Part shown: one piece after another, positions 1-64,000 of the stretch
How the letters are laid out: each line of letters opens with the position of its first letter
Position numbering within the stretch: the stretch's first letter is position 1
Assembly: GCF_056746865.1 (NCBI RefSeq)
Contig: NZ_CM163382.1
DNA: 64,000 nucleotides
Reading direction: 5' to 3' (one strand)
Made by a program: the position numbers and the translations under genes
The notes under the pieces: generated by a model
Databases searched by the model: none
Told to the model about the DNA's origin: nothing
What the model saw: only the letters and a program-made list of their open reading frames with translations

Positions 1-24423: not shown

Positions 24424-25224
24424 ATGAACATTACCCCGTTTCCGACGCTTTCGCCGGCAACCATAGATGCTATAAATGTTATCGGACAGTGGCTGGCGCA
24501 GGATGATTTCTCCGGTGAGGTGCCGTATCAGGCCGATTGCGTGATCCTTGCAGGCAATGCGGTTATGCCGACTATCGACGCGGCATGTAAGATTGCTCGC
24601 GATCAGCAAATTCCTTTACTGATTAGTGGTGGTATCGGTCACTCGACAACTTTTTTGTATAGCGCCATCGCACAGCATCCGCACTACAACACTATCCGCA
24701 CCACTGGCAGAGCAGAAGCGACCATCCTGGCGGATATCGCTCATCAGTTCTGGCATATTCCGCATGAAAAAATCTGGATTGAAGACCAGTCAACAAACTG
24801 TGGTGAAAACGCACGCTTTAGCATCGCGCTATTGAATCAGGCCGTAGAACGAGTTCACACAGCTATCGTTGTTCAGGACCCCACCATGCAGCGGCGCACG
24901 ATGGCGACGTTCCGCCGTATGACCGGGGACAATCCCGATGCACCACGCTGGTTGAGTTATCCCGGATTCGTTCCTCAGTTAGGAAATAACGCAGACAGTG
25001 TAATCTTTATTAATCAGTTACAAGGATTATGGCCGGTTGAGCGTTATCTATCACTACTCACTGGCGAGCTGCCGCGTTTACACGATGATAGCGATGGCTA
25101 CGGTCCCCGCGGGCGAGATTTTATTGTTCACGTTGATTTTCCGGCAGAAGTCATCCAGGCATGGCAAACGCTGAAACACGATGCGGTGCTCATCGAGGCG
25201 ATGGAAAGTCGCTCGTTACGTTAA
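24424..25224 (+). CDS. ydcF: DUF218-domain protein YdcF (266 aa)
   Basis: 266-aa ORF recognised as YdcF. Confidence 0.85.
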
Positions 25225-25420
25225 AAATTGCCCGTTTGTGAACCACTTGTTTGCAAACGGGCATGACTCCTGACGTTTATTTCTGCCTTTTATTCCTTTT
25301 ACACTTGTTTTTATGAAGCCCTTCACAGAATTGTCCTTTCACGATGCCGTCTCTATGATGATTGATGTTAATTAACAATGCATTTACCAAAAACAAACAT
25401 ATAAATCACAGGAGTCGCCC

Positions 25421-26860
25421 ATGTCAGTACCCGTTCAACATCCTATGTATATCGATGGACAGTTTGTTACCTGGCGTGGAGACGCATGGATTGATGTGGT
25501 AAACCCTGCTACAGAGGCGGTCATTTCCCGCATACCCGATGGTCAGGCCGAGGATGCCCGTAAGGCAATCGATGCAGCAGAACGTGCACAACCAGAATGG
25601 GAAGCGTTGCCTGCCATTGAACGCGCCAGTTGGTTGCGCAAAATCTCCGCCGGGATCCGCGAACGCGCCGGTGAAATCAGTGCGCTGATTGTTGAAGAAG
25701 GGGGCAAGATCCAGCAGCTGGCTGAAGTTGAAGTGGCTTTTACTGCGGACTATATCGATTACATGGCGGAGTGGGCACGGCGTTATGAAGGTGAGATTAT
25801 TCAAAGCGATCGTCCAGGAGAAAATATTCTTCTGTTTAAACGTGCGCTTGGCGTGACTACCGGCATTCTGCCGTGGAACTTCCCGTTCTTCCTCATTGCC
25901 CGCAAAATGGCTCCCGCTCTTTTGACCGGTAATACCATCGTCATTAAACCCAGTGAATTTACACCAAACAATGCGATTGCTTTTGCCAAAATTGTCGATG
26001 AAATAGGCCTTCCACGCGGTGTGTTTAACCTTGTGCTGGGGCGTGGTGAAACCGTTGGGCAAGAACTGGCGGGTAACCCAAAGGTCGCAATGGTCAGTAT
26101 GACAGGCAGCGTCTCTGCAGGTGAAAAGATCATGGCGACTGCAGCAAAAAACATCACAAAAGTGTGTCTGGAATTGGGTGGTAAAGCACCAGCTATCGTA
26201 ATGGACGATGCCGATCTTGAACTGGCAGTCAAAGCCATCGTTGATTCACGCGTCATTAATAGTGGACAAGTGTGTAACTGTGCAGAACGTGTTTATGTAC
26301 AGAAAGGCATTTATGATCAGTTCGTCAATCGGCTGGGTGAAGCGATGCAGGCGGTGCAATTTGGTAACCCCGCTGAGCGCAACGACATTGCGATGGGGCC
26401 GTTGATTAACGCCGCGGCGCTGGAAAGGGTCGAGCAAAAAGTGGCGCGCGCAGTAGAAGAGGGGGCGAGAGTGGCGTTGGGGGGCAAGGCAGTAGAGGGG
26501 AAAGGATATTATTATCCGCCGACATTGCTGCTGGATGTTCGCCAGGAAATGTCGATTATGCACGAGGAAACCTTTGGCCCGGTGCTGCCAGTGGTCGCAT
26601 TTGACACGCTGGAAGAGGCTATCTCAATGGCTAATGACAGTGATTACGGCCTGACCTCATCACTCTATACCCAAAATCTGAACGTCGCGATGAAAGCCAT
26701 TAAAGGGCTGAAGTTTGGTGAAACTTACATCAACCGTGAAAACTTCGAAGCTATGCAAGGATTCCACGCCGGATGGCGTAAATCCGGTATTGGCGGCGCA
26801 GATGGCAAACATGGCCTGCATGAATACCTGCAGACCCAGGTGGTTTATTTACAGTCGTAA
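25421..26860 (+). CDS. aldA: Lactaldehyde dehydrogenase (479 aa)
   Basis: Aldehyde dehydrogenase family sequence (LELGGKAP, catalytic Cys region VCNCAERV). Confidence 0.9.
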   Translation: MSVPVQHPMYIDGQFVTWRGDAWIDVVNPATEAVISRIPDGQAEDARKAIDAAERAQPEWEALPAIERASWLRKISAGIRERAGEISALIVEEGGKIQQLAEVEVAFTADYIDYMAEWARRYEGEIIQSDRPGENILLFKRALGVTTGILPWNFPFFLIARKMAPALLTGNTIVIKPSEFTPNNAIAFAKIVDEIGLPRGVFNLVLGRGETVGQELAGNPKVAMVSMTGSVSAGEKIMATAAKNITKVCLELGGKAPAIVMDDADLELAVKAIVDSRVINSGQVCNCAERVYVQKGIYDQFVNRLGEAMQAVQFGNPAERNDIAMGPLINAAALERVEQKVARAVEEGARVALGGKAVEGKGYYYPPTLLLDVRQEMSIMHEETFGPVLPVVAFDTLEEAISMANDSDYGLTSSLYTQNLNVAMKAIKGLKFGETYINRENFEAMQGFHAGWRKSGIGGADGKHGLHEYLQTQVVYLQS

Positions 26861-26870
26861 TGAGTGAAAG

Positions 26871-26894
26871 AGGCGGAGGTTTTTTCCTCCGCCT
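26871..26894. terminator. Bidirectional terminator between convergent aldA and gapC
   Basis: Perfect 9-bp stem aggcggagg / cctccgcct with a TTTTTT loop. Confidence 0.7.
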
Positions 26895-26901
26895 GTGTGC
26901 G

Positions 26902-27903
26902 TCAGAGTTTAGCGAATTTTTCGAGGGTGCGAATGAGCTGTGTGACGAAGCCATATTCGTTATCGTACCAGGCGACCGTTTTCACCAGTTGTAAATCGCC
27001 CACGGCGGTAATTTCGGTTTGCGTGGCATCAAACACCGACCCGAAATGGCTGCCTATGATATCAGAAGAGACTATTTCTTCATCGGTATAACCAAATGAC
27101 TCGTTATTGTTTGTCGCGTTTTTAAGCGCGTTGTTCACCTCTTCGGCAGTCACTTTTTTTCCAAGAATAGACACCAGTTCAGTCACCGAACCGGTTTTCA
27201 CGGGTACGCGTTGTGCATGACCTTTCAGTTTGCCGCTCAGTTCTGGGATCACCAGACCAATGGCTTTTGCCGCCCCCGTAGTGTGGGGAATGATATTTTC
27301 TGCCGCTGCACGTGAAGCGCGTAGATCTTTACCACGCGGGCCATCCACCAGTGACTGAGTGCCGGTATAGGCATGAATGGTCGTCATCGTGCCGACTTCT
27401 ATTCCGAAACTGTCGTGCAAGGCTTTGGCCATCGGTGCAAGACAATTAGTGGTGCATGACGCCACGGAAACAATGGTGTCGTTGCCATCCAGTGTGTCGT
27501 CATTGACGTTATAAACGATGGTTTTCATTTCACCGGCAGGGGCGGAAATCAACACCTTCTTCGCACCAGCATCAAGATGCGCCTGCGATTTCTCGGCGGA
27601 GGTATAAAAGCCAGTACATTCGACAATGATTTCTGCGCCTTTCGCTTTCCACGGAATATTTTTAGCCTCTTTTTCGGCGTAAACCGCGATACTTTTCCCA
27701 TCAACGATAAGTGAATCTTCCGTAAAATCAACGCGCCAGGGGAACGGTCCATAGTTTGAATCATGTTTCAGCAGGTAGGCGAGAATTTTTGGGGAAGTGA
27801 GATCATTAATAGCGACAACATCTATGTTGCTTTTGACTTCAAGTAATCGACGCAATACCAGTCGACCGATACGACCAAAACCGTTAATACCAACTTTACT
27901 CAT
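26902..27903 (-). CDS. gapC: Glyceraldehyde-3-phosphate dehydrogenase GapC, intact 333-aa ORF
   Basis: Full-length GAPDH with NAD-binding GFGRIGR and catalytic SCTTNC; no frameshift or internal stop. Confidence 0.85.
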
Positions 27904-28091
27904 GGTTTTCTCCTGTCAGGAACGTTCGGATGAAAATTGATCCTTTCCAGGCTTAGACCAGGATGGCGGGATGGGCAATCTACATTCTTGCCGTGAAACG
28001 TAACGTACTGAAAACGGGTGAACAATATTTAATGAAATTTTAAGAAAAGCTCGTTATGTTAACGGAAAATTGTTTTAAAGCAGGAAATGTT

Positions 28092-28622
28092 ATGGAAAAT
28101 AAATACTCAAGGTTACAAATCAGCATTCACTGGCTGGTCTTTTTGCTGGTTATCGCAGCGTATTGCGCAATGGAGTTTCGTGGTTTCTTCCCACGTAGCG
28201 ATCGACCACTCATCAACATGATTCATGTTTCCTGTGGCATATCAATTCTCGTGCTGATGGTGGTTCGTCTTTTGTTAAGGCTGAAATACCCAACCCCGCC
28301 GATTATACCTAAGCCAAAACCGATGATGACGGGACTGGCGCATTTGGGACATTTGGTGATCTATCTCCTGTTTATTGCGCTGCCAGTGATTGGTTTGGTG
28401 ATGATGTATAACCGGGGTAACCCATGGTTTGCGTTTGGTTTGACGATGCCTTACGCTTCAGAGGCCAATTTCGAACGGGTTGATAGCTTAAAGTCGTGGC
28501 ATGAAATGCTGGCGAATCTGGGATATTTTGTCATCGGGTTGCACGCTGCGGCTGCACTGGCACACCACTATTTCTGGAAGGACAACACACTTCTACGCAT
28601 GATGCCGCGTAAACGTTCCTGA
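28092..28622 (+). CDS. cybB: Cytochrome b561 (about 176 aa)
   Basis: Membrane ORF starting MENKYSRLQISIHWLVFLLV with AGGAA RBS upstream; the ORF-track start at 28056 is probably too early. Confidence 0.85.
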   Translation: MENKYSRLQISIHWLVFLLVIAAYCAMEFRGFFPRSDRPLINMIHVSCGISILVLMVVRLLLRLKYPTPPIIPKPKPMMTGLAHLGHLVIYLLFIALPVIGLVMMYNRGNPWFAFGLTMPYASEANFERVDSLKSWHEMLANLGYFVIGLHAAAALAHHYFWKDNTLLRMMPRKRS

Positions 28623-28632
28623 AGGATATTTA

Positions 28633-28696
28633 AAGAAAACGCCTGTACTAAAACCGACCCGTGGTACAGGCGAAGAATACGGGTCTACATCGGAAG
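28633..28696 (-). ncRNA. rydC: RydC small regulatory RNA
   Basis: Reverse complement reads cttccgatgtagacccgtattcttcgcctgtaccacgggtcggttttagtacaggcgttttctt, which matches RydC as I remember it, including the terminal hairpin. Confidence 0.75.
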
Positions 28697-28866
28697 CGCC
28701 TATTATATTTATTTGTATGACAAATAAAACCATAATCCTTATCCATACGTCCATCTGGCTTATTTTTAATCAATTCACCCGATCTTTGATCTCATCAACG
28801 GTATCAAAATAAACCAGCGTATAACGTTCAAATCGAACATAAGATTCGATAAACCATGGAGGTTAT

Positions 28867-29040
28867 ATGAAAAAATTGGCACTTATCTTGGTTATGGGAG
28901 CGCTTGTTTCCTTTTATGCCGATGCCGGGCGCAAACCCTGTTCTGGTTCGAAAGGGGGGATCTCACACTGTACGGCAGGCGGCAAATTTGTTTGTAATGA
29001 TGGTTCTATTAGTGCATCGAAAAAAACATGCACTAACTGA
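28867..29040 (+). CDS. ydcA: Small secreted protein YdcA (57 aa)
   Basis: ATG preceded by GGAGG; MKKLALILVMGALVSFYADA signal peptide; below the ORF-track size cutoff. Confidence 0.75.
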   Translation: MKKLALILVMGALVSFYADAGRKPCSGSKGGISHCTAGGKFVCNDGSISASKKTCTN

Positions 29041-29111
29041 AGTGTAAAAGGGGTGCCATGAGAAAATGAATCTGCTAGTCAGATGCGCGGGGAAAATCCC
29101 CGCGCTTGCCC

Positions 29112-29309
<198 letters not shown>

Positions 29310-29650
29310 CTTGGTTCATTCGTTGGCCTCGGTTGATAGAAATATCGGTCGGGGCCTTCGTCTTTCTGATTCCCGGTTAGCCTGAAAACAGAAAGTCTCA
29401 GGCACCCGCAGGCATCCTATGAGTTTTCCTTAGGGACGAAAATAATCACTTCACGAAATTGCGTGCTGTTTTCCAGAATTTTTTGTCATTCGGTTTAGCC
29501 ATTCGTTACTCTCTTCATTCCAATAGCATTAATTTTCTCTGCAATAATTGTTGTAAAAATGTGACGCAAAGAGGTTTTTGGTCATAAGTAATTACCGTCA
29601 AGTGCCGATGACTTTCTATCAGGAGTAAACCTGGACGAGAGACAACGGTA

Positions 29651-31291
29651 ATGAATACAACTCCCTCACAGCGATTAGGTTTTTTGCATCACATCAGGCT
29701 GGTTCCGTTATTTGCCTGCATTCTTGGCGGTATCTTAGTTCTATTCGCATTAAGTTCAGCTCTGGCTGGCTATTTCCTCTGGCAGGCCGATCGCGATCAG
29801 CGTGATGTTACTGCGGAGATTGAGATTCGGACCGGGTTAGCGAACAGTTCAGATTTTTTGCGTTCAGCCCGGATCAATATGATTCAGGCTGGTGCTGCGA
29901 GTCGTATTGCTGAAATGGAAGCAATGAAGCGAAATATTGCGCAAGCCGAATCGGAGATTAAACAGTCGCAGCAAGGTTATCGTGCTTATCAGAATCGGTC
30001 GGTGAAAACACCTGCTGATGAAGCCCTCGACACTGAATTAAATCAACGCTTCCAGGCTTATATCACGGGTATGCAACCGATGTTGAAATATGCCAAAAAT
30101 GGCATGTTTGAAGCGATTATCAATCATGAAAGTGAGCAGATCCGACCGCTGGATAATGCTTATACCGATATTTTGAGCAAAGCCGTTAAGATACGTAGCG
30201 CCAGAGCCAACCAACTGGCGGAACTGGCCCATCAGCGCACCCGCCTGGGTGGGATGTTCATGATTGGCGCGTTTGTGCTTGCCCTGGTCATGACGCTGAT
30301 AACATTTATAGTGCTACGTCGGATCGTCATTCGTCCACTGCAACATGCCGCACAACGGATTGAAAAAATCGCCAGTGGTGATCTGACGATGAATGATGAA
30401 CCGGCGGGTCGTAATGAAATCGGTCGCTTAAGTCGTCATTTACAGCAAATGCAGCATTCACTGGGGATGACAGTAGGGACTGTTCGACAGGGTGCGGAAG
30501 AGATTTATCGTGGCACCAGCGAAATTTCAGCTGGCAATGCGGACCTTTCATCTCGCACTGAAGAACAAGCGGCGGCAATTGAACAAACTGCCGCCAGCAT
30601 GGAGCAACTCACTGCGACGGTGAAACAGAATGCAGATAACGCGCATCATGCCAGCAAACTGGCGCAGGAGGCTTCTATTAAAGCCAGCGATGGCGGGCAG
30701 ACGGTTTCCGGTGTAGTAAAAACGATGGGCGCTATCTCCACGAGTTCGAAGAAAATTTCCGAGATCACCGCCGTCATCAACAGTATTGCTTTCCAGACGA
30801 ATATTCTGGCATTGAATGCTGCCGTTGAAGCCGCGCGAGCGGGTGAGCAAGGACGTGGATTTGCCGTTGTCGCCAGCGAAGTACGGACACTCGCAAGCCG
30901 CAGCGCTCAGGCGGCGAAAGAGATTGAAGGCTTGATCAGTGAATCAGTCAGGTTAATTGACCTGGGGTCGGATGAGGTGGCAACGGCAGGGAAAACCATG
31001 AGCACTATTGTTGATGCCGTCGCGAGTGTCACACATATCATGCAGGAAATTGCCGCCGCCTCGGATGAGCAAAGTAGGGGCATAACGCAGGTTAGCCAGG
31101 CGATTTCTGAAATGGATAAGGTGACGCAACAGAATGCTTCTCTGGTAGAAGAAGCCTCAGCAGCGGCGGTGTCCCTTGAAGAACAGGCTGCACGATTAAC
31201 TGAGGCGGTGGACGTATTCCGTCTGAACAAACATTCTGTGTCGGCAGAACCTCGCGGAGCGGGTGAACCAGTTAGTTTCGCTACGGTGTGA
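29651..31291 (+). CDS. trg: Methyl-accepting chemotaxis protein III (ribose/galactose sensor), 546 aa
   Basis: MCP architecture: two transmembrane segments, HAMP, conserved signalling domain. Confidence 0.9.
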
Positions 31292-31302
31292 AAATGTTCA
31301 AG

Positions 31303-31324
31303 GAAGGGATCGACAGATCCCTTC
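31303..31324. terminator. Bidirectional terminator between convergent trg and ydcI
   Basis: Perfect 9-bp stem gaagggatc / gatcccttc with GACA loop. Confidence 0.65.
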
Positions 31325-31329
31325 ACCTT

Positions 31330-32253
31330 TCAGAACGGCATTGATTTTCGAATAGCGTTAATCATCAACTGGCAACCAGAAGAGAACGTTGCATCTACGC
31401 GGGTCAGTATTCCAATCGGTTCGCCTGCACCATGTCCCGGAACAGGCAGGGCCACCAGCGTGGCATGACGCAGGTCGTCTTTTACAGCGCCAGAAGGGAC
31501 AAACCACACGTAGTCGTATTCAACCGTAAGTTGACGAGATAGCGAAGCAGACAGCGTTTCGATACAACCCGAAGGAATTTTACATCCCTGGCTCTGCACT
31601 AATGCATCTGAATGCTGGCGTGGCGCAGTGCCTTCTGGTGATACAATGACCGGCCATTCCAGCACCCGGCTTAGCGTTACGTTCTCCTGAAGTAGCGGAT
31701 GATTAGGGCGGACAACCAGCTTCAGCGATTCAAGAAACAGCAGTTCGTAATTAAGTCCGGTCATCAGTTCAGGATCTGACATCCGACCAATGCCGATATC
31801 GATTTCCCCGGTTTTTAAACCCGCCAGAATCATAGGGTTACTCATTGTCGCAACTTGCAAGGTCGTCTCTTTTTGTTGCTGATGAAACTGACCTATAACC
31901 GAAGGTAATATCCCCAGTGCCGCAGTCGGTAGTGCACCAACCCTGACGACATCATTATTAAGACCTTCTTTACGATGAAGCGACTGTCCGGCAGTGTTGA
32001 TGGCGTCAAGCACTCTGACTGCATGCGTTAAAAATTGTTCGCCGGGTAAGGTAAGTTGCGCCCCCTGACGACCACGCTCAAACAAGCGAGCGCCCGTCAG
32101 CTGCTCCAGTTCATTCAATGTCTTAGAGAGCGCAGGTTGACTCAAATTAAGGGTTTCAGCCGCGCGCCCCAAAGTTCCTTGTTGTGCGACAGCTACGAAT
32201 GTATGAAGGTGGCGCAAACGGATGCGCTGACTAAACAGACTATTTTTTTCCAT
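31330..32253 (-). CDS. ydcI: LysR-family transcriptional regulator (about 307 aa)
   Basis: N-terminal HTH (LRHLHTFVAVAQQGTLGRAAETLNLSQPALSKTL); start taken at MEKNSLF rather than the longer ORF-track extension. Confidence 0.85.
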   Translation of the reverse strand: MEKNSLFSQRIRLRHLHTFVAVAQQGTLGRAAETLNLSQPALSKTLNELEQLTGARLFERGRQGAQLTLPGEQFLTHAVRVLDAINTAGQSLHRKEGLNNDVVRVGALPTAALGILPSVIGQFHQQQKETTLQVATMSNPMILAGLKTGEIDIGIGRMSDPELMTGLNYELLFLESLKLVVRPNHPLLQENVTLSRVLEWPVIVSPEGTAPRQHSDALVQSQGCKIPSGCIETLSASLSRQLTVEYDYVWFVPSGAVKDDLRHATLVALPVPGHGAGEPIGILTRVDATFSSGCQLMINAIRKSMPF

Positions 32254-32469
32254 AAGCGATGTTAAAAACGAAGCGGTGTCGCTGACAAGTGAAGTTGTTT
32301 GATTATGATAACTTGATTGCAAAATATTATTAACAATTAAAGCAATTATGTTACAGCAAAATGGATAATATTGATGTTTTCGCGGCGAGATCACAGTTTG
32401 TAAATTCTTCCCGCCGGAGTGAATGCGGTTACCTACACTCCAGATTACTGACCACTGGAGGCAGACACT

Positions 32470-33813
32470 ATGGCGAACAGCATCACGGCGGATGAGATTC
32501 GGGAACAGTTTTCGCAGGCAATGTCAGCCATGTACCAGCAAGAAGTTCCGCAGTACGGCACGCTGCTGGAACTGGTAGCTGATGTGAATCTGGCTGTGCT
32601 GGAAAACAATCCTCAACTGCACGAAAAAATGGTAAATGCAGACGAGCTGGCGCGACTGAATGTTGAACGTCATGGGGCGATTCGTGTTGGGACTGCACAA
32701 GAGCTTGCTACTCTTCGGCGGATGTTTGCCATTATGGGGATGTACCCGGTGAGCTATTACGATCTCTCGCAGGCGGGGGTGCCGGTACATTCGACAGCAT
32801 TTCGGCCCATTGATGATGCTTCTCTGGCGCGTAATCCCTTCCGCGTTTTTACTTCATTACTCCGCCTTGAGCTTATCGAGAACGAAATTTTGCGCCAGAA
32901 AGCGGCGGAGATTCTGCGTCAGCGCGATATCTTCACCCCACGTTGTCGACAACTGTTAGAGGAATATGAGCAGCGGCGCGGTTTTAACGAAACACAGGCA
33001 CAGGAGTTTGTGCAGGAAGCCCTGGAAACGTTTCGTTGGCACCAGTCAGCAACGGTAGATGAAGAAACCTATCGCGCCTTGCACAACGAACATCGGTTGA
33101 TTGCTGATGTGGTCTGTTTTCCTGGATGCCATATCAACCACCTGACGCCACGTACGCTGGATATTGACCGGGTGCAGTCGATGATGCCTGAATGCGGGAT
33201 TGAACCCAAAATTCTGATCGAAGGGCCGCCGCGCCGCGAGGTACCTATTTTACTACGCCAGACCAGCTTTAAAGCACTGGAAGAGACGGTGTTGTTTGCA
33301 GGGCAGAAACAGGGTACGCATACCGCGCGCTTTGGTGAAATAGAGCAGCGTGGTGTGGCATTAACGCCGAAAGGGCGACAACTGTATGATGATCTTCTGC
33401 GTAACGCTGGAACCGGGCAGGATAATCTCACTCACCAAATGCATTTACAGGAAACCTTCCGCACTTTTCCTGACAGTGAGTTTTTAATGCGTCAGCAAGG
33501 GTTGGCATGGTTCCGGTACCGTCTGACGCCTTCAGGTGAGGCGCATCGTCAGGCGATTCATCCCGGAGACGATCCACAGCCCTTAATTGAACGTGGTTGG
33601 GTAGTGGCGCAACCCATTACCTATGAAGATTTCTTGCCCGTTAGCGCGGCGGGGATCTTCCAGTCAAATCTGGGTAATGAAACGCAGGCACGCAATCACG
33701 GTAATGCCAGTCGCGAGGCATTTGAGCAGGCGTTGGGTTGTCCGGTTTTGGATGAGTTCCAGCTTTATCAGGAAGCGGAAGAACGCAGTAAACGTCGCTG
33801 TGGTTTGCTTTAA
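32470..33813 (+). CDS. ydcJ: DUF1338-family protein YdcJ (447 aa)
   Basis: 447-aa ORF recognised as YdcJ. Confidence 0.85.
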   Translation: MANSITADEIREQFSQAMSAMYQQEVPQYGTLLELVADVNLAVLENNPQLHEKMVNADELARLNVERHGAIRVGTAQELATLRRMFAIMGMYPVSYYDLSQAGVPVHSTAFRPIDDASLARNPFRVFTSLLRLELIENEILRQKAAEILRQRDIFTPRCRQLLEEYEQRRGFNETQAQEFVQEALETFRWHQSATVDEETYRALHNEHRLIADVVCFPGCHINHLTPRTLDIDRVQSMMPECGIEPKILIEGPPRREVPILLRQTSFKALEETVLFAGQKQGTHTARFGEIEQRGVALTPKGRQLYDDLLRNAGTGQDNLTHQMHLQETFRTFPDSEFLMRQQGLAWFRYRLTPSGEAHRQAIHPGDDPQPLIERGWVVAQPITYEDFLPVSAAGIFQSNLGNETQARNHGNASREAFEQALGCPVLDEFQLYQEAEERSKRRCGLL

Positions 33814-34037
33814 ATTCTGACCATCCGCCTTTGCAAAAATTTGCCTGATTTTACAAACGAATCAGGCTCATCCCATCGACATAAAAAAATTGCCGATTTA
33901 TGCATATTCTCTCAGTTCAACAATTGGATTATTAATAAATATTGTCTAGAGTGAGCGGTCATAAATAAGCACTTTCTTGCCGCTGAAAACGACCAGCGCG
34001 GGACCATTCACAACACCAGAAGGACTCACTTTCAGGT

Positions 34038-35693
34038 ATGGATCGTAGACGATTTATTAAAGGTTCAATGGCTATGGCCGCCGTGTGCGGTACCAGCGGC
34101 ATTGCTTCTCTTTTTTCTCAGGCGGCATTCGCGGCAGATTCTGATATTGCCGACGGGCAAACCCAACGTTTTGACTTCTCCATTCTACAGTCAATGGCGC
34201 ACGACTTAGCGCAAACAGCGTGGCGTGGTGCGCCGCGTCCGTTACCTGACACTCTGGCGACAATGACGCCGCAGGCTTATAACAGTATTCAATACGACGC
34301 CGAAAAATCGCTCTGGCATAACGTTGAGAACCGTCAACTGGACGCTCAGTTCTTCCATATGGGAATGGGATTCCGTCGCCGCGTTCGTATGTTTTCTGTA
34401 GATCCAGCAACACATCTGGCGCGTGAAATTCACTTTCGCCCGGAGTTGTTCAAATACAACGATGCGGGTGTTGATACCAAACAATTAGAAGGGCAAAGTG
34501 ATCTCGGTTTTGCCGGTTTTCGCGTGTTTAAAGCCCCCGAACTGGCGCGCCGTGATGTCGTATCATTCCTCGGCGCGAGTTATTTCCGCGCGGTTGATGA
34601 TACATATCAATACGGTTTGTCGGCTCGCGGCCTGGCGATCGACACTTACACCGACAGTAAAGAAGAGTTCCCCGACTTTACCGCCTTCTGGTTTGATACG
34701 GTAAAACCGGGGGCAACCACCTTTACCGTTTATGCGTTGCTCGATAGCGCCAGCATTACTGGTGCCTATAAGTTCACTATCCATTGCGAGAAAAGTCAGG
34801 TGATTATGGATGTGGAAAATCACCTGTATGCGCGCAAAGACATTAAACAGCTGGGCATTGCGCCGATGACCAGTATGTTCAGCTGCGGTACTAATGAACG
34901 TCGGATGTGCGACACCATTCATCCGCAAATCCATGACTCTGATCGTTTGTCCATGTGGCGGGGTAACGGCGAGTGGATTTGTCGTCCGCTGAACAATCCA
35001 CAAAAATTGCAGTTCAATGCTTACACCGACAACAACCCGAAAGGGTTTGGTTTATTGCAACTGGATCGTGATTTCTCCCATTATCAGGACATTATGGGCT
35101 GGTATAACAAACGCCCAAGTCTGTGGGTGGAGCCGCGTAACAAGTGGGGTAAGGGCACCATCGGCCTGATGGAAATCCCAACTACGGGTGAAACGCTGGA
35201 TAACATTGTCTGCTTCTGGCAGCCAGAAAAAGCTGTAAAAGCGGGTGATGAGTTTGCATTCCAGTATCGTCTGTACTGGAGTGCGCAACCGCCTGTTCAT
35301 TGCCCATTAGCGCGCGTTATGGCGACGCGTACCGGCATGGGTGGTTTCCCGGAAGGTTGGGCGCCAGGTGAACACTATCCCGAAAAATGGGCGCGTCGTT
35401 TTGCCGTCGATTTCGTTGGTGGTGATCTGAAAGCTGCCGCGCCAAAAGGCATTGAGCCGGTGATTACGCTTTCCAGTGGGGAAGCGAAGCAAATCGAAAT
35501 TCTCTATATTGAACCCATTGATGGTTATCGTATTCAGTTTGACTGGTATCCGACTTCGGACTCCACTGATCCGGTCGATATGCGGATGTATCTGCGTTGT
35601 CAGGGCGACGCTATCAGTGAAACATGGCTGTATCAGTATTTCCCGCCAGCGCCGGATAAACGTCAGTATGTTGACGACCGCGTGATGAGTTAA
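34038..35693 (+). CDS. opgD: Glucans biosynthesis protein D (551 aa), Tat-secreted
   Basis: Twin-arginine signal [10 protein letters not shown]; OpgD/MdoD family. Confidence 0.9.
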
Positions 35694-35832
35694 TCGTTTT
35701 TTCTTCGGCACCTTCTTCGGGAGGTGCCGTCTGGTTAAACACGATCCCGCTCGCATTTTTCCCTAAGTTAAATGAGTAATCTGATAGTGTGTATTTCAGA
35801 TACACCTTGTCAGCCACTAACAGGGAGTGCGT

Positions 35833-36057
35833 ATGTTTCCAGAATACCGAGATTTAATATCCCGTCTGAAAAACGAAAATCCTCGCTTTATGTCCTTGTT
35901 CGATAAACACAATAAACTTGATCATGAAATTGCCAGAAAGGAAGGTTCCGACGGTCGAGGGTACAATGCGGAAGTGGTCCGCATGAAAAAACAAAAGTTA
36001 CAGTTAAAAGATGAGATGCTCAAAATCCTGCAGCAGGAGAGCGTCAAAGAGGTGTAA
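35833..36057 (+). CDS. ydcH: Small protein YdcH (74 aa)
   Basis: Short ORF MFPEYRDLISRLKNENPRF... Confidence 0.8.
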   Translation: MFPEYRDLISRLKNENPRFMSLFDKHNKLDHEIARKEGSDGRGYNAEVVRMKKQKLQLKDEMLKILQQESVKEV

Positions 36058-36065
36058 ACTTTCCT

Positions 36066-36090
36066 AAGCCGCCAGCCAGGCGGCTTTTTT
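36066..36090 (+). terminator. Rho-independent terminator after ydcH
   Basis: Stem aagccgcc / ggcggctt followed by TTTT. Confidence 0.7.
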
Positions 36091-36119
36091 AACAACTGCA
36101 TGGATTGACTGGAGATAAG

Positions 36120-36659
36120 ATGACTGAAACGATAAAAGTAAGCGAATCACTTGAATTACATGCTGTTGCAGAAAATCACGTCACTCCTCTTTATCAGTTA
36201 ATCTGTAAAAATAAAACCTGGTTACAGCAGTCGCTAAACTGGCCGCAGTTTGTTCAAAGTGAAGAGGACACGCGAAAAACGGTGCAGGGCAATGTAATGT
36301 TGCATCAACGCGGATATGCCAAAATGTTCATGATTTTCAAAGAAGATGAACTTATCGGCGTTATCTCGTTTAATCGTATTGAACCACTGAATAAAACCGC
36401 TGAAATCGGCTACTGGCTGGACGAATCTCATCAGGGGCAGGGGATCATTTCTCAGGCGCTGCAGGCATTGATTCATCATTACGCCCAGTCTGGTGAACTT
36501 AGACGCTTCGTGATCAAATGTCGGGTGGACAATGCGCAAAGCAACCAGGTCGCTTTGCGTAATGGTTTTATCCTTGAAGGTTGCCTGAAACAGGCTGAGT
36601 TCCTGAATGATGCCTATGATGATGTGAACTTATACGCGCTTATTATCGATTCACAATAA
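36120..36659 (+). CDS. rimL: Ribosomal-protein-L7/L12-serine acetyltransferase (179 aa)
   Basis: GNAT-family ORF; ATG 36120 preceded by GGAG; the ORF-track start is an upstream TTG. Confidence 0.85.
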
Positions 36660-37631
36660 CCCTGCCAGTGGCGTTCGAGTAATGCGTTCCTCGCCGTTAA
36701 TGACTTTTGGACCACGGACATGAACCGTGTCGCCATCAAAGGCTTCAACGACGGCGTGGTCGGTTAACTCCACATGGTTTTCAATTATCACCGCACCTGT
36801 AATACGGCTCTCACCTTGTATGACAACGTGCTCGTCGAGCAGAATCGGTCCGCCACATACCACGGCATTTCCGCCAATCAAGACATGATGTTTTAACACA
36901 CAATTACCTTCCACAATGGCATATTCCGCCACCTGCGAACTGTAATGAATCGTCGGAATGGCATCTTCTTCTATGCCAGCTTTCACCTGCGCGTGACCGT
37001 AGACTTTAGCGCAATCGCATAGCCAGACGTTGTTCTCTTCATTACCTTCAACGCTGGCAAAATCAAAAACTTCGGCGCGATGTTCAATAAAAGCATACCG
37101 GACGACGGCATCGCCATAAATTTGTGCCTGGTGGACAATACGCGAGGCGCTAACCCTTGCGCGATCATAAATTTGGAGCAGGAGTTGATGGTCGGGCGTT
37201 AAGCCTTGTGCGGCGACGATCATAGAATGTTGATCAATTAAGGCGTGACCAAATATTCTACATTGCCCGTAAACTAATGAGTCATGAATGGTGACACTGT
37301 CACTTATATATGCACCCTGGCTGATTTCACTATTATCGATCCAGACGTTATCCGTTGCGTAAACCTCTCCCCACAGCACGCTGGTGCCGGTGATACGCGT
37401 ATTACCGGAAATCACCGTTCCGCCGAACGCAATAGCATTCTGGTCGTAAATCCAGCAATTTCCTTCCTGTGCTAACACCGTTTCGCGATCGATCCAGCCG
37501 CCAGCGGTTCCTGCTATCACATCGTTAAAATCGCTAATGGCGATAATCTGCCGTAATAACACATTTTTTTTAGTGCCATCTTCCTGATAACTAAAGGCTC
37601 GCTGTTCTTCACTTAGACGATATTTGCGCAT
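36651..37631 (-). CDS. ydcK: Uncharacterised protein YdcK with left-handed beta-helix-type repeats (326 aa)
   Basis: 326-aa ORF with repetitive hexapeptide-like segments. Confidence 0.8.
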
Positions 37632-37754
37632 AGCGTTTTCCCACAGGTGACTTACTATAACCGTAGCAAATTCTGCGGCTCTGGCTATGCTCGAGAAAAT
37701 TCCATAAAATGCATTTCAAATATACTTTATAAATTAAACAAAATGAGTAAGAAG

Positions 37755-38747
37755 ATGCAGAGCGATAAAGTGCTCAATTTGCCGGCAGGCTACTTTGGTA
37801 TTGTGTTGGGGACGATAGGGATGGGATTTGCCTGGCGCTATGCCAGCCAGGTTTGGCAGGTCAGCCACTGGTTAGGGGATGGGCTAGTGATTCTGGCGAT
37901 GATCATCTGGGGATTATTGACTAGCGCATTTATTACCCGACTCATACGCTTTCCGCATAGCGTGCTGGCGGAAGTTCGCCATCCAGTGATGAGCAGTTTT
38001 GTGAGTTTGTTTCCGGCAACGACGATGCTGGTGGCGATTGGTTTTGTTCCGTGGTTTCGCCCACTGGCGGTGTGCCTGTTCAGTTTTGGTGTCGTGGTTC
38101 AGTTGGCTTATGCCGCCTGGCAAACTGCGGGATTATGGCGCGGATCTCATCCTGAAGAAGCTACCACGCCTGGACTGTATCTGCCGACAGTTGCCAACAA
38201 CTTTATCAGCGCAATGGCCTGTGGTGCATTGGGCTACACCGACGCCGGTCTGGTGTTTTTAGGCGCAGGCGTTTTCTCATGGTTAAGCCTGGAACCGGTG
38301 ATCTTGCAGCGACTGCGCAGTTCGGGAGAATTACCCACGGCGCTGCGGACATCACTCGGCATTCAGCTCGCTCCTGCGCTGGTGGCCTGTAGTGCCTGGC
38401 TGAGCGTCAACGGCGGCGAGGGTGACACGCTGGCGAAAATGCTTTTCGGTTATGGGCTGCTGCAACTGCTGTTTATGCTACGTCTGATGCCATGGTATCT
38501 CTCCCAGCCATTTAATGCTTCATTCTGGAGTTTCTCGTTCGGCGTATCTGCACTGGCAACCACCGGTTTGCATCTGGGGAGTGGCAGCGATAATGGATTT
38601 TTCCATACGCTGGCGGTGCCGCTGTTTATCTTTACCAATTTTATAATTGCAATACTGCTCATCCGTACTTTCGCGCTTCTGATGCAGGGGAAATTGTTAA
38701 TCAGAACCGAGCGCGCCGTTTTAATGAAAGCTGAGGACAAAGAATGA
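37755..38747 (+). CDS. tehA: Tellurite resistance protein TehA (about 330 aa), membrane transporter
   Basis: Multi-pass membrane ORF; start taken at [15 protein letters not shown]. Confidence 0.85.
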
Positions 38748-39337
38748 TCATTCGTGACGAAAACTATTTTACTGATAAGTATGAATTAACCCGCACACAC
38801 TCTGAAGTACTGGAAGCGGTGAAAGTGGTTAAACCCGGTAAAACGCTGGATCTGGGCTGTGGCAATGGTCGTAACAGTCTTTACCTGGCAGCCAATGGTT
38901 ATGAAGTTGACGCATGGGATAAAAATGCCATGAGTATCGCCAACGTCGAGCGCATTAAATCCATTGAAAATCTGGATAATTTACACACTCGGGTCGTTGA
39001 TCTGAATAACCTTACGTTTGATGGGCAATACGATTTTATTCTTTCGACTGTGGTGCTGATGTTCCTTGAGGCTAAAACCATCCCAGGGCTGATTGCCAAT
39101 ATGCAACGTTGCACTAAACCTGGCGGTTACAACCTGATTGTGGCGGCGATGGATACCGCTGATTATCCATGTACCGTCGGCTTCCCGTTTGCCTTCAAAG
39201 AGGGAGAATTACGTCGATATTACGAAGGCTGGGAGATGGTGAAATACAATGAAGACGTCGGCGAGCTGCACCGCACCGACGCCAACGGTAATCGTATTAA
39301 ACTGCGTTTCGCCACGATGCTGGCACGTAAAAAATGA
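38744..39337 (+). CDS. tehB: Tellurite methyltransferase TehB (197 aa)
   Basis: SAM-methyltransferase motif ([15 protein letters not shown]); start overlaps tehA stop. Confidence 0.9.
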
Positions 39338-39638
39338 CCCGCTAAGAACAAGGCGCGTGATAATTCCCCCGCTGAGATGGTTTACTGTTCTTCTTTTCGG
39401 TAAGCATAATTTTTATCGAATGGATGTGAAATTAATCACAGTAGTCGAAGTTTTTTAGCAGCTTAACTTACTGAAATTTAACTACTGATGATTGACTTAG
39501 CCCCTTTTTCGGCATTGACTATGTCGTCTGAAAAGGGGCTGAAAAATTTATTTTCACCAACACTTTTTTTGCCACAACACGAAGCGGCGCTTTTTGCTAT
39601 AACTTAGAAAGTAATATAATCATCTCAGGAAACTATTC

Positions 39639-40307
39639 ATGCGTACCACATCAATTGCGAAAGTTGCAGCTTTATGCGGCTTGTTGGCTCTGTCTGGTTG
39701 TGCCTCTAAAATCACCCAGCCAGATAAATATTCTGGTTTTTTAAACAATTACTCTGATTTAAAAGAAACAACCTCAGCAACAGGTAAACCTGTTTTACGT
39801 TGGGTAGACCCGAGTTTTGATCAAAGCAAATATGACAGCATCGTCTGGAACCCAGTCACTTATTATCCGGTACCGAAACCATCTACCCAGGTAGGGCAGA
39901 AAGTTCTGGATAAAATTTTGAGTTATACCAACACCGAAATGAAAGAAGCGATTGCGCAGCGTAAACCACTGGTTACCACCGCTGGGCCGCGTAGTCTGAT
40001 TTTCCGTGGGGCCATTACCGGTGTTGATACCAGCAAAGAAGGGCTGCAATTCTATGAAGTGGTTCCTGTCGCATTAGTGGTCGCGGGGACGCAAATGGCG
40101 ACGGGCCACCGTACCATGGATACTCGCCTCTATTTTGAAGGTGAGCTGATTGATGCAGCTACTAATAAACCGGTTATCAAAGTCGTTCGTCAGGGCGAAG
40201 GTAAAGACCTGAATAACGAAAGTACGCCAATGGCTTTCGAAAATATTAAACAAGTTATTGATGACATGGCGACCGATGCCACTATGTTTGACGTTAACAA
40301 AAAGTAA
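39639..40307 (+). CDS. ydcL: Lipoprotein YdcL (222 aa)
   Basis: Lipobox LSGCAS. Confidence 0.85.
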   Translation: MRTTSIAKVAALCGLLALSGCASKITQPDKYSGFLNNYSDLKETTSATGKPVLRWVDPSFDQSKYDSIVWNPVTYYPVPKPSTQVGQKVLDKILSYTNTEMKEAIAQRKPLVTTAGPRSLIFRGAITGVDTSKEGLQFYEVVPVALVVAGTQMATGHRTMDTRLYFEGELIDAATNKPVIKVVRQGEGKDLNNESTPMAFENIKQVIDDMATDATMFDVNKK

Positions 40308-40341
40308 TTCCAGCTGCGCCATCGTAAGATGGCGCTTTTTA

Positions 40342-41514
40342 TTATCGGTTTCTGTGAGCGATTAAATTCAACACCACGTAACAAACGCCTCCGGCAATTA
40401 ATCCCCAGAACGCAGAACCAATCCCGACCAGCGTCAATCCACTTGCCGTTACCAGAAATGCCACCACCGCCGCGTCGCGCTCACGCTCATTATGCAGCGC
40501 CTGATACAAACTGCCGCCAATGGTACTCAACAGCGCCAGACCTGCCAGCATCTGGATCCAACTTACGGGCAGGGCAGCCATCATCCCGGTAATAGCACTA
40601 CCAAAAAGACCTGCGAGCAAATAAAAAATGCCTGCAACGGCAGCTGCCAGCCAACGTTGATCTTTATCCGGATGCGCTTCCGGGCTTTGACAAATAGCCG
40701 CGGTGATTGCCGCAATACCGACGGAATAAACGCCGAAAGGGGAAAAAACAAGCGCCAGCAATCCAGTAAACACAATCAACGGCGAAACAGGAGCCGAATA
40801 CCCGGCAGCTTTCATTGCTGCGATACCCGGTGCGTTTTGCGATGCCATCGTCACCAGAAAAAGGGGGAGTGCAACGCTCAGACTGTGAGCAAACGAAAAA
40901 TCAGGGGTAATATAAGTGGGGAGAACGGGGTTAAAGACAACATCATTTGTGACAACGTCACCTTGCGCCATAACGATCACGATCCCAATAATCATCGCGG
41001 CAATTACCGCATAGCGCGGCGCAACGGCCCTGGTTGCCAGCCATACCAGCAACATACTGCCACACAACGTAAATTGACCATCCAGACTGGCAAACGCCTG
41101 TAAACCAAAGCGTAATAAAATCCCGGCAAGCATTGCCGCCGCAAGCGAGTGCGGAATAATGCGCATCAGACGAGCAAAGAGTCCCGTTATGCCGCAGAGG
41201 ACTATTAACGCGTTGGTGACAATAAAAACGCCGATGGCTTCGTTAAGTGTTAATCCCTGTAATCCGGTGACCAACAAAGCCGCGCCAGGCGTTGACCATG
41301 CGGTGAGAACAGGTACGCGATACCATAATGTCAGAGCCAGCGTACTGACGCCCATTGCCAGCCCCAGCGCCGTCATCCAGCCAGAGATTTGTGCAGTGGT
41401 GGCTCCGGCGACAATCGCTGCTTGCCAGATTATTGCCGCTGAACTGGCGTAGCCAATTAATACCGCCAGAAACCCCGCCAGTAGCGTGGGTGGAGGAATA
41501 GAAAACAGACGCAT
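40342..41514 (-). CDS. ydcO: BenE-family (benzoate-type) membrane transporter (about 390 aa)
   Basis: Multi-pass membrane ORF; start taken at MRLFSIPPPTLLAGF rather than the longer ORF-track extension. Confidence 0.8.
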   Translation of the reverse strand: MRLFSIPPPTLLAGFLAVLIGYASSAAIIWQAAIVAGATTAQISGWMTALGLAMGVSTLALTLWYRVPVLTAWSTPGAALLVTGLQGLTLNEAIGVFIVTNALIVLCGITGLFARLMRIIPHSLAAAMLAGILLRFGLQAFASLDGQFTLCGSMLLVWLATRAVAPRYAVIAAMIIGIVIVMAQGDVVTNDVVFNPVLPTYITPDFSFAHSLSVALPLFLVTMASQNAPGIAAMKAAGYSAPVSPLIVFTGLLALVFSPFGVYSVGIAAITAAICQSPEAHPDKDQRWLAAAVAGIFYLLAGLFGSAITGMMAALPVSWIQMLAGLALLSTIGGSLYQALHNERERDAAVVAFLVTASGLTLVGIGSAFWGLIAGGVCYVVLNLIAHRNR

Positions 41515-41605
41515 AGTCACCTCGTGCGTTATAACGTACAGGTACCGTAGCATTTGTCCGTTATAACGCACAAGTGATAAACTTCCGTTTTGCCGGAGGA
41601 GTCGC

Positions 41606-42142
41606 ATGGAAAATCTCGCTCGCTTTTTATCCACCACACTTAAACAACTACGTCAGCAGCGCGGCTGGAGTCTTTCGCGACTGGCAGAAGCGACGGGCGT
41701 TTCTAAAGCGATGTTAGGGCAGATTGAGCGTAATGAATCCAGCCCGACGGTCGCGACATTATGGAAAATTGCCACCGGGTTGAACGTGCCATTTTCAACA
41801 TTTATTTCTCCGCCGCAGTCCGCTACGCCTTCAGTTTATGATCCACAACGGCAGGCGATGGTGATCACTTCGCTGTTTCCTTATGATCCACAACTCTGCT
41901 TTGAACACTTCTCGATTCAGATGGCACCCGGTGCAATAAGCGAATCGACGCCCCATGAAAAGGGGGTAATCGAACATGTCGTCGTCATTGATGGACAACT
42001 TGATCTGTGCGTTGATGGTGAATGGCAGAGCCTTAATTGTGGAGAAGGCGCTCGATTTGCTGCAGACGTCACGCATGTCTATCGTAATGGAGGGGAGCAA
42101 ACCGTACATTTTCATTCACTCATCCATTACCCGCGCAGTTAA
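41606..42142 (+). CDS. ydcN: XRE-family HTH regulator with cupin-type C-terminal domain (178 aa)
   Basis: N-terminal HTH (LSRLAEATGVSKAMLGQIERNESSPT). Confidence 0.85.
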   Translation: MENLARFLSTTLKQLRQQRGWSLSRLAEATGVSKAMLGQIERNESSPTVATLWKIATGLNVPFSTFISPPQSATPSVYDPQRQAMVITSLFPYDPQLCFEHFSIQMAPGAISESTPHEKGVIEHVVVIDGQLDLCVDGEWQSLNCGEGARFAADVTHVYRNGGEQTVHFHSLIHYPRS

Positions 42143-42214
42143 GCGGGAAAACTATTTCGCAACGTCGCGCTTGTGGCTAAAATAGCCGCCATTTTTCAGC
42201 TACTGGATAAGAAA

Positions 42215-44176
42215 GTGACCGTATCTTCTCATCGTCTTGAACTGTTAAGTCCGGCACGCGATGCCGCCATTGCCCGCGAAGCTATTTTGCACGGTGCCGA
42301 TGCTGTTTATATCGGCGGCCCTGGTTTTGGTGCCCGTCATAATGCCAGTAATAGCCTGAAAGATATTGCCGAGCTGGTGCCGTTTGCCCATCGTTATGGT
42401 GCAAAAATTTTCGTCACGCTTAACACAATTTTGCATGATGATGAGCTGGAACCCGCGCAACGGCTGATTACTGACCTCTACCAGACCGGCGTCGACGCGC
42501 TGATTGTTCAGGATATGGGGATTCTGGAACTTGATATTCCGCCGATTGAACTGCACGCCAGTACGCAGTGCGATATTCGCACAGTAGAAAAAGCGAAGTT
42601 CCTCTCTGATGTTGGCTTCACGCAGATTGTGCTGGCGCGAGAGCTGAATCTTGAGCAGATCCGCGCGATTCACCAGGCCACGGACGCGACCATTGAATTC
42701 TTTATTCATGGGGCACTGTGCGTGGCCTATTCGGGTCAGTGCTATATTTCTCATGCGCAAACAGGGCGTAGCGCCAACCGTGGCGATTGCTCGCAGGCAT
42801 GCCGTTTGCCATACACATTGAAAGACGATCAGGGGCGGGTGGTTTCCTATGAAAAACATCTGCTGTCGATGAAAGATAACGATCAGACTGCCAACCTCGG
42901 CGCGCTGATTGATGCTGGCGTACGCTCCTTCAAGATTGAAGGGCGTTACAAAGATATGAGCTACGTGAAGAATATCACCGCCCATTATCGCCAGATGCTG
43001 GATGCCATTATTGAAGAACGTGTCGATCTGACGCGTGCTTCATCAGGTCGTACTGAACATTTCTTTGTTCCATCGACGGAAAAGACTTTCCACCGTGGTA
43101 GCACAGATTATTTTGTGAATGCCCGTAAAGGCGATATTGGCGCGTTCGATTCGCCGAAATTTATCGGCCTGCCGGTGGGTGAAGTATTGAAAGTGGCGAA
43201 AGATCATCTCGATGTTGCCGTTTCCGAACCACTGGCAAATGGCGATGGCCTGAACGTGATGATTAAACGTGAAGTCGTCGGCTTTCGTGCCAATACGGTC
43301 GAGAAAACCGGAGAAAATCAGTACCGCGTCTGGCCCAATGAAATGCCAGCAGAGTTGCACAAAATTCGCCCGCATCACCCACTAAACCGTAATCTTGATC
43401 ATAACTGGCAGCAGGCACTGACAAAAACCTCCAGCGAACGTCGGGTGGCGGTAGACATTGAACTGGGCGGCTGGCAGGAACAACTGATTCTGACCCTCAC
43501 CAGTGAAGAGGGTGTCAGCATCACGCATACGCTGGACGGGCAGTTCGACGAAGCCAATAACGCCGAAAAAGCAATGAACAATCTAAAGGATGGTCTGGCA
43601 AAACTGGGGCAAACCATCTATTACGCCCGCGATGTGCAAATTAATTTGCCGGGTGCGCTGTTTGTACCAAACAGTCTGTTAAACCAGTTCCGCCGTGAAG
43701 CCGCCGACATGCTGGATGCTGCACGTCTTGCCGGTTACCAGCGGGGCAGCCGTAAACCGGTTGCTGATCCTGCGCCGATTTATCCGCAAACGCATCTGAG
43801 TTTCCTCGCGAACGTATACAACCAGAAAGCGCGTGAATTTTATCATCGCTACGGTGTGCAGCTGATTGACGCGGCGTATGAGGCACATGAAGAGAAGGGC
43901 GAAGTCCCGGTGATGATCACTAAGCATTGTCTGCGCTTTGCCTTTAATCTGTGCCCGAAACAGGCGAAAGGCAATATCAAAAGCTGGAAGGCGACGCCAA
44001 TGCAACTGGTTAACGGCGATGAAGTATTAACGCTAAAGTTTGATTGCCGCCCATGCGAGATGCACGTCATCGGCAAAATTAAAAATCACATTCTGAAAAT
44101 GCCGTTACCGGGAAGTGTTGTCGCCTCCGTAAGTCCGGATGAGCTGCTGAAAACATTGCCGAAGCGAAAAGGGTAA
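42215..44176 (+). CDS. ydcP: Peptidase U32 family protein YdcP (about 653 aa)
   Basis: U32-type sequence; stop is firm, start uncertain (GTG 42215 or GTG 42173). Confidence 0.8.
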   Translation: MTVSSHRLELLSPARDAAIAREAILHGADAVYIGGPGFGARHNASNSLKDIAELVPFAHRYGAKIFVTLNTILHDDELEPAQRLITDLYQTGVDALIVQDMGILELDIPPIELHASTQCDIRTVEKAKFLSDVGFTQIVLARELNLEQIRAIHQATDATIEFFIHGALCVAYSGQCYISHAQTGRSANRGDCSQACRLPYTLKDDQGRVVSYEKHLLSMKDNDQTANLGALIDAGVRSFKIEGRYKDMSYVKNITAHYRQMLDAIIEERVDLTRASSGRTEHFFVPSTEKTFHRGSTDYFVNARKGDIGAFDSPKFIGLPVGEVLKVAKDHLDVAVSEPLANGDGLNVMIKREVVGFRANTVEKTGENQYRVWPNEMPAELHKIRPHHPLNRNLDHNWQQALTKTSSERRVAVDIELGGWQEQLILTLTSEEGVSITHTLDGQFDEANNAEKAMNNLKDGLAKLGQTIYYARDVQINLPGALFVPNSLLNQFRREAADMLDAARLAGYQRGSRKPVADPAPIYPQTHLSFLANVYNQKAREFYHRYGVQLIDAAYEAHEEKGEVPVMITKHCLRFAFNLCPKQAKGNIKSWKATPMQLVNGDEVLTLKFDCRPCEMHVIGKIKNHILKMPLPGSVVASVSPDELLKTLPKRKG

Positions 44177-44227
44177 AACGCCAGTTTTCTGGTTACTCAC
44201 AACTTATTGAATCTGCATGATATTGTT

Positions 44228-44257
44228 GGCCGGGTAAGGCGTCACGCCGCATCCGGC
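44228..44257. repeat. REP (repetitive extragenic palindromic) element
   Basis: ggccgggtaaggcgtcacgccgcatccggc matches the E. coli REP consensus. Confidence 0.7.
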
Positions 44258-44267
44258 AATAAATGAC

Positions 44268-44498
44268 TCAACGTTGTCCCGCTTCTGGTTTGCGCGATTT
44301 TTGCCAGTAAAAATGCTCGCGCAAACCTTCCGCCGACTCTTCCGCCACAGCACGCAATTCATCGCTGTCCGCTTCATGACGCAGCTGATGATCCACATTC
44401 TTTACCCACACAAATTCATGTCCTTTGTGCCCTGCCATGAGTTGTCCTGAGAACAGCGCACACGTTAATAAGACAACCGATAACGCCTTCGTAAACAT
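44268..44498 (-). CDS. yncJ: Small secreted protein YncJ (76 aa)
   Basis: Signal peptide MFTKALSVVLLTCALFSGQLMA. Confidence 0.8.
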   Translation of the reverse strand: MFTKALSVVLLTCALFSGQLMAGHKGHEFVWVKNVDHQLRHEADSDELRAVAEESAEGLREHFYWQKSRKPEAGQR

Positions 44499-44719
44499 CC
44501 TGCCACCTTTTTCTTACCTTTTGCCGCTATGATGCCGATCGTTTCTTGAGGTTATTATTCAGTTTTGCAAATTAGCGCAAAGAAATTATGGAATCTTCCT
44601 TCCTGATTTTGCATTGCATTCTGCCGTTGCGGCGATTTAGTGCTATTTTCGAGCAAATTACACACATAGGTAAACACTAATGTTTACTTTGTTGATATAC
44701 TCAGCGGCAGGGAGGCGAT

Positions 44720-44896
44720 GTGAAACAAAGCGAGTTCAGACGTTGGCTCGAATCTCAGGGCGTCGATGTGGCGAATGGCAGCAACCATTTGAAACTCAGG
44801 TTTCAAGGGCGACGCAGTGTCATGCCGCGTCACCCCAGTGATGAGATAAAAGAACCATTGCGTAAAGCAATCCTGAAGCAACTCGGTTTGAGTTAA
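44720..44896 (+). CDS. hicA: Type II toxin HicA, mRNA interferase (58 aa)
   Basis: GTG start 5 nt after GGAGG; translation VKQSEFRRWLESQGVDVANGSNHLKLRFQGRRSVMPRHPSDEIKEPLRKAILKQLGLS; below the ORF-track cutoff. Confidence 0.85.
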   Translation: MKQSEFRRWLESQGVDVANGSNHLKLRFQGRRSVMPRHPSDEIKEPLRKAILKQLGLS

Positions 44897-44920
44897 TCGC
44901 CAATTAAAAAGGTTAATGAC

Positions 44921-45358
<438 letters not shown>

Positions 45359-45436
45359 TTACAGTTAACGAAAAGTTGTCATTTTTAACAACTGATATAG
45401 ACTGCCGAATCATCTGCACATAATTACGATTCGATA

Positions 45437-46843
45437 ATGAAAAAATACCAGCAGCTTGCAGAACAATTACGCGAGCAGATTGCGTCGGGTATCTGGCAAC
45501 CTGGCGATCGTTTGCCTTCGTTGCGTGACCAGGTGGCGCTTTCTGGCATGAGCTTTATGACTGTCAGCCATGCCTATCAGTTGCTCGAAAGTCAGGGATA
45601 TATTATCGCGCGACCGCAGTCGGGTTATTACGTTGCGCCACAGGCAATAAAAATGCCGAAAGCGCCAGTCATTCCAGTCACACGAGATGAAGCAGTCGAT
45701 ATCAACACCTATATTTTTGATATGTTGCAGGCCAGTCGCGATCCGTCGGTAGTTCCGTTTGCCTCGGCCTTTCCCGACCCGCGACTTTTCCCCCTCCAAC
45801 AACTAAACCGCTCGCTGGCGCAGGTAAGCAAAACCGCCACGGCGATGAGCGTGATTGAAAACTTACCGCCAGGAAACGCAGAACTGCGTCAGGCTATTGC
45901 TCGTCGCTATGCCTTACAGGGCATCACTATTTCTCCTGATGAAATTGTCATTACCGCCGGGGCGTTAGAGGCATTAAACCTCAGTTTACAAGCGGTCACT
46001 GAACCGGGCGATTGGGTGATAGTTGAGAATCCTTGTTTCTACGGCGCGTTGCAGGCGCTGGAGCGGTTACGGCTGAAGGCGTTATCGGTGGCGACGGACG
46101 TTAAAGAAGGGATTGATCTCAAGGCGCTGGAACTGGCGTTGCAGGAGTATCCGGTGAAAGCGTGCTGGCTGATGACTAATAGCCAGAATCCACTCGGATT
46201 TACCTTAACGCCGCAGAAAAAAGCGCGGCTGGTAGCGTTGCTCAATCAGTACAACGTAACGCTGATTGAAGATGACGTTTACAGCGAACTTTATTTTGGA
46301 CGGGAAAAACCGCTGCCTGCGAAAGCGTGGGATCACCACGATGGTGTTTTGCATTGCTCTTCGTTTTCGAAATGTCTGGTGCCTGGTTTTCGTATTGGTT
46401 GGGTCGCCGCCGGAAAACATGCACGTAAAATTCAACGCTTGCAGTTGATGAGTACGCTTTCCACCAGCTCACCGATGCAGCTTGCGCTGGTGGATTACCT
46501 TTCCACGCGCCGATACGACGCCCATCTTCGTCGCTTGCGTCGCCAGCTTGCGGAGCGTAAACAACGTGCCTGGCAGGCACTGCTGCGTTATCTGCCTGCG
46601 GAAGTGAAAATTCATCATAATGACAGCGGTTATTTTCTCTGGCTGGAACTCCCCGCGCCGTTAGATGCGGGCGAATTAAGCCTGGCGGCACTGACGCATC
46701 ATATCAGTATTGCGCCGGGTAAAATGTTTTCTACCGGTGAAAACTGGTCACGTTTTTTCCGTTTTAATACCGCGTGGCAGTGGGGAGAACGTGAAGAACA
46801 GGCGGTTAAACAATTAGGCAAACTTATTCAAGAACGGCTGTAA
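45437..46843 (+). CDS. ydcR: MocR/GabR-type regulator: GntR HTH fused to aminotransferase-like domain (468 aa)
   Basis: N-terminal GntR-type HTH plus PLP-fold-like C-terminal domain. Confidence 0.85.
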   Translation: MKKYQQLAEQLREQIASGIWQPGDRLPSLRDQVALSGMSFMTVSHAYQLLESQGYIIARPQSGYYVAPQAIKMPKAPVIPVTRDEAVDINTYIFDMLQASRDPSVVPFASAFPDPRLFPLQQLNRSLAQVSKTATAMSVIENLPPGNAELRQAIARRYALQGITISPDEIVITAGALEALNLSLQAVTEPGDWVIVENPCFYGALQALERLRLKALSVATDVKEGIDLKALELALQEYPVKACWLMTNSQNPLGFTLTPQKKARLVALLNQYNVTLIEDDVYSELYFGREKPLPAKAWDHHDGVLHCSSFSKCLVPGFRIGWVAAGKHARKIQRLQLMSTLSTSSPMQLALVDYLSTRRYDAHLRRLRRQLAERKQRAWQALLRYLPAEVKIHHNDSGYFLWLELPAPLDAGELSLAALTHHISIAPGKMFSTGENWSRFFRFNTAWQWGEREEQAVKQLGKLIQERL

Positions 46844-47087
46844 TAGCGTTTAATTAAATTCCTCTCAGGTTGGGTAATATGAATTTCGAATAGCAGTCAT
46901 ATTTCCTAACTCCTTGTCTATACTCCAGAAGATAACCTTACAGACGGCATAATGCGCGGTAGCTCACAACCTGATTAAATTTTCTCAGGGGCGAAGGTGT
47001 GCCTGCTAGCCGCCGTCTATGGTTAAACAAGGAGATATTTTTACGGCACGGCGGCTGAACAATTAATTACGACAGGAGTAAGACTTT

Positions 47088-48233
47088 ATGAGCAAGACAT
47101 TTGCCCGCAGCAGCCTGTGTGCGCTCACCATGACAATAATGACCGCTCACGCCGCCGAACCACCTACCAATTTAGATAAACCGGAAGGGCGACTGGATAT
47201 TATCGCCTGGCCGGGATACATCGAACGCGGACAAACTGATAAACAATACGACTGGGTAACGCAATTCGAAAAAGAGACAGGCTGCGCGGTGAATGTTAAA
47301 ACCGCCGCGACTTCCGATGAAATGGTCAGTCTGATGGCCAAAGGGGGTTACGATCTGGTTACGGCATCCGGCGATGCCTCGCTGCGCCTGATTATGGGCA
47401 AACGCGTGCAGCCGATTAATACCGCCTTGATTCCCAACTGGAAAGCGCTCGATCCGCGCGTGGTTAAAGGCGACTGGTTTAACGTTGGCGGCAAAGTTTA
47501 CGGCACACCTTACCAATGGGGGCCGAACCTGCTGATGTACAACACTAAAACCTTCCCGACGCCGCCGGATAGCTGGCAAGTGGTTTTTGTTGAGCAGAAT
47601 CTGCCGGACGGCAAGAGCAATAAAGGCCGCGTTCAGGCTTATGATGGCCCTATCTACATTGCGGACGCTGCGTTGTTCGTTAAAGCCACTCAGCCGCAGT
47701 TGGGCATCAGCGATCCGTATCAACTCACCGAAGAACAGTATCAGGCGGTGTTGAAAGTGCTGCGCGATCAACATAGTTTGATCCATCGCTACTGGCATGA
47801 CACTACCGTGCAAATGAGCGATTTCAAAAACGAGGGTGTGGTTGCTTCCAGTGCCTGGCCCTATCAGGCCAACGCCCTGAAAGCCGAAGGCCAGCCTGTC
47901 GCGACCGTATTCCCGAAAGAGGGCGTTACCGGTTGGGCTGACACCACCATGCTACATAGTGAAGCGAAACATCCGGTTTGCGCCTACAAATGGATGAACT
48001 GGTCATTAACGCCAAAAGTGCAGGGCGATGTGGCGGCCTGGTTTGGCTCGTTACCGGTAGTGCCGGAAGGGTGTAAAGCCAGTCCGTTATTAGGCGAAAA
48101 AGGTTGTGAAACCAACGGTTTTAACTATTTCGATAAAATCGCCTTCTGGAAAACGCCTATAGCAGAAGGGGGCAAGTTTGTTCCCTACAGTCGCTGGACG
48201 CAGGATTACATTGCCATTATGGGCGGTCGCTAA
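47088..48233 (+). CDS. ydcS: Periplasmic substrate-binding protein of ABC transporter (polyamine-type), 381 aa
   Basis: Signal peptide and PotD/PotF-like binding-protein sequence. Confidence 0.85.
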   Translation: MSKTFARSSLCALTMTIMTAHAAEPPTNLDKPEGRLDIIAWPGYIERGQTDKQYDWVTQFEKETGCAVNVKTAATSDEMVSLMAKGGYDLVTASGDASLRLIMGKRVQPINTALIPNWKALDPRVVKGDWFNVGGKVYGTPYQWGPNLLMYNTKTFPTPPDSWQVVFVEQNLPDGKSNKGRVQAYDGPIYIADAALFVKATQPQLGISDPYQLTEEQYQAVLKVLRDQHSLIHRYWHDTTVQMSDFKNEGVVASSAWPYQANALKAEGQPVATVFPKEGVTGWADTTMLHSEAKHPVCAYKWMNWSLTPKVQGDVAAWFGSLPVVPEGCKASPLLGEKGCETNGFNYFDKIAFWKTPIAEGGKFVPYSRWTQDYIAIMGGR

Positions 48234-48250
48234 CTTCGCTGGGGTGCTTT

Positions 48251-49264
48251 ATGACGTACGCAGTGGAGTTTGACAACGTCTCGCGGTTGTACGGTGACGT
48301 GCGCGCAGTAGATGGCGTCAGTATTGCGATAAAAGATGGTGAGTTCTTCTCTATGCTGGGGCCGTCCGGCTCCGGCAAAACTACCTGCCTGCGCCTGATT
48401 GCTGGCTTCGAACAGCTTTCTGGCGGGGCTATCTCTATCTTTGGTAAACCCGCCAGCAATCTGCCACCGTGGGAGCGGGACGTGAATACTGTCTTCCAGG
48501 ACTACGCGCTATTTCCGCATATGTCGATTCTTGACAATGTCGCCTATGGGCTGATGGTCAAAGGCGTGAATAAAAAGCAGCGGCACGCAATGGCGCAAGA
48601 GGCGCTGGAGAAAGTGGCGTTGGGGTTTGTACAGCAACGTAAACCGTCACAACTTTCTGGTGGTCAGCGCCAGCGGGTTGCTATCGCCAGAGCATTGGTG
48701 AATGAACCGCGCGTATTGCTGTTGGATGAACCGCTCGGCGCACTGGATCTCAAATTGCGTGAGCAGATGCAGCTGGAACTGAAAAAACTGCAACAATCTC
48801 TCGGTATCACTTTTATCTTCGTTACCCACGATCAGGGCGAAGCGTTATCGATGTCCGATCGTGTGGCGGTTTTCAATAATGGACGCATTGAGCAGGTCGA
48901 TTCCCCGCGCGATCTCTATATGCGCCCGCGCACGCCGTTTGTTGCCGGGTTCGTTGGTACATCGAATGTTTTTGATGGACTGATGGCAGAGAAACTTTGT
49001 GGCATGACGGGAAGCTTCGCCCTGCGACCGGAACATATCCGCCTCAACACCCCTGGTGAACTGCAGGCCAATGGCACGATCCAGGCGGTGCAATATCAGG
49101 GCGCGGCAACTCGTTTTGAACTGAGACTGAACGGCGGTGAAAAACTGCTTGTGAGTCAGGCCAATATGACAGGCGAAGAACTGCCTGCCACGCTCACGCC
49201 CGGACAACAAGTGATGGTTTCCTGGTCGCGTGATGTGATGGTGCCGCTGGTTGAGGAGAGGTGA
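48251..49264 (+). CDS. ydcT: ABC transporter ATP-binding protein (337 aa)
   Basis: Walker A GPSGSGKTT, ABC signature LSGGQRQR, Walker B LLLDEP. Confidence 0.9.
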   Translation: MTYAVEFDNVSRLYGDVRAVDGVSIAIKDGEFFSMLGPSGSGKTTCLRLIAGFEQLSGGAISIFGKPASNLPPWERDVNTVFQDYALFPHMSILDNVAYGLMVKGVNKKQRHAMAQEALEKVALGFVQQRKPSQLSGGQRQRVAIARALVNEPRVLLLDEPLGALDLKLREQMQLELKKLQQSLGITFIFVTHDQGEALSMSDRVAVFNNGRIEQVDSPRDLYMRPRTPFVAGFVGTSNVFDGLMAEKLCGMTGSFALRPEHIRLNTPGELQANGTIQAVQYQGAATRFELRLNGGEKLLVSQANMTGEELPATLTPGQQVMVSWSRDVMVPLVEER

Positions 49265-50206
49265 ATGGCGATGAACGTATTGCAATCACCTTCACGTCCA
49301 GGAGTTGGAAAGATATCCGGCTTTTTCTGGCGAAAACCAGGACTGGGGCTGTTTTTGTTGCTGCTTGGCCCGCTAATGTGGTTTGGCATTGTCTATTTCG
49401 GCTCGCTGCTAACGCTGTTATGGCAGGGCTTTTATACTTTTGACGATTTCACCATGTCGGTAACGCCGGAACTGACGCTGGCGAATATCCGTGCGCTGTT
49501 TAATCCGGCGAATTACGACATCATTCTCCGCACGCTGATTATGGCTGTGGCAGTCACTATCGCCAGCGCCATTCTGGCTTTTCCAATGGCGTGGTATATG
49601 GCGCGCTATACCAGCGGGAAAATGAAAGCGTTTTTTTATATCGCGGTAATGTTGCCGATGTGGGCGAGCTACATTGTTAAAGCCTATGCCTGGACGTTAT
49701 TGCTGGCGAAAGATGGTGTGGCGCAGTGGTTTTTACAACATCTGGGGCTGGAACCACTGCTGACAGCGTTCCTTACATTACCAGCGGTGGGCGGTAACAC
49801 GCTGTCAACTTCCGGGCTGGGGCGCTTTCTGGTGTTTCTCTATATCTGGCTGCCGTTCATGATCCTGCCCGTGCAGGCGGCGCTTGAGCGTTTGCCGCCG
49901 TCATTGTTGCAGGCGTCGGCTGATCTTGGCGCACGTCCACGGCAAACCTTTCGCTATGTGGTACTGCCGCTGGCAATCCCGGGTATTGCCGCTGGCTCTA
50001 TCTTTACCTTTTCACTCACACTGGGCGATTTTATCGTCCCGCAGCTGGTTGGCCCTCCAGGATATTTTATCGGCAATATGGTTTATTCCCAGCAGGGAGC
50101 GATTGGCAATATGCCGATGGCGGCGGCATTCACCCTGGTGCCGATTGTTCTCATCGCACTGTACCTGGCGTTCGTGAAACGTCTGGGAGCGTTCGATGCA
50201 CTCTGA
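49265..50206 (+). CDS. ydcU: ABC transporter permease (313 aa)
   Basis: Multi-pass membrane ORF abutting the ydcT stop. Confidence 0.85.
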
Positions 50207-50990
50207 ACGCGCACCGTTTTTCCTCAAACTGGCGGCCTGGGGCGGCGTGGTTTTCCTACATTTTCCCATTCTGATTATCGCCGCCTATGCGTTTAACACT
50301 GAAGATGCGGCGTTTAGTTTTCCACCGCAAGGCCTGACGCTGCGCTGGTTTAGCGTGGCAGCACAGCGCAGTGATATTCTTGAGGCTGTGACACTGTCAC
50401 TTAAAGTGGCGGTGCTGGCGACATTAATTGCGCTGGTGTTAGGGACGCTGGCCGCTGCCGCGCTGTGGCGACGAGACTTTTTCGGCAAAAACGCCATTTC
50501 GCTGTTACTGCTGCTGCCCATTGCGCTGCCGGGTATTGTCACTGGTCTGGCGCTATTAACCGCCTTTAAAACCATCGATCTGGAGCCGGGATTTTTCACC
50601 ATCGTGGTCGGTCATGCGACTTTTTGCGTAGTGGTGGTGTTTAACAATGTCATCGCCCGTTTTCGCCGCACCTCGTGCAGTCTGGTTGAGGCGTCAATGG
50701 ATCTTGGGGCCAATGGCTGGCAAACCTTCCGCTACGTAGTGTTGCCGAATCTCAGTTCGGCGCTACTGGCAGGAGGAATGCTGGCGTTTGCCTTGTCGTT
50801 CGATGAAATCATCGTGACGACCTTTACGGCAGGTCATGAACGAACGTTACCGTTGTGGTTGCTCAATCAGCTTGGGCGACCGCGTGATGTACCGGTAACC
50901 AACGTGGTGGCACTGCTGGTTATGTTGGTAACAACCTTGCCGATCCTGGGAGCCTGGTGGCTAACCCGCGAAGGCGACAATGGTCAATAA
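50196..50990 (+). CDS. ydcV: ABC transporter permease (264 aa)
   Basis: Multi-pass membrane ORF overlapping the ydcU end. Confidence 0.85.
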
Positions 50991-51011
50991 CCACTGATAC
51001 AGGAATATGCT

Positions 51012-52436
51012 ATGCAACATAAGTTACTGATTAACGGAGAACTGGTTAGCGGCGAAGGGGAGAAACAGCCTGTCTATAATCCGGCAACGGGGGAAGTTTT
51101 ACTGGAGATTGCCGAGGCATCTGCAGAGCAGGTCGATGCCGCTGTTCGTGCAGCAGATGCAGCATTTGCCGAATGGGGGCAAACCACGCCGAAAGCGCGT
51201 GCGGAATGCCTGCTGAAACTGGCGGATGTAATCGAAGAAAATGGTCAAGTTTTTGCCGAACTGGAGTCCCGTAACTGTGGCAAACCGCTGCATAGTGCGT
51301 TCAATGATGAAATTCCGGCGATTGTCGATGTCTTTCGCTTTTTCGCCGGAGCAGCTCGCTGCCTGAATGGTCTGGCGGCAGGTGAATATCTTGAAGGTCA
51401 TACTTCGATGATCCGTCGCGATCCGTTGGGGGTCGTGGCTTCGATCGCACCGTGGAATTATCCGCTGATGATGGCTGCGTGGAAACTGGCTCCGGCGCTG
51501 GCGGCAGGGAATTGCGTAGTGCTCAAACCATCAGAAATTACCCCGCTGACAGCGTTGAAGTTGGCAGAGCTGGCGAAAGATATCTTCCCAGCTGGCGTGA
51601 TTAACGTGCTGTTTGGCAGAGGCAAAACGGTGGGCGATCCGCTGACCGGACATCCCAAAGTACGGATGGTGTCACTGACGGGCTCTATCGCCACTGGGGA
51701 ACACATCATCAGCCATACCGCGCCGTCCATAAAGCTTACTCATATGGAACTTGGAGGCAAAGCGCCAGTGATAGTTTTTGATGATGCGGATATTGAAGCG
51801 GTGGTCGAAGGTGTACGTACTTTTGGCTATTACAATGCCGGACAGGATTGTACTGCGGCTTGTCGGATCTACGCGCAAAAAGGTATTTACGATACGCTGG
51901 TGGAAAAACTCGGTGCTGCAGTGGCAACGTTAAAATCTGGTGCGCCGGATGACGAGTCTACGGAGCTTGGACCTTTAAGCTCACTGGCGCATCTCGATCG
52001 CGTCAGCAAAGCAGTAGAAGAGGCGAAAGCGACAGGGCACATCAAAGTGATCACTGGCGGTGAAAAGCGCAAGGGTAATGGCTATTACTATGCGCCGACG
52101 CTACTGGCTGGCGCATTACAGGACGATGCCATCGTGCAAAAAGAGGTATTTGGTCCGGTAGTGAGTGTTACGCTCTTTGACAATGAAGAACAGGTGGTAA
52201 ACTGGGCAAATGACAGCCAGTACGGACTTGCATCCTCGGTATGGACGAAAGATGTGGGCAGGGCGCATCGCGTCAGCGCACGGCTACAATATGGTTGTAC
52301 CTGGGTCAATACCCATTTCATGCTGGTAAGTGAAATGCCGCACGGTGGGCAGAAACTTTCTGGTTACGGCAAGGATATGTCACTTTATGGGCTGGAGGAT
52401 TACACCGTCGTCCGCCACGTCATGGTTAAACATTAA
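51012..52436 (+). CDS. patD: Gamma-aminobutyraldehyde dehydrogenase (474 aa)
   Basis: Aldehyde dehydrogenase family (catalytic Cys region, ELGGKAP). Confidence 0.9.
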
Positions 52437-52658
52437 GTTAAATGTTAGTGGCTGTTATAGGGCGGCCACTATCGTTTTAGGTTCTGAGTGTAATGGTGAT
52501 TAAGTATCAGAATGATTACATTAATAACTAGCGGAAAAATTAGGCAGTTATTATGATCTAAATGTATGTTGGTGATTTTTCATCCTGTCATAGTTGATTC
52601 GCATAAGGCTTTAGAGTATCGTTATTAACCTAATAATTTATAAGTAGAAGTATTAACA

Positions 52659-53468
52659 ATGAAAGTTCAATTGTATAAATTCACGGAAGATAAAAATAAA
52701 ACCCTTACCTTCAGGTGGACGAAAAAACACTTTGAGTTTTGTATGGATAATAAAATCTTTTTAAATCATAAGGGGAAGAAGTCGTATAAAGAAAGAAATT
52801 TATTTCTTTTCTCAAAAGGTGACAAGATAACAATTGAAGATAATGTTATTGCTGAAGAATATTCAACAATGCCTGTAAAAAATTTCTCCAGTGTCGGCGC
52901 TTTTTCATTCCCGACCTGTCATTTTACAGGGAATATACATATAGGTCGATTTTGTAGTATTGCATCAAATGTAAAAATAATGGGAGGAAATCATCCTTTG
53001 AATCGTTTTACTACTCACATGATGACTTATAACGGTGAATTTGATAAGTTTGCTAAGAGTGAGTTTGAACGTAGCTGGACATTGAAACCATTCATTACCA
53101 AACCTGAAAATCCGATTATAGGAAATGATGTCTGGATAGGAAATGATGTTGTACTGAAAGGTGGCATCGCAATAGGTGATGGTGCTGTTATTGCTGCCAA
53201 TTCCGTTGTTACCAAAGATGTGCCCCCATATGCCATAGTTGCAGGAGTTCCTGCAAAAATAATCAGATTTAGATTTGATTCAAATGTTATTGATGAATTG
53301 TTGAGAATAAAGTGGTGGAATTATAATTACTCAGATCTTCCGGATAATAACAAATGTGATGATATAAATTATTTTGTTGAAGAGATGAATCGATTGATAT
53401 CAAATGGAAATATTCAAGAGATGGACTATAAAAAATTCAATCTTTCTGAGATATTTAGAGACCTATAA
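52659..53468 (+). CDS. Hexapeptide-repeat acetyltransferase of the XAT family (streptogramin A acetyltransferase Vat / CatB-like) with N- and C-terminal extensions, 269 aa
   Basis: AT-rich ORF with no K-12 counterpart that I recognise; core IGRFCSIA...GGNHPLNRF...IGNDVWIGNDVV...IGDGAVIAANSVVTKDVPPYAIVAGVPAKIIRFRFD...IKWWNY aligns by eye with remembered Vat(D)/CatB motifs; true start uncertain (weak RBS, alternative ATGs at 52743 and 52869). Confidence 0.75.
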   Translation: MKVQLYKFTEDKNKTLTFRWTKKHFEFCMDNKIFLNHKGKKSYKERNLFLFSKGDKITIEDNVIAEEYSTMPVKNFSSVGAFSFPTCHFTGNIHIGRFCSIASNVKIMGGNHPLNRFTTHMMTYNGEFDKFAKSEFERSWTLKPFITKPENPIIGNDVWIGNDVVLKGGIAIGDGAVIAANSVVTKDVPPYAIVAGVPAKIIRFRFDSNVIDELLRIKWWNYNYSDLPDNNKCDDINYFVEEMNRLISNGNIQEMDYKKFNLSEIFRDL

Positions 53469-53813
53469 TTATCTGTTCTGCATGATAAATGGGCAAGATA
53501 ACCAGTTCGGGGTTTGCAATTTCAATGGGACAGCGTCATCAAGGAGGTTGCAATCATCCTGCCATGCATATACTTTACGCCATCTTTTTATATTTACTTT
53601 ATTCCCTGAAAGTATAAAGCATTTATAGACTCCCGCGCGTCTAAAGTATTGATGATAGAAAAATGTGAAAACAAGGTTCCCTTTGAATCAGTAAGCTGTC
53701 TGTATAGACGACAGGAGGGGGATGTTTTCTACTTATTTCAATGTAGATGTCAGGAAAAAGAAGTAAATATTAAGGATAATGTTGTAAACCTGGAGAGTAT
53801 GAGATGATCTTGC

Positions 53814-53846
53814 GTACTGTCAGAGCACTGATTTCTCTGACAGTAC
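53814..53846 (-). terminator. Stem-loop just 3' of yncL, probable terminator
   Basis: 12-bp perfect stem gtactgtcagag / ctctgacagtac with 9-nt loop. Confidence 0.55.
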
Positions 53847-53869
53847 GTGCTGCGTGCAAAATCACTACA

Positions 53870-53965
53870 TCAAATAAACCAGCCAAATCTCATAGAGATA
53901 AGAGTAAACAAACCAACAGCAGCAAAGACATTTATCAGTACTACAGTTCTACTGGAAACATTCAT
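53870..53965 (-). CDS. yncL: Small membrane protein YncL (31 aa)
   Basis: Reverse translation MNVSSRTVVLINVFAAVGLFTLISMRFGWFI; below the ORF-track cutoff. Confidence 0.8.
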   Translation of the reverse strand: MNVSSRTVVLINVFAAVGLFTLISMRFGWFI

Positions 53966-54159
53966 TTTTGCCACCTTTTATCATTGCCCCTATGTGTATA
54001 GTACGGGTTAAGAAAATCCGCAATAATACTCATTCTGAAGATGGATAAGGGCAAGTTGCTGTTTGATGATTTTTTCTCAAACTGGTGAAAAAACTTGATG
54101 CACGTCAAAAAATGACGCATATTTGCGCGCGTTTTATTCATCTGGCTGGACGCCCGTAC

Positions 54160-54333
54160 ATGTCTCTCTATCAACACATGCTTGTTTTTTATGCGGTTAT
54201 GGCAGCAATCGCATTTCTTATCACCTGGTTTCTTTCTCACGATAAGAAACGCATCCGTTTCTTAAGCGCCTTTCTGGTGGGGGCAACATGGCCGATGAGT
54301 TTCCCGGTGGCGCTGTTGTTTTCACTGTTTTAA
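54160..54333 (+). CDS. ortT: Orphan toxin OrtT (57 aa), GhoT-like membrane peptide
   Basis: MSLYQHMLVFYAVMAAIAFLITWFLSHDKKRIRFLSAFLVGATWPMSFPVALLFSLF. Confidence 0.8.
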   Translation: MSLYQHMLVFYAVMAAIAFLITWFLSHDKKRIRFLSAFLVGATWPMSFPVALLFSLF

Positions 54334-54418
54334 ATCTTACTCACTGGCTTGACGGCACCACACAGACTTATATCATTTGGATGAATCGATAAATTTCACA
54401 AGTGGCTAAGGAGAAAGT

Positions 54419-54652
54419 ATGTCGCATCTGGATGAAGTCATCGCGCGCGTGGATGCCGCGATTGAAGAGAGCGTCATTGCCCATATGAACGAATTATTAA
54501 TCGCCCTGAGCGATGACGCGGAGTTAAGTCGGGAAGATCGCTATACCCAGCAGCAGCGTTTGCGCACCGCTATTGCTCATCATGGTCGCAAGCATAAAGA
54601 AGATATGGAAGCGCGCCACGAACAGTTAACCAAAGGCGGTACCATCCTCTGA
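54419..54652 (+). CDS. ydcY: Small protein YdcY (77 aa)
   Basis: 77-aa ORF MSHLDEVIARVDAAIEES... Confidence 0.8.
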   Translation: MSHLDEVIARVDAAIEESVIAHMNELLIALSDDAELSREDRYTQQQRLRTAIAHHGRKHKEDMEARHEQLTKGGTIL

Positions 54653-55102
54653 TTAAAATGAGCGTCTGGCCACCAGCCAGGCGCCAACCACAAGTAAAAT
54701 TGCGCCACAAATTGGGCCGATCAACGCCCGAAGTGGTACGCCATGGCTGCGGAAGATATCCAGCACCAGACCGCCAATCAGCTGGCTGGCGACCAGTACT
54801 GCAATAGTTGTTGCCGCTCCCACATTCTGATATCCGCTGATACTGGCGAAGACAAAAAACGATCCAAGCAAGCCAGGTATAAGTGTCCACCAGCGCACGC
54901 TGGACACCAGTTCACCAAACCCCTCCATACCTTGTTTAAACCACAAAATAGAAACGAACAGCACAATTCCTACCAAAGAGTTCAGCAACATGGCGATGAG
55001 AATGGTAGAGGAGCTCTGGGTGATGCGCACCATCAGCGTGTTTTGCACCACCAGACCAATTCCGGCGGCAATCAAAAAAGCAAGGGTAAGCGACTGATTC
55101 AT
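54653..55102 (-). CDS. ydcZ: DUF606-family inner-membrane protein (149 aa)
   Basis: Multi-pass membrane ORF; start overlaps mnaT stop. Confidence 0.8.
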   Translation of the reverse strand: MNQSLTLAFLIAAGIGLVVQNTLMVRITQSSSTILIAMLLNSLVGIVLFVSILWFKQGMEGFGELVSSVRWWTLIPGLLGSFFVFASISGYQNVGAATTIAVLVASQLIGGLVLDIFRSHGVPLRALIGPICGAILLVVGAWLVARRSF

Positions 55103-55617
55103 CCAATCGCGTCCGGTTCAGTGCGCTCGTCGAGTTGCAACTGCATAAATGTCAGATCCAGCCAGCGCCCAAATTTAGTGCCTACCTGCGGCATTTGCGC
55201 GGTGACGACAAATCCCAGCGACTGGTGGAGATGCAGCGAAGCCTGATTTTGCGATTCGATCCCCGCGACCATGACATGCTTCCCGCAATCCCGCGCTTCA
55301 TCAATCAATCGGCTTAACAATTTACGCCCCAGACCTTTGCCCTGATGATCGGGATGGACATAAACCGAATGTTCCACGGTATGGCGAAAACCATCGAAAC
55401 TACGCCAGTCGCCAAACGAGGCATATCCTGTAACGACGCCATCTTCTTCACTCACCAGCACCGGATAACCTGCTATGGTCCGCGCTTCAAACCAGGCAAT
55501 GCGGTTATCTGCATCCACCGTTTGGTCATTCCAGATAGCCGCCGTATACAACACGGCGTGGTTATAAATTTCCGCAATGGCAGCACAGTCGGCTTTGCGG
55601 GCAAAACGGATGGACAT
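55099..55617 (-). CDS. mnaT: GNAT-family L-amino acid N-acyltransferase (172 aa)
   Basis: GNAT motif (VHPDHQGKGLGRKLL). Confidence 0.85.
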   Translation of the reverse strand: MSIRFARKADCAAIAEIYNHAVLYTAAIWNDQTVDADNRIAWFEARTIAGYPVLVSEEDGVVTGYASFGDWRSFDGFRHTVEHSVYVHPDHQGKGLGRKLLSRLIDEARDCGKHVMVAGIESQNQASLHLHQSLGFVVTAQMPQVGTKFGRWLDLTFMQLQLDERTEPDAIG

Positions 55618-55797
55618 GTCTGGCCTCGATTAAATAATGATGATGACGTTATCAATACTATCGAAAACAGCCCGAAGCAACGGATTCCTCGATGAAATTA
55701 TTGCGTGTTGCAGAGGGGATGTGACGGCTGCAAACAAAACCAATCCCGTGAGCCTGCTACTATTGATCGATTCATGCCAAAAGCACAGGAGAGCATT

Positions 55798-56835
55798 ATG
55801 GGGCAACAAAAACAGCGTAATCGACGTTGGGTTCTGGCCTCGCGTCCGCATGGCGCGCCGGTTCCGGAGAATTTCCGTCTTGAAGAAGATGATATCGCCA
55901 CACCGGGTGAGGGACAGGTGTTACTGCGCACAGTTTATTTGTCACTGGACCCGTATATGCGTGGACGTATGAGCGATGAGCCATCTTATTCACCGCCGGT
56001 TGATATTGGCGGCGTGATGGTCGGCGGCACGGTGAGCCGTGTCGTGGAGTCGAATCATCCTGATTATCAGCCTGGCGACTGGGTGCTGGGCTACAGTGGA
56101 TGGCAGGACTATGACATATCCAGTGGTGATGATCTGGTGAAACTTGGCGATCATCCGCAAAATCCATCGTGGTCGCTGGGTGTGCTGGGGATGCCAGGCT
56201 TTACCGCTTATATGGGGCTGCTGGATATCGGTCAGCCCAAAGAGGGCGAAACGCTGGTGGTAGCTGCGGCGACAGGACCAGTGGGGGCGACGGTGGGTCA
56301 AATCGGCAAACTTAAAGGTTGCAGGGTGGTGGGGATAGCCGGTGGCGCGGAAAAATGCCGCCATGCTACCGAGGTGTTAGGCTTTGATGTTTGTCTTGAC
56401 CATCACGCGGATGATTTTGCCGAACAACTGGCGAAAGCGTGCCCAAAAGGCGTTGATATCTATTATGAAAACGTGGGCGGTAAAGTATTTGATGCGGTGC
56501 TACCGTTACTTAATACATCTGCGCGCATTCCCGTCTGCGGCTTAGTGAGCAGCTATAACGCTACAGAGCTACCACCCGGCCCGGATCGTTTACCTCTGCT
56601 GATGGCTACGGTGCTGAAAAAACGTATTCGCTTGCAAGGATTTATTATCGCTCAGGATTATGGTCACCGCATCCATGAGTTTCAGAAGGAGATGGGGCAA
56701 TGGGTGAAAGAGGATAAAATCCACTACCGCGAAGAAATTACTGACGGTTTAGAGAATGCGCCACAGACATTTATCGGCCTGCTGAAGGGTAAAAACTTCG
56801 GCAAAGTGGTGATCCGCGTGGCGGGTGATGATTAA
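55798..56835 (+). CDS. curA: NADPH-dependent curcumin reductase, medium-chain dehydrogenase/reductase family (about 345 aa)
   Basis: MDR-family sequence with GxxGxxG-like AAATGPVGATVGQ; start taken at MGQQKQRNRRWVL. Confidence 0.85.
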   Translation: MGQQKQRNRRWVLASRPHGAPVPENFRLEEDDIATPGEGQVLLRTVYLSLDPYMRGRMSDEPSYSPPVDIGGVMVGGTVSRVVESNHPDYQPGDWVLGYSGWQDYDISSGDDLVKLGDHPQNPSWSLGVLGMPGFTAYMGLLDIGQPKEGETLVVAAATGPVGATVGQIGKLKGCRVVGIAGGAEKCRHATEVLGFDVCLDHHADDFAEQLAKACPKGVDIYYENVGGKVFDAVLPLLNTSARIPVCGLVSSYNATELPPGPDRLPLLMATVLKKRIRLQGFIIAQDYGHRIHEFQKEMGQWVKEDKIHYREEITDGLENAPQTFIGLLKGKNFGKVVIRVAGDD

Positions 56836-57032
56836 AGATACGACGGCGGCGTAAGCCGCCATAAAAATCCAGGCAAAAAGCTTATTTTCAGCTTTAATTA
56901 ACTAACCACGTCATTGTTCTGCTGCTAATAACAACAAAGGTGAGTGGTTTATGATTATTCACTTTAATACCCCAGGTGAACTCCTTCTGCCATGCAGGCA
57001 GGGTTGGACAGAAAACACGCGAAGGAATTAAA

Positions 57033-57698
57033 ATGCCTGGAACGGAAAAAATGAAACATGTCAGTTTGACTCTGCAGGTTGAGAATGACCTGAAACATCA
57101 GCTTAGTATTGGCGCACTAAAACCTGGCGCACGCCTGATTACTAAAAATCTGGCGGAGCAATTAGGTATGAGTATTACACCTGTGCGTGAAGCATTATTA
57201 CGTCTGGTTTCGGTGAATGCGCTTTCTGTCGCACCAGCGCAAGCATTTACAGTTCCGGAAGTGGGGAAACGTCAATTAGACGAAATCAATCGGATCCGCT
57301 ACGAGCTGGAATTAATGGCAGTTACTCTGGCTGTTGAAAACCTCACCCCGCAAGACCTGGCGGAACTCGAGGAATTGCTCGAGAAATTACAGCAGGCGCA
57401 AGAAAAGGGCGACATGGAACAAATCATTAATGCGAACAGGCTATTTCGCTTAGCGATTTATCATCGTTCAAATATGCCCATCCTGTGTGAGATGATTGAG
57501 CAACTGTGGGTCAGGATGGGACCTGGTTTACATTATCTCTATGAAGCGATTAATCCAGCGGAATTACGGGAGCGTATAGAAAACTATCGTCTATTACTCG
57601 CCGCGTTAAAAGCAAAAGACAAAGAGGGATGCAGACATTGTCTTGCTGAAATTATGCAACAAAATATTGCTATTTTATACCAGCAATACAATCGTTAA
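57033..57698 (+). CDS. mcbR: GntR-family transcriptional regulator McbR (about 221 aa)
   Basis: GntR-type HTH; start taken at MPGTEKMKHVSL. Confidence 0.85.
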   Translation: MPGTEKMKHVSLTLQVENDLKHQLSIGALKPGARLITKNLAEQLGMSITPVREALLRLVSVNALSVAPAQAFTVPEVGKRQLDEINRIRYELELMAVTLAVENLTPQDLAELEELLEKLQQAQEKGDMEQIINANRLFRLAIYHRSNMPILCEMIEQLWVRMGPGLHYLYEAINPAELRERIENYRLLLAALKAKDKEGCRHCLAEIMQQNIAILYQQYNR

Positions 57699-57733
57699 AG
57701 TAAATGCCCGGCAAATACCGGGCATCAAGGTAA

Positions 57734-64000: not shown

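Follow-up and report, generated by a model that had tools for sequence, protein, structure and literature searches.

Glycolysis in Escherichia coli K-12 is served sufficiently by a single glyceraldehyde-3-phosphate dehydrogenase (GAPDH), the housekeeping, eukaryote-like GapA (b1779). A further GAPDH-type gene, gapC (b4493), is 1001 nt long and flagged as a pseudogene in K-12 MG1655, carrying the annotation 'frameshifted; internal stop' in a K-12 derivative, and an intact form of it from O157:H7 is recorded as UniProt P58072. According to a review citing Espinosa-Urgel & Kolter (1998), environmental isolates have an intact gapC and laboratory strains a truncated one, the latter being said there to 'accumulate mutations' in the gene (PMC2949598); papers citing that work, this review among them, also state that the gapC promoter shows preferential activity in fresh water. 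Chemostat cultures of K-12 contained 5.6-fold less gapC_1 transcript when rpoS was mutated (PMC4512719). The biochemistry most pertinent to GapC is that of EcGAPDH1 (7C5F/7C5H/7C5P/7C7K, Zhang et al. 2020/2021), described in a paper in which the name gapC has no occurrence (PMC8615399). This enzyme, assayed at pH 10 and 50 C, has a Km for glyceraldehyde-3-phosphate (G3P) of 0.73 mM, its activity is abolished by the C150A mutation and lowered 3.8x10^4-fold by C150S and 8x10^3-fold by H177A, and its structures show it with bound NAD+, G3P and phosphate and in the form of the thioacyl intermediate, with Arg11, Ile12 and Asp34 contacting NAD+ in the crystal (PMC8615399).

The window analyzed here, a stretch of 64,000 nucleotides of contig NZ_CM163382.1, shows 3 mismatches in 64000 bases, none of them in gapC, relative to E. 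coli 118UI (NZ_CP032515.1 1629904-1693903), a urine isolate from Mexico City, where the RefSeq annotation at the matching coordinates, WP_000048648.1, is an intact gene for a 'type I glyceraldehyde-3-phosphate dehydrogenase'. The local gene order, hrpA, a small islet, ydcF, aldA, gapC, cybB, RydC, ydcA, yncP, hokB/sokB, trg and ydcI, is that of K-12 except for the islet, and the aldA-gapC-cybB succession corresponds to b1415, b4493 and b1418. The features considered below are the following.

26902-27903, minus strand: gapC coding sequence from the ORF list, NAD-dependent GAPDH of type I, 333 aa, ATG to TGA
27910-27914, minus strand: Shine-Dalgarno AGGAG, 6 nt 5' of the gapC ATG, read from the sequence
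27865-27882, minus strand: GFGRIG (G8-F-G10-R-I-G13), gapC codons 8-13, the Rossmann-fold NAD-binding GxGxxG
27442-27459, minus strand: SCTTNC (S149-C150-T-T-N-C154), gapC codons 149-154
27787-27789, minus strand: gapC codon 39 by alignment, AAA (Lys) in the window, TAA in K-12 and ~21% of complete genomes
27154-27160, minus strand: A7 run by alignment, gene nt 744-750, codons 248-250, A6 in K-12
25421-26860, plus strand: aldA, neighbor of gapC and convergent with it
28092-28622, plus strand: cybB, the other neighbor of gapC
26871-26894, no strand assigned: GC-rich 9-bp hairpin, AGGCGGAGG / loop of 6 / CCTCCGCCT, between the convergent aldA and gapC stops
27904-28091, no strand assigned: divergent gapC-cybB intergenic region, 188 bp, which must hold the gapC promoter

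The original prediction had described a complete 333-aa frame with NAD-binding and SCTTNC motifs without giving its strand, and this description is borne out by the ORF list, the motif positions, TIGR01534 and Pfam, with the frame placed on the minus strand. Translation of 26902-27903 meets zero internal stops, and the AGGAG preceding the start codon is the same in 6/6 aligned E. coli alleles. The catalytic nucleophile Cys150 is encoded by TGC at 27454-27456, and we also found Asp34 (in AINDLTS), the acidic residue that favors NAD over NADP, together with His177 (in TTIHAYT), Thr180, Arg232, Ser120, Arg11 and Ile12. In the DLRASR stretch, both arginines have arginine counterparts in the GapA alignment. 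Against TIGR01534, the type I GAPDH model, GapC scores 446.5 bits (cutoff 367.2, E=5.5e-134) over model positions 1-330/330, and the two Pfam domains, Gp_dh_N (PF00044; residues 3-102, 122.8 bits, E=8e-36) and Gp_dh_C (PF02800; residues 155-313, 195.8 bits, E=4e-58), are both present; these scores exclude a chance ORF. Assignment to the type I GAPDHs thus has behind it the full-length model score, the two domains, the catalytic Cys/His pair and GxGxxG with Asp34.

Within the family, GapC stands apart from its E. coli paralogues. It shares with GapA the fold, the two Pfam domains, the SCTTNC active site and the reaction, but the two proteins are only 46% identical and GapC reaches 300.3 bits with the GapA-type model NF011954 (PRK15425), below the cutoff of 662. 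Epd (GapB, erythrose-4-phosphate dehydrogenase), a paralogue of the same superfamily, aligns with GapC over its full length, but GapC does not reach the Epd cutoffs (278 bits vs 530.55 for TIGR01532 and 280.5 vs 539 for NF010058), nor that of the ArsJ-associated GAPDH model NF033735 (306.9 bits vs 450). The closest PDB entries outside E. coli score 481-414 bits and are presumably from Gram-positive bacteria. Among E. coli structures, 14 GAPDH entries (7C5F and 13 related ones, wild type or mutants) match GapC at 330/333 residues over the full length. EcGAPDH1 has the same Cys150/His177 numbering and the same contact residues Arg11, Ile12, Asp34 and Ser120 as GapC, and differs from the window protein at R57S, N262Q and N265T, all of them away from the catalytic motif.

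One may ask, then, whether GapC is made but serves mainly outside glycolysis, acting on erythrose-4-phosphate as Epd does, handling arsenate like the ArsJ-associated enzymes, or moonlighting as a surface or secreted protein. In favor of such a role, Epd itself is a GAPDH paralogue with changed substrate, GAPDH moonlighting is reported for many bacteria (PMC7062713), and GapC does match both the ArsJ-type model and the Epd models, with E-values of about 1e-83 to 1e-91. These matches, however, fall far short of the respective cutoffs while the generic type I model is passed, arsJ is absent beside gapC, whose adjoining genes are aldA and cybB, and G3P with NAD+ is what the 99%-identical enzyme converts, crystals of it having been obtained with G3P and with the thioacyl intermediate (PMC8615399). 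We therefore consider a mainly non-glycolytic role very improbable. The kinetics, mutants and structures of EcGAPDH1 establish the chemistry of a GapC-type protein experimentally, so that the conversion of G3P, NAD+ and Pi to 1,3-bisphosphoglycerate (1,3-BPG) may be extrapolated to the window protein from the 330/333-identical enzyme. Because three residues differ and the assays were at pH 10 and 50 C, activity under physiological conditions is a further extrapolation. By analogy, Cys150 of GapC, activated by His177, would attack G3P, the hydride would pass to NAD+ held in the N-terminal Rossmann domain by GxGxxG and Asp34, and phosphate would cleave the thioacyl intermediate to release 1,3-bisphosphoglycerate.

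The statement in the original prediction that K-12 gapC is a frameshifted pseudogene is right but incomplete, as it names the frameshift and omits the nonsense codon. The alignment with K-12 gapC, which the prediction had named as a check, gives 40 substitutions and one gap over the whole gene (95.9% DNA identity across 1001 nt) and places two lesions, both K-12's and neither in the window: the nonsense change of the Lys39 codon from AAA to TAA, and the loss of 1 bp from the A-run at nt 744-750, which shifts the frame so that ...GKKV... becomes GKK*. The locus between aldA and cybB and the orientation of the gene are otherwise shared. When both lesions of the K-12 allele are repaired in silico, four amino acid differences are left, R18G, R57S, N262Q and N265T (window residue first), and the other differences are synonymous. 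At the DNA level gapC differs from K-12 by 4.1%, the neighboring genes by 1.3-2.8% and the gapC-cybB spacer by 4.8%, so that nothing else in the local 8 kb is as divergent from K-12 as gapC and its upstream spacer. Whether gapC is a compositionally foreign or recombinant segment was also considered; its GC content (47.9%) is near that of the whole window (48.7%) and its divergence exceeds that of the flanks only moderately, which makes no case for a recent horizontal transfer within E. coli.

As the K-12 frameshift lies in an A6/A7 homopolymer, a typical site of sequencing error, the opposite worry also deserves attention, namely that the intact frame of the window is the product of assembly or base calling at this homopolymer and the real strain is frameshifted. 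Some public assemblies do carry 383-aa gapC calls that possibly reflect homopolymer slips at the 3' end. Yet the AAA at codon 39 does not depend on any homopolymer, the identical 1002-nt gapC recurs in independent complete genomes, the exact protein WP_000048648.1 is found on at least 1000 public contigs, and A7 is the majority state across 5426 genomes, which together make such an artefact scarcely credible. The 383-aa calls arise on an otherwise window-identical allele from a recurrent 1-bp deletion that hits the TTC codon of Phe330 (gene nt 988, window ~26916), and their last 54 residues are read from the antisense strand of the 3' part of aldA, in the frame of a 67-aa ORF at 26751-26954. 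This deletion is either a real variant or a homopolymer sequencing error; it also constitutes a third gapC lesion in ET979 and Z1324SEC0014.

By implication, the original prediction had treated an intact gapC as unusual, and on this point it does not hold: most E. coli have an intact gapC, and this was in the literature already. Among 5426 complete E. coli genomes, megablast finds gapC in 5417 (99.8%), all matches being at least 90% identical, a distribution that fits the use of gapC as a qPCR marker for E. coli (PMC10614358). Exact matches to 60-nt K-12 probes centered on the TAA and on the A6 run occur in 1152 and 1046 of these genomes, respectively, which puts the share with the K-12 lesions at about 19-21%. 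The higher count for the TAA suggests that it may be the older of the two lesions, or that the flanks differ. The complementary figure of ~79% 'intact' counts these two lesions alone and would be lowered by other inactivating mutations. An evenly spaced sample of 40 matches agrees with the probe counts, 8 of its 39 full-length members being not 1002 nt long, and each of the five 1002-nt copies that we opened (118UI, ECOCN22, ATCC 25922, SRCC 1675 and 13C1079T) is annotated as intact. SRCC 1675 is an apple-cider isolate, which we take to be of serotype O157:H7. The allele group of the window is itself a minority one, with gapC at least 99% identical in only 201 genomes and 95-99% identical in most. 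As for the second GAPDH besides GapA that the original prediction had envisaged, it appears plausible: gapA is found in 5425 of the 5426 genomes, so the genome behind the window almost certainly carries gapA plus gapC, GapC and GapA are 46% identical, and the 99%-identical GapC protein is active. The two genes differ in diversity, gapA being near-uniform (at least 99% identical to K-12 gapA in 5424/5425) and gapC polymorphic with dS up to 0.2.

The distribution of the lesions bears upon their origin. The gapC of 13C1079T is almost the K-12 allele but has neither lesion, and the K-12 lesions are therefore recent events on that allele. At the same time, carriers of the lesions have been isolated from animals (pig faeces in Canada, swine, cattle and a frog), from human stool in Switzerland and from river water in Japan, a Belgian pig ETEC is also among them, and all lesion-carrying natural isolates that we examined have K-12's aldA allele (WP_000115943.1) and K-12's cybB allele. 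The occurrence of the lesions in natural isolates means that the K-12 pseudogene is an allele of a natural lineage, older than laboratory domestication. Thus one natural lineage, about one-fifth of complete genomes, has the pseudogene as a derived allele, and for E. coli and its relatives intact gapC is the common and probably the ancestral state. What PMC2949598 says about laboratory strains, namely that they 'accumulate mutations' in this gene, needs qualifying, since natural isolates carry the lesions as well.

A broader objection is that the frame is intact yet the gene is silent and contributes nothing to physiology, in which case its loss in K-12 was neutral and similar decay is under way elsewhere. 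That in one-fifth of complete genomes gapC is broken by two or even three lesions, and that GapA is enough for K-12 glycolysis, would sit comfortably with this proposal, as would the outcome of our consensus promoter scan of 26700-28200, in which no sigma-70-type site was found for gapC. The pattern of substitution speaks otherwise. Among five intact alleles, Nei-Gojobori estimates give dN/dS of 0.023-0.056 with dS of 0.05-0.21, and such low ratios indicate strong purifying selection on the GapC protein, acting over the long term that a dS of up to 0.2 implies. Orthologues with 87-96% identity are retained in E. albertii, Citrobacter, Trabulsiella, Klebsiella and Enterobacter, and gapC transcription is RpoS-dependent even in K-12 (PMC4512719). 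Considering these points together, we regard silence of the gene as improbable, if somewhat less so than the non-glycolytic alternative discussed above.

We are therefore highly confident that the window gapC is the intact allele, at its normal position, of E. coli's bacterial-type second GAPDH gene, encoding an NAD-dependent phosphorylating type I GAPDH. We infer that the strain makes GapC, probably under RpoS-type starvation or low nutrients, as an auxiliary isozyme to the housekeeping GapA. The RpoS and fresh-water reports suggest that gapC expression is sigma-S-dependent, taking place under starvation or in the environment. A more far-reaching version, in which GapC is a condition-specific isozyme under RpoS for low-nutrient or extra-intestinal water survival and its double inactivation, fixed in the K-12/ST10-like lineage that accounts for about 20% of sequenced complete genomes, marks an ecological shift of that lineage rather than laboratory domestication, we offer as a tentative idea about which we have more doubt than conviction. 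The practical consequences are modest, correct annotation of gapC being the main one. The case recalls that K-12 is no neutral reference, what looks like an 'intact pseudogene' being the species norm, and in non-K-12 E. coli (UPEC, EHEC, Nissle-type) metabolic models and knockouts need to reckon with a second active GAPDH. A modestly useful by-product is the population figure itself, ~20% of complete genomes with the K-12 lesions, natural isolates included.

The regions flanking gapC offer a few regulatory details. The aldA and gapC stop codons are separated by 41 nt, into which falls the hairpin at 26871-26894, followed on the gapC strand by CUUUCACUCAUU. Its predicted fold has -18.5 kcal/mol with z = -4.3, and 0/200 shuffles were equally stable. 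The hairpin, which has no run of 5 T and no clean U-tract, was missed by a simple scan for terminators, and for this reason we infer terminator function rather than read it from the scan; the hairpin is probably a shared terminator of both transcripts. On the other side, the 188-bp spacer between gapC and cybB has 98% mean column identity among six alleles. A TAGATT upstream of gapC was entertained as a promoter element and rejected, because K-12, O157 and 13C1079T read GAGATT there. An ORF for cybB can be drawn from an ATG at 28056 (28056-28622, 188 aa), whereas all annotations start it at 28092 (176 aa), and the extra 36 nt lie inside the regulatory spacer shared with gapC. Rfam models detect in the window RydC and sok alone, neither overlapping gapC: the RydC sRNA (28633-28696, minus strand; 92.5 bits, 100% identity to K-12) just downstream of cybB, and, adjoining it, the hokB/sokB type I toxin-antitoxin locus (29112-29407, minus strand; sok model 111.5 bits). 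In ATCC 25922 (locus positions 1237-1792), where gapC is intact, both trg and hokB are annotated as truncated remnants, indicating a deletion between them.

Other parts of the window also depart from K-12. The islet between hrpA and ydcF, ~1.15 kb at 23196-24350, stands in place of 142 bp of K-12 and contains a SMI1/KNR4-family gene (23540-24034, minus strand), an overlapping gene for a 99-aa hypothetical protein (23244-23543, minus strand) and a remnant (24243-24308). In SRCC 1675 and ECOCN22 the same site is occupied by a different hypothetical gene of 378 nt, and the site is therefore variable. Between ydbL and a ydbA-type autotransporter gene the window has 425 bp (3945-4369), where K-12 has about 19 kb with feaR, feaB, tynA and the whole paaZ-paaY phenylacetate cluster (b1384-b1400); this catabolic cluster is absent from the 3945-4369 stretch. 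The autotransporter gene that follows (4370-10189, plus strand) is a single open frame of 1939 aa, whereas K-12 ydbA (b4492) is a pseudogene in three fragments, split by IS2D and IS30C, so that ydbA is, besides gapC, a second K-12 pseudogene that is intact in the window. Finally, a CatB-related O-acetyltransferase gene, so named in the annotation of 118UI, lies between patD and yncL (52659-53468, plus strand).

Follow-up and report, generated by a model that had tools for sequence, protein, structure and literature searches.

The palindrome located between the tehB and ydcL genes, in the 64,000-nt stretch of DNA analysed here (contig NZ_CM163382.1 of assembly GCF_056746865.1, hereafter the window), resembles several described types of bacterial element. 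Intrinsic terminators combine a stable hairpin with a short loop, encoded on the transcribed strand past the end of an operon, with a U-rich tract (roughly at least 5 U in 8 nt) that starts 0-2 nt from the stem, and a hairpin without this tract is not expected to bring about unaided termination by E. coli RNA polymerase. Stem-loops of another kind, reportedly described by Dar and Sorek in 2018, protect the 3' ends of Rho-terminated or processed mRNAs and are recognized as stable hairpins that close a 3' UTR and lack a U-tract. Palindromes also form part of dispersed repeats such as REP/BIME and ERIC, which are present in many copies, and of operators that overlap promoters.

When the tehB-ydcL palindrome was compared with these systems, features in common and differences were noted for each of them. 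Like the intrinsic terminators, it encodes on the transcribed strand, past the last gene of an operon, a stable, GC-containing stem-loop whose loop is short, and it occupies the slot that holds canonical ydcL-upstream terminators in other Enterobacteriaceae; unlike them, it has no adjacent U-tract, contains a 3-nt bulge in its stem and coincides with no Term-seq 3' end. With the 3'-end-protecting stem-loops it shares being a stable 3'-UTR hairpin devoid of a U-tract and kept by compensatory changes, although neither a Rho-dependent region (PMC7815308) nor a mapped 3' end was found at the hairpin, and it could be placed among them by analogy only. Like REP/BIME and other dispersed intergenic repeats, it is a palindrome lying between two genes of the same orientation, from where it could stabilise the upstream mRNA, but its sequence is unrelated to REP and it is single-copy in E. 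coli, for which a repeated or mobile element was rejected. Finally, its arms flank a -10-like hexamer and a reported distal transcription start site (TSS) of ydcL, as the arms of a promoter-overlapping operator could do, whereas its half-site centres are 32 bp apart, its substitutions obey RNA wobble and its orthologous positions keep the pairing and not the sequence.

The two flanking genes, both on the + strand, are tehB (38744-39337), the last gene of the tehAB operon, and ydcL (39639-40307), which codes for a DUF3313 lipoprotein. They were taken from the ORF listing and the RefSeq annotation, and the gene calls were checked against RefSeq, using the annotations of strain 118UI, which is identical, and of a K-12 derivative; neither RNA nor any other feature is annotated there in the tehB-ydcL spacer. 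The hairpin starts 160 nt past the tehB stop (39337). An earlier note on this DNA had described a perfect 10-bp inverted repeat about 100 nt upstream of ydcL, with an ATG between its arms, and all of this was found as described: the arms AGCCCCTTTT (39499-39508) and AAAAGGGGCT (39531-39540) are 100% complementary and 22 nt apart, the end of the 3' arm is separated from the ydcL ATG (39639) by 98 nt, and the ATG is present at 39521-39523. The gapped pattern formed by both arms was matched once in the 64-kb window and not at all in 100 dinucleotide shuffles. When perfect inverted repeats with arms of 10 bp or more and 3-30 nt between them were counted as a background, the window contained 19 seeds, located at 9 loci, and the shuffles 2.3 ± 1.9, so that such repeats are enriched about eightfold as a class and a lone instance is no proof of function.

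Folding of the + strand with RNAfold yielded a stem-loop of 19 bp that extends over 39497-39542. Its outer helix pairs 39497-39509 with 39530-39542, and is followed by a 6-bp inner helix, CGGCAU/AUGUCG (39510-39515 with 39521-39526), which closes a 5-nt loop, UGACU (39516-39520); a 3-nt bulge, UCU, is located at 39527-39529. The 22-nt loop that had been attributed to the palindrome must therefore be corrected, as this spacer is mostly paired. The predicted energy of the + strand fold was -25.4 kcal/mol (z = -6.46), a value that none of 200 shuffles equalled, whereas the - strand folded with -16.7 kcal/mol, the + strand being favoured by 8.7 kcal/mol because three of its pairs are G·U. The hairpin was retained in both the MFE and the centroid structures of a 246-nt context. 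A scan of 38500-40500 with Rfam 15 produced chance-level matches, with E values of at least 0.48 and scores far under the gathering thresholds.

Conservation of the palindrome across strains, named in the earlier note as the way to check it, turned out to be high, the element being present in 5406 out of 5426 complete E. coli genomes and at all the other Escherichia loci that were sampled, E. albertii included. In the 5406 genomes, the 46-nt element was found at a median of one place per genome (maximum 2-3), and its aligned part was at least 99% identical in 4708 of them. Between 39483 and the ydcL ATG, the window does not differ from K-12. In four other Escherichia lineages, E. albertii among them, the arms are 90-95% identical, compared to 88-91% for coding sequence, and this identity near the coding level suggests purifying selection. 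The 5' part of the spacer reaches only 58-79% identity with other Escherichia and the promoter-proximal spacer 93-95%, the latter value being that of the whole 39483-39638 stretch, which is thus as conserved as the arms.

The natural substitutions in the arms and helices mostly respect the RNA fold. Pairing of the + strand is kept by C39503T in strain JNE151685 and C39502T at locus L006 (C-G to U·G in both cases) and by A39531G in Escherichia sp. MOD1-EC7003 (U-A to U·G), and it is improved by T39509C in this same strain (U·G to C-G), by G39541A in ST131 and others (U·G to U-A) and by G39512A in 21AH004 and Nord58 (G·U to A-U). Three of these six substitutions (C39503T, C39502T and A39531G) would break the pairing of the - strand and the symmetry of the DNA. 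Alleles that break a pair were also detected, namely T39509G in O157, A39531T in ST648 and changes of the outermost A-U in several species. In E. coli, the specific bases G39512 and G39523 add pairs to the inner helix, and G39523 makes the -10-like region less TATA-like. Across an alignment of 11 Escherichia alleles, 92.8% of the cells were paired and two pairs showed double changes; the corresponding covariation score was reached by 15 of 500 shuffles, so that covariation within Escherichia appears supportive but not decisive, the sequences being closely related. In E. coli ET210 an IS1 is inserted in the 3' arm after AAAAGGGG (L087, 1554-2685), and the element is therefore dispensable. Local tandem duplications of hairpin segments were detected in E. 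coli FCI1 (L091), which may be an assembly artefact.

The comparison was extended to 80 ydcL loci from Enterobacteriaceae, most of which have a stable hairpin whose end lies about 95-105 nt upstream of the ydcL ATG. At loci with a gene other than tehB upstream, as in Enterobacter, Leclercia and Lelliottia among others, the hairpin takes in most cases the canonical form of a GC stem and a subsequent T run, typically with 4-7 T in the next 8 nt, and canonical terminators also fill the slot in some genera in which tehB is adjacent (loci L045, L053 and L060). In these loci, the position of the palindrome is that of the upstream gene's terminator across the family. In Salmonella and Citrobacter, the tehB-ydcL spacer has a length of about 150-175 nt and contains a hairpin of different sequence, also without a U-tract, which in most loci folds with a lower energy on the + strand than on the - strand (-19.9 vs. 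-9.1 and -25.9 vs. -18.4 in two examples). The alignment of 19 Salmonella and Citrobacter hairpins revealed a consensus helix of 9 bp with compensatory double changes in 8 of its 9 pairs. These hairpins have in common with the inner helix of E. coli the core CGGCA...UGUCG, and the sequence downstream aligns as well; therefore, the Escherichia hairpin is the positional homologue of those from Salmonella and Citrobacter, and probably a true one. As a separate observation, the last codons of tehB in Citrobacter (L010, L018 and others), ATGCTGGCGCG, resemble the 3' arm of the downstream hairpin, GTGCTGAGCGC, and can pair with its 5' arm, which is followed there by a U-run in the loop, so that an alternative long-range structure is possible in this genus.

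Regarding transcription termination, the earlier note had pointed out that no T-run follows the palindrome and that it would be an odd terminator, and on both points the sequence agrees with it. The tail after 39540 is GAAAAATTTATTTT, there are 3 T in the 8 nt after 39542, and the 3' flank of the hairpin is GAAAAAUUUAUUUU, the first six bases past the stem being GAAAAA; as no U-tract adjoins the stem, this is not a canonical intrinsic terminator. A consensus terminator scan of 39200-39800 detected no terminators, and the promoter/terminator scan placed nothing at the hairpin. In published Term-seq data from three conditions, OD 2.0 in LB included, no 3' end was located at K-12 1502100-1502599, nor did the same dataset list any under tehB or ydcL (PMC7815308), and the bicyclomycin data of the same work (Suppl. 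file 2) showed no Rho-termination region in this interval, in tehB or in ydcL. Low expression of tehAB could mask a 3' end in Term-seq; even so, its absence provides no support for a terminator or 3'-end reading. Since the U-tract is missing and no 3' end has been mapped, the element was not classified as an intrinsic terminator. The supplements of Ettwiller 2016 contained no match for the hairpin region, and in the literature on ydcL, on tehB with CRP and on tehB with terminator nothing was found on the spacer except a SELEX peak of the RpoS holoenzyme.

By SMRT-Cappable-seq of K-12, tehA-tehB (b1429|b1430) is a unit transcribed from the TSS at 1500535 and ydcL is transcribed from TSSs at 1502347 and 1502428 (PMC6131387, Suppl. 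Data 2), and no tehAB-ydcL read-through unit is listed in the operon table of that work. K-12 coordinates were transferred through the K-12 locus (L001) and its alignment to the window, a mapping that the proximal TSS confirmed. This proximal start, at 39610 (K-12 1502428), was reported in two datasets, PMC6131387 and Kim 2012 (PMC3415461; older coordinate 1500452, with the upstream sequence printed), and is located 7 nt past an extended -10 element, TGcTATAAC (39595-39603), leaving a 5' UTR of 29 nt; the RpoS SELEX peak in the tehB>ydcL spacer (PMC5493296) agrees with this promoter. The motif TTTGCTAT(A/T)A(C/T) was conserved in 13 aligned sequences from Escherichia, Salmonella, Citrobacter, Enterobacter and Klebsiella.

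Some further features of the proximal region were observed. The -10 of this promoter has C at -13, as in RpoS-type -10 elements, and a TTTTTnGnnCA box, conserved in the 13 sequences, precedes TTTGCTAT(A/T)A(C/T) by about 20-25 nt (39564-39603 in the window, and equivalent positions from L008 to L082). Expression of ydcL was reported to be down-regulated in a rob deletion under butanol (PMC7537768), and the box might be a site of the Rob/MarA/SoxS type, its match to the marbox consensus being poor by eye.

The distal start, known from a single dataset (PMC6131387; NC_000913.3 1502347), maps on the + strand to 39529, which is the last base of the bulge, and is absent from Kim 2012, where only the proximal ydcL TSS is present (PMC3415461). 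A -35-like TTGACT (39492-39497, + strand), invariant in the Escherichia alignment, adjoins the 5' side of the hairpin, and a -10-like GACTAT (39517-39522, + strand) is found at its apex, 19 nt after the former and 7 nt before the reported TSS. From their sequence and from the position of the start, both hexamers would form a promoter that is weak by consensus, with the 5' arm of the repeat in its spacer, at -30 to -21, and the 3' arm at +3 to +12 of the transcripts. Motifs for sigma-E, sigma-32 and sigma-54 were sought by eye near this TSS and none fitted. In transcripts starting here, which hold the 3' arm only, the hairpin cannot form, and no notable structure was predicted for their 5' UTR. 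At the apex, CATTGACTAT shows no variation within Escherichia (columns 21-27 of the allele alignment), which is unusual for a hairpin loop and is better explained by an overlapping promoter element; thus, part of the conservation has another cause than the RNA structure.

Other motifs were noted upstream of this start. A direct repeat, ATTGACT-N16-ATTGACT (39491-39520), with 23 bp from start to start, covers the 5' half of the hairpin; a single occurrence was counted in the window, against 0.02 expected, both copies are invariant in Escherichia and the first contains the -35-like TTGACT. It could be related to the -35 and -10 elements or represent a candidate site for a regulator. Further upstream, at 39425-39440, a perfect match to the CRP core consensus TGTGA-N6-TCACA (TGTGAaattaaTCACA) is also found once in the window, against 0.05 expected. 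Its half-sites do not change among K-12, ST131, O157, E. albertii and three other Escherichia lineages, in contrast to the variable N6 spacer (ATTAAT, ATAAAT, ATAAGT, ATGAAT) and to the flanks, which diverge. This CRP-like site precedes the hairpin by 59 nt and the distal TSS by 96.5 nt, the latter distance not fitting the usual helical phase, and no conserved promoter could be assigned to it, the candidate class II -10, TAACTT (39464-39469), not being conserved. No mention of the site was found in the literature on ydcL and on tehB with CRP.

The strand-specific pairing, its compensatory evolution in three genera, its constant position and the presence of canonical terminators in the same slot elsewhere lead us to read the palindrome as the stem-loop with which tehAB transcripts end, being either a non-canonical terminator or an exonuclease barrier that insulates ydcL, a reading to which we give about even credence. 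It is also favoured by the natural substitutions that keep the + strand pairing, by the near-coding identity of the arms and by the lack of a tehAB-ydcL read-through unit in the published operon table. According to this proposal, the palindrome would encode a + strand RNA stem-loop in the 3' UTR of tehAB, which would mark and protect the 3' end of this mRNA and would keep tehAB transcription out of ydcL. It might do so by ending transcription in a non-canonical way, with the help of a factor or in association with Rho, or by blocking 3'-to-5' exonucleases, rather than in the classical way of a hairpin plus U-tract, and in Escherichia the DNA of the hairpin would in addition be overlapped by the weak distal ydcL promoter. 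We infer from the conserved fold and its position that the hairpin ends or stabilises tehAB RNA.

The element is an ordinary gene-boundary element, so far unannotated, and no new kind of system. A more elaborate version would be a long shot: the stem-loops without U-tract downstream of tehB, maintained by compensatory changes in Escherichia, Salmonella and Citrobacter, would be dedicated factor-dependent elements, for example sites bound by a protein of 3'-UTR RNA such as ProQ, or hairpin-only terminators, and the one from Escherichia, with its embedded ydcL promoter and CRP site, would couple tehAB read-through, cAMP-CRP and ydcL initiation in a single module of 130 bp.

The same data have to be weighed against other explanations. 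The hairpin could be a relic, this is, an ancestral tehB terminator that lost its U-tract and was kept since its DNA overlaps the selected ydcL upstream region, with the distal promoter and the ATTGACT repeats, but with little or no present function. We consider this rather unlikely: the similar conservation of arms and surroundings from 39483 to 39638 (93-95%), the invariance of the apex, as for a promoter element, the lack of a mapped 3' end and the natural alleles with broken pairs or with the IS1 insertion are consistent with it, but compensatory and wobble-preserving changes in Escherichia and in Salmonella and Citrobacter are unexpected in an unselected structure, and the E. coli-specific G39512 and G39523 create inner-helix pairs, in the case of G39523 at the cost of TATA-likeness. 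That the arms constitute a DNA operator, on which a regulator bound at centres around -25.5 and +7.5 of the distal promoter, 32 bp apart, would repress or modulate it, is improbable. The arms do bracket the -10-like hexamer and the reported distal TSS, and their perfect 10-bp symmetry with a spacing of three turns would set them on one face of the helix. However, C39502T, C39503T and A39531G each affect one arm only and are exactly the transitions tolerated by G·U, and the hairpins found in this slot in Salmonella and Citrobacter have unrelated arm sequences with conserved pairing. In addition, the half-sites showed no symmetric conservation, and GCCCCTTTT is not enriched in the window, where 15 matches with at most one mismatch were counted against 16.8 expected. 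No E. coli regulator is known to have non-palindromic half-sites 32 bp apart. Thus, the protein-binding palindrome suggested by the earlier note is not favoured, as most natural substitutions keep the RNA pairing through G·U and break the symmetry of the DNA.

A position of the hairpin within the 5' UTR of a ydcL mRNA started further upstream, by tehAB read-through or from a promoter near the CRP-like site (39425-39440), seems quite improbable to us; it could then be a 5' stabiliser after processing, or an attenuator. Both the perfect, genus-conserved TGTGA-N6-TCACA upstream of the hairpin and the distance of about 100 nt from the hairpin to the ydcL ATG would suit such a role, but no ydcL TSS upstream of the hairpin and no tehAB-ydcL unit is listed, the candidate -10 (TAACTT) is not conserved and in other genera the slot holds true terminators of unrelated upstream genes. 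Very improbable is also the possibility that the hairpin terminates an unannotated small RNA, encoded on either strand of the Escherichia-specific segment, such as the Ssr15 predicted in Shigella. This sRNA was predicted from transcription units on the opposite strand of the SF1779/tehB spacer of S. flexneri 301 (PMC4782007), and a CRP-like site is close by; nevertheless, Ssr15 is not marked there as validated by RT-PCR, the spacer has no Rfam match, no RNA in RefSeq and no Term-seq 3' end even at OD 2.0 in LB, neither strand has a U-tract adjoining the stem and no sRNA in the spacer was found in the literature on tehB and sRNA. The element therefore does not qualify as a small-RNA gene, which would have its own promoter, a defined 3' end and a discrete transcript. 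The small-ORF element suggested in the earlier note does not stand, as the ATG of the loop (39521) is ATA in loci L004 to L007. A 39-aa ORF at 39488-39607 was rejected as well, its start ATG (39488) being ACG in L005, and no Shine-Dalgarno sequence was evident upstream of these small-ORF ATGs.

Being read as a tehAB 3'-terminal stem-loop, the palindrome would be the boundary element that separates the tellurite-resistance operon tehAB from the stress-responsive ydcL, a lipoprotein gene, which gives a concrete reading, of modest importance, to an unannotated and genus-conserved structure in the best-studied bacterial genome. A specialist will find no surprise here. The locus provides a clean example from nature of a hairpin at a gene end that is conserved, lacks a U-tract and shows compensatory evolution across three genera, and hairpins of this kind help to calibrate terminator predictors and bear on the debate about processed versus terminated 3' ends. 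The mapped TSS that overlaps the hairpin apex illustrates how DNA in the slot of a terminator can take on the role of a promoter.

Minor observations were made on the surroundings of the hairpin. A segment of about 140 nt (39338-39482), from the tehB stop to the hairpin, is present in E. coli, in other Escherichia lineages and in E. albertii, and is missing from Escherichia sp. MOD1-EC7003 (L003), Salmonella, Citrobacter and other genera. It diverges fast (58-79% identity) except for the CRP-like site, and its start may be a degenerate duplicate of the 3' end of tehB (39322-39347 vs. 39352-39377, 73% identical), a similarity that could be due to chance. On the other side of ydcL, K-12 carries an IS609-type element (a tnpA pseudogene plus insQ/tnpB) between ydcL and ydcO (L001, 4069-5710), which is not present at the corresponding place of the window strain (40308-40341), where ydcL is directly followed by ydcO, and a ydcL-insQ co-transcript that starts at the distal TSS is listed in the SMRT-Cappable-seq operon table (PMC6131387).

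Follow-up and report, generated by a model that had tools for sequence, protein, structure and literature searches.

The window analyzed here is a stretch of 64,000 nt from contig NZ_CM163382.1 of NCBI RefSeq assembly GCF_056746865.1, taken as one strand, 5′ to 3′. Two convergent genes nearly meet in it. According to the list of open reading frames, ydcL occupies 39639..40307 on the plus strand (222 aa; stop codon TAA at 40305-40307), and its product, a DUF3313 lipoprotein, matches Pfam DUF3313 with an E value of 5.7e-63. From the other side, ydcO occupies 40342..41514 on the minus strand (390 aa from the ATG equivalent to that of K-12; the start called by PGAP is longer, at 41553). It encodes a BenE-family transporter (Pfam BenE, E 2.7e-161) that ends in ...IAHRNR*, with its TAA stop at 40344-40342 on the minus strand. 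These coordinates leave a spacer of exactly 34 bp, 40308..40341, between the two stop codons, in agreement with the sequence-only reading of this DNA, which had described the genes as convergent, nearly abutting, and about 34 bp apart. The same gene names are used in the record of Escherichia coli strain 118UI, isolated from urine in Mexico City, the closed genome of which differs from the window by 3 SNPs in 64,000 positions (NZ_CP032515.1 1629904-1693903). In the literature, the best match for 118UI is an ST69 isolate, an indirect hint as to its phylogroup.

The 34-bp spacer

Most of the spacer is taken up by a terminator-like hairpin at 40316..40335 on the plus strand, with an 8-bp stem (GCGCCATC/GATGGCGC) that contains six G-C pairs and is closed by a GTAA loop. 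The hairpin begins 8 nt past the ydcL stop codon and is followed at once by the T-tract TTTTTAT at 40336..40342, which directly reaches the ydcO stop codon from the opposite side: base 40342 both ends the tract and, on the minus strand, ends that codon. The element GCGCCATC-GTAA-GATGGCGC with the tail TTTTTATTAT was the best result of a terminator scan. As RNA, it folds with −16.3 kcal/mol (z −3.1) on the plus strand and −15.4 kcal/mol (z −3.5) on the minus strand. The stem is invariant in the window, K-12, ATCC 11775, O157:H7, CT30, and EC17CM6, and the loop and upstream bases vary.

A GC-rich stem-loop, an immediate U-tract, and a position 3′ of a stop codon are all features of intrinsic terminators, and the spacer is predicted, from the consensus scan and folding, to be the Rho-independent terminator of ydcL. 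For ydcO, the hairpin would be at most a hairpin-only 3′ end. We rejected a bidirectional terminator, as on the minus strand the hairpin is followed by AGCUGGAAUUAC and not by a U-tract. At the gathering threshold, Rfam has no match in or near the spacer; its only matches in the window are the RydC small RNA (28633-28696) and the sok antitoxin RNA of the hokB locus (29256-29407), both as in K-12.

The IS609 insertion point in the window and in K-12

In K-12 MG1655, annotation places the insertion sequence IS609 between ydcL and ydcO (NC_000913.3 1503161-1504908, 1748 bp). When the whole window was compared by megablast with K-12 1441001-1529000, the blocks were collinear, with identities of 96.2-97.9% per block and 97.1% overall, and at 40342|40343 the window had 0 bp where K-12 had 1748 bp. 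The adjacent bases 40342..40343 are thus an unoccupied IS609 insertion point. The breakpoint was found at query 543/544 in about 3300 genomes. The left junction in K-12 reads ...GATGGCGCTTTTTAT|CCGGTGCGCC... (in a shorter form, ...GCGCTTTTTAT|CCGGTGCG), the right junction reads ...GGAGGATGTCAA|TATCGGTTTC..., and the junction in the window reads ...GATGGCGCTTTTTAT|TATCGGTTTC.... When the K-12 flanks are joined, they match the empty alleles of ATCC 11775 and an O157:H7 strain at 160/160 bases, and thus the insertion neither added nor removed host bases. It does fall within the stop codon of ydcO. In K-12, the last four bases of IS609 supply the final base of a Tyr codon and the whole of a TGA stop, so that YdcO gains one Tyr and ends in ...DRNRY*, as against ...HRNR* in the window.

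No trace of the element was seen elsewhere in the window. A blastn search with K-12 IS609 gave no significant match in the window (best, 21 nt, E 0.09), nor did a tblastn search with the InsQ protein (best E 1.7), and by DNA similarity, by coding sequences for TnpB/OrfB_IS605, and by coding sequences for a Y1 TnpA the window holds no member of IS609 or of the IS200/IS605 family. Because the finding is an absence, no chance statistic applies to it. The sequence-only reading had placed an IS609-family element with insQ at this point in K-12 and described it as missing here. The MG1655 annotation and the 0- versus 1748-bp alignment bear this out, and the comparison, which could have shown K-12 to be free of an IS at the site, showed one to be present. 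That reading had also called insQ the transposase gene. It was right that insQ sits in the K-12 element, but insQ encodes TnpB, and the real transposase gene is tnpA (yncK). The 34-bp junction without IS609 is a real and ordinary presence/absence polymorphism, and one that was already known.

The K-12 element holds yncK (b4578; a tnpA pseudogene with an in-frame TGA) and insQ (b1432; tnpB), the latter annotated in MG1655 as a “putative RNA-guided DNA endonuclease.” When the stop is read through, the yncK translation matches Pfam Y1_Tnp (E 1.8e-40), and InsQ matches OrfB_IS605 (E 7.8e-35), Cas12f1-like_TNB (2.4e-23), and HTH_OrfB_IS605 (3e-13). A Y1 HUH transposase together with a TnpB that has RuvC/OrfB and zinc-ribbon TNB domains places the element in the IS200/IS605 family. 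The right end of IS609 in K-12 (L001 6803-6919) gives a sub-threshold Rfam match to HgcC (22 bits versus a gathering score of 50, E 0.019) that stops at the IS boundary; such a match could reflect a TnpB guide-RNA scaffold, although its score falls far short of that threshold.

We compared the K-12 copy with three further copies, in ST2747 (inside a DUF3251 gene), Nord58 (inside a TetR-family gene), and strain 112 (between gltX and yfeD). The left-end/tnpA part is colinear among the four loci, with a mean column identity of 99% over the 539 bp compared (L001 5162-5700; L006, L007, and L008 2206-2744). All four copies have an intact tnpB. Three of the four have the same in-frame TGA in tnpA, and the O157 strain 112 copy has TTA (Leu) at that position. 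A variant with a defective tnpA has thus arrived at several sites, perhaps through trans-mobilization or through read-through of the stop.

The four independent sites also define the target. At 4/4, the left end of IS609, CCGGTGCGCC, is immediately preceded by TTTAT, and the right flanks are mutually unrelated, without target duplication at any site; from this, IS609 inserts 3′ of TTTAT without duplication. In the window, the pentanucleotide is found at 40338..40342 on the plus strand, as the last five bases of the T-tract. The locus thus has what an empty site should have, namely TTTAT at the left-end point and an occupied allele that, minus the IS, equals the empty allele. TTTAT occurs 144 + 111 = 255 times on the two strands of the window, and being so common, the motif alone marks no site but only where insertion can occur. 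It explains the possible place of insertion, and the ydcL–ydcO site is not thereby special. A hairpin that resembles a terminator, with its T-tract (CGGCAGG...CCTGCCGTTTTTTATTTAT), also directly precedes the strain 112 copy between gltX and yfeD (L008 2161-2205). The tails of terminators may repeatedly provide TTTAT targets. A different element, IS200C (about 709 bp; L004 850-1545), sits in the same ydcL T-tract in strain 47538, at window positions ~40336-40342, with the IS609 point lying a few bases further 3′.

The orientation of the K-12 copy is in keeping with its family. The plus strand of the window has a GC skew of +0.054, a positive value that identifies it as the lagging-strand template. 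The IS200/IS605 family is said, in work by Ton-Hoang and co-workers from 2010, to place the strand that carries the target and left end on the lagging-strand template, and the K-12 IS609 is oriented as this rule has it. In the literature on IS609 and insQ/TnpB, we found no description of the IS609 target, of a TAM, or of InsQ activity. The base-exact IS609 site, with its TTTAT target, its lack of duplication, and the split ydcO stop codon in K-12, is a mildly useful by-product of the present analysis.

Origin and possible consequences of the empty site

Among 5426 complete E. coli genomes, the K-12 left junction (ydcL–IS609) is present in 3268, the right junction (IS609–ydcO) in 3265, and the contiguous empty junction in 2042; a ydcL–ydcO gap of 1 kb or less, the empty ones included, is found in 2110. 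The site is therefore occupied in about 60% and empty in about 38% of the genomes, and up to about 68 (2110 minus 2042) may carry a small insertion such as IS200C. K-12 derivatives, ATCC 8739, W, and O111:H8 are among the occupied; the type strain ATCC 11775, O6:K2:H1, O157:H7, O145:NM, and the window strain are among the empty, the distribution over lineages being judged from this handful of named strains. The pattern TTTTTATTANCGNTTNCTNTNNGCNAT, when sought in contigs of species-representative genomes, was found only in a Bacteroidetes metagenome-assembled genome, as a chance match, and in no Escherichia, although ATCC 11775 contains the pattern. The survey also disposes of the idea that the junction is an artefact in which a repeat was collapsed out of the assembly. 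Nothing was found in favor of it: the breakpoint is clean, the window is only a few SNPs from a closed genome, and the same contiguous junction recurs in so many other complete genomes that we regard this explanation as ruled out.

The distribution is consistent with an ancestral empty state and a single old insertion passed down in the K-12-like lineages. We propose that the 34 bp would be the native junction of ydcL and ydcO in E. coli, consisting of the predicted ydcL terminator, and that TTTAT at the end of its T-tract would have served as the target for IS609. A single copy would have inserted 3′ of TTTAT in K-12-type lineages, with no duplication and with the ydcO stop codon split, and would then have been inherited by the occupied majority of sequenced E. 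coli. In the window strain the site most likely was never occupied, and its empty state would be ancestral rather than a product of excision. We assign this reading a probability of roughly 0.85.

Two other histories would yield the same sequence. First, the site could once have been occupied, with IS609 later removed by precise TnpA-mediated excision that restored the original sequence. Excision in the IS200/IS605 family is seamless and leaves no scar, so that sequence alone cannot separate a site that was never occupied from one that was vacated. Neither a duplication nor a scar would be expected here, and, because the joined K-12 flanks equal the natural empty allele, an excision product would look the same as the junction in the window. 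Nevertheless, excision seems quite improbable because the copy at ydcL–ydcO has a tnpA with an in-frame stop and 0 new IS609 insertions arose in mutation-accumulation lines of K-12 (PMC5009759). Moreover, the flanks of the empty junction fall into at least three haplotypes, those of ATCC 11775 and O157:H7 among them, and excision would have to have happened several times independently to account for all of the empty genomes.

Second, an occupied allele could have been replaced by homologous recombination with DNA from an IS-free lineage. The local haplotype is indeed unusual, in that the 160 bp around the junction are only 95.6% identical to those of most other E. coli, with just 178 genomes at ≥99%. 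But the whole 64 kb is similarly divergent from K-12, as the range of block identities shows, with no local patch at the junction, and the divergence there looks lineage-wide. We consider such a replacement even less probable than excision. An ancestral, never-occupied site is the reading that we prefer.

The sequence-only reading had gone further, describing the window as free of IS elements and as probably closer to the uninterrupted backbone. The first part is correct. The autotransporter gene ydbA, described there as intact, is a single coding sequence of 5820 bp (4370-10189), whereas in K-12 IS2D and IS30C break it into three pieces. Transposases account for 0/56 of the distinct features in the 118UI region, and the largest unannotated gaps, of about 400-430 bp, are too small for a complete IS. 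The second part is plausible but unprovable from sequence, since IS200/IS605 elements excise seamlessly. Nor can the window be derived from K-12 by taking out the IS elements alone. By megablast, window positions 3943-9073 span 5.1 kb where K-12 has 26.7 kb (1446202-1472897). The window has no feaR-feaB-tynA-paaZ..paaY cluster. The 5′ part of ydbA, together with IS2D and IS30C, likewise falls within the K-12 span; the 5′ two-thirds of the window ydbA is too divergent from K-12 for megablast.

Several smaller differences were seen along the window. Between hrpA and ydcF, 1155 bp (23196-24350) replace 141 bp of K-12 and encode an SMI1/KNR4-family protein, a small hypothetical protein, and a 66-bp coding-sequence fragment; the segment looks like an orphan toxin-immunity remnant. 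Between patD and yncL, 1326 bp that are absent from K-12 (52438-53763) carry a CatB-related O-acetyltransferase. On the K-12 side, the two alignments that flank this segment share 11 bp, suggesting that a short repeat lies at its boundaries. The gap (gapC) gene, a pseudogene in K-12, is annotated in the window as intact (26902-27903; type I glyceraldehyde-3-phosphate dehydrogenase). The uninterrupted ydcL–ydcO junction and the IS-free 64 kb are useful for annotation and for reconstruction of an IS-free backbone; otherwise, they matter little.

The empty site could, in principle, have a further role, as a target of the TnpB encoded by the occupied allele. TnpB studies (those of Karvelis and of Altae-Tran in 2021 and of Meers in 2023) reportedly show that the target motif of such elements doubles as the TAM and that the guide corresponds to the DNA immediately beyond the right end, on its 3′ side. 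By sequence comparison, the 20 nt next to the right end of IS609 in occupied genomes correspond to 40343..40362 on the plus strand of the window and would be a putative TnpB guide/protospacer. The window has TATCGGTTTCTGTGAGCGAT here, with one mismatch (position 14) to TATCGGTTTCTGTCAGCGAT of K-12; agreement with K-12 is 20/20 in the ATCC 11775 and O157:H7 alleles and 19/20 in the window. By analogy, the empty site might be cut by InsQ/TnpB, with the right-end RNA from an occupied allele as its guide, and it is a low-probability speculation that TTTAT followed by TATCGGTTTCTGTGAGCGAT would then be a near-perfect substrate for the nuclease of the K-12 element. If InsQ/TnpB were active, DNA from an occupied strain would, upon entry, lead to cleavage of the empty site and favor its repair from the IS-bearing copy. 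We regard such homing as unlikely. If it were true, homing could help to explain how an element with a dead transposase and an intact tnpB came to be found at one site in about 60% of E. coli. The pair of occupied and empty alleles is natural material with which homing by InsQ/TnpB could be tested in E. coli.

Comparison with known systems

The spacer resembles Rho-independent terminators found between convergent genes in having a GC-rich 8-bp stem, a tetraloop, and a U5 tract, placed 8 nt past the ydcL stop. It differs from symmetric bidirectional terminators, being without an A-tract upstream, and its U-tract extends into the stop codon of the gene that faces it. Relative to K-12 MG1655, the window differs in that the element itself is absent, with no IS609 or InsQ similarity in 64 kb; it is alike in the chromosomal position, in TTTAT, and in 19/20 of the bases that lie 3′ of the right end in K-12.

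The prototypes of the IS200/IS605 family are IS608 of Helicobacter pylori, with the target TTAC, and ISDra2 of Deinococcus radiodurans, with the target TTGAT. IS609 differs from both in its target, TTTAT, in its divergent tnpA and tnpB, and in the in-frame TGA that interrupts tnpA in 3/4 copies. In other respects IS609 is like them: it inserts 3′ of a fixed motif, in its case a pentanucleotide, without duplication, it combines a Y1 HUH TnpA with a TnpB, and near each of its ends lies an imperfect subterminal hairpin, the two being similar (CCCCATCCTTCAGGGCGGGG and CCACGTCCTTCAGGGCGTGG).

Follow-up and report, generated by a model that had tools for sequence, protein, structure and literature searches.

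YdcR and the adjacent ydcSTUV-patD operon of Escherichia coli are probably independent transcription units

We analysed a 64-kb stretch of DNA, here called the window, and in particular a 7-kb part of it holding ydcR, the ydcSTUV transporter genes and patD. The coordinates of all six open reading frames in the preliminary description of this DNA were reproduced exactly in our ORF check, with every gene on the + strand, and the six genes are annotated identically in RefSeq. The genes of the locus, with the toxin-antitoxin pair that precedes them, are as follows.

44720-44896 and 44942-45358, + strand: hicA and hicB, toxin-antitoxin pair (RefSeq annotation)
45437-46843, + strand: ydcR, MocR-type regulator of 468 aa (ORF and Pfam)
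47088-48233, + strand: ydcS, periplasmic binding protein (Pfam SBP_bac_8/SBP_bac_1)
48251-49264, + strand: ydcT, ATPase (Pfam ABC_tran and TOBE_2)
49265-50206, + strand: ydcU, permease (Pfam BPD_transp_1)
50196-50990, + strand: ydcV, permease (Pfam BPD_transp_1)
51012-52436, + strand: patD (ydcW), gamma-aminobutyraldehyde dehydrogenase and terminal gene of the operon (Pfam Aldedh, NCBIfam ABALDH)

From ydcR to patD the intergenic gaps are, in order, 244, 17, 0, -11 (an overlap) and 21 bp. E. coli 118UI carries the 7-kb stretch with 100% identity, and 5398 of the 5426 complete E. coli genomes contain 80% or more of it; this is an ordinary, already described E. coli locus.

The assignment of ydcR as a MocR-type PLP regulator, made at the outset from sequence, is borne out by its domains. 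An N-terminal GntR winged helix-turn-helix (wHTH; PF00392, residues 3-66, E 1.1e-14) is joined to a C-terminal fold-type I aminotransferase-like domain (PF00155, Aminotran_1_2, residues 141-445), whose PLP lysine, K312 in SSFSK, aligns with the SFSK lysine of LysN (2egy). YdcR falls below every curated NCBIfam cut-off for the named MocR equivalogs (bits against cut-off: PdxR 267.8/320, YczR 241.5/487, EhuR 183/480, MocR 180.7/650, PtsJ 125/573 and GabR 122.3/600). YdcR-bound PLP has been detected by intact-protein mass spectrometry (PMC9321722). The protein is counted among the E. coli transcription factors whose function is listed as unknown (PMC9308461), and the earlier remark that its effector is not established holds for E. 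coli YdcR.

We compared the locus with 80 Enterobacteriaceae loci, five from Escherichia (L001-L005) and 75 from outside that genus, Salmonella not being in the set. The order of ydcSTUV-patD is kept in most of them and co-regulation of the genes is reported in papers, in agreement with the initial view of a single tightly packed unit. Expression of ydcST is reported to be RpoS-dependent (PMC2907692), and ydcSTUV-patD has been reported as both RpoS- and Nac-dependent. YdcSTUV has the full family complement of a binding protein, an ATPase and two permeases, the same four-component layout and Pfam families as PotABCD and PotFGHI, and its top NCBIfam matches are PotA for YdcT and PotB/H and PotC/I for YdcU and YdcV. 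However, YdcT scores under the PotA cut-offs, and YdcS falls far short of both PotF (62.9 bits, cut-off 636) and PotD (45.9 bits, cut-off 582). YdcSTUV is a PotABCD/PotFGHI-like ABC importer, probably with a putrescine-like amine as its substrate. Putrescine/spermidine transport by YdcSTUV is asserted in papers that cite no assay for it; a PHB synthase activity and a part in dsDNA uptake during plate transformation have also been reported (PMC6135910). PatD scores above the NCBIfam ABALDH equivalog cut-off (TIGR03374; 1034.6 against 909.3 bits).

On the other side of ydcR, a divergent cytochrome bd operon, cioA-cioB-DUF2474, adjoins the gene in ~65 of the 75 non-Escherichia loci. It encodes Cyt_bd_oxida_I (465 aa), Cyt_bd_oxida_II (336 aa) and DUF2474 proteins; the oxidase fails the CydA and AppC equivalogs of NCBIfam, and its subunit size and family context make CioAB a candidate CIO-type (cyanide-insensitive) cytochrome bd. 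The cioAB genes are missing from the window and from the five Escherichia loci, and hicAB sits in Escherichia where other Enterobacteriaceae have the divergent operon.

The cioA and ydcR promoters both bear a near-invariant bipartite element, ATAACAGTT-N25-CTG(A/T)TATA. The divergent spacers in their compact form (147-210 bp) have the invariant blocks CAGAAACAG, ATAACAGT and CTGWTATA in common, and where insertions part cioA from ydcR, the element ATAACAGTT-N25-CTGWTATA occurs in two whole copies, one ~85 bp from cioA and the other 67-82 bp from the ydcR ATG. Escherichia retains a single, weakened copy.

45358-45399, no strand assigned: candidate YdcR operator ATTACAGTT-N25-CTGATATA (matrix scan and pattern search)

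The halves of this candidate, at 45358-45366 and 45392-45399, lie 79 and 45 bp ahead of the ydcR ATG. The proximal half-site is strong (18.1 bits), and the distal one scores 3.3 bits and has T in place of an otherwise invariant A; in Escherichia the distal half mostly reads ATTACAG, and ATTAAAG in L002. The hicB stop codon ends on the first base of this distal half. With a bipartite matrix whose training minimum is 28.1 bits, the sole strong site in the window lies at 45355-45401 (38.8 bits, next best 6.2), and the candidate operator is likewise the only pattern match in the window, shuffles giving none. A direct-repeat matrix scored 15.3 bits at a site upstream of K-12 ylaC (GTAACAG-N17-ATAACAGTT), against maxima of 0.4 in the window and -7.0 among downstream spacers. 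The 2-4 repeated half-sites in the own or divergent promoter that mark MocR-type operators are found here as ATAACAGTT-N25-CTGWTATA plus CAGRRMCAG-N17 in the cioA and ydcR promoters. In published EMSA, YdcR shifted the fragment PRydcR from 50 nM (PMC9321722), and the primers for this fragment map to 45322-45524, enclosing the candidate operator. We infer that the conserved bipartite element is the YdcR site, an assignment made computationally and consistent with the shift of this ~200-bp fragment.

Published predictions of the YdcR regulon comprise ylaC in E. coli and Salmonella and CydAB, NapH or CcoN elsewhere (PMC5320631). Among more distant relatives, a homologue with 55% identity to YdcR keeps both cioAB and the motif (25.7 bits) next to unrelated downstream genes, and in none of seven distant homologues is the regulator gene directly followed by one for an ABC transporter or an aldehyde dehydrogenase. 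In the 55%-identity locus an unrelated Aldedh gene lies upstream, beyond DUF2474. A NapH/FixG-like neighbour stands beside a homologue of 49% identity. An oxidase or redox-gene neighbour sharing a common motif, which defines the YdcR/MpaR group, is found in the ~65 related loci and in the 55% homologue, and not in the window.

The 244-bp spacer between ydcR and ydcS contains several conserved blocks and one repeat.

46906-46928, + strand: conserved promoter block CTAACTCCTTGTCTATACTCCAG with a sigma-S-type -10, CTATACT, at 46918-46924 (near-invariant in 23 genera-level sequences)
46951-46982, + strand: conserved block AATGCGC...TCACAACCTGA..AAATTT, below YdcR half-site level (alignment)
47013-47052, + strand: conserved leader blocks CCGTCTA...GGAGATATTTTTACGGCACGGC (alignment)
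47070-47081, + strand: ribosome-binding block CGACAGGAGTAA (alignment)
46853-46989, + strand: imperfect direct repeat, ATTAAATTCCTCTCAGG at 46853-46869 and ATTAAATTTTCTCAGG at 46974-46989, 121 bp apart (gapped pattern)

The CTATACT block would be the -10 element of the ydcS promoter, and several lineages in which ydcSTUV has been lost still carry it ahead of patD. A sigma-70 consensus scan of the spacer returned zero matches. A sigma-54 promoter in ACGGCACGGCTGCCGC was rejected, the -12 GC being missing in E. coli; in addition, we found no ydcS entry in the RpoN/NtrC gSELEX lists consulted (PMC8743547). As a guess, the upstream block CATAGGAAAT..GCATA might be a Nac-type site. Rfam matched neither a riboswitch nor a leader RNA in the 5' region of ydcS, RNAalifold on 36 sequences found only a 4-bp invariant hairpin with covariation absent, and a 9-bp E. 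coli stem (47008-47016/47048-47056) folds like shuffles (z -0.71). An ungapped search of the spacer found no direct-repeat family and missed the indel-containing repeat; the gapped pattern occurs twice in the window, each time within this spacer, and never in shuffles. We did not take ATTAAATTCCTCTCAGG/ATTAAATTTTCTCAGG as a MocR operator because the repeat is Escherichia-specific, its first copy not being conserved beyond that genus, and unlike the YdcR half-site.

We consider it likely that ydcR and ydcSTUV-patD are independent transcription units, with an autoregulated YdcR orphaned from cioAB and a neighbour operon under RpoS/Nac control. In the first unit, PLP-bound YdcR would bind the bipartite operator in the ydcR promoter. 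Ancestrally, in Enterobacteriaceae, ydcR would have been paired with the divergent cioA-cioB-DUF2474 operon bearing the same operator; with cioAB gone from the Escherichia lineage and hicAB at that site, ydcR would have been retained under purifying selection, and ylaC is a predicted remote target. The second unit would import an amine, PatD turning gamma-aminobutyraldehyde into GABA, and would be transcribed from a conserved promoter that it has to itself within the spacer, governed by RpoS and Ntr-Nac and not by YdcR binding.

The two units could nevertheless be coupled if transcripts from the autoregulated ydcR promoter ran on into ydcSTUV-patD, which would make the operon partly YdcR-dependent with no operator in the spacer. 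We found no terminator-like site within 46844-47087, and E. coli ydcR is followed by just a weak, AU-rich hairpin (-15.7 kcal/mol, z -1.85), whereas in Silvania and L078 a hairpin with a U-run forms a clear terminator after ydcR; ~90 bp of the ancestral spacer has been lost in E. coli. As no canonical terminator follows E. coli ydcR, read-through could couple the units. However, such transcripts are hypothetical, the strongly conserved sigma-S-type block is enough to account for ydcS expression, and an rpoS mutant reportedly expresses ydcS and ydcT 125- and 22-fold less (PMC2907692). We regard read-through coupling as unlikely.

Slightly less probable again is the single regulon of the preliminary description, in which YdcR, responding to an amine, an aminoaldehyde or GABA, would directly activate or repress ydcSTUV-patD from a site in the spacer. 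In most of the 80 loci ydcSTUV-patD comes directly after ydcR, and the adjacency of ydcR and patD persists in 12 lineages without ydcSTUV, which could mean a functional link and not inheritance alone. Furthermore, the related MocR regulator GabR governs GABA genes (PMC5320631), and the spacer holds conserved blocks lacking an assigned function as well as the Escherichia-specific repeat. The proposed operator check of 46844-47087 nevertheless came out negative for a YdcR-type element (-14.0 bits, compared with 38.8 ahead of ydcR). Half-sites in the E. coli spacer reach no more than 2.5 bits, the shuffled level (shuffled median 1.8), and the 75 orthologous spacers likewise have neither the half-site nor a full YdcR-type site (best full site -7.5 bits, shuffled maximum -8.4). 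The whole spacer (PRydcR-ydcS, primers mapping to 46844-47088) served as a negative control in the YdcR EMSA, in which putrescine plus PLP was added and no effect of it is reported (PMC9321722); the authors of that study loosely place the YdcR-bound region 'upstream of a putrescine transporter'. A comparative regulon reconstruction assigned ylaC and cytochrome bd genes to YdcR and did not include ydcS (PMC5320631). The adjacency of ydcR and ydcSTUV-patD is lost in homologues at 55% identity or less, and insertions of 2.5-4.3 kb part ydcR from ydcS in three loci (L029, L038 and L081). Together with the reported RpoS/Nac dependence, the operator scans and the published EMSA say that YdcR does not directly control its neighbours, so that the one-regulon claim was not sustained; an effector-dependent YdcR site may exist in the spacer, as the EMSA was an in vitro assay lacking a known effector.

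That E. coli ydcR is a functionless relic of the loss of cioAB, as the missing ancestral target and the degenerate distal operator half might suggest, is very improbable, given its dN/dS of 0.03-0.06 within Escherichia, an intact gene in 5398 of the 5426 complete E. coli genomes, PLP and DNA binding by the protein in vitro (PMC9321722), the matching site upstream of ylaC and the direct control of srfN by YdcR in Salmonella (PMC7400052).

Among the closest known parallels of YdcR is MpaR (PA4132) of Pseudomonas aeruginosa, the cyanide-responsive MocR-type activator of ccoN4 and nirA, which the Suvorova & Rodionov 2016 table places in the same orthologous group as YdcR (PMC5320631). Both proteins combine a GntR wHTH with a PLP-type domain and its essential lysine, and both are autoregulated neighbours of terminal-oxidase genes, although E. 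coli YdcR has no adjacent oxidase genes. MpaR requires the motif ATCTGAT and its PLP lysine, and the cyanide response has been shown for MpaR only (PMC10790758). The MpaR motif and the enterobacterial half-site CTGATATA have a CTGAT core in common, but the enterobacterial YdcR operator is a 42-bp bipartite inverted repeat, in contrast to the single 7-bp palindrome of MpaR. GabR of Bacillus subtilis (gabTD) has the domain architecture of YdcR, with a PLP lysine likewise numbered K312, and represses its own gene while activating a divergent operon, using the widely spaced repeated half-sites typical of MocR proteins (PMC5320631). However, its half-sites differ from those of YdcR in sequence and symmetry, YdcR reaches 122 bits against the 600-bit GabR cut-off, and neither GABA nor putrescine is reported to affect YdcR (PMC9321722).

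The analogy with MpaR, drawn from the orthologous-group table, makes cyanide or some other PLP-reactive molecule a candidate signal for YdcR. We suggest tentatively, as a possibility more doubtful than not, that YdcR senses such molecules in E. coli in the manner of MpaR and has outlived its cognate cyanide-insensitive oxidase operon, now controlling only itself and remote small genes (ylaC; srfN in Salmonella) and touching ydcSTUV-patD at most by read-through. The gene neighbourhood invites the wrong guess that YdcR is a polyamine or GABA regulator, and adjacency alone is no ground for filing ydcSTUV-patD under the YdcR regulon in annotation; comparison with relatives suggests that YdcR ancestrally served in respiration and cyanide stress instead.

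The locus is a known one of the E. coli chromosome, and the question of which genes its regulator controls has already been treated in print. Its 7 kb match strain 118UI at 100% identity, and at least 80% of this stretch was found in 5398 of 5426 complete E. coli genomes. The genes and coordinates in the preliminary description proved identical to the ORFs and the RefSeq annotation, and Pfam confirmed the domain content of the six genes.

Genes of the stretch, each by ORF and RefSeq annotation
45437-46843, ydcR
47088-48233, ydcS
48251-49264, ydcT
49265-50206, ydcU
50196-50990, ydcV
51012-52436, patD

The intergenic gaps from ydcR to patD are, in order, 244, 17, 0, -11 and 21 bp. PatD scored above the aminobutyraldehyde dehydrogenase equivalog cut-off; YdcS is Pot-like only, scoring far under the PotF and PotD cut-offs, and YdcR fell under the cut-off of each named MocR equivalog. 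YdcR retains the PLP lysine (K312, within SSFSK), and its C-terminal domain matches true aminotransferases more closely in sequence (LysN 2egy, E 8e-44) than it does the regulator GabR (E 8e-22). Just 3' of patD is a CatB-related O-acetyltransferase gene (52659-53468) in a low-GC stretch (0.30-0.34 versus ~0.53 in its neighbours); this looks like an acquired accessory islet, since only 1158 of the 5426 complete genomes carry it. Between rlhA and yncJ, 44228-44267 matched Rfam's naRNA4 below threshold (30.9 bits versus a gathering score of 59.5) and is probably a REP-type element.

We compared 80 Enterobacteriaceae loci with 10-kb flanks, most of which retain the ydcR-ydcSTUV-patD order. Twelve lineages have lost ydcSTUV, leaving patD directly 3' of ydcR (L021, L022, L024, L033, L043, L059, L067-L069, L071, L072 and L079), and in three others (L029, L038 and L081) an insertion of 2.5-4.3 kb separates ydcR from ydcS. 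In about 65 of 75 non-Escherichia loci, an opposite-strand operon lies upstream of and divergent from ydcR and encodes cytochrome bd subunit I (465 aa), subunit II (336 aa) and a 42-aa DUF2474 protein. This cioAB-DUF2474 operon is missing from the window and from the four other Escherichia loci, where the toxin-antitoxin pair hicAB (44720-45358 in the window) sits in the slot of cioA-cioB-DUF2474 in other Enterobacteriaceae. In some Citrobacter loci hicAB and cioAB occur together, with a copy of the candidate operator on each side.

Alignment of the compact divergent cioA-ydcR spacers (147-210 bp) from 16 lineages revealed the invariant blocks CAGAAACAG, ATAACAGT and, 27 bp on, CTG(A/T)TATA. 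Where insertions split cioA from ydcR, the complete ATAACAGTT-N25-CTGWTATA element is present twice, one copy lying ~85 bp from the start of cioA and the other 67-82 bp from that of ydcR. A dimeric regulator's operator would have such a layout, with each promoter holding the two halves at a constant distance; a pair of back-to-back -10 boxes would not.

We trained a 47-nt matrix on 77 non-Escherichia instances, which score at least 28.1 bits with a median of 46.0. It found a single strong site in a scan of the 64-kb window, at 45355-45401 (38.8 bits, with a runner-up of 6.2), and the exact bipartite pattern had one match, at 45358-45399, where none is expected by chance. Its halves lie 79 and 45 bp 5' of the ydcR ATG, as in Citrobacter. 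The proximal half-site is strong (18.1 bits); the distal half-site reads ATTACAG (3.3 bits), with an A-to-T change at a position invariant elsewhere, and its first base is also the last base of the hicB stop codon (45356-45358). In L002, another Escherichia locus, the distal half-site is ATTAAAG. Because the distal half is low-scoring and the proximal half strong, the putative Escherichia operator copy is recognisable yet weakened on the side of the hicB stop. Our assignment of 45358-45399 as a candidate YdcR operator is computational, its one support being an EMSA fragment of ~200 bp.

A direct-repeat matrix derived from the cioA-proximal repeat was used to scan an 8-kb K-12 ylaC region. It scored GTAACAG-N17-ATAACAGTT upstream of ylaC at 15.3 bits and the rest of the 8 kb at ≤ -5.6. 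This site (5319-5356 of that region, ~96 bp 5' of the ylaC start) resembles the cioA-proximal repeat of other genera in both layout and orientation, and as a predicted site it agrees with the published prediction of ylaC as a YdcR target. Suvorova and Rodionov assigned YdcR to the largest of the MocR orthologous groups; the regulon they predict is ylaC in both E. coli and Salmonella, ylaC together with CydAB-like genes in both Klebsiella and Serratia, and genes for CydAB, NapH or CcoN elsewhere in the Proteobacteria (PMC5320631); the supplement of that paper makes no mention of ydcS.

The preliminary description had suggested that ydcR and ydcSTUV-patD form one regulon and had proposed a search of the ydcR-ydcS spacer for direct-repeat operators. 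Matrix scans of 46844-47087 found no YdcR-type full site or half-site: the full matrix scored -14.0 bits, and the top half-site, at 2.5 bits, was at the level of shuffled sequence. Across 75 orthologous ydcR-ydcS or ydcR-patD spacers, the full-matrix maximum was -7.5 versus -8.4 in shuffled spacers, and the direct-repeat matrix peaked at -7.0 in orthologous spacers and at 0.4 across the whole window. PLP binding by E. coli YdcR has been shown, and in EMSA the protein shifts a fragment of its own promoter at 50 nM and above, with the ydcR-ydcS intergenic fragment as the negative control; a figure legend gives the ydcSTUV-patD operon its own promoter (Pfanzelt et al., PMC9321722). We mapped the EMSA primers to 45322-45524, which includes the candidate operator, and to 46844-47088, the entire spacer. 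The gene identities and ydcSTUV-patD as a unit stand, but direct regulation of this unit by YdcR is not supported, given the lack of a spacer match and the EMSA negative control. Read-through from ydcR is a possible means of coupling the two units, because E. coli has no canonical terminator after ydcR, whereas Silvania and the L078 locus have one. An effector-dependent YdcR site in the spacer could also have escaped the EMSA, in which the true effector was not present.

Conserved and repeated elements of the spacer
46853-46869 and 46974-46989, imperfect direct repeat ATTAAATT(CC/T)TCTCAGG, with both of its window matches in this spacer
46906-46928, putative promoter block CTAACTCCTTGTCTATACTCCAG, near-invariant across genera, containing the sigma-S-type CTATACT
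46951-46982, block AATGCGC..TCACAACCTGA..AAATTT, near-invariant across genera
47013-47052, block CCGTCTA..GGAGATATTTTTACGGCACGGC, near-invariant across genera
ribosome-binding block of ydcS, near-invariant across genera

The repeat copies are 121 bp apart and dissimilar to the YdcR half-site; the first is found in Escherichia only and the second overlaps a conserved block. Escherichia also lacks a ~90-bp part of the ancestral spacer that in some genera contains a terminator hairpin, and the repeat may be the scar of a local rearrangement. The promoter and leader blocks are retained 5' of patD in several lineages that deleted ydcSTUV. Published work reports RpoS dependence of ydcST (125- and 22-fold; PMC2907692) and assigns the ydcSTUV-patD operon to the Ntr-Nac regulon. 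Two near-invariant non-coding blocks, both within 46951-47052, follow the sigma-S-type -10 and precede the ydcS ribosome-binding site. A small CGGCA-CGGC-TGCCG hairpin occurs in this region in most genera; E. coli instead has a 9-bp stem, AGCCGCCGT/ACGGCGGCT (47008-47016/47048-47056). No Rfam family matched in the spacer region, and we found no covarying RNA structure that accounts for the leader blocks.

Since its dN/dS within Escherichia is 0.03-0.06, similar to neighbouring genes, and the hicB-ydcR junction occurs in 5408 of 5426 genomes, ydcR is maintained in E. coli. In Salmonella, srfN is under direct YdcR control (PMC7400052). PA4132 (MpaR), of the same orthologous group (PMC5320631), drives cyanide-inducible genes and requires an ATCTGAT motif and the PLP lysine, with PLP-cyanohydrin as the proposed signal (PMC10790758); by analogy, cyanide could be a signal for YdcR.

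We sought relatives outside the family among 1.84 billion representative proteins and then looked up their gene context. The nearest (55% identity) retains both the motif (25.7 bits) and a divergent cioAB-DUF2474 operon; downstream of it lie unrelated genes (AraC regulator, alcohol dehydrogenase, cyclase and arginase), and an unrelated aldehyde dehydrogenase gene lies upstream, past DUF2474. A relative of 49% identity adjoins a NapH/FixG-like gene. Among seven distant relatives, none is followed directly by a gene for an ABC transporter or an aldehyde dehydrogenase. The link of ydcR to the oxidase operon is therefore older and wider than that to ydcSTUV-patD, which is limited to a single family and explicable by inheritance.

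Follow-up and report, generated by a model that had tools for sequence, protein, structure and literature searches.

Between patD and yncL, this E. coli chromosome carries extra DNA with one gene for an acetyltransferase. What does the enzyme acetylate? The first-pass annotation of the window (the whole 64,000-nucleotide stretch of NZ_CM163382.1 that was analysed) had described it as a Vat/CatB-like xenobiotic acetyltransferase at an unexpected site. In that interpretation, the insert, its AT-richness, the open reading frame, the XAT core, and the catalytic histidine all held up; the unexpectedness and the membership in Vat or CatB did not. Our best explanation, to which we give about an even chance, is an orphan acetyl-CoA-dependent O-acetyltransferase with the XAT fold, whose acceptor is most likely a sugar or glycan hydroxyl and not chloramphenicol or streptogramin A.

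The patD-yncL spacer (52437-53869) is 1433 bp long, versus 96 bp in the K-12-like genome CV601. (It had been put at about 1.4 kb here and about 0.2 kb in K-12. The direction was right, but the K-12-like figure was too high, and the contrast is larger.) We aligned the locus to four genomes that lack the islet (K-12-like, O4:H5, ERL03-1416, and ECCNB12-2), which placed the extra DNA at 52438-53774. This confirms that there is an insert relative to K-12-like genomes, and the K-12-like site is empty rather than occupied by the same gene. The parts of the locus are:

51012-52436, plus strand: patD (aminobutyraldehyde dehydrogenase), the left backbone flank (ORF list; PGAP annotation of matching loci)
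52427-52437, no strand: left copy of an imperfect 11-bp direct repeat, TAAACATTAAG, which contains the patD stop codon (junctions and empty-site alignment)
52438-53774, no strand: AT-rich islet, 1337 bp (BLAST against CV601 (L002), composition, repeat scan, and empty-site alignment)
52446-52471, plus strand: terminator-like hairpin, 11 pairs and then TCGTTTTAGG, directly 3' of patD and within the islet (consensus scan only)
52578-52658, plus strand: 81-bp segment directly 5' of the gene, which it accompanies; also conserved in the Citrobacter loci (blastn against L003-L006 matches from 52578)
52610-52637, plus strand: promoter-like site TTTAGA-16-AATAAT (consensus scan only)
52659-53468, plus strand: gene for the 269-aa XAT-fold left-handed beta-helix acetyltransferase (ORF list, HMMs, structure model, alignments, and dN/dS)
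53469-53774, no strand: non-coding tail of the islet, 306 bp (ORF conservation check; Rfam)
53764-53774, no strand: right copy of the direct repeat, TAAATATTAAG (junctions and empty-site alignment)
53775-53794, no strand: 20-bp segment homologous to the empty site, with 7/20 positions differing (empty-site alignment)
53813-53847, no strand: perfect 13-bp inverted repeat on the backbone (inverted-repeat scan; kept in 6/6 aligned sequences)
53870-53965, minus strand: yncL (31-aa stress response membrane protein), the right backbone flank (PGAP annotation mapped from L001; ORF list)

As had been claimed, the insert is AT-rich and has a single intact ORF of 269 codons. In 300-bp windows, the GC content is 0.29-0.37 over 52450-53950, versus about 0.49-0.57 in the flanks (about 52%). 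The ORF itself has 32.6% GC and 27.9% GC3, versus 52.6% GC for patD and about 51-52% for the surrounding genome region. At the islet's composition, about 7.5% of codons are expected to be stops, so the chance of an open run of 269 codons is about 1e-9 per start. The small ORFs in the 306-bp tail are not conserved as proteins: non-synonymous changes accumulate in them, and one is interrupted by a stop in XH989. We therefore rejected additional small genes in the tail. Rfam has no match in the islet at E values up to 1. The consensus scan found 7 promoter-like sites in the region, versus a mean of 7.5 in shuffles, so there is no excess. The hairpin after patD is weak evidence for a terminator because one site was found versus 0.8 expected in shuffles. 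The 13-bp inverted repeat is probably a bidirectional terminator that patD and yncL share in the empty-site genomes.

The protein is an XAT-type left-handed beta-helix acetyltransferase with conserved catalytic residues. It matches Hexapep (1.8e-09) and Hexapep_2 in Pfam, and its closest PDB sequences by phmmer are VatD (E = 2.5e-29), followed by VatA, CatB, ApmA, and PaXAT. An AF2 model of the monomer (pLDDT 89.4) has short beta strands across the repeat region, and the model's best 50 Foldseek matches are all XATs, with a probability of 1.00. These results agree with the hexapeptide-repeat core that had been recognized by eye. A catalytic histidine had been expected in the GGNH region, and it is there: in an alignment of 49 family members, His112 (in MGGNHP) is invariant, as is Trp159 (in GNDVWIG). 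So neither the XAT matches nor the catalytic residues are missing. His112 aligns to His82 of VatD and Trp159 aligns to Trp121, and both VatD residues are critical according to a preprint on fragment screening of VatD. Residues 112-119 are HPLNRFTT; in the same 49 sequences, Pro113 is invariant and Arg116 is at least 90% conserved.

P0127 from C. jejuni is 39% identical to the E. coli protein over 212 aa (140 bits by BLASTP). The alignment runs through the C-terminus and leaves the N-terminal 45-65 residues unaligned. P0127 is closer than vat(D) (89 bits) or catB3 (82 bits; both by tblastn). Its gene lies in the order cgtA, cgtB, cst-II, neuB, neuC, neuA, P0127, a GT2 gene, and waaF, and by synteny with the published locus, we identify P0127 as Orf11. 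In published work, orf11 of class A/B LOS loci is described as encoding a sialate O-acetyltransferase (PMC2174954, PMC8319020, PMC3513307; Houliston et al. 2006 as cited).

In a rough neighbor-joining tree from the core columns (a distance tree without bootstrap support), the E. coli protein groups with the Campylobacter proteins and with long forms from Gram-positive bacteria, and VatD and CatB3 lie outside. Identity in the core is 42-45% to the Campylobacter enzymes versus 39% to VatD or CatB3. The clade also has features that are absent from Vat and CatB: the catalytic His is the first residue of a motif, HP-x-x-R-[FI]-[ST]-T; the loop following this His is longer; and the C-terminal helical region has about 12 additional residues. 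(The motif was defined in this analysis and is not a published family definition.) Where the E. coli protein has HPLNRFTT, P0127 has HPMDRIST. Orf11 and the E. coli protein thus share the long-form clade, the HP-x-x-R-x-[ST]-T loop, the loop length, the longer C-terminus, and even the PGAP name, which is identical for the E. coli protein and the protein at the orf11 position. By sequence, the protein belongs to a long-form "CatB-related" clade that holds Orf11, the only characterized enzyme placed there. However, Orf11 follows neuB, neuC, and neuA in a locus for sialylated LOS, and the E. coli gene forms an islet of its own. There is no gene for sialic acid synthesis or for a glycosyltransferase beside it: the flanking genes are patD and yncL. 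Also, at 39% identity, it cannot be assumed that Orf11 and the E. coli enzyme have the same acceptor.

The genomic context of other relatives is mixed. The nearest ones, from Citrobacter (77% identity), Cedecea (71%), Apirhabdus (53%), Rahnella (46%), and Photobacterium, are all stand-alone genes between unrelated backbone genes. The Citrobacter loci share only the ORF and the 81 bp upstream of it with the E. coli islet. Association with glycan loci comes from relatives that are at most about 56% identical (with 78-92% coverage of the query). The relatives from C. lari and C. jejuni are in sialylated LOS loci; a relative from Providencia is in a prophage conversion region, where it adjoins a GT52 glycosyltransferase and a tail fiber gene; and a relative from Enterococcus thailandicus is in a teichoic-acid-type cluster. 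The relative from E. raffinosus adjoins a GT8 gene, the one from Azospirillum is in an LPS/heptose cluster, and the one from Paracoccus is in a glycosyltransferase cluster.

A sugar or glycan acceptor seems most likely because the only characterized enzyme that we could place in the clade, Orf11, is a sialate 9-O-acetyltransferase acting on C. jejuni LOS. The E. coli enzyme would be soluble and would use acetyl-CoA, presumably for O-acetylation rather than N-acetylation. It would be expected to form a homotrimer, as all solved XATs do, with active sites where the subunits meet (our model is of the monomer). The general base acting on the acceptor's hydroxyl would be His112, which sits on the loop projecting from the helix, and the acetyl site would be lined by Trp159. 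The candidate acceptors are glycans of the cell surface and their precursors, as well as sugars that are free or imported.

Several points speak against a sugar or glycan acceptor. The closest relatives are stand-alone genes, the E. coli gene has no gene for sialic acid synthesis or for a glycosyltransferase beside it, and P0127 is identified as Orf11 by synteny. In addition, core identity to the Campylobacter enzymes is barely above that to VatD or CatB3, and specificity shifts easily in the XAT fold, as in ApmA (PMC7885111).

A doubtful but serious alternative is that this is a cryptic Vat/CatB-like O-acetyltransferase for xenobiotics or antibiotics, which would detoxify chloramphenicol, streptogramin A, or another small molecule. 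By both sequence and fold, the best matches to solved structures are Vat, CatB, ApmA, and PaXAT, and the catalytic His and the acetyl-site Trp are conserved. Standing alone on the chromosome in varied contexts, the gene is also arranged like the intrinsic chromosomal XAT genes, such as catB7 in P. aeruginosa or vat(F) in Yersinia. And ApmA illustrates that the fold can gain new antibiotic substrates (PMC7885111). However, the protein misses the cut-off of every HMM for a resistance family by more than two-fold. It scores 125.5 bits against the Vat model (NF000311; cut-off 300), 105.7 bits against the CatB model (NF000490; cut-off 350), and 81 bits against the ApmA model (NF000084; cut-off 550), with the match to ApmA confined to residues 70-230. 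Moreover, the matches to the Vat and CatB models do not discriminate, because the glycan O-acetyltransferase at the orf11 position of C. jejuni scores nearly as high (100 bits for Vat and 92 bits for CatB). Likeness to XATs had led to the suggestion of a resistance or detoxification gene, but such likeness does not by itself indicate a xenobiotic substrate, as the Campylobacter protein has it too.

The residues that bind antibiotics in VatD tell the same story as the HMMs. VatD's Y37, P90, N92, L93, P103, L108, and P109 correspond to T70, H120, M122, T123, T141, I146, and T147 in the E. coli protein, so 0/7 are kept (this count depends on the alignment). We take Y37 of VatD to be the counterpart of Tyr42 of VatA. 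Y37 was chosen because of the text on the equivalent Tyr42 in the paper on ApmA (PMC7885111), and the other six residues were taken from the VatD preprint. From the catalytic His onward, the sequence is HRMDGSTYPF in Vat and HRYDWASSFPF in CatB, and the E. coli protein has a proline in place of the arginine. As judged from the HMM scores and these residues, the protein, which had been called Vat/CatB-like, is outside both resistance families.

The overall comparison with these families is as follows. The E. coli protein shares with Vat (VatD, 1khr; VatA, 4hus) the fold, the hexapeptide core, the catalytic His, the acetyl-site Trp, and a C-terminal helix that starts with a KWWNW-type sequence, but it extends further at both ends, by about 33 aa at the N-terminus and about 22 aa at the C-terminus, and its loop after the His is longer. 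CatB3, CatB8 (8j40), PaXAT (1xat/2xat), and a V. cholerae protein (3eev) share the fold and the catalytic His, and their Foldseek scores are similar to those of Vat. CatB3 has about 39% core identity with the E. coli protein, yet it falls outside its clade in the neighbor-joining tree.

Also against a resistance enzyme, we found no homologs with at least 60% identity on true plasmids (the sole match, at 100%, is a 4.9-Mb chromosome that is mislabelled in PLSDB), and none in phage records. Also, E. coli is intrinsically insensitive to streptogramins, so it is not evident what the selective value of a streptogramin-acetylating enzyme would be.

ApmA and NeuO deserve separate mention. ApmA (7jm0), which acetylates an amine of aminoglycosides, shares the XAT fold, a similar length (274 aa), and an N-terminal extension with the E. 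coli protein, and its substrate is carbohydrate-like (PMC7885111). However, Foldseek aligns only the core (target-normalized TM 0.36-0.44). Together with the 81-bit HMM match, which also covers only the core, this led us to reject an ApmA-like architecture. ApmA is a separate lineage, because the long forms from Gram-positive bacteria in this clade do no better against the ApmA model (75-85 bits). NeuO, which O-acetylates polysialic acid in E. coli K1, is prophage-borne and has phase-variable repeats; no phase-variation tract was noticed in passing at the islet. It (3jqy) belongs to a different LbH subfamily, given that only the C-terminal hexapeptide turns align (residues 149-204 of the query, E = 3.1e-10). 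The analogy is functional: NeuO is a horizontally acquired left-handed beta-helix enzyme that modifies a surface glycan (PMC8319020).

More speculatively, the gene might represent an uncharacterized enterobacterial branch of sugar-acting XATs, with which the carrier lineages O-acetylate one particular carbohydrate, be it a sialoside, sialic acid taken up by scavenging, or a residue in the LPS core, ECA, or capsule; or it might encode an ApmA-like latent resistance enzyme for a class of antibiotics that is new to XATs. We consider this unlikely. If there is such a sugar-acting branch, then recognition by phages, lectins, or the host would be altered, and the carriers would have a lineage-specific modification of their surface or of a nutrient that is absent from all serotyping schemes.

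It is also conceivable, but quite unlikely, that the enzyme is a soluble acetyltransferase for an endogenous or dietary metabolite that is not a carbohydrate (for instance a phosphonate-related one), so that the acceptor is neither a glycan nor an antibiotic. The top NCBIfam model is TIGR03308 (phosphonate metabolism, hexapeptide transferase family), at 131.6 bits, but this is far below the model's cut-off of 201.65. The match does not discriminate, because all of the clade members we tested, including the Campylobacter LOS enzyme, have sub-threshold scores of 110-139 bits. The neighboring genes mnaT/mddA, curA, and patD are involved in detoxification or modification, but they are part of the backbone and are present with or without the islet. 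And there are no adjacent phn genes.

Whatever its acceptor, the acetyltransferase gene is real, intact, and under purifying selection. Pairwise dN/dS is 0.07-0.15, both between E. coli alleles and in comparison to Citrobacter. It is very unlikely that the gene is a silenced relic (a horizontally acquired AT-rich gene that is unexpressed, unused, and kept by linkage only): its 32.6% GC in a region of 51% GC, the IS1 insertions that some strains have within the gene or next to it, and the truncated variants in public data would fit, but for E. coli alleles that differ by a dS of up to 0.10, dN/dS is 0.08-0.15, at least 80% of the query (the gene and its 81-bp leader) is present in 1150 of the 1155 genomes with any match, and the ORF is unbroken in both of the deeply diverged E. 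coli haplotypes. As a chromosomal AT-rich islet, it may still be silenced.

How common is the gene, and how did it get there? A chromosomal XAT at this junction had been considered unexpected, but of the 5426 complete E. coli genomes, 1154 (about 21%) have the gene at the patD-yncL locus, with a median of one copy per genome. The carriers seem to be the B1 and ST69 lineages. In public databases, at least 1000 contigs already carry the identical protein, called "CatB-related O-acetyltransferase" or "virginiamycin A acetyltransferase." We searched the literature by accession and by gene name and found no paper on this gene. So, the gene is catalogued in public annotation but uncharacterized, and it belongs to a known kind of enzyme.

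The repeat scan and the ORF list showed no terminal inverted repeats, transposase, integrase, attC-like site, or second gene at the islet. We therefore rejected a mobile element (an IS, a transposon, an integron cassette, or a prophage): there is no mobility gene, and the only repeat is the imperfect 11-bp direct repeat. A role in anti-phage defense was also rejected, as PADLOC has no matches at the islet and the PHROG match is to a family of unknown function. The 11-bp repeat suggested independent deletions at the empty sites, but we rejected these, since all four sites share a 20-bp segment (at 53775-53794) that is unlike both occupied alleles. Among the six aligned sequences, this segment is fixed within the occupied class and within the empty class. 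The segment that all four empty sites have in common points to a single old event, over repeated deletions. The best explanation is that the islet has been present in E. coli for a long time. A scan of genome contigs for an outgroup, bearing on gain versus loss, found distant relatives of 31-49% identity among the matches listed.

In E. coli, presence or absence of the islet is a stable polymorphism: about 21% of complete genomes have it, and its gene is under purifying selection. It is of modest interest, and no major question is opened or settled by it. It is a small and tractable target because there is one gene to clone and assay, and identifying the acceptor would show whether enterobacteria have a stand-alone function for sugar O-acetylation. 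The practical value is in annotation. The label "CatB-related O-acetyltransferase," with the GO term "response to antibiotic," is also on relatives that are in LPS and glycosyltransferase clusters. Since PGAP gives this label to the E. coli gene, to the protein at the orf11 position, and to the relatives in glycan clusters, surveys of the resistome could miscount them as latent phenicol or streptogramin resistance genes.

The 269-aa acetyltransferase is encoded in an islet between patD and yncL:

51012-52436, + strand: patD (from the ORF list)
52438-53774: the islet, 1337 bp of extra DNA (from alignment to four empty-site genomes of different backgrounds)
52659-53468, + strand: the 269-aa acetyltransferase ORF (from the ORF list)
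53870-53965, - strand: yncL (PGAP annotation transferred from a 97.6%-identical genome)

Pfam detected hexapeptide repeats in the protein. By sequence, its best matches among solved structures are VatD (E = 2.5e-29), VatA, several CatB proteins, ApmA, and PaXAT, all confined to residues 60-230. When we searched the PDB with Foldseek, using an AF2 model (pLDDT 89.4; input alignment of 49 sequences), the top 50 matches were these same XAT (hexapeptide-repeat acetyltransferase) enzymes, and covered only the core of ~190 residues. His112 (in MGGNHP) and Trp159 (in GNDVWIG) are invariant in the 49-sequence family alignment, and they align with His82 and Trp121 of VatD, which a VatD preprint names as critical. 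The first-pass annotation was correct that this is an XAT-type core with a catalytic histidine. We expect a soluble left-handed beta-helix acetyltransferase, presumably trimeric. Reasoning from the homologous enzymes Vat, CatB, and PaXAT, we propose that acetyl-CoA would lie along the helix interface, that Trp159 would form part of the acetyl subsite wall, and that the acceptor hydroxyl would lose its proton to His112.

The nearest characterized relative appears to be a sialate O-acetyltransferase, placed by synteny, rather than a resistance enzyme. In Campylobacter jejuni, P0127 (276 aa) immediately follows neuA, and its gene order (cgtA, cgtB, cst-II, neuB, neuC, neuA, P0127, a GT2 gene, waaF) is that of the orf11 position in class A/B LOS loci. 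Published work (PMC2174954, PMC8319020, PMC3513307) describes the orf11 product as a sialate O-acetyltransferase acting on O-9 of the terminal sialic acid. P0127 is 39% identical to our protein over 212 residues, reaching the C-terminus (140 bits); vat(D) and catB3 score 89 and 82 bits. Over the core columns, the Campylobacter enzymes are 42-45% identical to our protein, and VatD and CatB3 are 39% identical. A distance tree of those columns (without support values) groups our protein and its enterobacterial relatives with the Campylobacter enzymes and with a set of Gram-positive proteins in one clade, leaving VatD and CatB3 outside. Clade members share HP-x-x-R-[FI]-[ST]-T after the catalytic histidine, a longer loop after that residue, and a longer C-terminal helical region. 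By these sequence measures, the protein seems closer to the Campylobacter enzymes than to VatD or CatB3, by a modest margin. (Among P0137, P0141, P0143, P0144, and P0151 are Campylobacter and Helicobacter relatives of 370-420 aa, in which an extra PF28160 domain is fused to the acetyltransferase core, as well as relatives from Brochothrix (388 aa) and Listeria (318 aa) with long N-terminal additions.)

Glycan loci are frequent settings for relatives whose match spans 78-92% of the query. Those from C. lari and C. jejuni lie in sialylated LOS loci, and one from Enterococcus thailandicus lies in a teichoic-acid-type cluster. The E. raffinosus relative is beside a GT8 gene, the Azospirillum relative is in an LPS/heptose cluster, and the Paracoccus relative is in a glycosyltransferase cluster. 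In Providencia rettgeri, a 56%-identical relative adjoins a GT52 glycosyltransferase in a prophage (L016 8576-9893; also L017 and L018). This pair is flanked by a tail-fibre gene on one side and defence cargo on the other, which is the customary site of prophage lysogenic-conversion genes. (The cargo is DarT with a NADAR domain protein at one locus, and a retron-like reverse transcriptase with an AAA-type ATPase, adjoining an integrase, at two. Directly downstream of the acetyltransferase is a conserved 250-aa protein without a family match.) The closest relatives, from Citrobacter, Cedecea, Apirhabdus, Rahnella, and Photobacterium, are solitary AT-rich genes amid unrelated backbone genes. The Salmonella copy is on short contigs and adjoins pagK. 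What the E. coli and Citrobacter loci have in common is limited to the ORF plus the 81 bp before it. Our leading candidate for the acceptor is a sugar or glycan hydroxyl, which we regard as about an even bet. More speculatively, Arg116, which is conserved and lies four positions C-terminal to the catalytic histidine, could contact an acidic sugar.

The first-pass annotation had instead proposed a Vat/CatB-like xenobiotic acetyltransferase, perhaps for cryptic resistance. The protein scores 125.5 bits against the curated NCBIfam model for Vat (cut-off 300), 105.7 bits for CatB (cut-off 350), and 81 bits for ApmA (cut-off 550). According to the VatD preprint, the antibiotic site is lined by L57, P90, N92, L93, P103, L108, and P109. 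Almost all of these residues, and Y37, are replaced in our protein (in the alignment, Y37, P90, N92, L93, P103, L108, and P109 correspond to T, H, M, T, T, I, and T, respectively). Also, the residue after the catalytic histidine is arginine in Vat and CatB but an invariant proline in this family. Given the widely missed cut-offs and these replacements, we rejected Vat or CatB identity. As a control, we ran P0127, a glycan enzyme, against these models, and it reached 100 bits for Vat and 92 for CatB; these scores are likewise sub-threshold, so such XAT matches are uninformative about a xenobiotic substrate. A cryptic xenobiotic or antibiotic acetyltransferase is possible but unlikely, and that the acceptor is another small metabolite seems quite doubtful.

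NCBI and UniRef already list the identical protein, from at least 1000 contigs and also from Shigella flexneri, under names such as "CatB-related O-acetyltransferase" and "virginiamycin A acetyltransferase". A literature search by accession or name found no paper on it. It is a catalogued protein of a known kind that is uncharacterized. PGAP also gives the CatB-related name to the C. jejuni protein at the orf11 position, to GT8-adjacent genes, and to genes within LPS/glycosyltransferase clusters; in three plasmid records (L114-L116) it attaches GO:0046677, "response to antibiotic". Some members of the sequence cluster to which the C. jejuni protein belongs are even called "antibiotic acetyltransferase". 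The generic label and the GO term are not evidence of resistance, and a useful correction is that the nearest characterized relative acetylates sialate, not an antibiotic.

A silenced relic is very improbable. By our arithmetic, 269 open codons would arise by chance at the ORF's composition with a probability of ~1e-9, and its pairwise dN/dS is 0.07-0.15. Given the end of patD and the position of yncL, the spacer is 1433 bp, versus 96 bp in CV601, a K-12-like genome with an empty site. Its GC content is 0.29-0.37 versus ~0.5-0.57 in the flanks (ORF: 32.6%, GC3 27.9%; patD: 52.6%). The open frame, its dN/dS, the spacer length, and the GC drop bear out the earlier report of an AT-rich insert. 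Low GC (32-37%, GC3 28-35%) is kept in the E. coli, Citrobacter, and Cedecea copies (52659-53468; L003 6001-6807; L007 6001-6807), with synonymous sites saturated (dS >1.6). Because low GC persists despite this saturation, the AT-richness is being maintained and is more than a leftover from a recent transfer.

An imperfect 11-bp direct repeat (TAAACATTAAG and TAAATATTAAG) borders the islet, in which we found no terminal inverted repeats, mobility gene, second conserved ORF, or Rfam match. Just to its right, 53775-53794 (20 bp) has 7 mismatches between occupied and empty sites and is invariant within each class at the sites examined. Neither simple insertion nor repeat-mediated deletion explains this difference.

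Of 5426 complete E. coli genomes, 1154 carry the islet, without exception at this locus and with about one copy each. There are two main alleles. The window's allele (at least 99% identity) is in 186 genomes, including a strain labelled O15:H18 ST69; the other is ~97% identical to it, and its carriers include O104:H4 and O111 strains. (We take the ST69 carriers to be phylogroup D and the O104:H4 and O111 carriers to be B1.) dS between the ORF alleles is 0.10. The adjoining patD haplotypes diverge by ~4%, with 57-63 mismatches over 1425 nt that are distributed uniformly, save in the last ~125 bp. (Judged on its own, this divergence gave the impression of being high for a core gene of E. coli; between these strains, identity in neighbouring ydcZ is 94-95%.) Yet patD from XH989, a carrier, is 99.5% identical to that of non-carrier CV601. 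The islet leader (52438-52658, compared to L001 and L105 3139-3346) is 88% identical between alleles, with a 13-nt indel, versus 97-99% for the ORF. In another carrier, GF60, the ORF and patD are window-like but the leader is like that of XH989, which implies recombination breakpoints inside the 1.3-kb islet. A contig scan for outgroup copies that might tell gain from loss gave only distant relatives among the matches listed. We conclude that the islet is an old presence/absence polymorphism reshuffled by recombination, and we reject recent acquisition.

IS1 has landed recurrently in the patD-yncL region. It separates the acetyltransferase gene from yncL in E. coli WP7-S17-ESBL-01 (L106 3003-3700), interrupts the acetyltransferase gene in Z1323CEC0001 and 19451123 (hence two annotated pieces), and lies next to patD in one K-12-type lab stock. 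Finally, NZ_CP141089.1 (E. coli KE47, 4.94 Mb), listed in PLSDB as "plasmid unnamed1", is evidently a chromosome and gives false plasmid matches for chromosomal genes.

Follow-up and report, generated by a model that had tools for sequence, protein, structure and literature searches.

Translation of a chromosomal acetyltransferase gene of Escherichia coli almost certainly begins at the ATG at 52659, as RefSeq/PGAP annotates, and we place the probability of this reading at about 0.85. The N-terminal extension that is translated from this start is a subfamily-specific element that combines a variable tail with a predicted strand and helix. The start is assigned to 52659 because protein-level conservation extends upstream of the two internal ATGs, the methionine at codon 29 is not conserved and the methionine at codon 71 is internal to the enzyme. 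The gene was analysed within a window of 64,000 nucleotides of E. coli chromosome (RefSeq assembly GCF_056746865.1, contig NZ_CM163382.1), in whose numbering all coordinates are given here. A preliminary description of this DNA had regarded the start as ambiguous. The sequence by itself indeed offers no strong Shine-Dalgarno (SD) signal, but the comparison with homologues picks 52659 and the ambiguity is only apparent. The alternative raised there, that translation begins at 52869 downstream of non-coding DNA, was not borne out, since the DNA preceding that ATG, like the DNA preceding 52743, encodes conserved protein sequence. The product would be a 269-aa cytoplasmic, acetyl-CoA-dependent acetyltransferase of the XAT class (Vat/CatB-related) in which the ATGs at 52743 and 52869 would encode internal methionines and the lysine-rich extension would be a translated and conserved part of the enzyme.

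The coding sequence (52659..53468, plus strand) is complete, with 269 codons plus a stop, and corresponds to RefSeq WP_000867994.1. It is labelled 'CatB-related O-acetyltransferase' (269 aa) by RefSeq/PGAP, with an annotated start equivalent to 52659, and the product of the allele in strain 55989 is WP_000867987.1. The gene order is ydcV, patD (ydcW), the acetyltransferase gene on the plus strand, yncL on the minus strand, ortT, ydcY, ydcZ and mnaT. Our literature search found no paper on WP_000867994 or WP_000867987 and no expression data for them; 'CatB-related O-acetyltransferase' is mentioned in passing only, in papers whose titles and abstracts deal with other subjects.

Three in-frame ATGs had been put forward as candidate starts, and these correspond to codons 1 (52659), 29 (52743) and 71 (52869). 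Codon 5, a TTG (52671), formally adds a fourth candidate and is the sole non-ATG option between the upstream stop and the conserved motif of the extension; it is absent from the Citrobacter and Cedecea loci. The reading frame is closed on its 5' side by an in-frame TAA (52641..52643, +), 18 nt upstream of 52659. The ATG at 52659..52661 (+), which we infer to be the true start codon (Met1), is the only ATG between this stop and the FRW motif, and it is also the only start codon that the E. coli, Citrobacter and Cedecea loci have in common.

The strength of the SD was estimated as the duplex energy obtained when the 20 nt upstream of each ATG were paired with the 3' end of 16S rRNA. The resulting values of -2.4, -2.2 and -1.0 kcal/mol for the ATGs at 52659, 52743 and 52869, respectively, agree with the earlier statement that none of them is preceded by a strong SD. 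The best upstream element is a weak SD-like AGAAG (52646..52650, +) that lies 8 nt ahead of the first ATG (52659) and accounts for the value of -2.4 kcal/mol; the Providencia homologue carries TAAGAAG at a similar position. For 47 annotated neighbouring genes, taken from a genome with an identical sequence in this region, the median energy was -5.9 kcal/mol, and seven of them (15%), including hrpA, tehA, ydcR and pqqU, had an SD as weak as or weaker than -2.4 kcal/mol. Since such a proportion of the neighbouring genes is equally weak or weaker, the weak SD of the ATG at 52659 is real but unremarkable and provides no evidence against a start. The fold of the start region is also weak (-5.5 kcal/mol, versus a background of -7.8 +/- 3.0). 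In place of a strong SD, initiation at 52659 would depend on the weak AGAAG element and on an initiation region that is very AT-rich and unstructured.

Many homologues, 253-278 aa in length, were found by database search, and 35 of them, with 38-80% identity, were aligned (alignment A1). The homologues come from Citrobacter, Cedecea, Kluyvera, Providencia, Pectobacterium, Dickeya, Brenneria, Rahnella and other genera. Such an alignment had been proposed as a check on the extension, and it showed the extension to be conserved: residues 18-37 (FRWTKKHxEFCxDNxIFLxH) are kept in Enterobacterales homologues with as little as about 46% overall identity, with W20 and L35 nearly invariant. Met1-Lys2 is aligned in all homologues of 269 aa, and the Citrobacter locus has an aligned ATG at codon 1. 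The aligned ATG of the Rahnella homologue is only 6 codons away from FRW; it is preceded by a GAGGAG SD (-8.5 kcal/mol), and a stop lies 3 nt upstream of it. In most homologues the residue aligned with Met29 is L, A, Q, R, I or V. Met71 lies inside a conserved YSTMP motif and is found in the majority of homologues.

The substitution pattern points in the same direction. Two E. coli alleles differ over the gene by 15 synonymous and 7 non-synonymous changes. None of the 7 falls within the first 89 codons, where all six differences (codons 6, 19, 46, 73, 84 and 87) are synonymous, and the 222 nt of non-coding DNA upstream differ by 12 substitutions and a 13-nt indel. In comparisons between genera, codons 18-28 gave a pN of 0.09-0.12 with pS saturated, codons 29-70 a dN/dS of 0.08-0.13 and the core a dN/dS of about 0.1. 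DNA identity between genera was 0.57-0.70 everywhere, upstream and downstream of the ATG, and does not discriminate, the gapped identity of short AT-rich segments being inflated. The first 17 codons (52659..52709, +; MKxxL[FY]xFxE...) form a variable tail that is weakly constrained in alignment A1; the proteins of Pectobacterium, Rahnella and Dickeya lack it or have a shortened form. Its dN/dS was 0.29 for the window versus Cedecea, about 1.0 for Citrobacter versus Cedecea and, with pS saturated, incalculable for the window versus Citrobacter; the E. coli alleles differ in this tail only by the synonymous change at codon 6. Residues 1-10 were modelled with a pLDDT of about 60 by AlphaFold2.

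Initiation at the second ATG (52743..52745, +; Met29) would yield a protein of 241 aa with a Vat-sized N-terminus, only about 5 aa beyond that of VatD, and would leave 52659-52742 as an untranslated leader. The SD at this ATG is about as weak as that of 52659, and one database homologue (P0022, 241 aa) is called at the equivalent position. However, P0022 is the sole homologue so called and the call is a contig-end artefact, since the sequence is cut by the end of its contig and its upstream frame reads YKFTEPGAKNYVFRWTKKHYEFC. The segment FRWTKKHxEFC, which lies upstream of Met29, is conserved as protein to about 46% identity and has the low pN and saturated pS given above, whereas Met29 itself is unconserved. 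The Cedecea locus contains no start codon between codons 1 and 71 and hence none at codon 29, the strong SD of the Rahnella homologue precedes the upstream start, and the E. coli alleles differ within codons 1-28 by two synonymous changes only. We regard Met29 as an internal residue and a start at this codon as very unlikely.

The gene read from 52659 lies on an AT-rich accessory island of 1.36 kb between patD and yncL (52439..53793), which was delimited by its composition and by alignment of its junctions; the right-hand anchor is at 53794. The island has a GC content of 27-39%, versus about 53% in the flanks, and it is absent from K-12 MG1655, in which the gap between patD and yncL is only 96 nt. 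The gene was found in 1150-1155 of 5426 complete E. coli genomes (about 21%), nearly always at the chromosomal patD-yncL site. There are two main alleles: 186 genomes carry a copy at least 99% identical to that of the window, and in 962 the identity is 95-99%, the examples listed (e.g. strain 55989) being at about 97.3%. Decayed copies, with an IS1 insertion, a 1-nt deletion at codon 72 or an internal deletion of 30 aa, occur in some E. coli genomes. In the five genera sampled, the homologues are solitary genes in unrelated neighbourhoods. In Cedecea the neighbours are colicin/immunity genes, in Providencia they are DarT/NADAR and a GT52 glycosyltransferase, in Dickeya an Sf6-type terminase and in Rahnella chemoreceptors. 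In all but one of the five genera, the AT content of the homologue clearly exceeds that of its flanks. Solitary copies in unrelated neighbourhoods, together with this AT-richness, suggest that the gene is a horizontally mobile accessory gene.

A gene of this kind might be a silent or decaying remnant of horizontal acquisition, with its lysine richness a by-product of a GC content of about 29%. Such a reading is in keeping with the AT-rich island, with homologue loci that are all AT-rich, most strongly at the 5' end, with the disrupted, frameshifted or internally deleted copies in some genomes, and with the outcome of our search for literature and expression data. Yet the reading frame is intact in the window and an intact CDS is annotated in nearly all of the carrier genomes listed. 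The 15 synonymous versus 7 non-synonymous differences between alleles, with none of the latter in the first 89 codons, the dN/dS of about 0.1 for the core across genera and the invariant catalytic histidine also argue against it. As judged from its substitution pattern, the 269-aa gene is under purifying selection and has its predicted catalytic histidine intact, and we find it highly improbable that it is a remnant.

The description of the N-terminus as lysine-rich was correct, the lysine content being 21.7% over residues 1-60 and 6.2% over residues 61-269. The net charge is +9 for residues 1-56 and -5 for the remainder of the protein, and the net charge of the N-terminus ranges from +3 to +11 in the Enterobacterales homologues. 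The first 150 nt have a GC content of 27-32% at all homologue loci examined, including that of the Rahnella gene, which has 44% GC overall. Because every examined locus is AT-rich at its 5' end, the contributions of lysine content, base composition and a structure-poor initiation region are inseparable.

The conserved core of the extension comprises codons 18-37 (FRWTKKHFEFCMDNKIFLNH; 52710..52769, +). In the AlphaFold2 model, a tail of about 14 aa is followed by a strand at residues 15-19 and a helix at residues 22-30 (pLDDT 81-93), and the extension continues into the first strands of the beta-helix at about residue 56. Distant relatives with 38-43% identity (the metagenomic proteins P0071, P0073 and P0079 and proteins of Mammaliicoccus and Campylobacter) differ in their residues but retain the succession of a hydrophobic strand, a helix and I-[YF]-L. 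When 1.84 billion representative proteins were searched with a profile built from residues 1-56 (A2), 26 matched. In the full-length matches that were inspected, the module lies N-terminal to an XAT-like core, and the others are mostly short partial sequences; one match of 1081 aa consists of an XAT unit followed by two ATP-grasp regions. Among the A2 matches inspected, the module was seen neither alone nor on another fold. A search of the A2 profile against PDB sequences gave no matches at E <= 10, ApmA included. The extension is too small and too tightly joined to the core to be an independent domain. It had earlier been left open whether the extension is an extra domain or a leader; it is neither of these, and is instead an N-terminal element specific to the subfamily. 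Expression constructs should therefore keep the first 37 residues, as trimming the protein to 'Vat size' removes a conserved structural element.

Leader peptides and attenuators are known for inducible cat and erm genes, and the extension could in principle be a targeting or regulatory leader outside the mature enzyme, i.e. a signal peptide, a membrane anchor or a leader peptide/attenuator. The strongly basic N-terminus agrees with this to the extent that a basic surface could favour association with a membrane or a polyanion. However, the segment has no hydrophobic signal-like core and is rich in K, E, D and N, the predicted strand and helix are joined directly to the beta-helix with a pLDDT of 81-93, and the module is contiguous with the enzyme core among the matches inspected. 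The DNA upstream of 52659 also speaks against it. No conserved small ORF was found there and the small ORFs present are chance-like; an upstream ORF of 11 codons (52562-52597, translated by hand), for example, has 2 synonymous and 2 non-synonymous changes between alleles. The Rfam search returned nothing at E <= 1, and the fold of 52475-52700 showed no excess of RNA structure in the leader (z = 0.03). On these three results we rejected the idea of a leader peptide or attenuator, and we consider a leader of any of these kinds very unlikely.

A terminator-like hairpin (52446..52471, +) lies just after patD and implies a separate promoter for the acetyltransferase gene within 52472-52658. The consensus scan found a promoter-like TTTAGA-16-AATAAT (52610..52637, +), which overlaps TTTAGAGTATC, a motif that by eye is common to the Citrobacter locus. 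The scan gave 7 sites versus 7.2 expected by chance, and the site at 52610-52637, although well placed, is a lead only. If it were used, the 5' UTR would be about 15-20 nt long and the ATG at 52659 would be the first ATG of the transcript.

The assignment of the ORF as XAT/Vat-like was upheld by three agreeing lines of evidence: Pfam Hexapep matches, reflecting the hexapeptide repeats that form a left-handed beta-helix, PDB sequence matches to VatD, VatA, CatB, ApmA and PaXAT (E 2.5e-29 to 2e-19), and the AlphaFold2 model of the protein (pLDDT 90.3). The architecture of XAT enzymes, with an insert loop that bears the catalytic histidine, has been described, and this histidine has been named as His87 in VatA and His135 in ApmA (PMC7885111). 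The putative counterpart in the present protein is His112 (codon 52992..52994, +), which aligns to the N-H of 'GANHRMDG' in VatD and, with Pro113, is invariant in the 35 homologues of alignment A1. The insert in the beta-helix that carries this histidine is present and contains a predicted helix at residues 128-136.

The streptogramin A O-acetyltransferases VatD (1KHR) and VatA (4HUR/4MYO) are the best matches both by sequence and in Foldseek, with a best E value of 2.5e-29 and an identity of 31-34% across some 165-195 residues. Common to the query and the Vat enzymes are the left-handed beta-helix, the loop inserted in it with the catalytic histidine, the C-terminal helices and a conserved WW motif, whereas the strand-helix module at the N-terminus has no counterpart in the latter. 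By phmmer, query residues 61-230 align to residues 28-192 of VatD (1khr, 209 aa). The ORF had been described as about 60 aa longer than Vat-type enzymes, with both an N-terminal extension and a longer C-terminal tail. Both are present relative to VatD, and the difference is indeed 60 aa (33 N-terminal, 22 C-terminal and 5 internal). The C-terminal helical region (codons 208-269; 53280..53465, +) has predicted helices at residues 208-217, 236-248 and 262-268; it is about 22 aa longer than that of VatD, whose alignment ends at query residue 230 (VatD 192 of 209), and is conserved in the subfamily (DLPDNxxCDDI...YKKFNL).

The same alignment leaves a negligible chance for initiation at the third ATG (52869..52871, +; Met71) with everything upstream non-coding, for although Met71 is present in most homologues, it is conserved as an internal residue of YSTMP in the first beta-helix coil, query residues 61-70 upstream of it align to VatD 28-37 of that coil, the first predicted beta-helix strands (residues about 56-66) also precede it, codons 29-70 have a dN/dS of 0.08-0.13 and its SD is the weakest of the three (-1.0 kcal/mol).

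The 269-aa protein scored 125.5 bits against the Vat equivalog NF000311 (cut-off 300), 105.7 bits against the CatB equivalog NF000490 (cut-off 350) and 81 bits against NF000084 for the aminocyclitol N-acetyltransferase ApmA (7JM0, 7UUJ; cut-off 550). Because these scores are well below the curated NCBIfam cut-offs, the protein is a relative of the XATs and not a recognised resistance enzyme. By its sequence, it is classified as an XAT-class (Vat/CatB-like) hexapeptide acetyltransferase that stands outside the recognised resistance enzymes. In comparison with the type B chloramphenicol acetyltransferases CatB and PaXAT (1XAT, 3EEV, 6MFK, 8J40), it also has extra N- and C-terminal segments. ApmA has been described by its authors as unlike other XATs in having an additional N-terminal region, which reshapes the XAT pocket (PMC7885111); no homology was found between this region (residues 1-82) and the module of the query. 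XAT enzymes have thus gained N-terminal additions at least twice, in ApmA and in the query subfamily, and as the addition in ApmA changed the substrate class, screening the present enzyme for substrates would be reasonable, although of low priority. The results give no indication of a new mechanism.

In the structure, the strand-helix element would cap the N-terminal end of the beta-helix and pack on it. That it does so and also lines the acceptor site at the subunit interface is a tentative proposal, to which we give somewhat less than even odds. The acceptor would then differ from chloramphenicol and streptogramin A, comparable to the reshaping of the ApmA pocket by an unrelated N-terminal region, and the conserved positive charge might favour an anionic acceptor. 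XAT enzymes form homotrimers whose active sites lie between subunits, and an AlphaFold2 model of a linker-joined pseudo-trimer (three copies with (GGGGS)6 linkers, 8-row alignment A4), intended to show whether a trimer orders the N-terminal tail, reached a pLDDT of 41.8 and a pTM of 0.26, values too low for the model to be used. It is unlikely, though worth stating, that the added N- and C-terminal elements mark a distinct XAT subfamily with a pocket remodelled for a new acceptor, possibly an antibiotic. If this were true, the acceptor could belong to an antibiotic class not yet tied to XATs, and the gene would be a latent chromosomal resistance gene, present in roughly one in five complete E. 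coli genomes and in several further genera of Enterobacterales.

A more distant match was obtained to the polysialic acid O-acetyltransferases NeuO and OatWY (3JQY, 2WLC), which belong to another subfamily and align over residues 149-204 only (E 3e-10). Phase variation of the NeuO type was considered and rejected, as inspection by eye of the N-terminal coding region revealed runs of A5-6 only and no repeat tract. Like the query, NeuO is a hexapeptide acetyltransferase carried on mobile DNA in E. coli, being encoded by a prophage (PMC3046976).

In the window, about 19 nt of the patD-yncL spacer found in K-12 is replaced by an AT-rich island of 1.36 kb (52439-53793) that carries the acetyltransferase gene. 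The island was found in 1150-1155 of 5426 complete E. coli genomes (~21%), where it occurs as two alleles with a divergence of approximately 2.7% that are also separated by a 13-nt indel at 52545-52557. A terminator-like hairpin (52446-52471) is located 3' of patD and within island-specific sequence, and therefore the sequence directly downstream of patD differs between island-carrying strains and K-12.

The homologues at the compared loci (L002-L009) are single genes with neighbourhoods that are unrelated to each other: Cedecea has colicin and immunity genes nearby, Providencia has DarT/NADAR and a GT52 glycosyltransferase, Dickeya has an Sf6-type terminase and Rahnella has chemoreceptor genes. 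Of five sampled genera, four showed a GC content of the homologue gene that was 9-14 points below that of its flanks, the exception being Providencia, where the flanks are as AT-rich as the gene itself. Taken together, the solitary occurrence, the unrelated neighbourhoods and the low GC content relative to the flanks suggest that the acetyltransferase gene is a mobile accessory gene.

Decay variants of the gene were found within E. coli (genomes H1-H11, H28 and H29, locus L013 and protein record P0003). IS1 is inserted within the gene in strains SLK172 and AR_0374, or else lies between the gene and yncL. Codon 72 carries a 1-nt deletion in NZ_CP139182 (L013), and one E. coli protein record (P0003) has an internal deletion of 30 aa.

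P0132, a metagenome-derived representative of 1081 aa, shares the N-terminal module and the XAT-like core, and further towards its C-terminus it has two ATP-grasp regions, with matches to GARS_A, ATP-grasp_3 and CPSase_L_D2 at residues 378-604 and 720-832. This fusion hints at an amino-acid- or peptide-like metabolite as the substrate of some subfamily members. Another homologue, P0026 (244 aa), matches the Citrobacter protein exactly over approximately 160 residues and then changes to a different C-terminus that is Vat-like, so that an assembly chimera or a recombinant is the probable explanation.

Upstream of the gene, the motif G-n-TTTAGAGTATC-n-TTA is common to the E. coli (window 52607-52637) and Citrobacter (L002, about 2942-2970) loci, lying ~45-50 nt 5' of the start codon in both. 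The promoter scan was overall not above chance. The motif overlaps a promoter-like TTTAGA-16-AATAAT sequence and is a candidate promoter or operator.

Follow-up and report, generated by a model that had tools for sequence, protein, structure and literature searches.

An AT-rich segment between an acetyltransferase gene and yncL in Escherichia coli, a probable non-coding 3' flank within a variable islet

In this work, the AT-rich segment 53469-53813 of a 64,000-nucleotide stretch of an E. coli chromosome (the window) is best explained as non-coding DNA of two origins. It probably has no dedicated function beyond that of the 3' flank of the acetyltransferase gene in front of it, for whose mRNA it would form a passive 3' untranslated tail. 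Its larger part, 53469-53763, is the right end of a low-G+C islet carrying one XAT-class acetyltransferase gene, and this islet is a presence/absence polymorphism between patD and yncL, with about 21% of E. coli as carriers. The only hint of function in the segment is a hairpin on the + strand (53506-53563), and the significance of this hairpin and of any role it may have is uncertain. The result matters little; it closes a lead, as neither a hidden gene nor a pseudogene nor a known RNA lies in the stretch. It also sets the exact limits, 52438-53763, of a common patD-yncL presence/absence polymorphism.

Position and limits of the segment

The gene order in the window is patD, the low-G+C block, yncL, ortT, ydcY, ydcZ, mnaT and curA. 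The features of the locus that are used below are as follows.

51012-52436, + strand: patD, which precedes the low-G+C block
52427-52437: left copy of the direct repeat, TAAACATTAAG, overlapping the patD stop codon (52434-52436); from the alignment with the empty sites of EC958 and K-12
52446-52471, + strand: terminator-like hairpin at the left islet edge, 10 bases past the patD stop, with 11 pairs and then TCGTTTT; from the consensus scan, function inferred
52578-52658, + strand: upstream region of the acetyltransferase gene, ~80 bases alignable with a Citrobacter relative (blastn extents)
52659-53468, + strand: intact gene of an XAT-class hexapeptide-repeat acetyltransferase, 269 aa, 'CatB-related O-acetyltransferase' in RefSeq
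53469-53763: islet-specific part of the segment, 295 bases of orphan non-coding DNA in single copy
53506-53563, + strand: stable RNA hairpin, 38 nt past the stop codon, the sole structured element of the segment
53617-53625: IS1 target site with 9-bp duplication in strain EC291
53738-53746: IS1 target site with 9-bp duplication in strain WP7-S17-ESBL-01
53764-53774: right copy of the direct repeat, TAAATATTAAG, at the right islet edge; from the same alignment with EC958 and K-12
53775-53812: ancestral patD-yncL spacer; from the alignment with empty alleles
53813-53847: shared convergent hairpin of patD or acetyltransferase transcripts (+ strand) and yncL transcripts (minus strand), with a perfect 13-bp stem and a 9-nt loop
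53870-53965, minus strand: yncL, small stress-response membrane protein of 31 aa; from the ORF and the RefSeq annotation of homologous loci

The segment comprises 345 bases, with the acetyltransferase stop codon (53466-53468) at one end and the yncL/patD hairpin at the other, so its coordinates are exact. It had been described in the first-pass annotation as one stretch; these coordinates stand, while the unity of the stretch does not. It is made up of 295 bases of variable islet DNA (53469-53763) and 49 bases of the old, conserved patD-yncL spacer (53764-53812). The G+C content of the segment is 37.4%, compared with a median of 50% for 345-nt windows across the 64-kb window, which places it in the lowest 5%; the whole window has 49%. 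The low-G+C block as a whole spans ~52400 to 54200.

The window was aligned with the empty sites of EC958 and K-12 MG1655, in both of which the islet is absent. By this alignment the islet extends over 52438-53763 (1,326 bp), and it is flanked by an imperfect 11-bp direct repeat whose left and right copies are identical at 10 of 11 positions. Only the last ~50 bases of the segment align to K-12, so it is not the ordinary K-12 spacer conserved base for base, a case that the first-pass annotation had named as the one that would speak against it. As that annotation had surmised, most of the segment belongs to the acquired or variable element. In the spacer bases 53775-53794, islet-bearing and empty alleles differ at 7 positions; here the two islet haplotypes agree with each other, and the two empty alleles (EC958 and K-12) agree with each other as well. 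From ~53795 onward islet-bearing and empty alleles are identical. Judged from these alignments, the right junction, with its diverged bases 53775-53794, is not fully accounted for by a simple insertion or deletion.

Three further observations concern the neighbours of the islet. In islet-bearing strains, patD appears to gain a new terminator from the inserted DNA, namely the hairpin 52446-52471. In strain rl0044, the patD gene that precedes the islet is truncated (its annotation is that of a partial aldehyde dehydrogenase) and lies directly against a Rha-family regulator gene, which suggests a prophage or other insertion into patD. The ydcZ gene (54653-55102) shows 5-6% differences between the window and other islet-bearing strains, compared with only 0-3% for ortT and ydcY, and this divergence hints at a local recombination patch.

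Distribution and divergence within E. coli

The segment is carried by 1,158-1,160 of the 5,426 complete E. coli genomes (~21%), in single copy and always adjoining the acetyltransferase gene, which is itself present in 1,154-1,160 of them. In the remaining complete genomes only the flanks were matched by megablast. A distant search with the 295 islet bases across the 5,426 genomes found neither a second copy nor weak similarity in the genomes without the islet. Two islet haplotypes were distinguished. The window type (at least 99% identity) occurs in 180 genomes, and the common type, which is ~94% identical over the 295 bases, occurs in about 980 genomes. The divergence between the two haplotypes is distributed over the locus as follows.

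Downstream 295 bases: 5.4-6.1%, no indels
Upstream non-coding islet DNA: 6-7%, plus a 13-bp indel
Acetyltransferase gene: 2.7% overall, with pS 0.094, pN 0.011 and dN/dS 0.11
Last 576 bases of patD: pS 0.096

The dN/dS value of 0.11 indicates that the acetyltransferase gene is under purifying selection. The divergence of the segment (5.4%, 16/295 sites) is somewhat lower than the synonymous divergence of the flanking genes (9.4-9.6%, 15/159 sites), although the counts are small, and the substitutions are evenly spread over the segment. The best reading of these comparisons is that the segment evolves about like the islet's other non-coding DNA, that is, nearly neutrally. With a pS of the acetyltransferase gene (0.094) that equals that of patD (0.096), the divergence of the islet is as large as that of the adjacent core gene. 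This suggests that the islet has long resided in the species, or was transferred jointly with its flanks, and speaks against a recent gain. It had been proposed that a remnant in the segment would help to date the acquired element and to find its source. For the date, the proposal has some substance, because the divergence of the segment tracks that of the neighbouring core gene; for the source it fails, because nothing alike was found outside E. coli and Shigella.

Furthermore, two independent insertions of a 768-bp IS1 have occurred in the segment, one in EC291 and one in WP7-S17-ESBL-01, so that the segment beyond 53617, at least, is dispensable in those strains. The match of strain B1.H1.1 stops at 53746, and this strain may share the IS1 insertion of WP7-S17-ESBL-01. 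Apart from the hairpin 53506-53563, the sequence drifts at about the pace of the rest of the non-coding DNA of the islet and tolerates IS1.

Coding potential and origin of the segment

The first-pass annotation of the segment as ~345 bp of AT-rich DNA with no convincing ORF was borne out, both by its G+C content and by a maximum ORF length of 52 aa, which is at chance level. The longest ORF wholly inside the segment is this one of 52 aa (53649-53807, TTG start), followed by one of 42 aa (53489-53617). A 74-aa ORF (53404-53628) extends over the end of the acetyltransferase gene in a different frame. In dinucleotide shuffles, the length of the longest ORF was 45 +/- 14 aa on average, and 52 aa or more were reached in 27% of them; the absence of a convincing ORF is therefore true, yet unremarkable for 345 bases of such composition. 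No RefSeq gene is annotated under the segment in any carrier genome found by megablast among the complete E. coli genomes.

When the two haplotypes were compared, an in-frame stop codon of the common haplotype was seen to interrupt the 52-aa ORF. The 74-aa ORF is open in both haplotypes, and most of the changes between them replace an amino acid. The 42-aa ORF likewise has no interruption in either haplotype, and this continuity would be expected if the segment encoded a small protein, either by the whole 42-aa ORF or by its hydrophobic 3' part of 17 codons, MHILYAIFLYLLYSLKV (53564-53617). A perfect Shine-Dalgarno-like AAGGAGG (53541-53547), which lies in the 3' arm of the hairpin upstream of MHILYAIFLYLLYSLKV, and a run of 108 nt that is stop-free in all three + frames point in the same direction. 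On the other hand, the 42-aa ORF has 4 replacement versus 2 silent changes, including one from Leu to Arg in the hydrophobic part. Its ATG at 53489 has no ribosome-binding motif, and the distance of 16 nt between the AAGGAGG and the ATG at 53564 is too large; none of the ORFs of the segment was found to have a ribosome-binding site at the right spacing. Moreover, among 1.84 billion proteins none is a homologue of the 42-aa frame in its own right, as the matches that touch it are frameshifted or fused mis-calls of the same locus, and it was never annotated by PGAP. With its longer ORF interrupted, its 42-aa ORF changing mostly by replacement and no well-spaced Shine-Dalgarno sequence, a small-protein gene was rejected, and we regard it as extremely improbable. 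The stop-free run (53501-53608) has no TAA, TAG or TGA in any + frame and is kept in both haplotypes; it was equalled in 29 of 5,000 dinucleotide shuffles when either strand was counted. No coding signal accompanies it, and it is treated as a post hoc curiosity.

A different possibility is that the acetyltransferase gene was acquired along with a second gene or with mobility machinery, of which the segment is what erosion has left. In keeping with this, the segment is part of a variable islet, its composition is foreign-like (37% G+C versus 49% for the window), and imperfect direct repeats flank the islet. Orphan DNA at the ends of islets is, besides, often donor flank, which counts for the same explanation. 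The first-pass annotation had likewise suggested that decayed remnants of the acquired element may lie here. This gained no backing at the protein level: no frame matches Pfam, NCBIfam or any foreign protein among 1.84 billion. A six-frame scan of the segment against Pfam and NCBIfam gave no match, the best score being that of DUF1455 (E 0.24). The concatenated six-frame translation was used as a phmmer query at full HMMER sensitivity against 1.84 billion representative proteins, and it gave five matches with 77-96% identity. All five are evidently mis-called or frameshifted ORFs of the same E. coli locus, for example with TGA read as Trp, and no unrelated protein was matched.

The neighbourhoods of the relatives of the acetyltransferase gene bear on the same question. 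The label of the first-pass annotation, an XAT gene, is right at the level of the class, the best profile and structure matches being Vat, CatB and ApmA. The profile scores are all below the NCBIfam cut-offs (given in brackets), with 125.5 bits for Vat_ABCDEFH (300), 105.7 for CatB (350) and 81 for ApmA (550), and the closest solved structures are VatD and VatA (E 1e-29 to 1e-27). By these scores the acetyltransferase is a relative of the XAT class and not a member of a named resistance family. Relatives with 70-80% amino acid identity occur in Citrobacter, Cedecea, Salmonella, Enterobacter sp. Ag1 and several metagenome contigs. They stand as solitary genes, in no fewer than 8 different chromosomal neighbourhoods across the Enterobacteriaceae. 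When the alignment of the relatives was used to scan species-representative genomes, the matches listed were mostly distant hexapeptide transferases, and among these matches the scan added one E. coli-like contaminant contig and Enterobacter sp. Ag1. All members read of the 90% protein cluster of the acetyltransferase are from E. coli and Shigella.

The neighbourhoods of 11 close relatives were compared. The DNA homology begins at most 80 bases before the start codon (in Citrobacter) and ends at most 7 nt past the stop codon, so that what the relatives have in common is the coding sequence with no more than ~80 bases in front of it. A promoter-like site is located at 52610-52637, upstream of the acetyltransferase start codon, and the region 52578-52658 presumably holds the promoter and 5' leader, which would move together with the gene. 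No mobility gene was seen near the relatives. The downstream DNA of the relatives gave no blastn or tblastn alignment with the segment, and their downstream regions are also mutually unrelated. A recombination site in common gained no backing, since the flanking motif TAAAYATTAAG is absent next to the relatives at other loci, where flanking repeats are not consistent either. In a tblastn search with 771 ORF pieces from the neighbourhoods of the relatives, only chance-level scores against the segment were obtained. A distant DNA search of plasmid and phage collections with the whole islet gave no match to the segment; it retrieved only the hexapeptide core of unrelated acetyltransferase genes and one mislabelled E. 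coli chromosome. These chance-level and negative comparisons, together with the single copy of the segment, the lack of weak similarity elsewhere in E. coli genomes and the lack of an attC-like pair, speak against an eroded gene or mobility remnant, which we therefore consider improbable.

In the searches of plasmids, phages, the loci of the relatives and proteins, no homology of the segment was found outside E. coli and Shigella. The segment is thus orphan DNA, which may be donor flank and identifies no donor, and it is of no use for tracing the donor of the acetyltransferase gene because nothing similar exists outside E. coli and Shigella in these searches. A literature search for the acetyltransferase locus between patD and yncL yielded nothing relevant.

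RNA structure, promoters and comparison with known systems

The first-pass annotation also offered a promoter region or a small RNA as the content of the segment. For a promoter or other regulatory region, for example one that drives an antisense RNA to the acetyltransferase gene or a read-out towards yncL, two weak matches (9 of 12) on the minus strand, at 53823-53796 and 53496-53468, could be cited. AT-rich DNA readily yields spurious promoters. The number of promoter-like sites in 52300-54200 equals the shuffle expectation (7 versus 7.8 +/- 2.8), which lends no support to the earlier proposal. Moreover, the yncL promoter is on the other side of that gene, and in neither direction is there a downstream gene that needs a promoter here. 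A regulatory region of this type is therefore very unlikely.

As for a small RNA, cmscan of 52300-54200 (E<=10) gave no Rfam match within 53469-53812; the best scores nearby came from eukaryotic snoRNA models, with 18-24 bits against thresholds of 43. The fold of the whole segment without the terminal hairpin has a z of only -0.8 on the + strand and -1.4 on the minus strand. The suggestion of a small RNA thus found no backing in Rfam or in the whole-segment fold, with the + strand hairpin 53506-53563 as the only exception. In a sliding-window fold scan of both strands and both haplotypes, this hairpin was the single outlier. On the + strand, its free energy is -20.8 kcal/mol (z -2.9) in the window haplotype and -29.0 kcal/mol (z -5.6) in the common haplotype, compared with -8.7 (z 0.1) and -15.9 (z -2.4), respectively, on the minus strand. 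Four differences between the haplotypes lie in or beside the hairpin, and all of them are compatible with pairing. In the common haplotype, the changes 53506-7 TT>GG and 53554 T>A add pairs, and the change at 53530 turns an A-U pair into G-U. None of the 9 variants that segregate within the common haplotype falls inside the hairpin, where 1.5 would be expected, a difference that is not significant.

A hairpin that is stronger than in shuffles and specific to the + strand, and in which the changes preserve or add pairs, could mean that an RNA element is under constraint here and that the sequence does not simply drift. The segment might then carry a functional cis-acting RNA, in which the hairpin terminates the acetyltransferase mRNA or stabilises its 3' end, or forms the 5' limit of a small RNA from its 3' UTR. 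The folding energies, with far weaker values on the minus strand, the fit of all four haplotype substitutions to the structure and the location of both IS1 insertions (EC291 and WP7-S17-ESBL-01) downstream of the hairpin agree with such a role. Against it, the hairpin has no U-tract, was not called by the terminator consensus scan and belongs to no Rfam family. With two haplotypes only, there is no true compensatory change, and the 0 of 9 variants do not differ significantly from expectation. Furthermore, the stem consists in part of two copies of the palindrome TTGCAA, which may have arisen by chance, and a homologous hairpin is absent from the relatives of the acetyltransferase gene in other species. 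On balance, a functional cis-acting RNA in the segment is rather unlikely. The narrower proposal, that a functional RNA element is made up of the hairpin and the bases that directly follow it (a terminator lacking a U-tract, a 3'-end stabiliser or a source of a 3'-UTR small RNA), is to be held with still more doubt. If it were true, it would explain why all haplotype differences at this site keep or lengthen the pairing.

The consensus scan found no intrinsic terminator inside the segment. The sequence that trails the hairpin 53506-53563 is AUGCAUAUAC and that which trails the hairpin 53813-53847 is UGCUGCGUGC, with no U-tract after either. Because it lacks a U-tract, the hairpin 53506-53563 is not a canonical terminator. 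The arms of the shared hairpin are 53813-53825 and 53835-53847, its free energy is -22.5 kcal/mol (z -5.6), and it is kept in K-12 and also present in strains without the islet. As there is no intrinsic terminator between the stop codon and 53813, the acetyltransferase transcript is inferred to read through the segment. It would mean that the acetyltransferase mRNA has a long 3' untranslated tail through the segment, and that its end may lie either near the + strand hairpin 53506-53563 or at the shared hairpin 53813-53847. The segment is most probably this passive tail.

Some features of the locus recall integron cassettes with catB- or vat-type XAT genes, as there is a single XAT-class gene that occurs in many genomic contexts, and a GTTRRRY-like heptamer, GTTAAAT, happens to sit at the left junction of the islet. 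Unlike such cassettes, the acetyltransferase gene has its own upstream region of ~80 bp, and neither an integrase nor a cassette array is nearby. An integron gene cassette was rejected because there is no RYYYAAC/GTTRRRY pair 40-160 nt apart on either strand of 52400-53860.

The segment also resembles the long bacterial 3' UTRs that end in a stem-loop, with 345 nt free of ORFs from the stop codon to a strong hairpin, and the second stable + strand hairpin, 38 nt past the stop codon, adds to this likeness. In contrast to these 3' UTRs, there is no U-tract after either hairpin.

The patD-yncL islet itself is like the small intergenic islets of E. coli with one accessory gene. It differs from them in that it has no integrase, transposase, tRNA or attC site, and in that its right flank (53775-53794) has unexpectedly diverged from the empty allele. 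It is a low-G+C block of 1.3 kb with one intact gene in ~21% of the genomes, and it occupies, as those islets do, a fixed site between core genes, with short imperfect flanking repeats and with orphan non-coding DNA at both ends.
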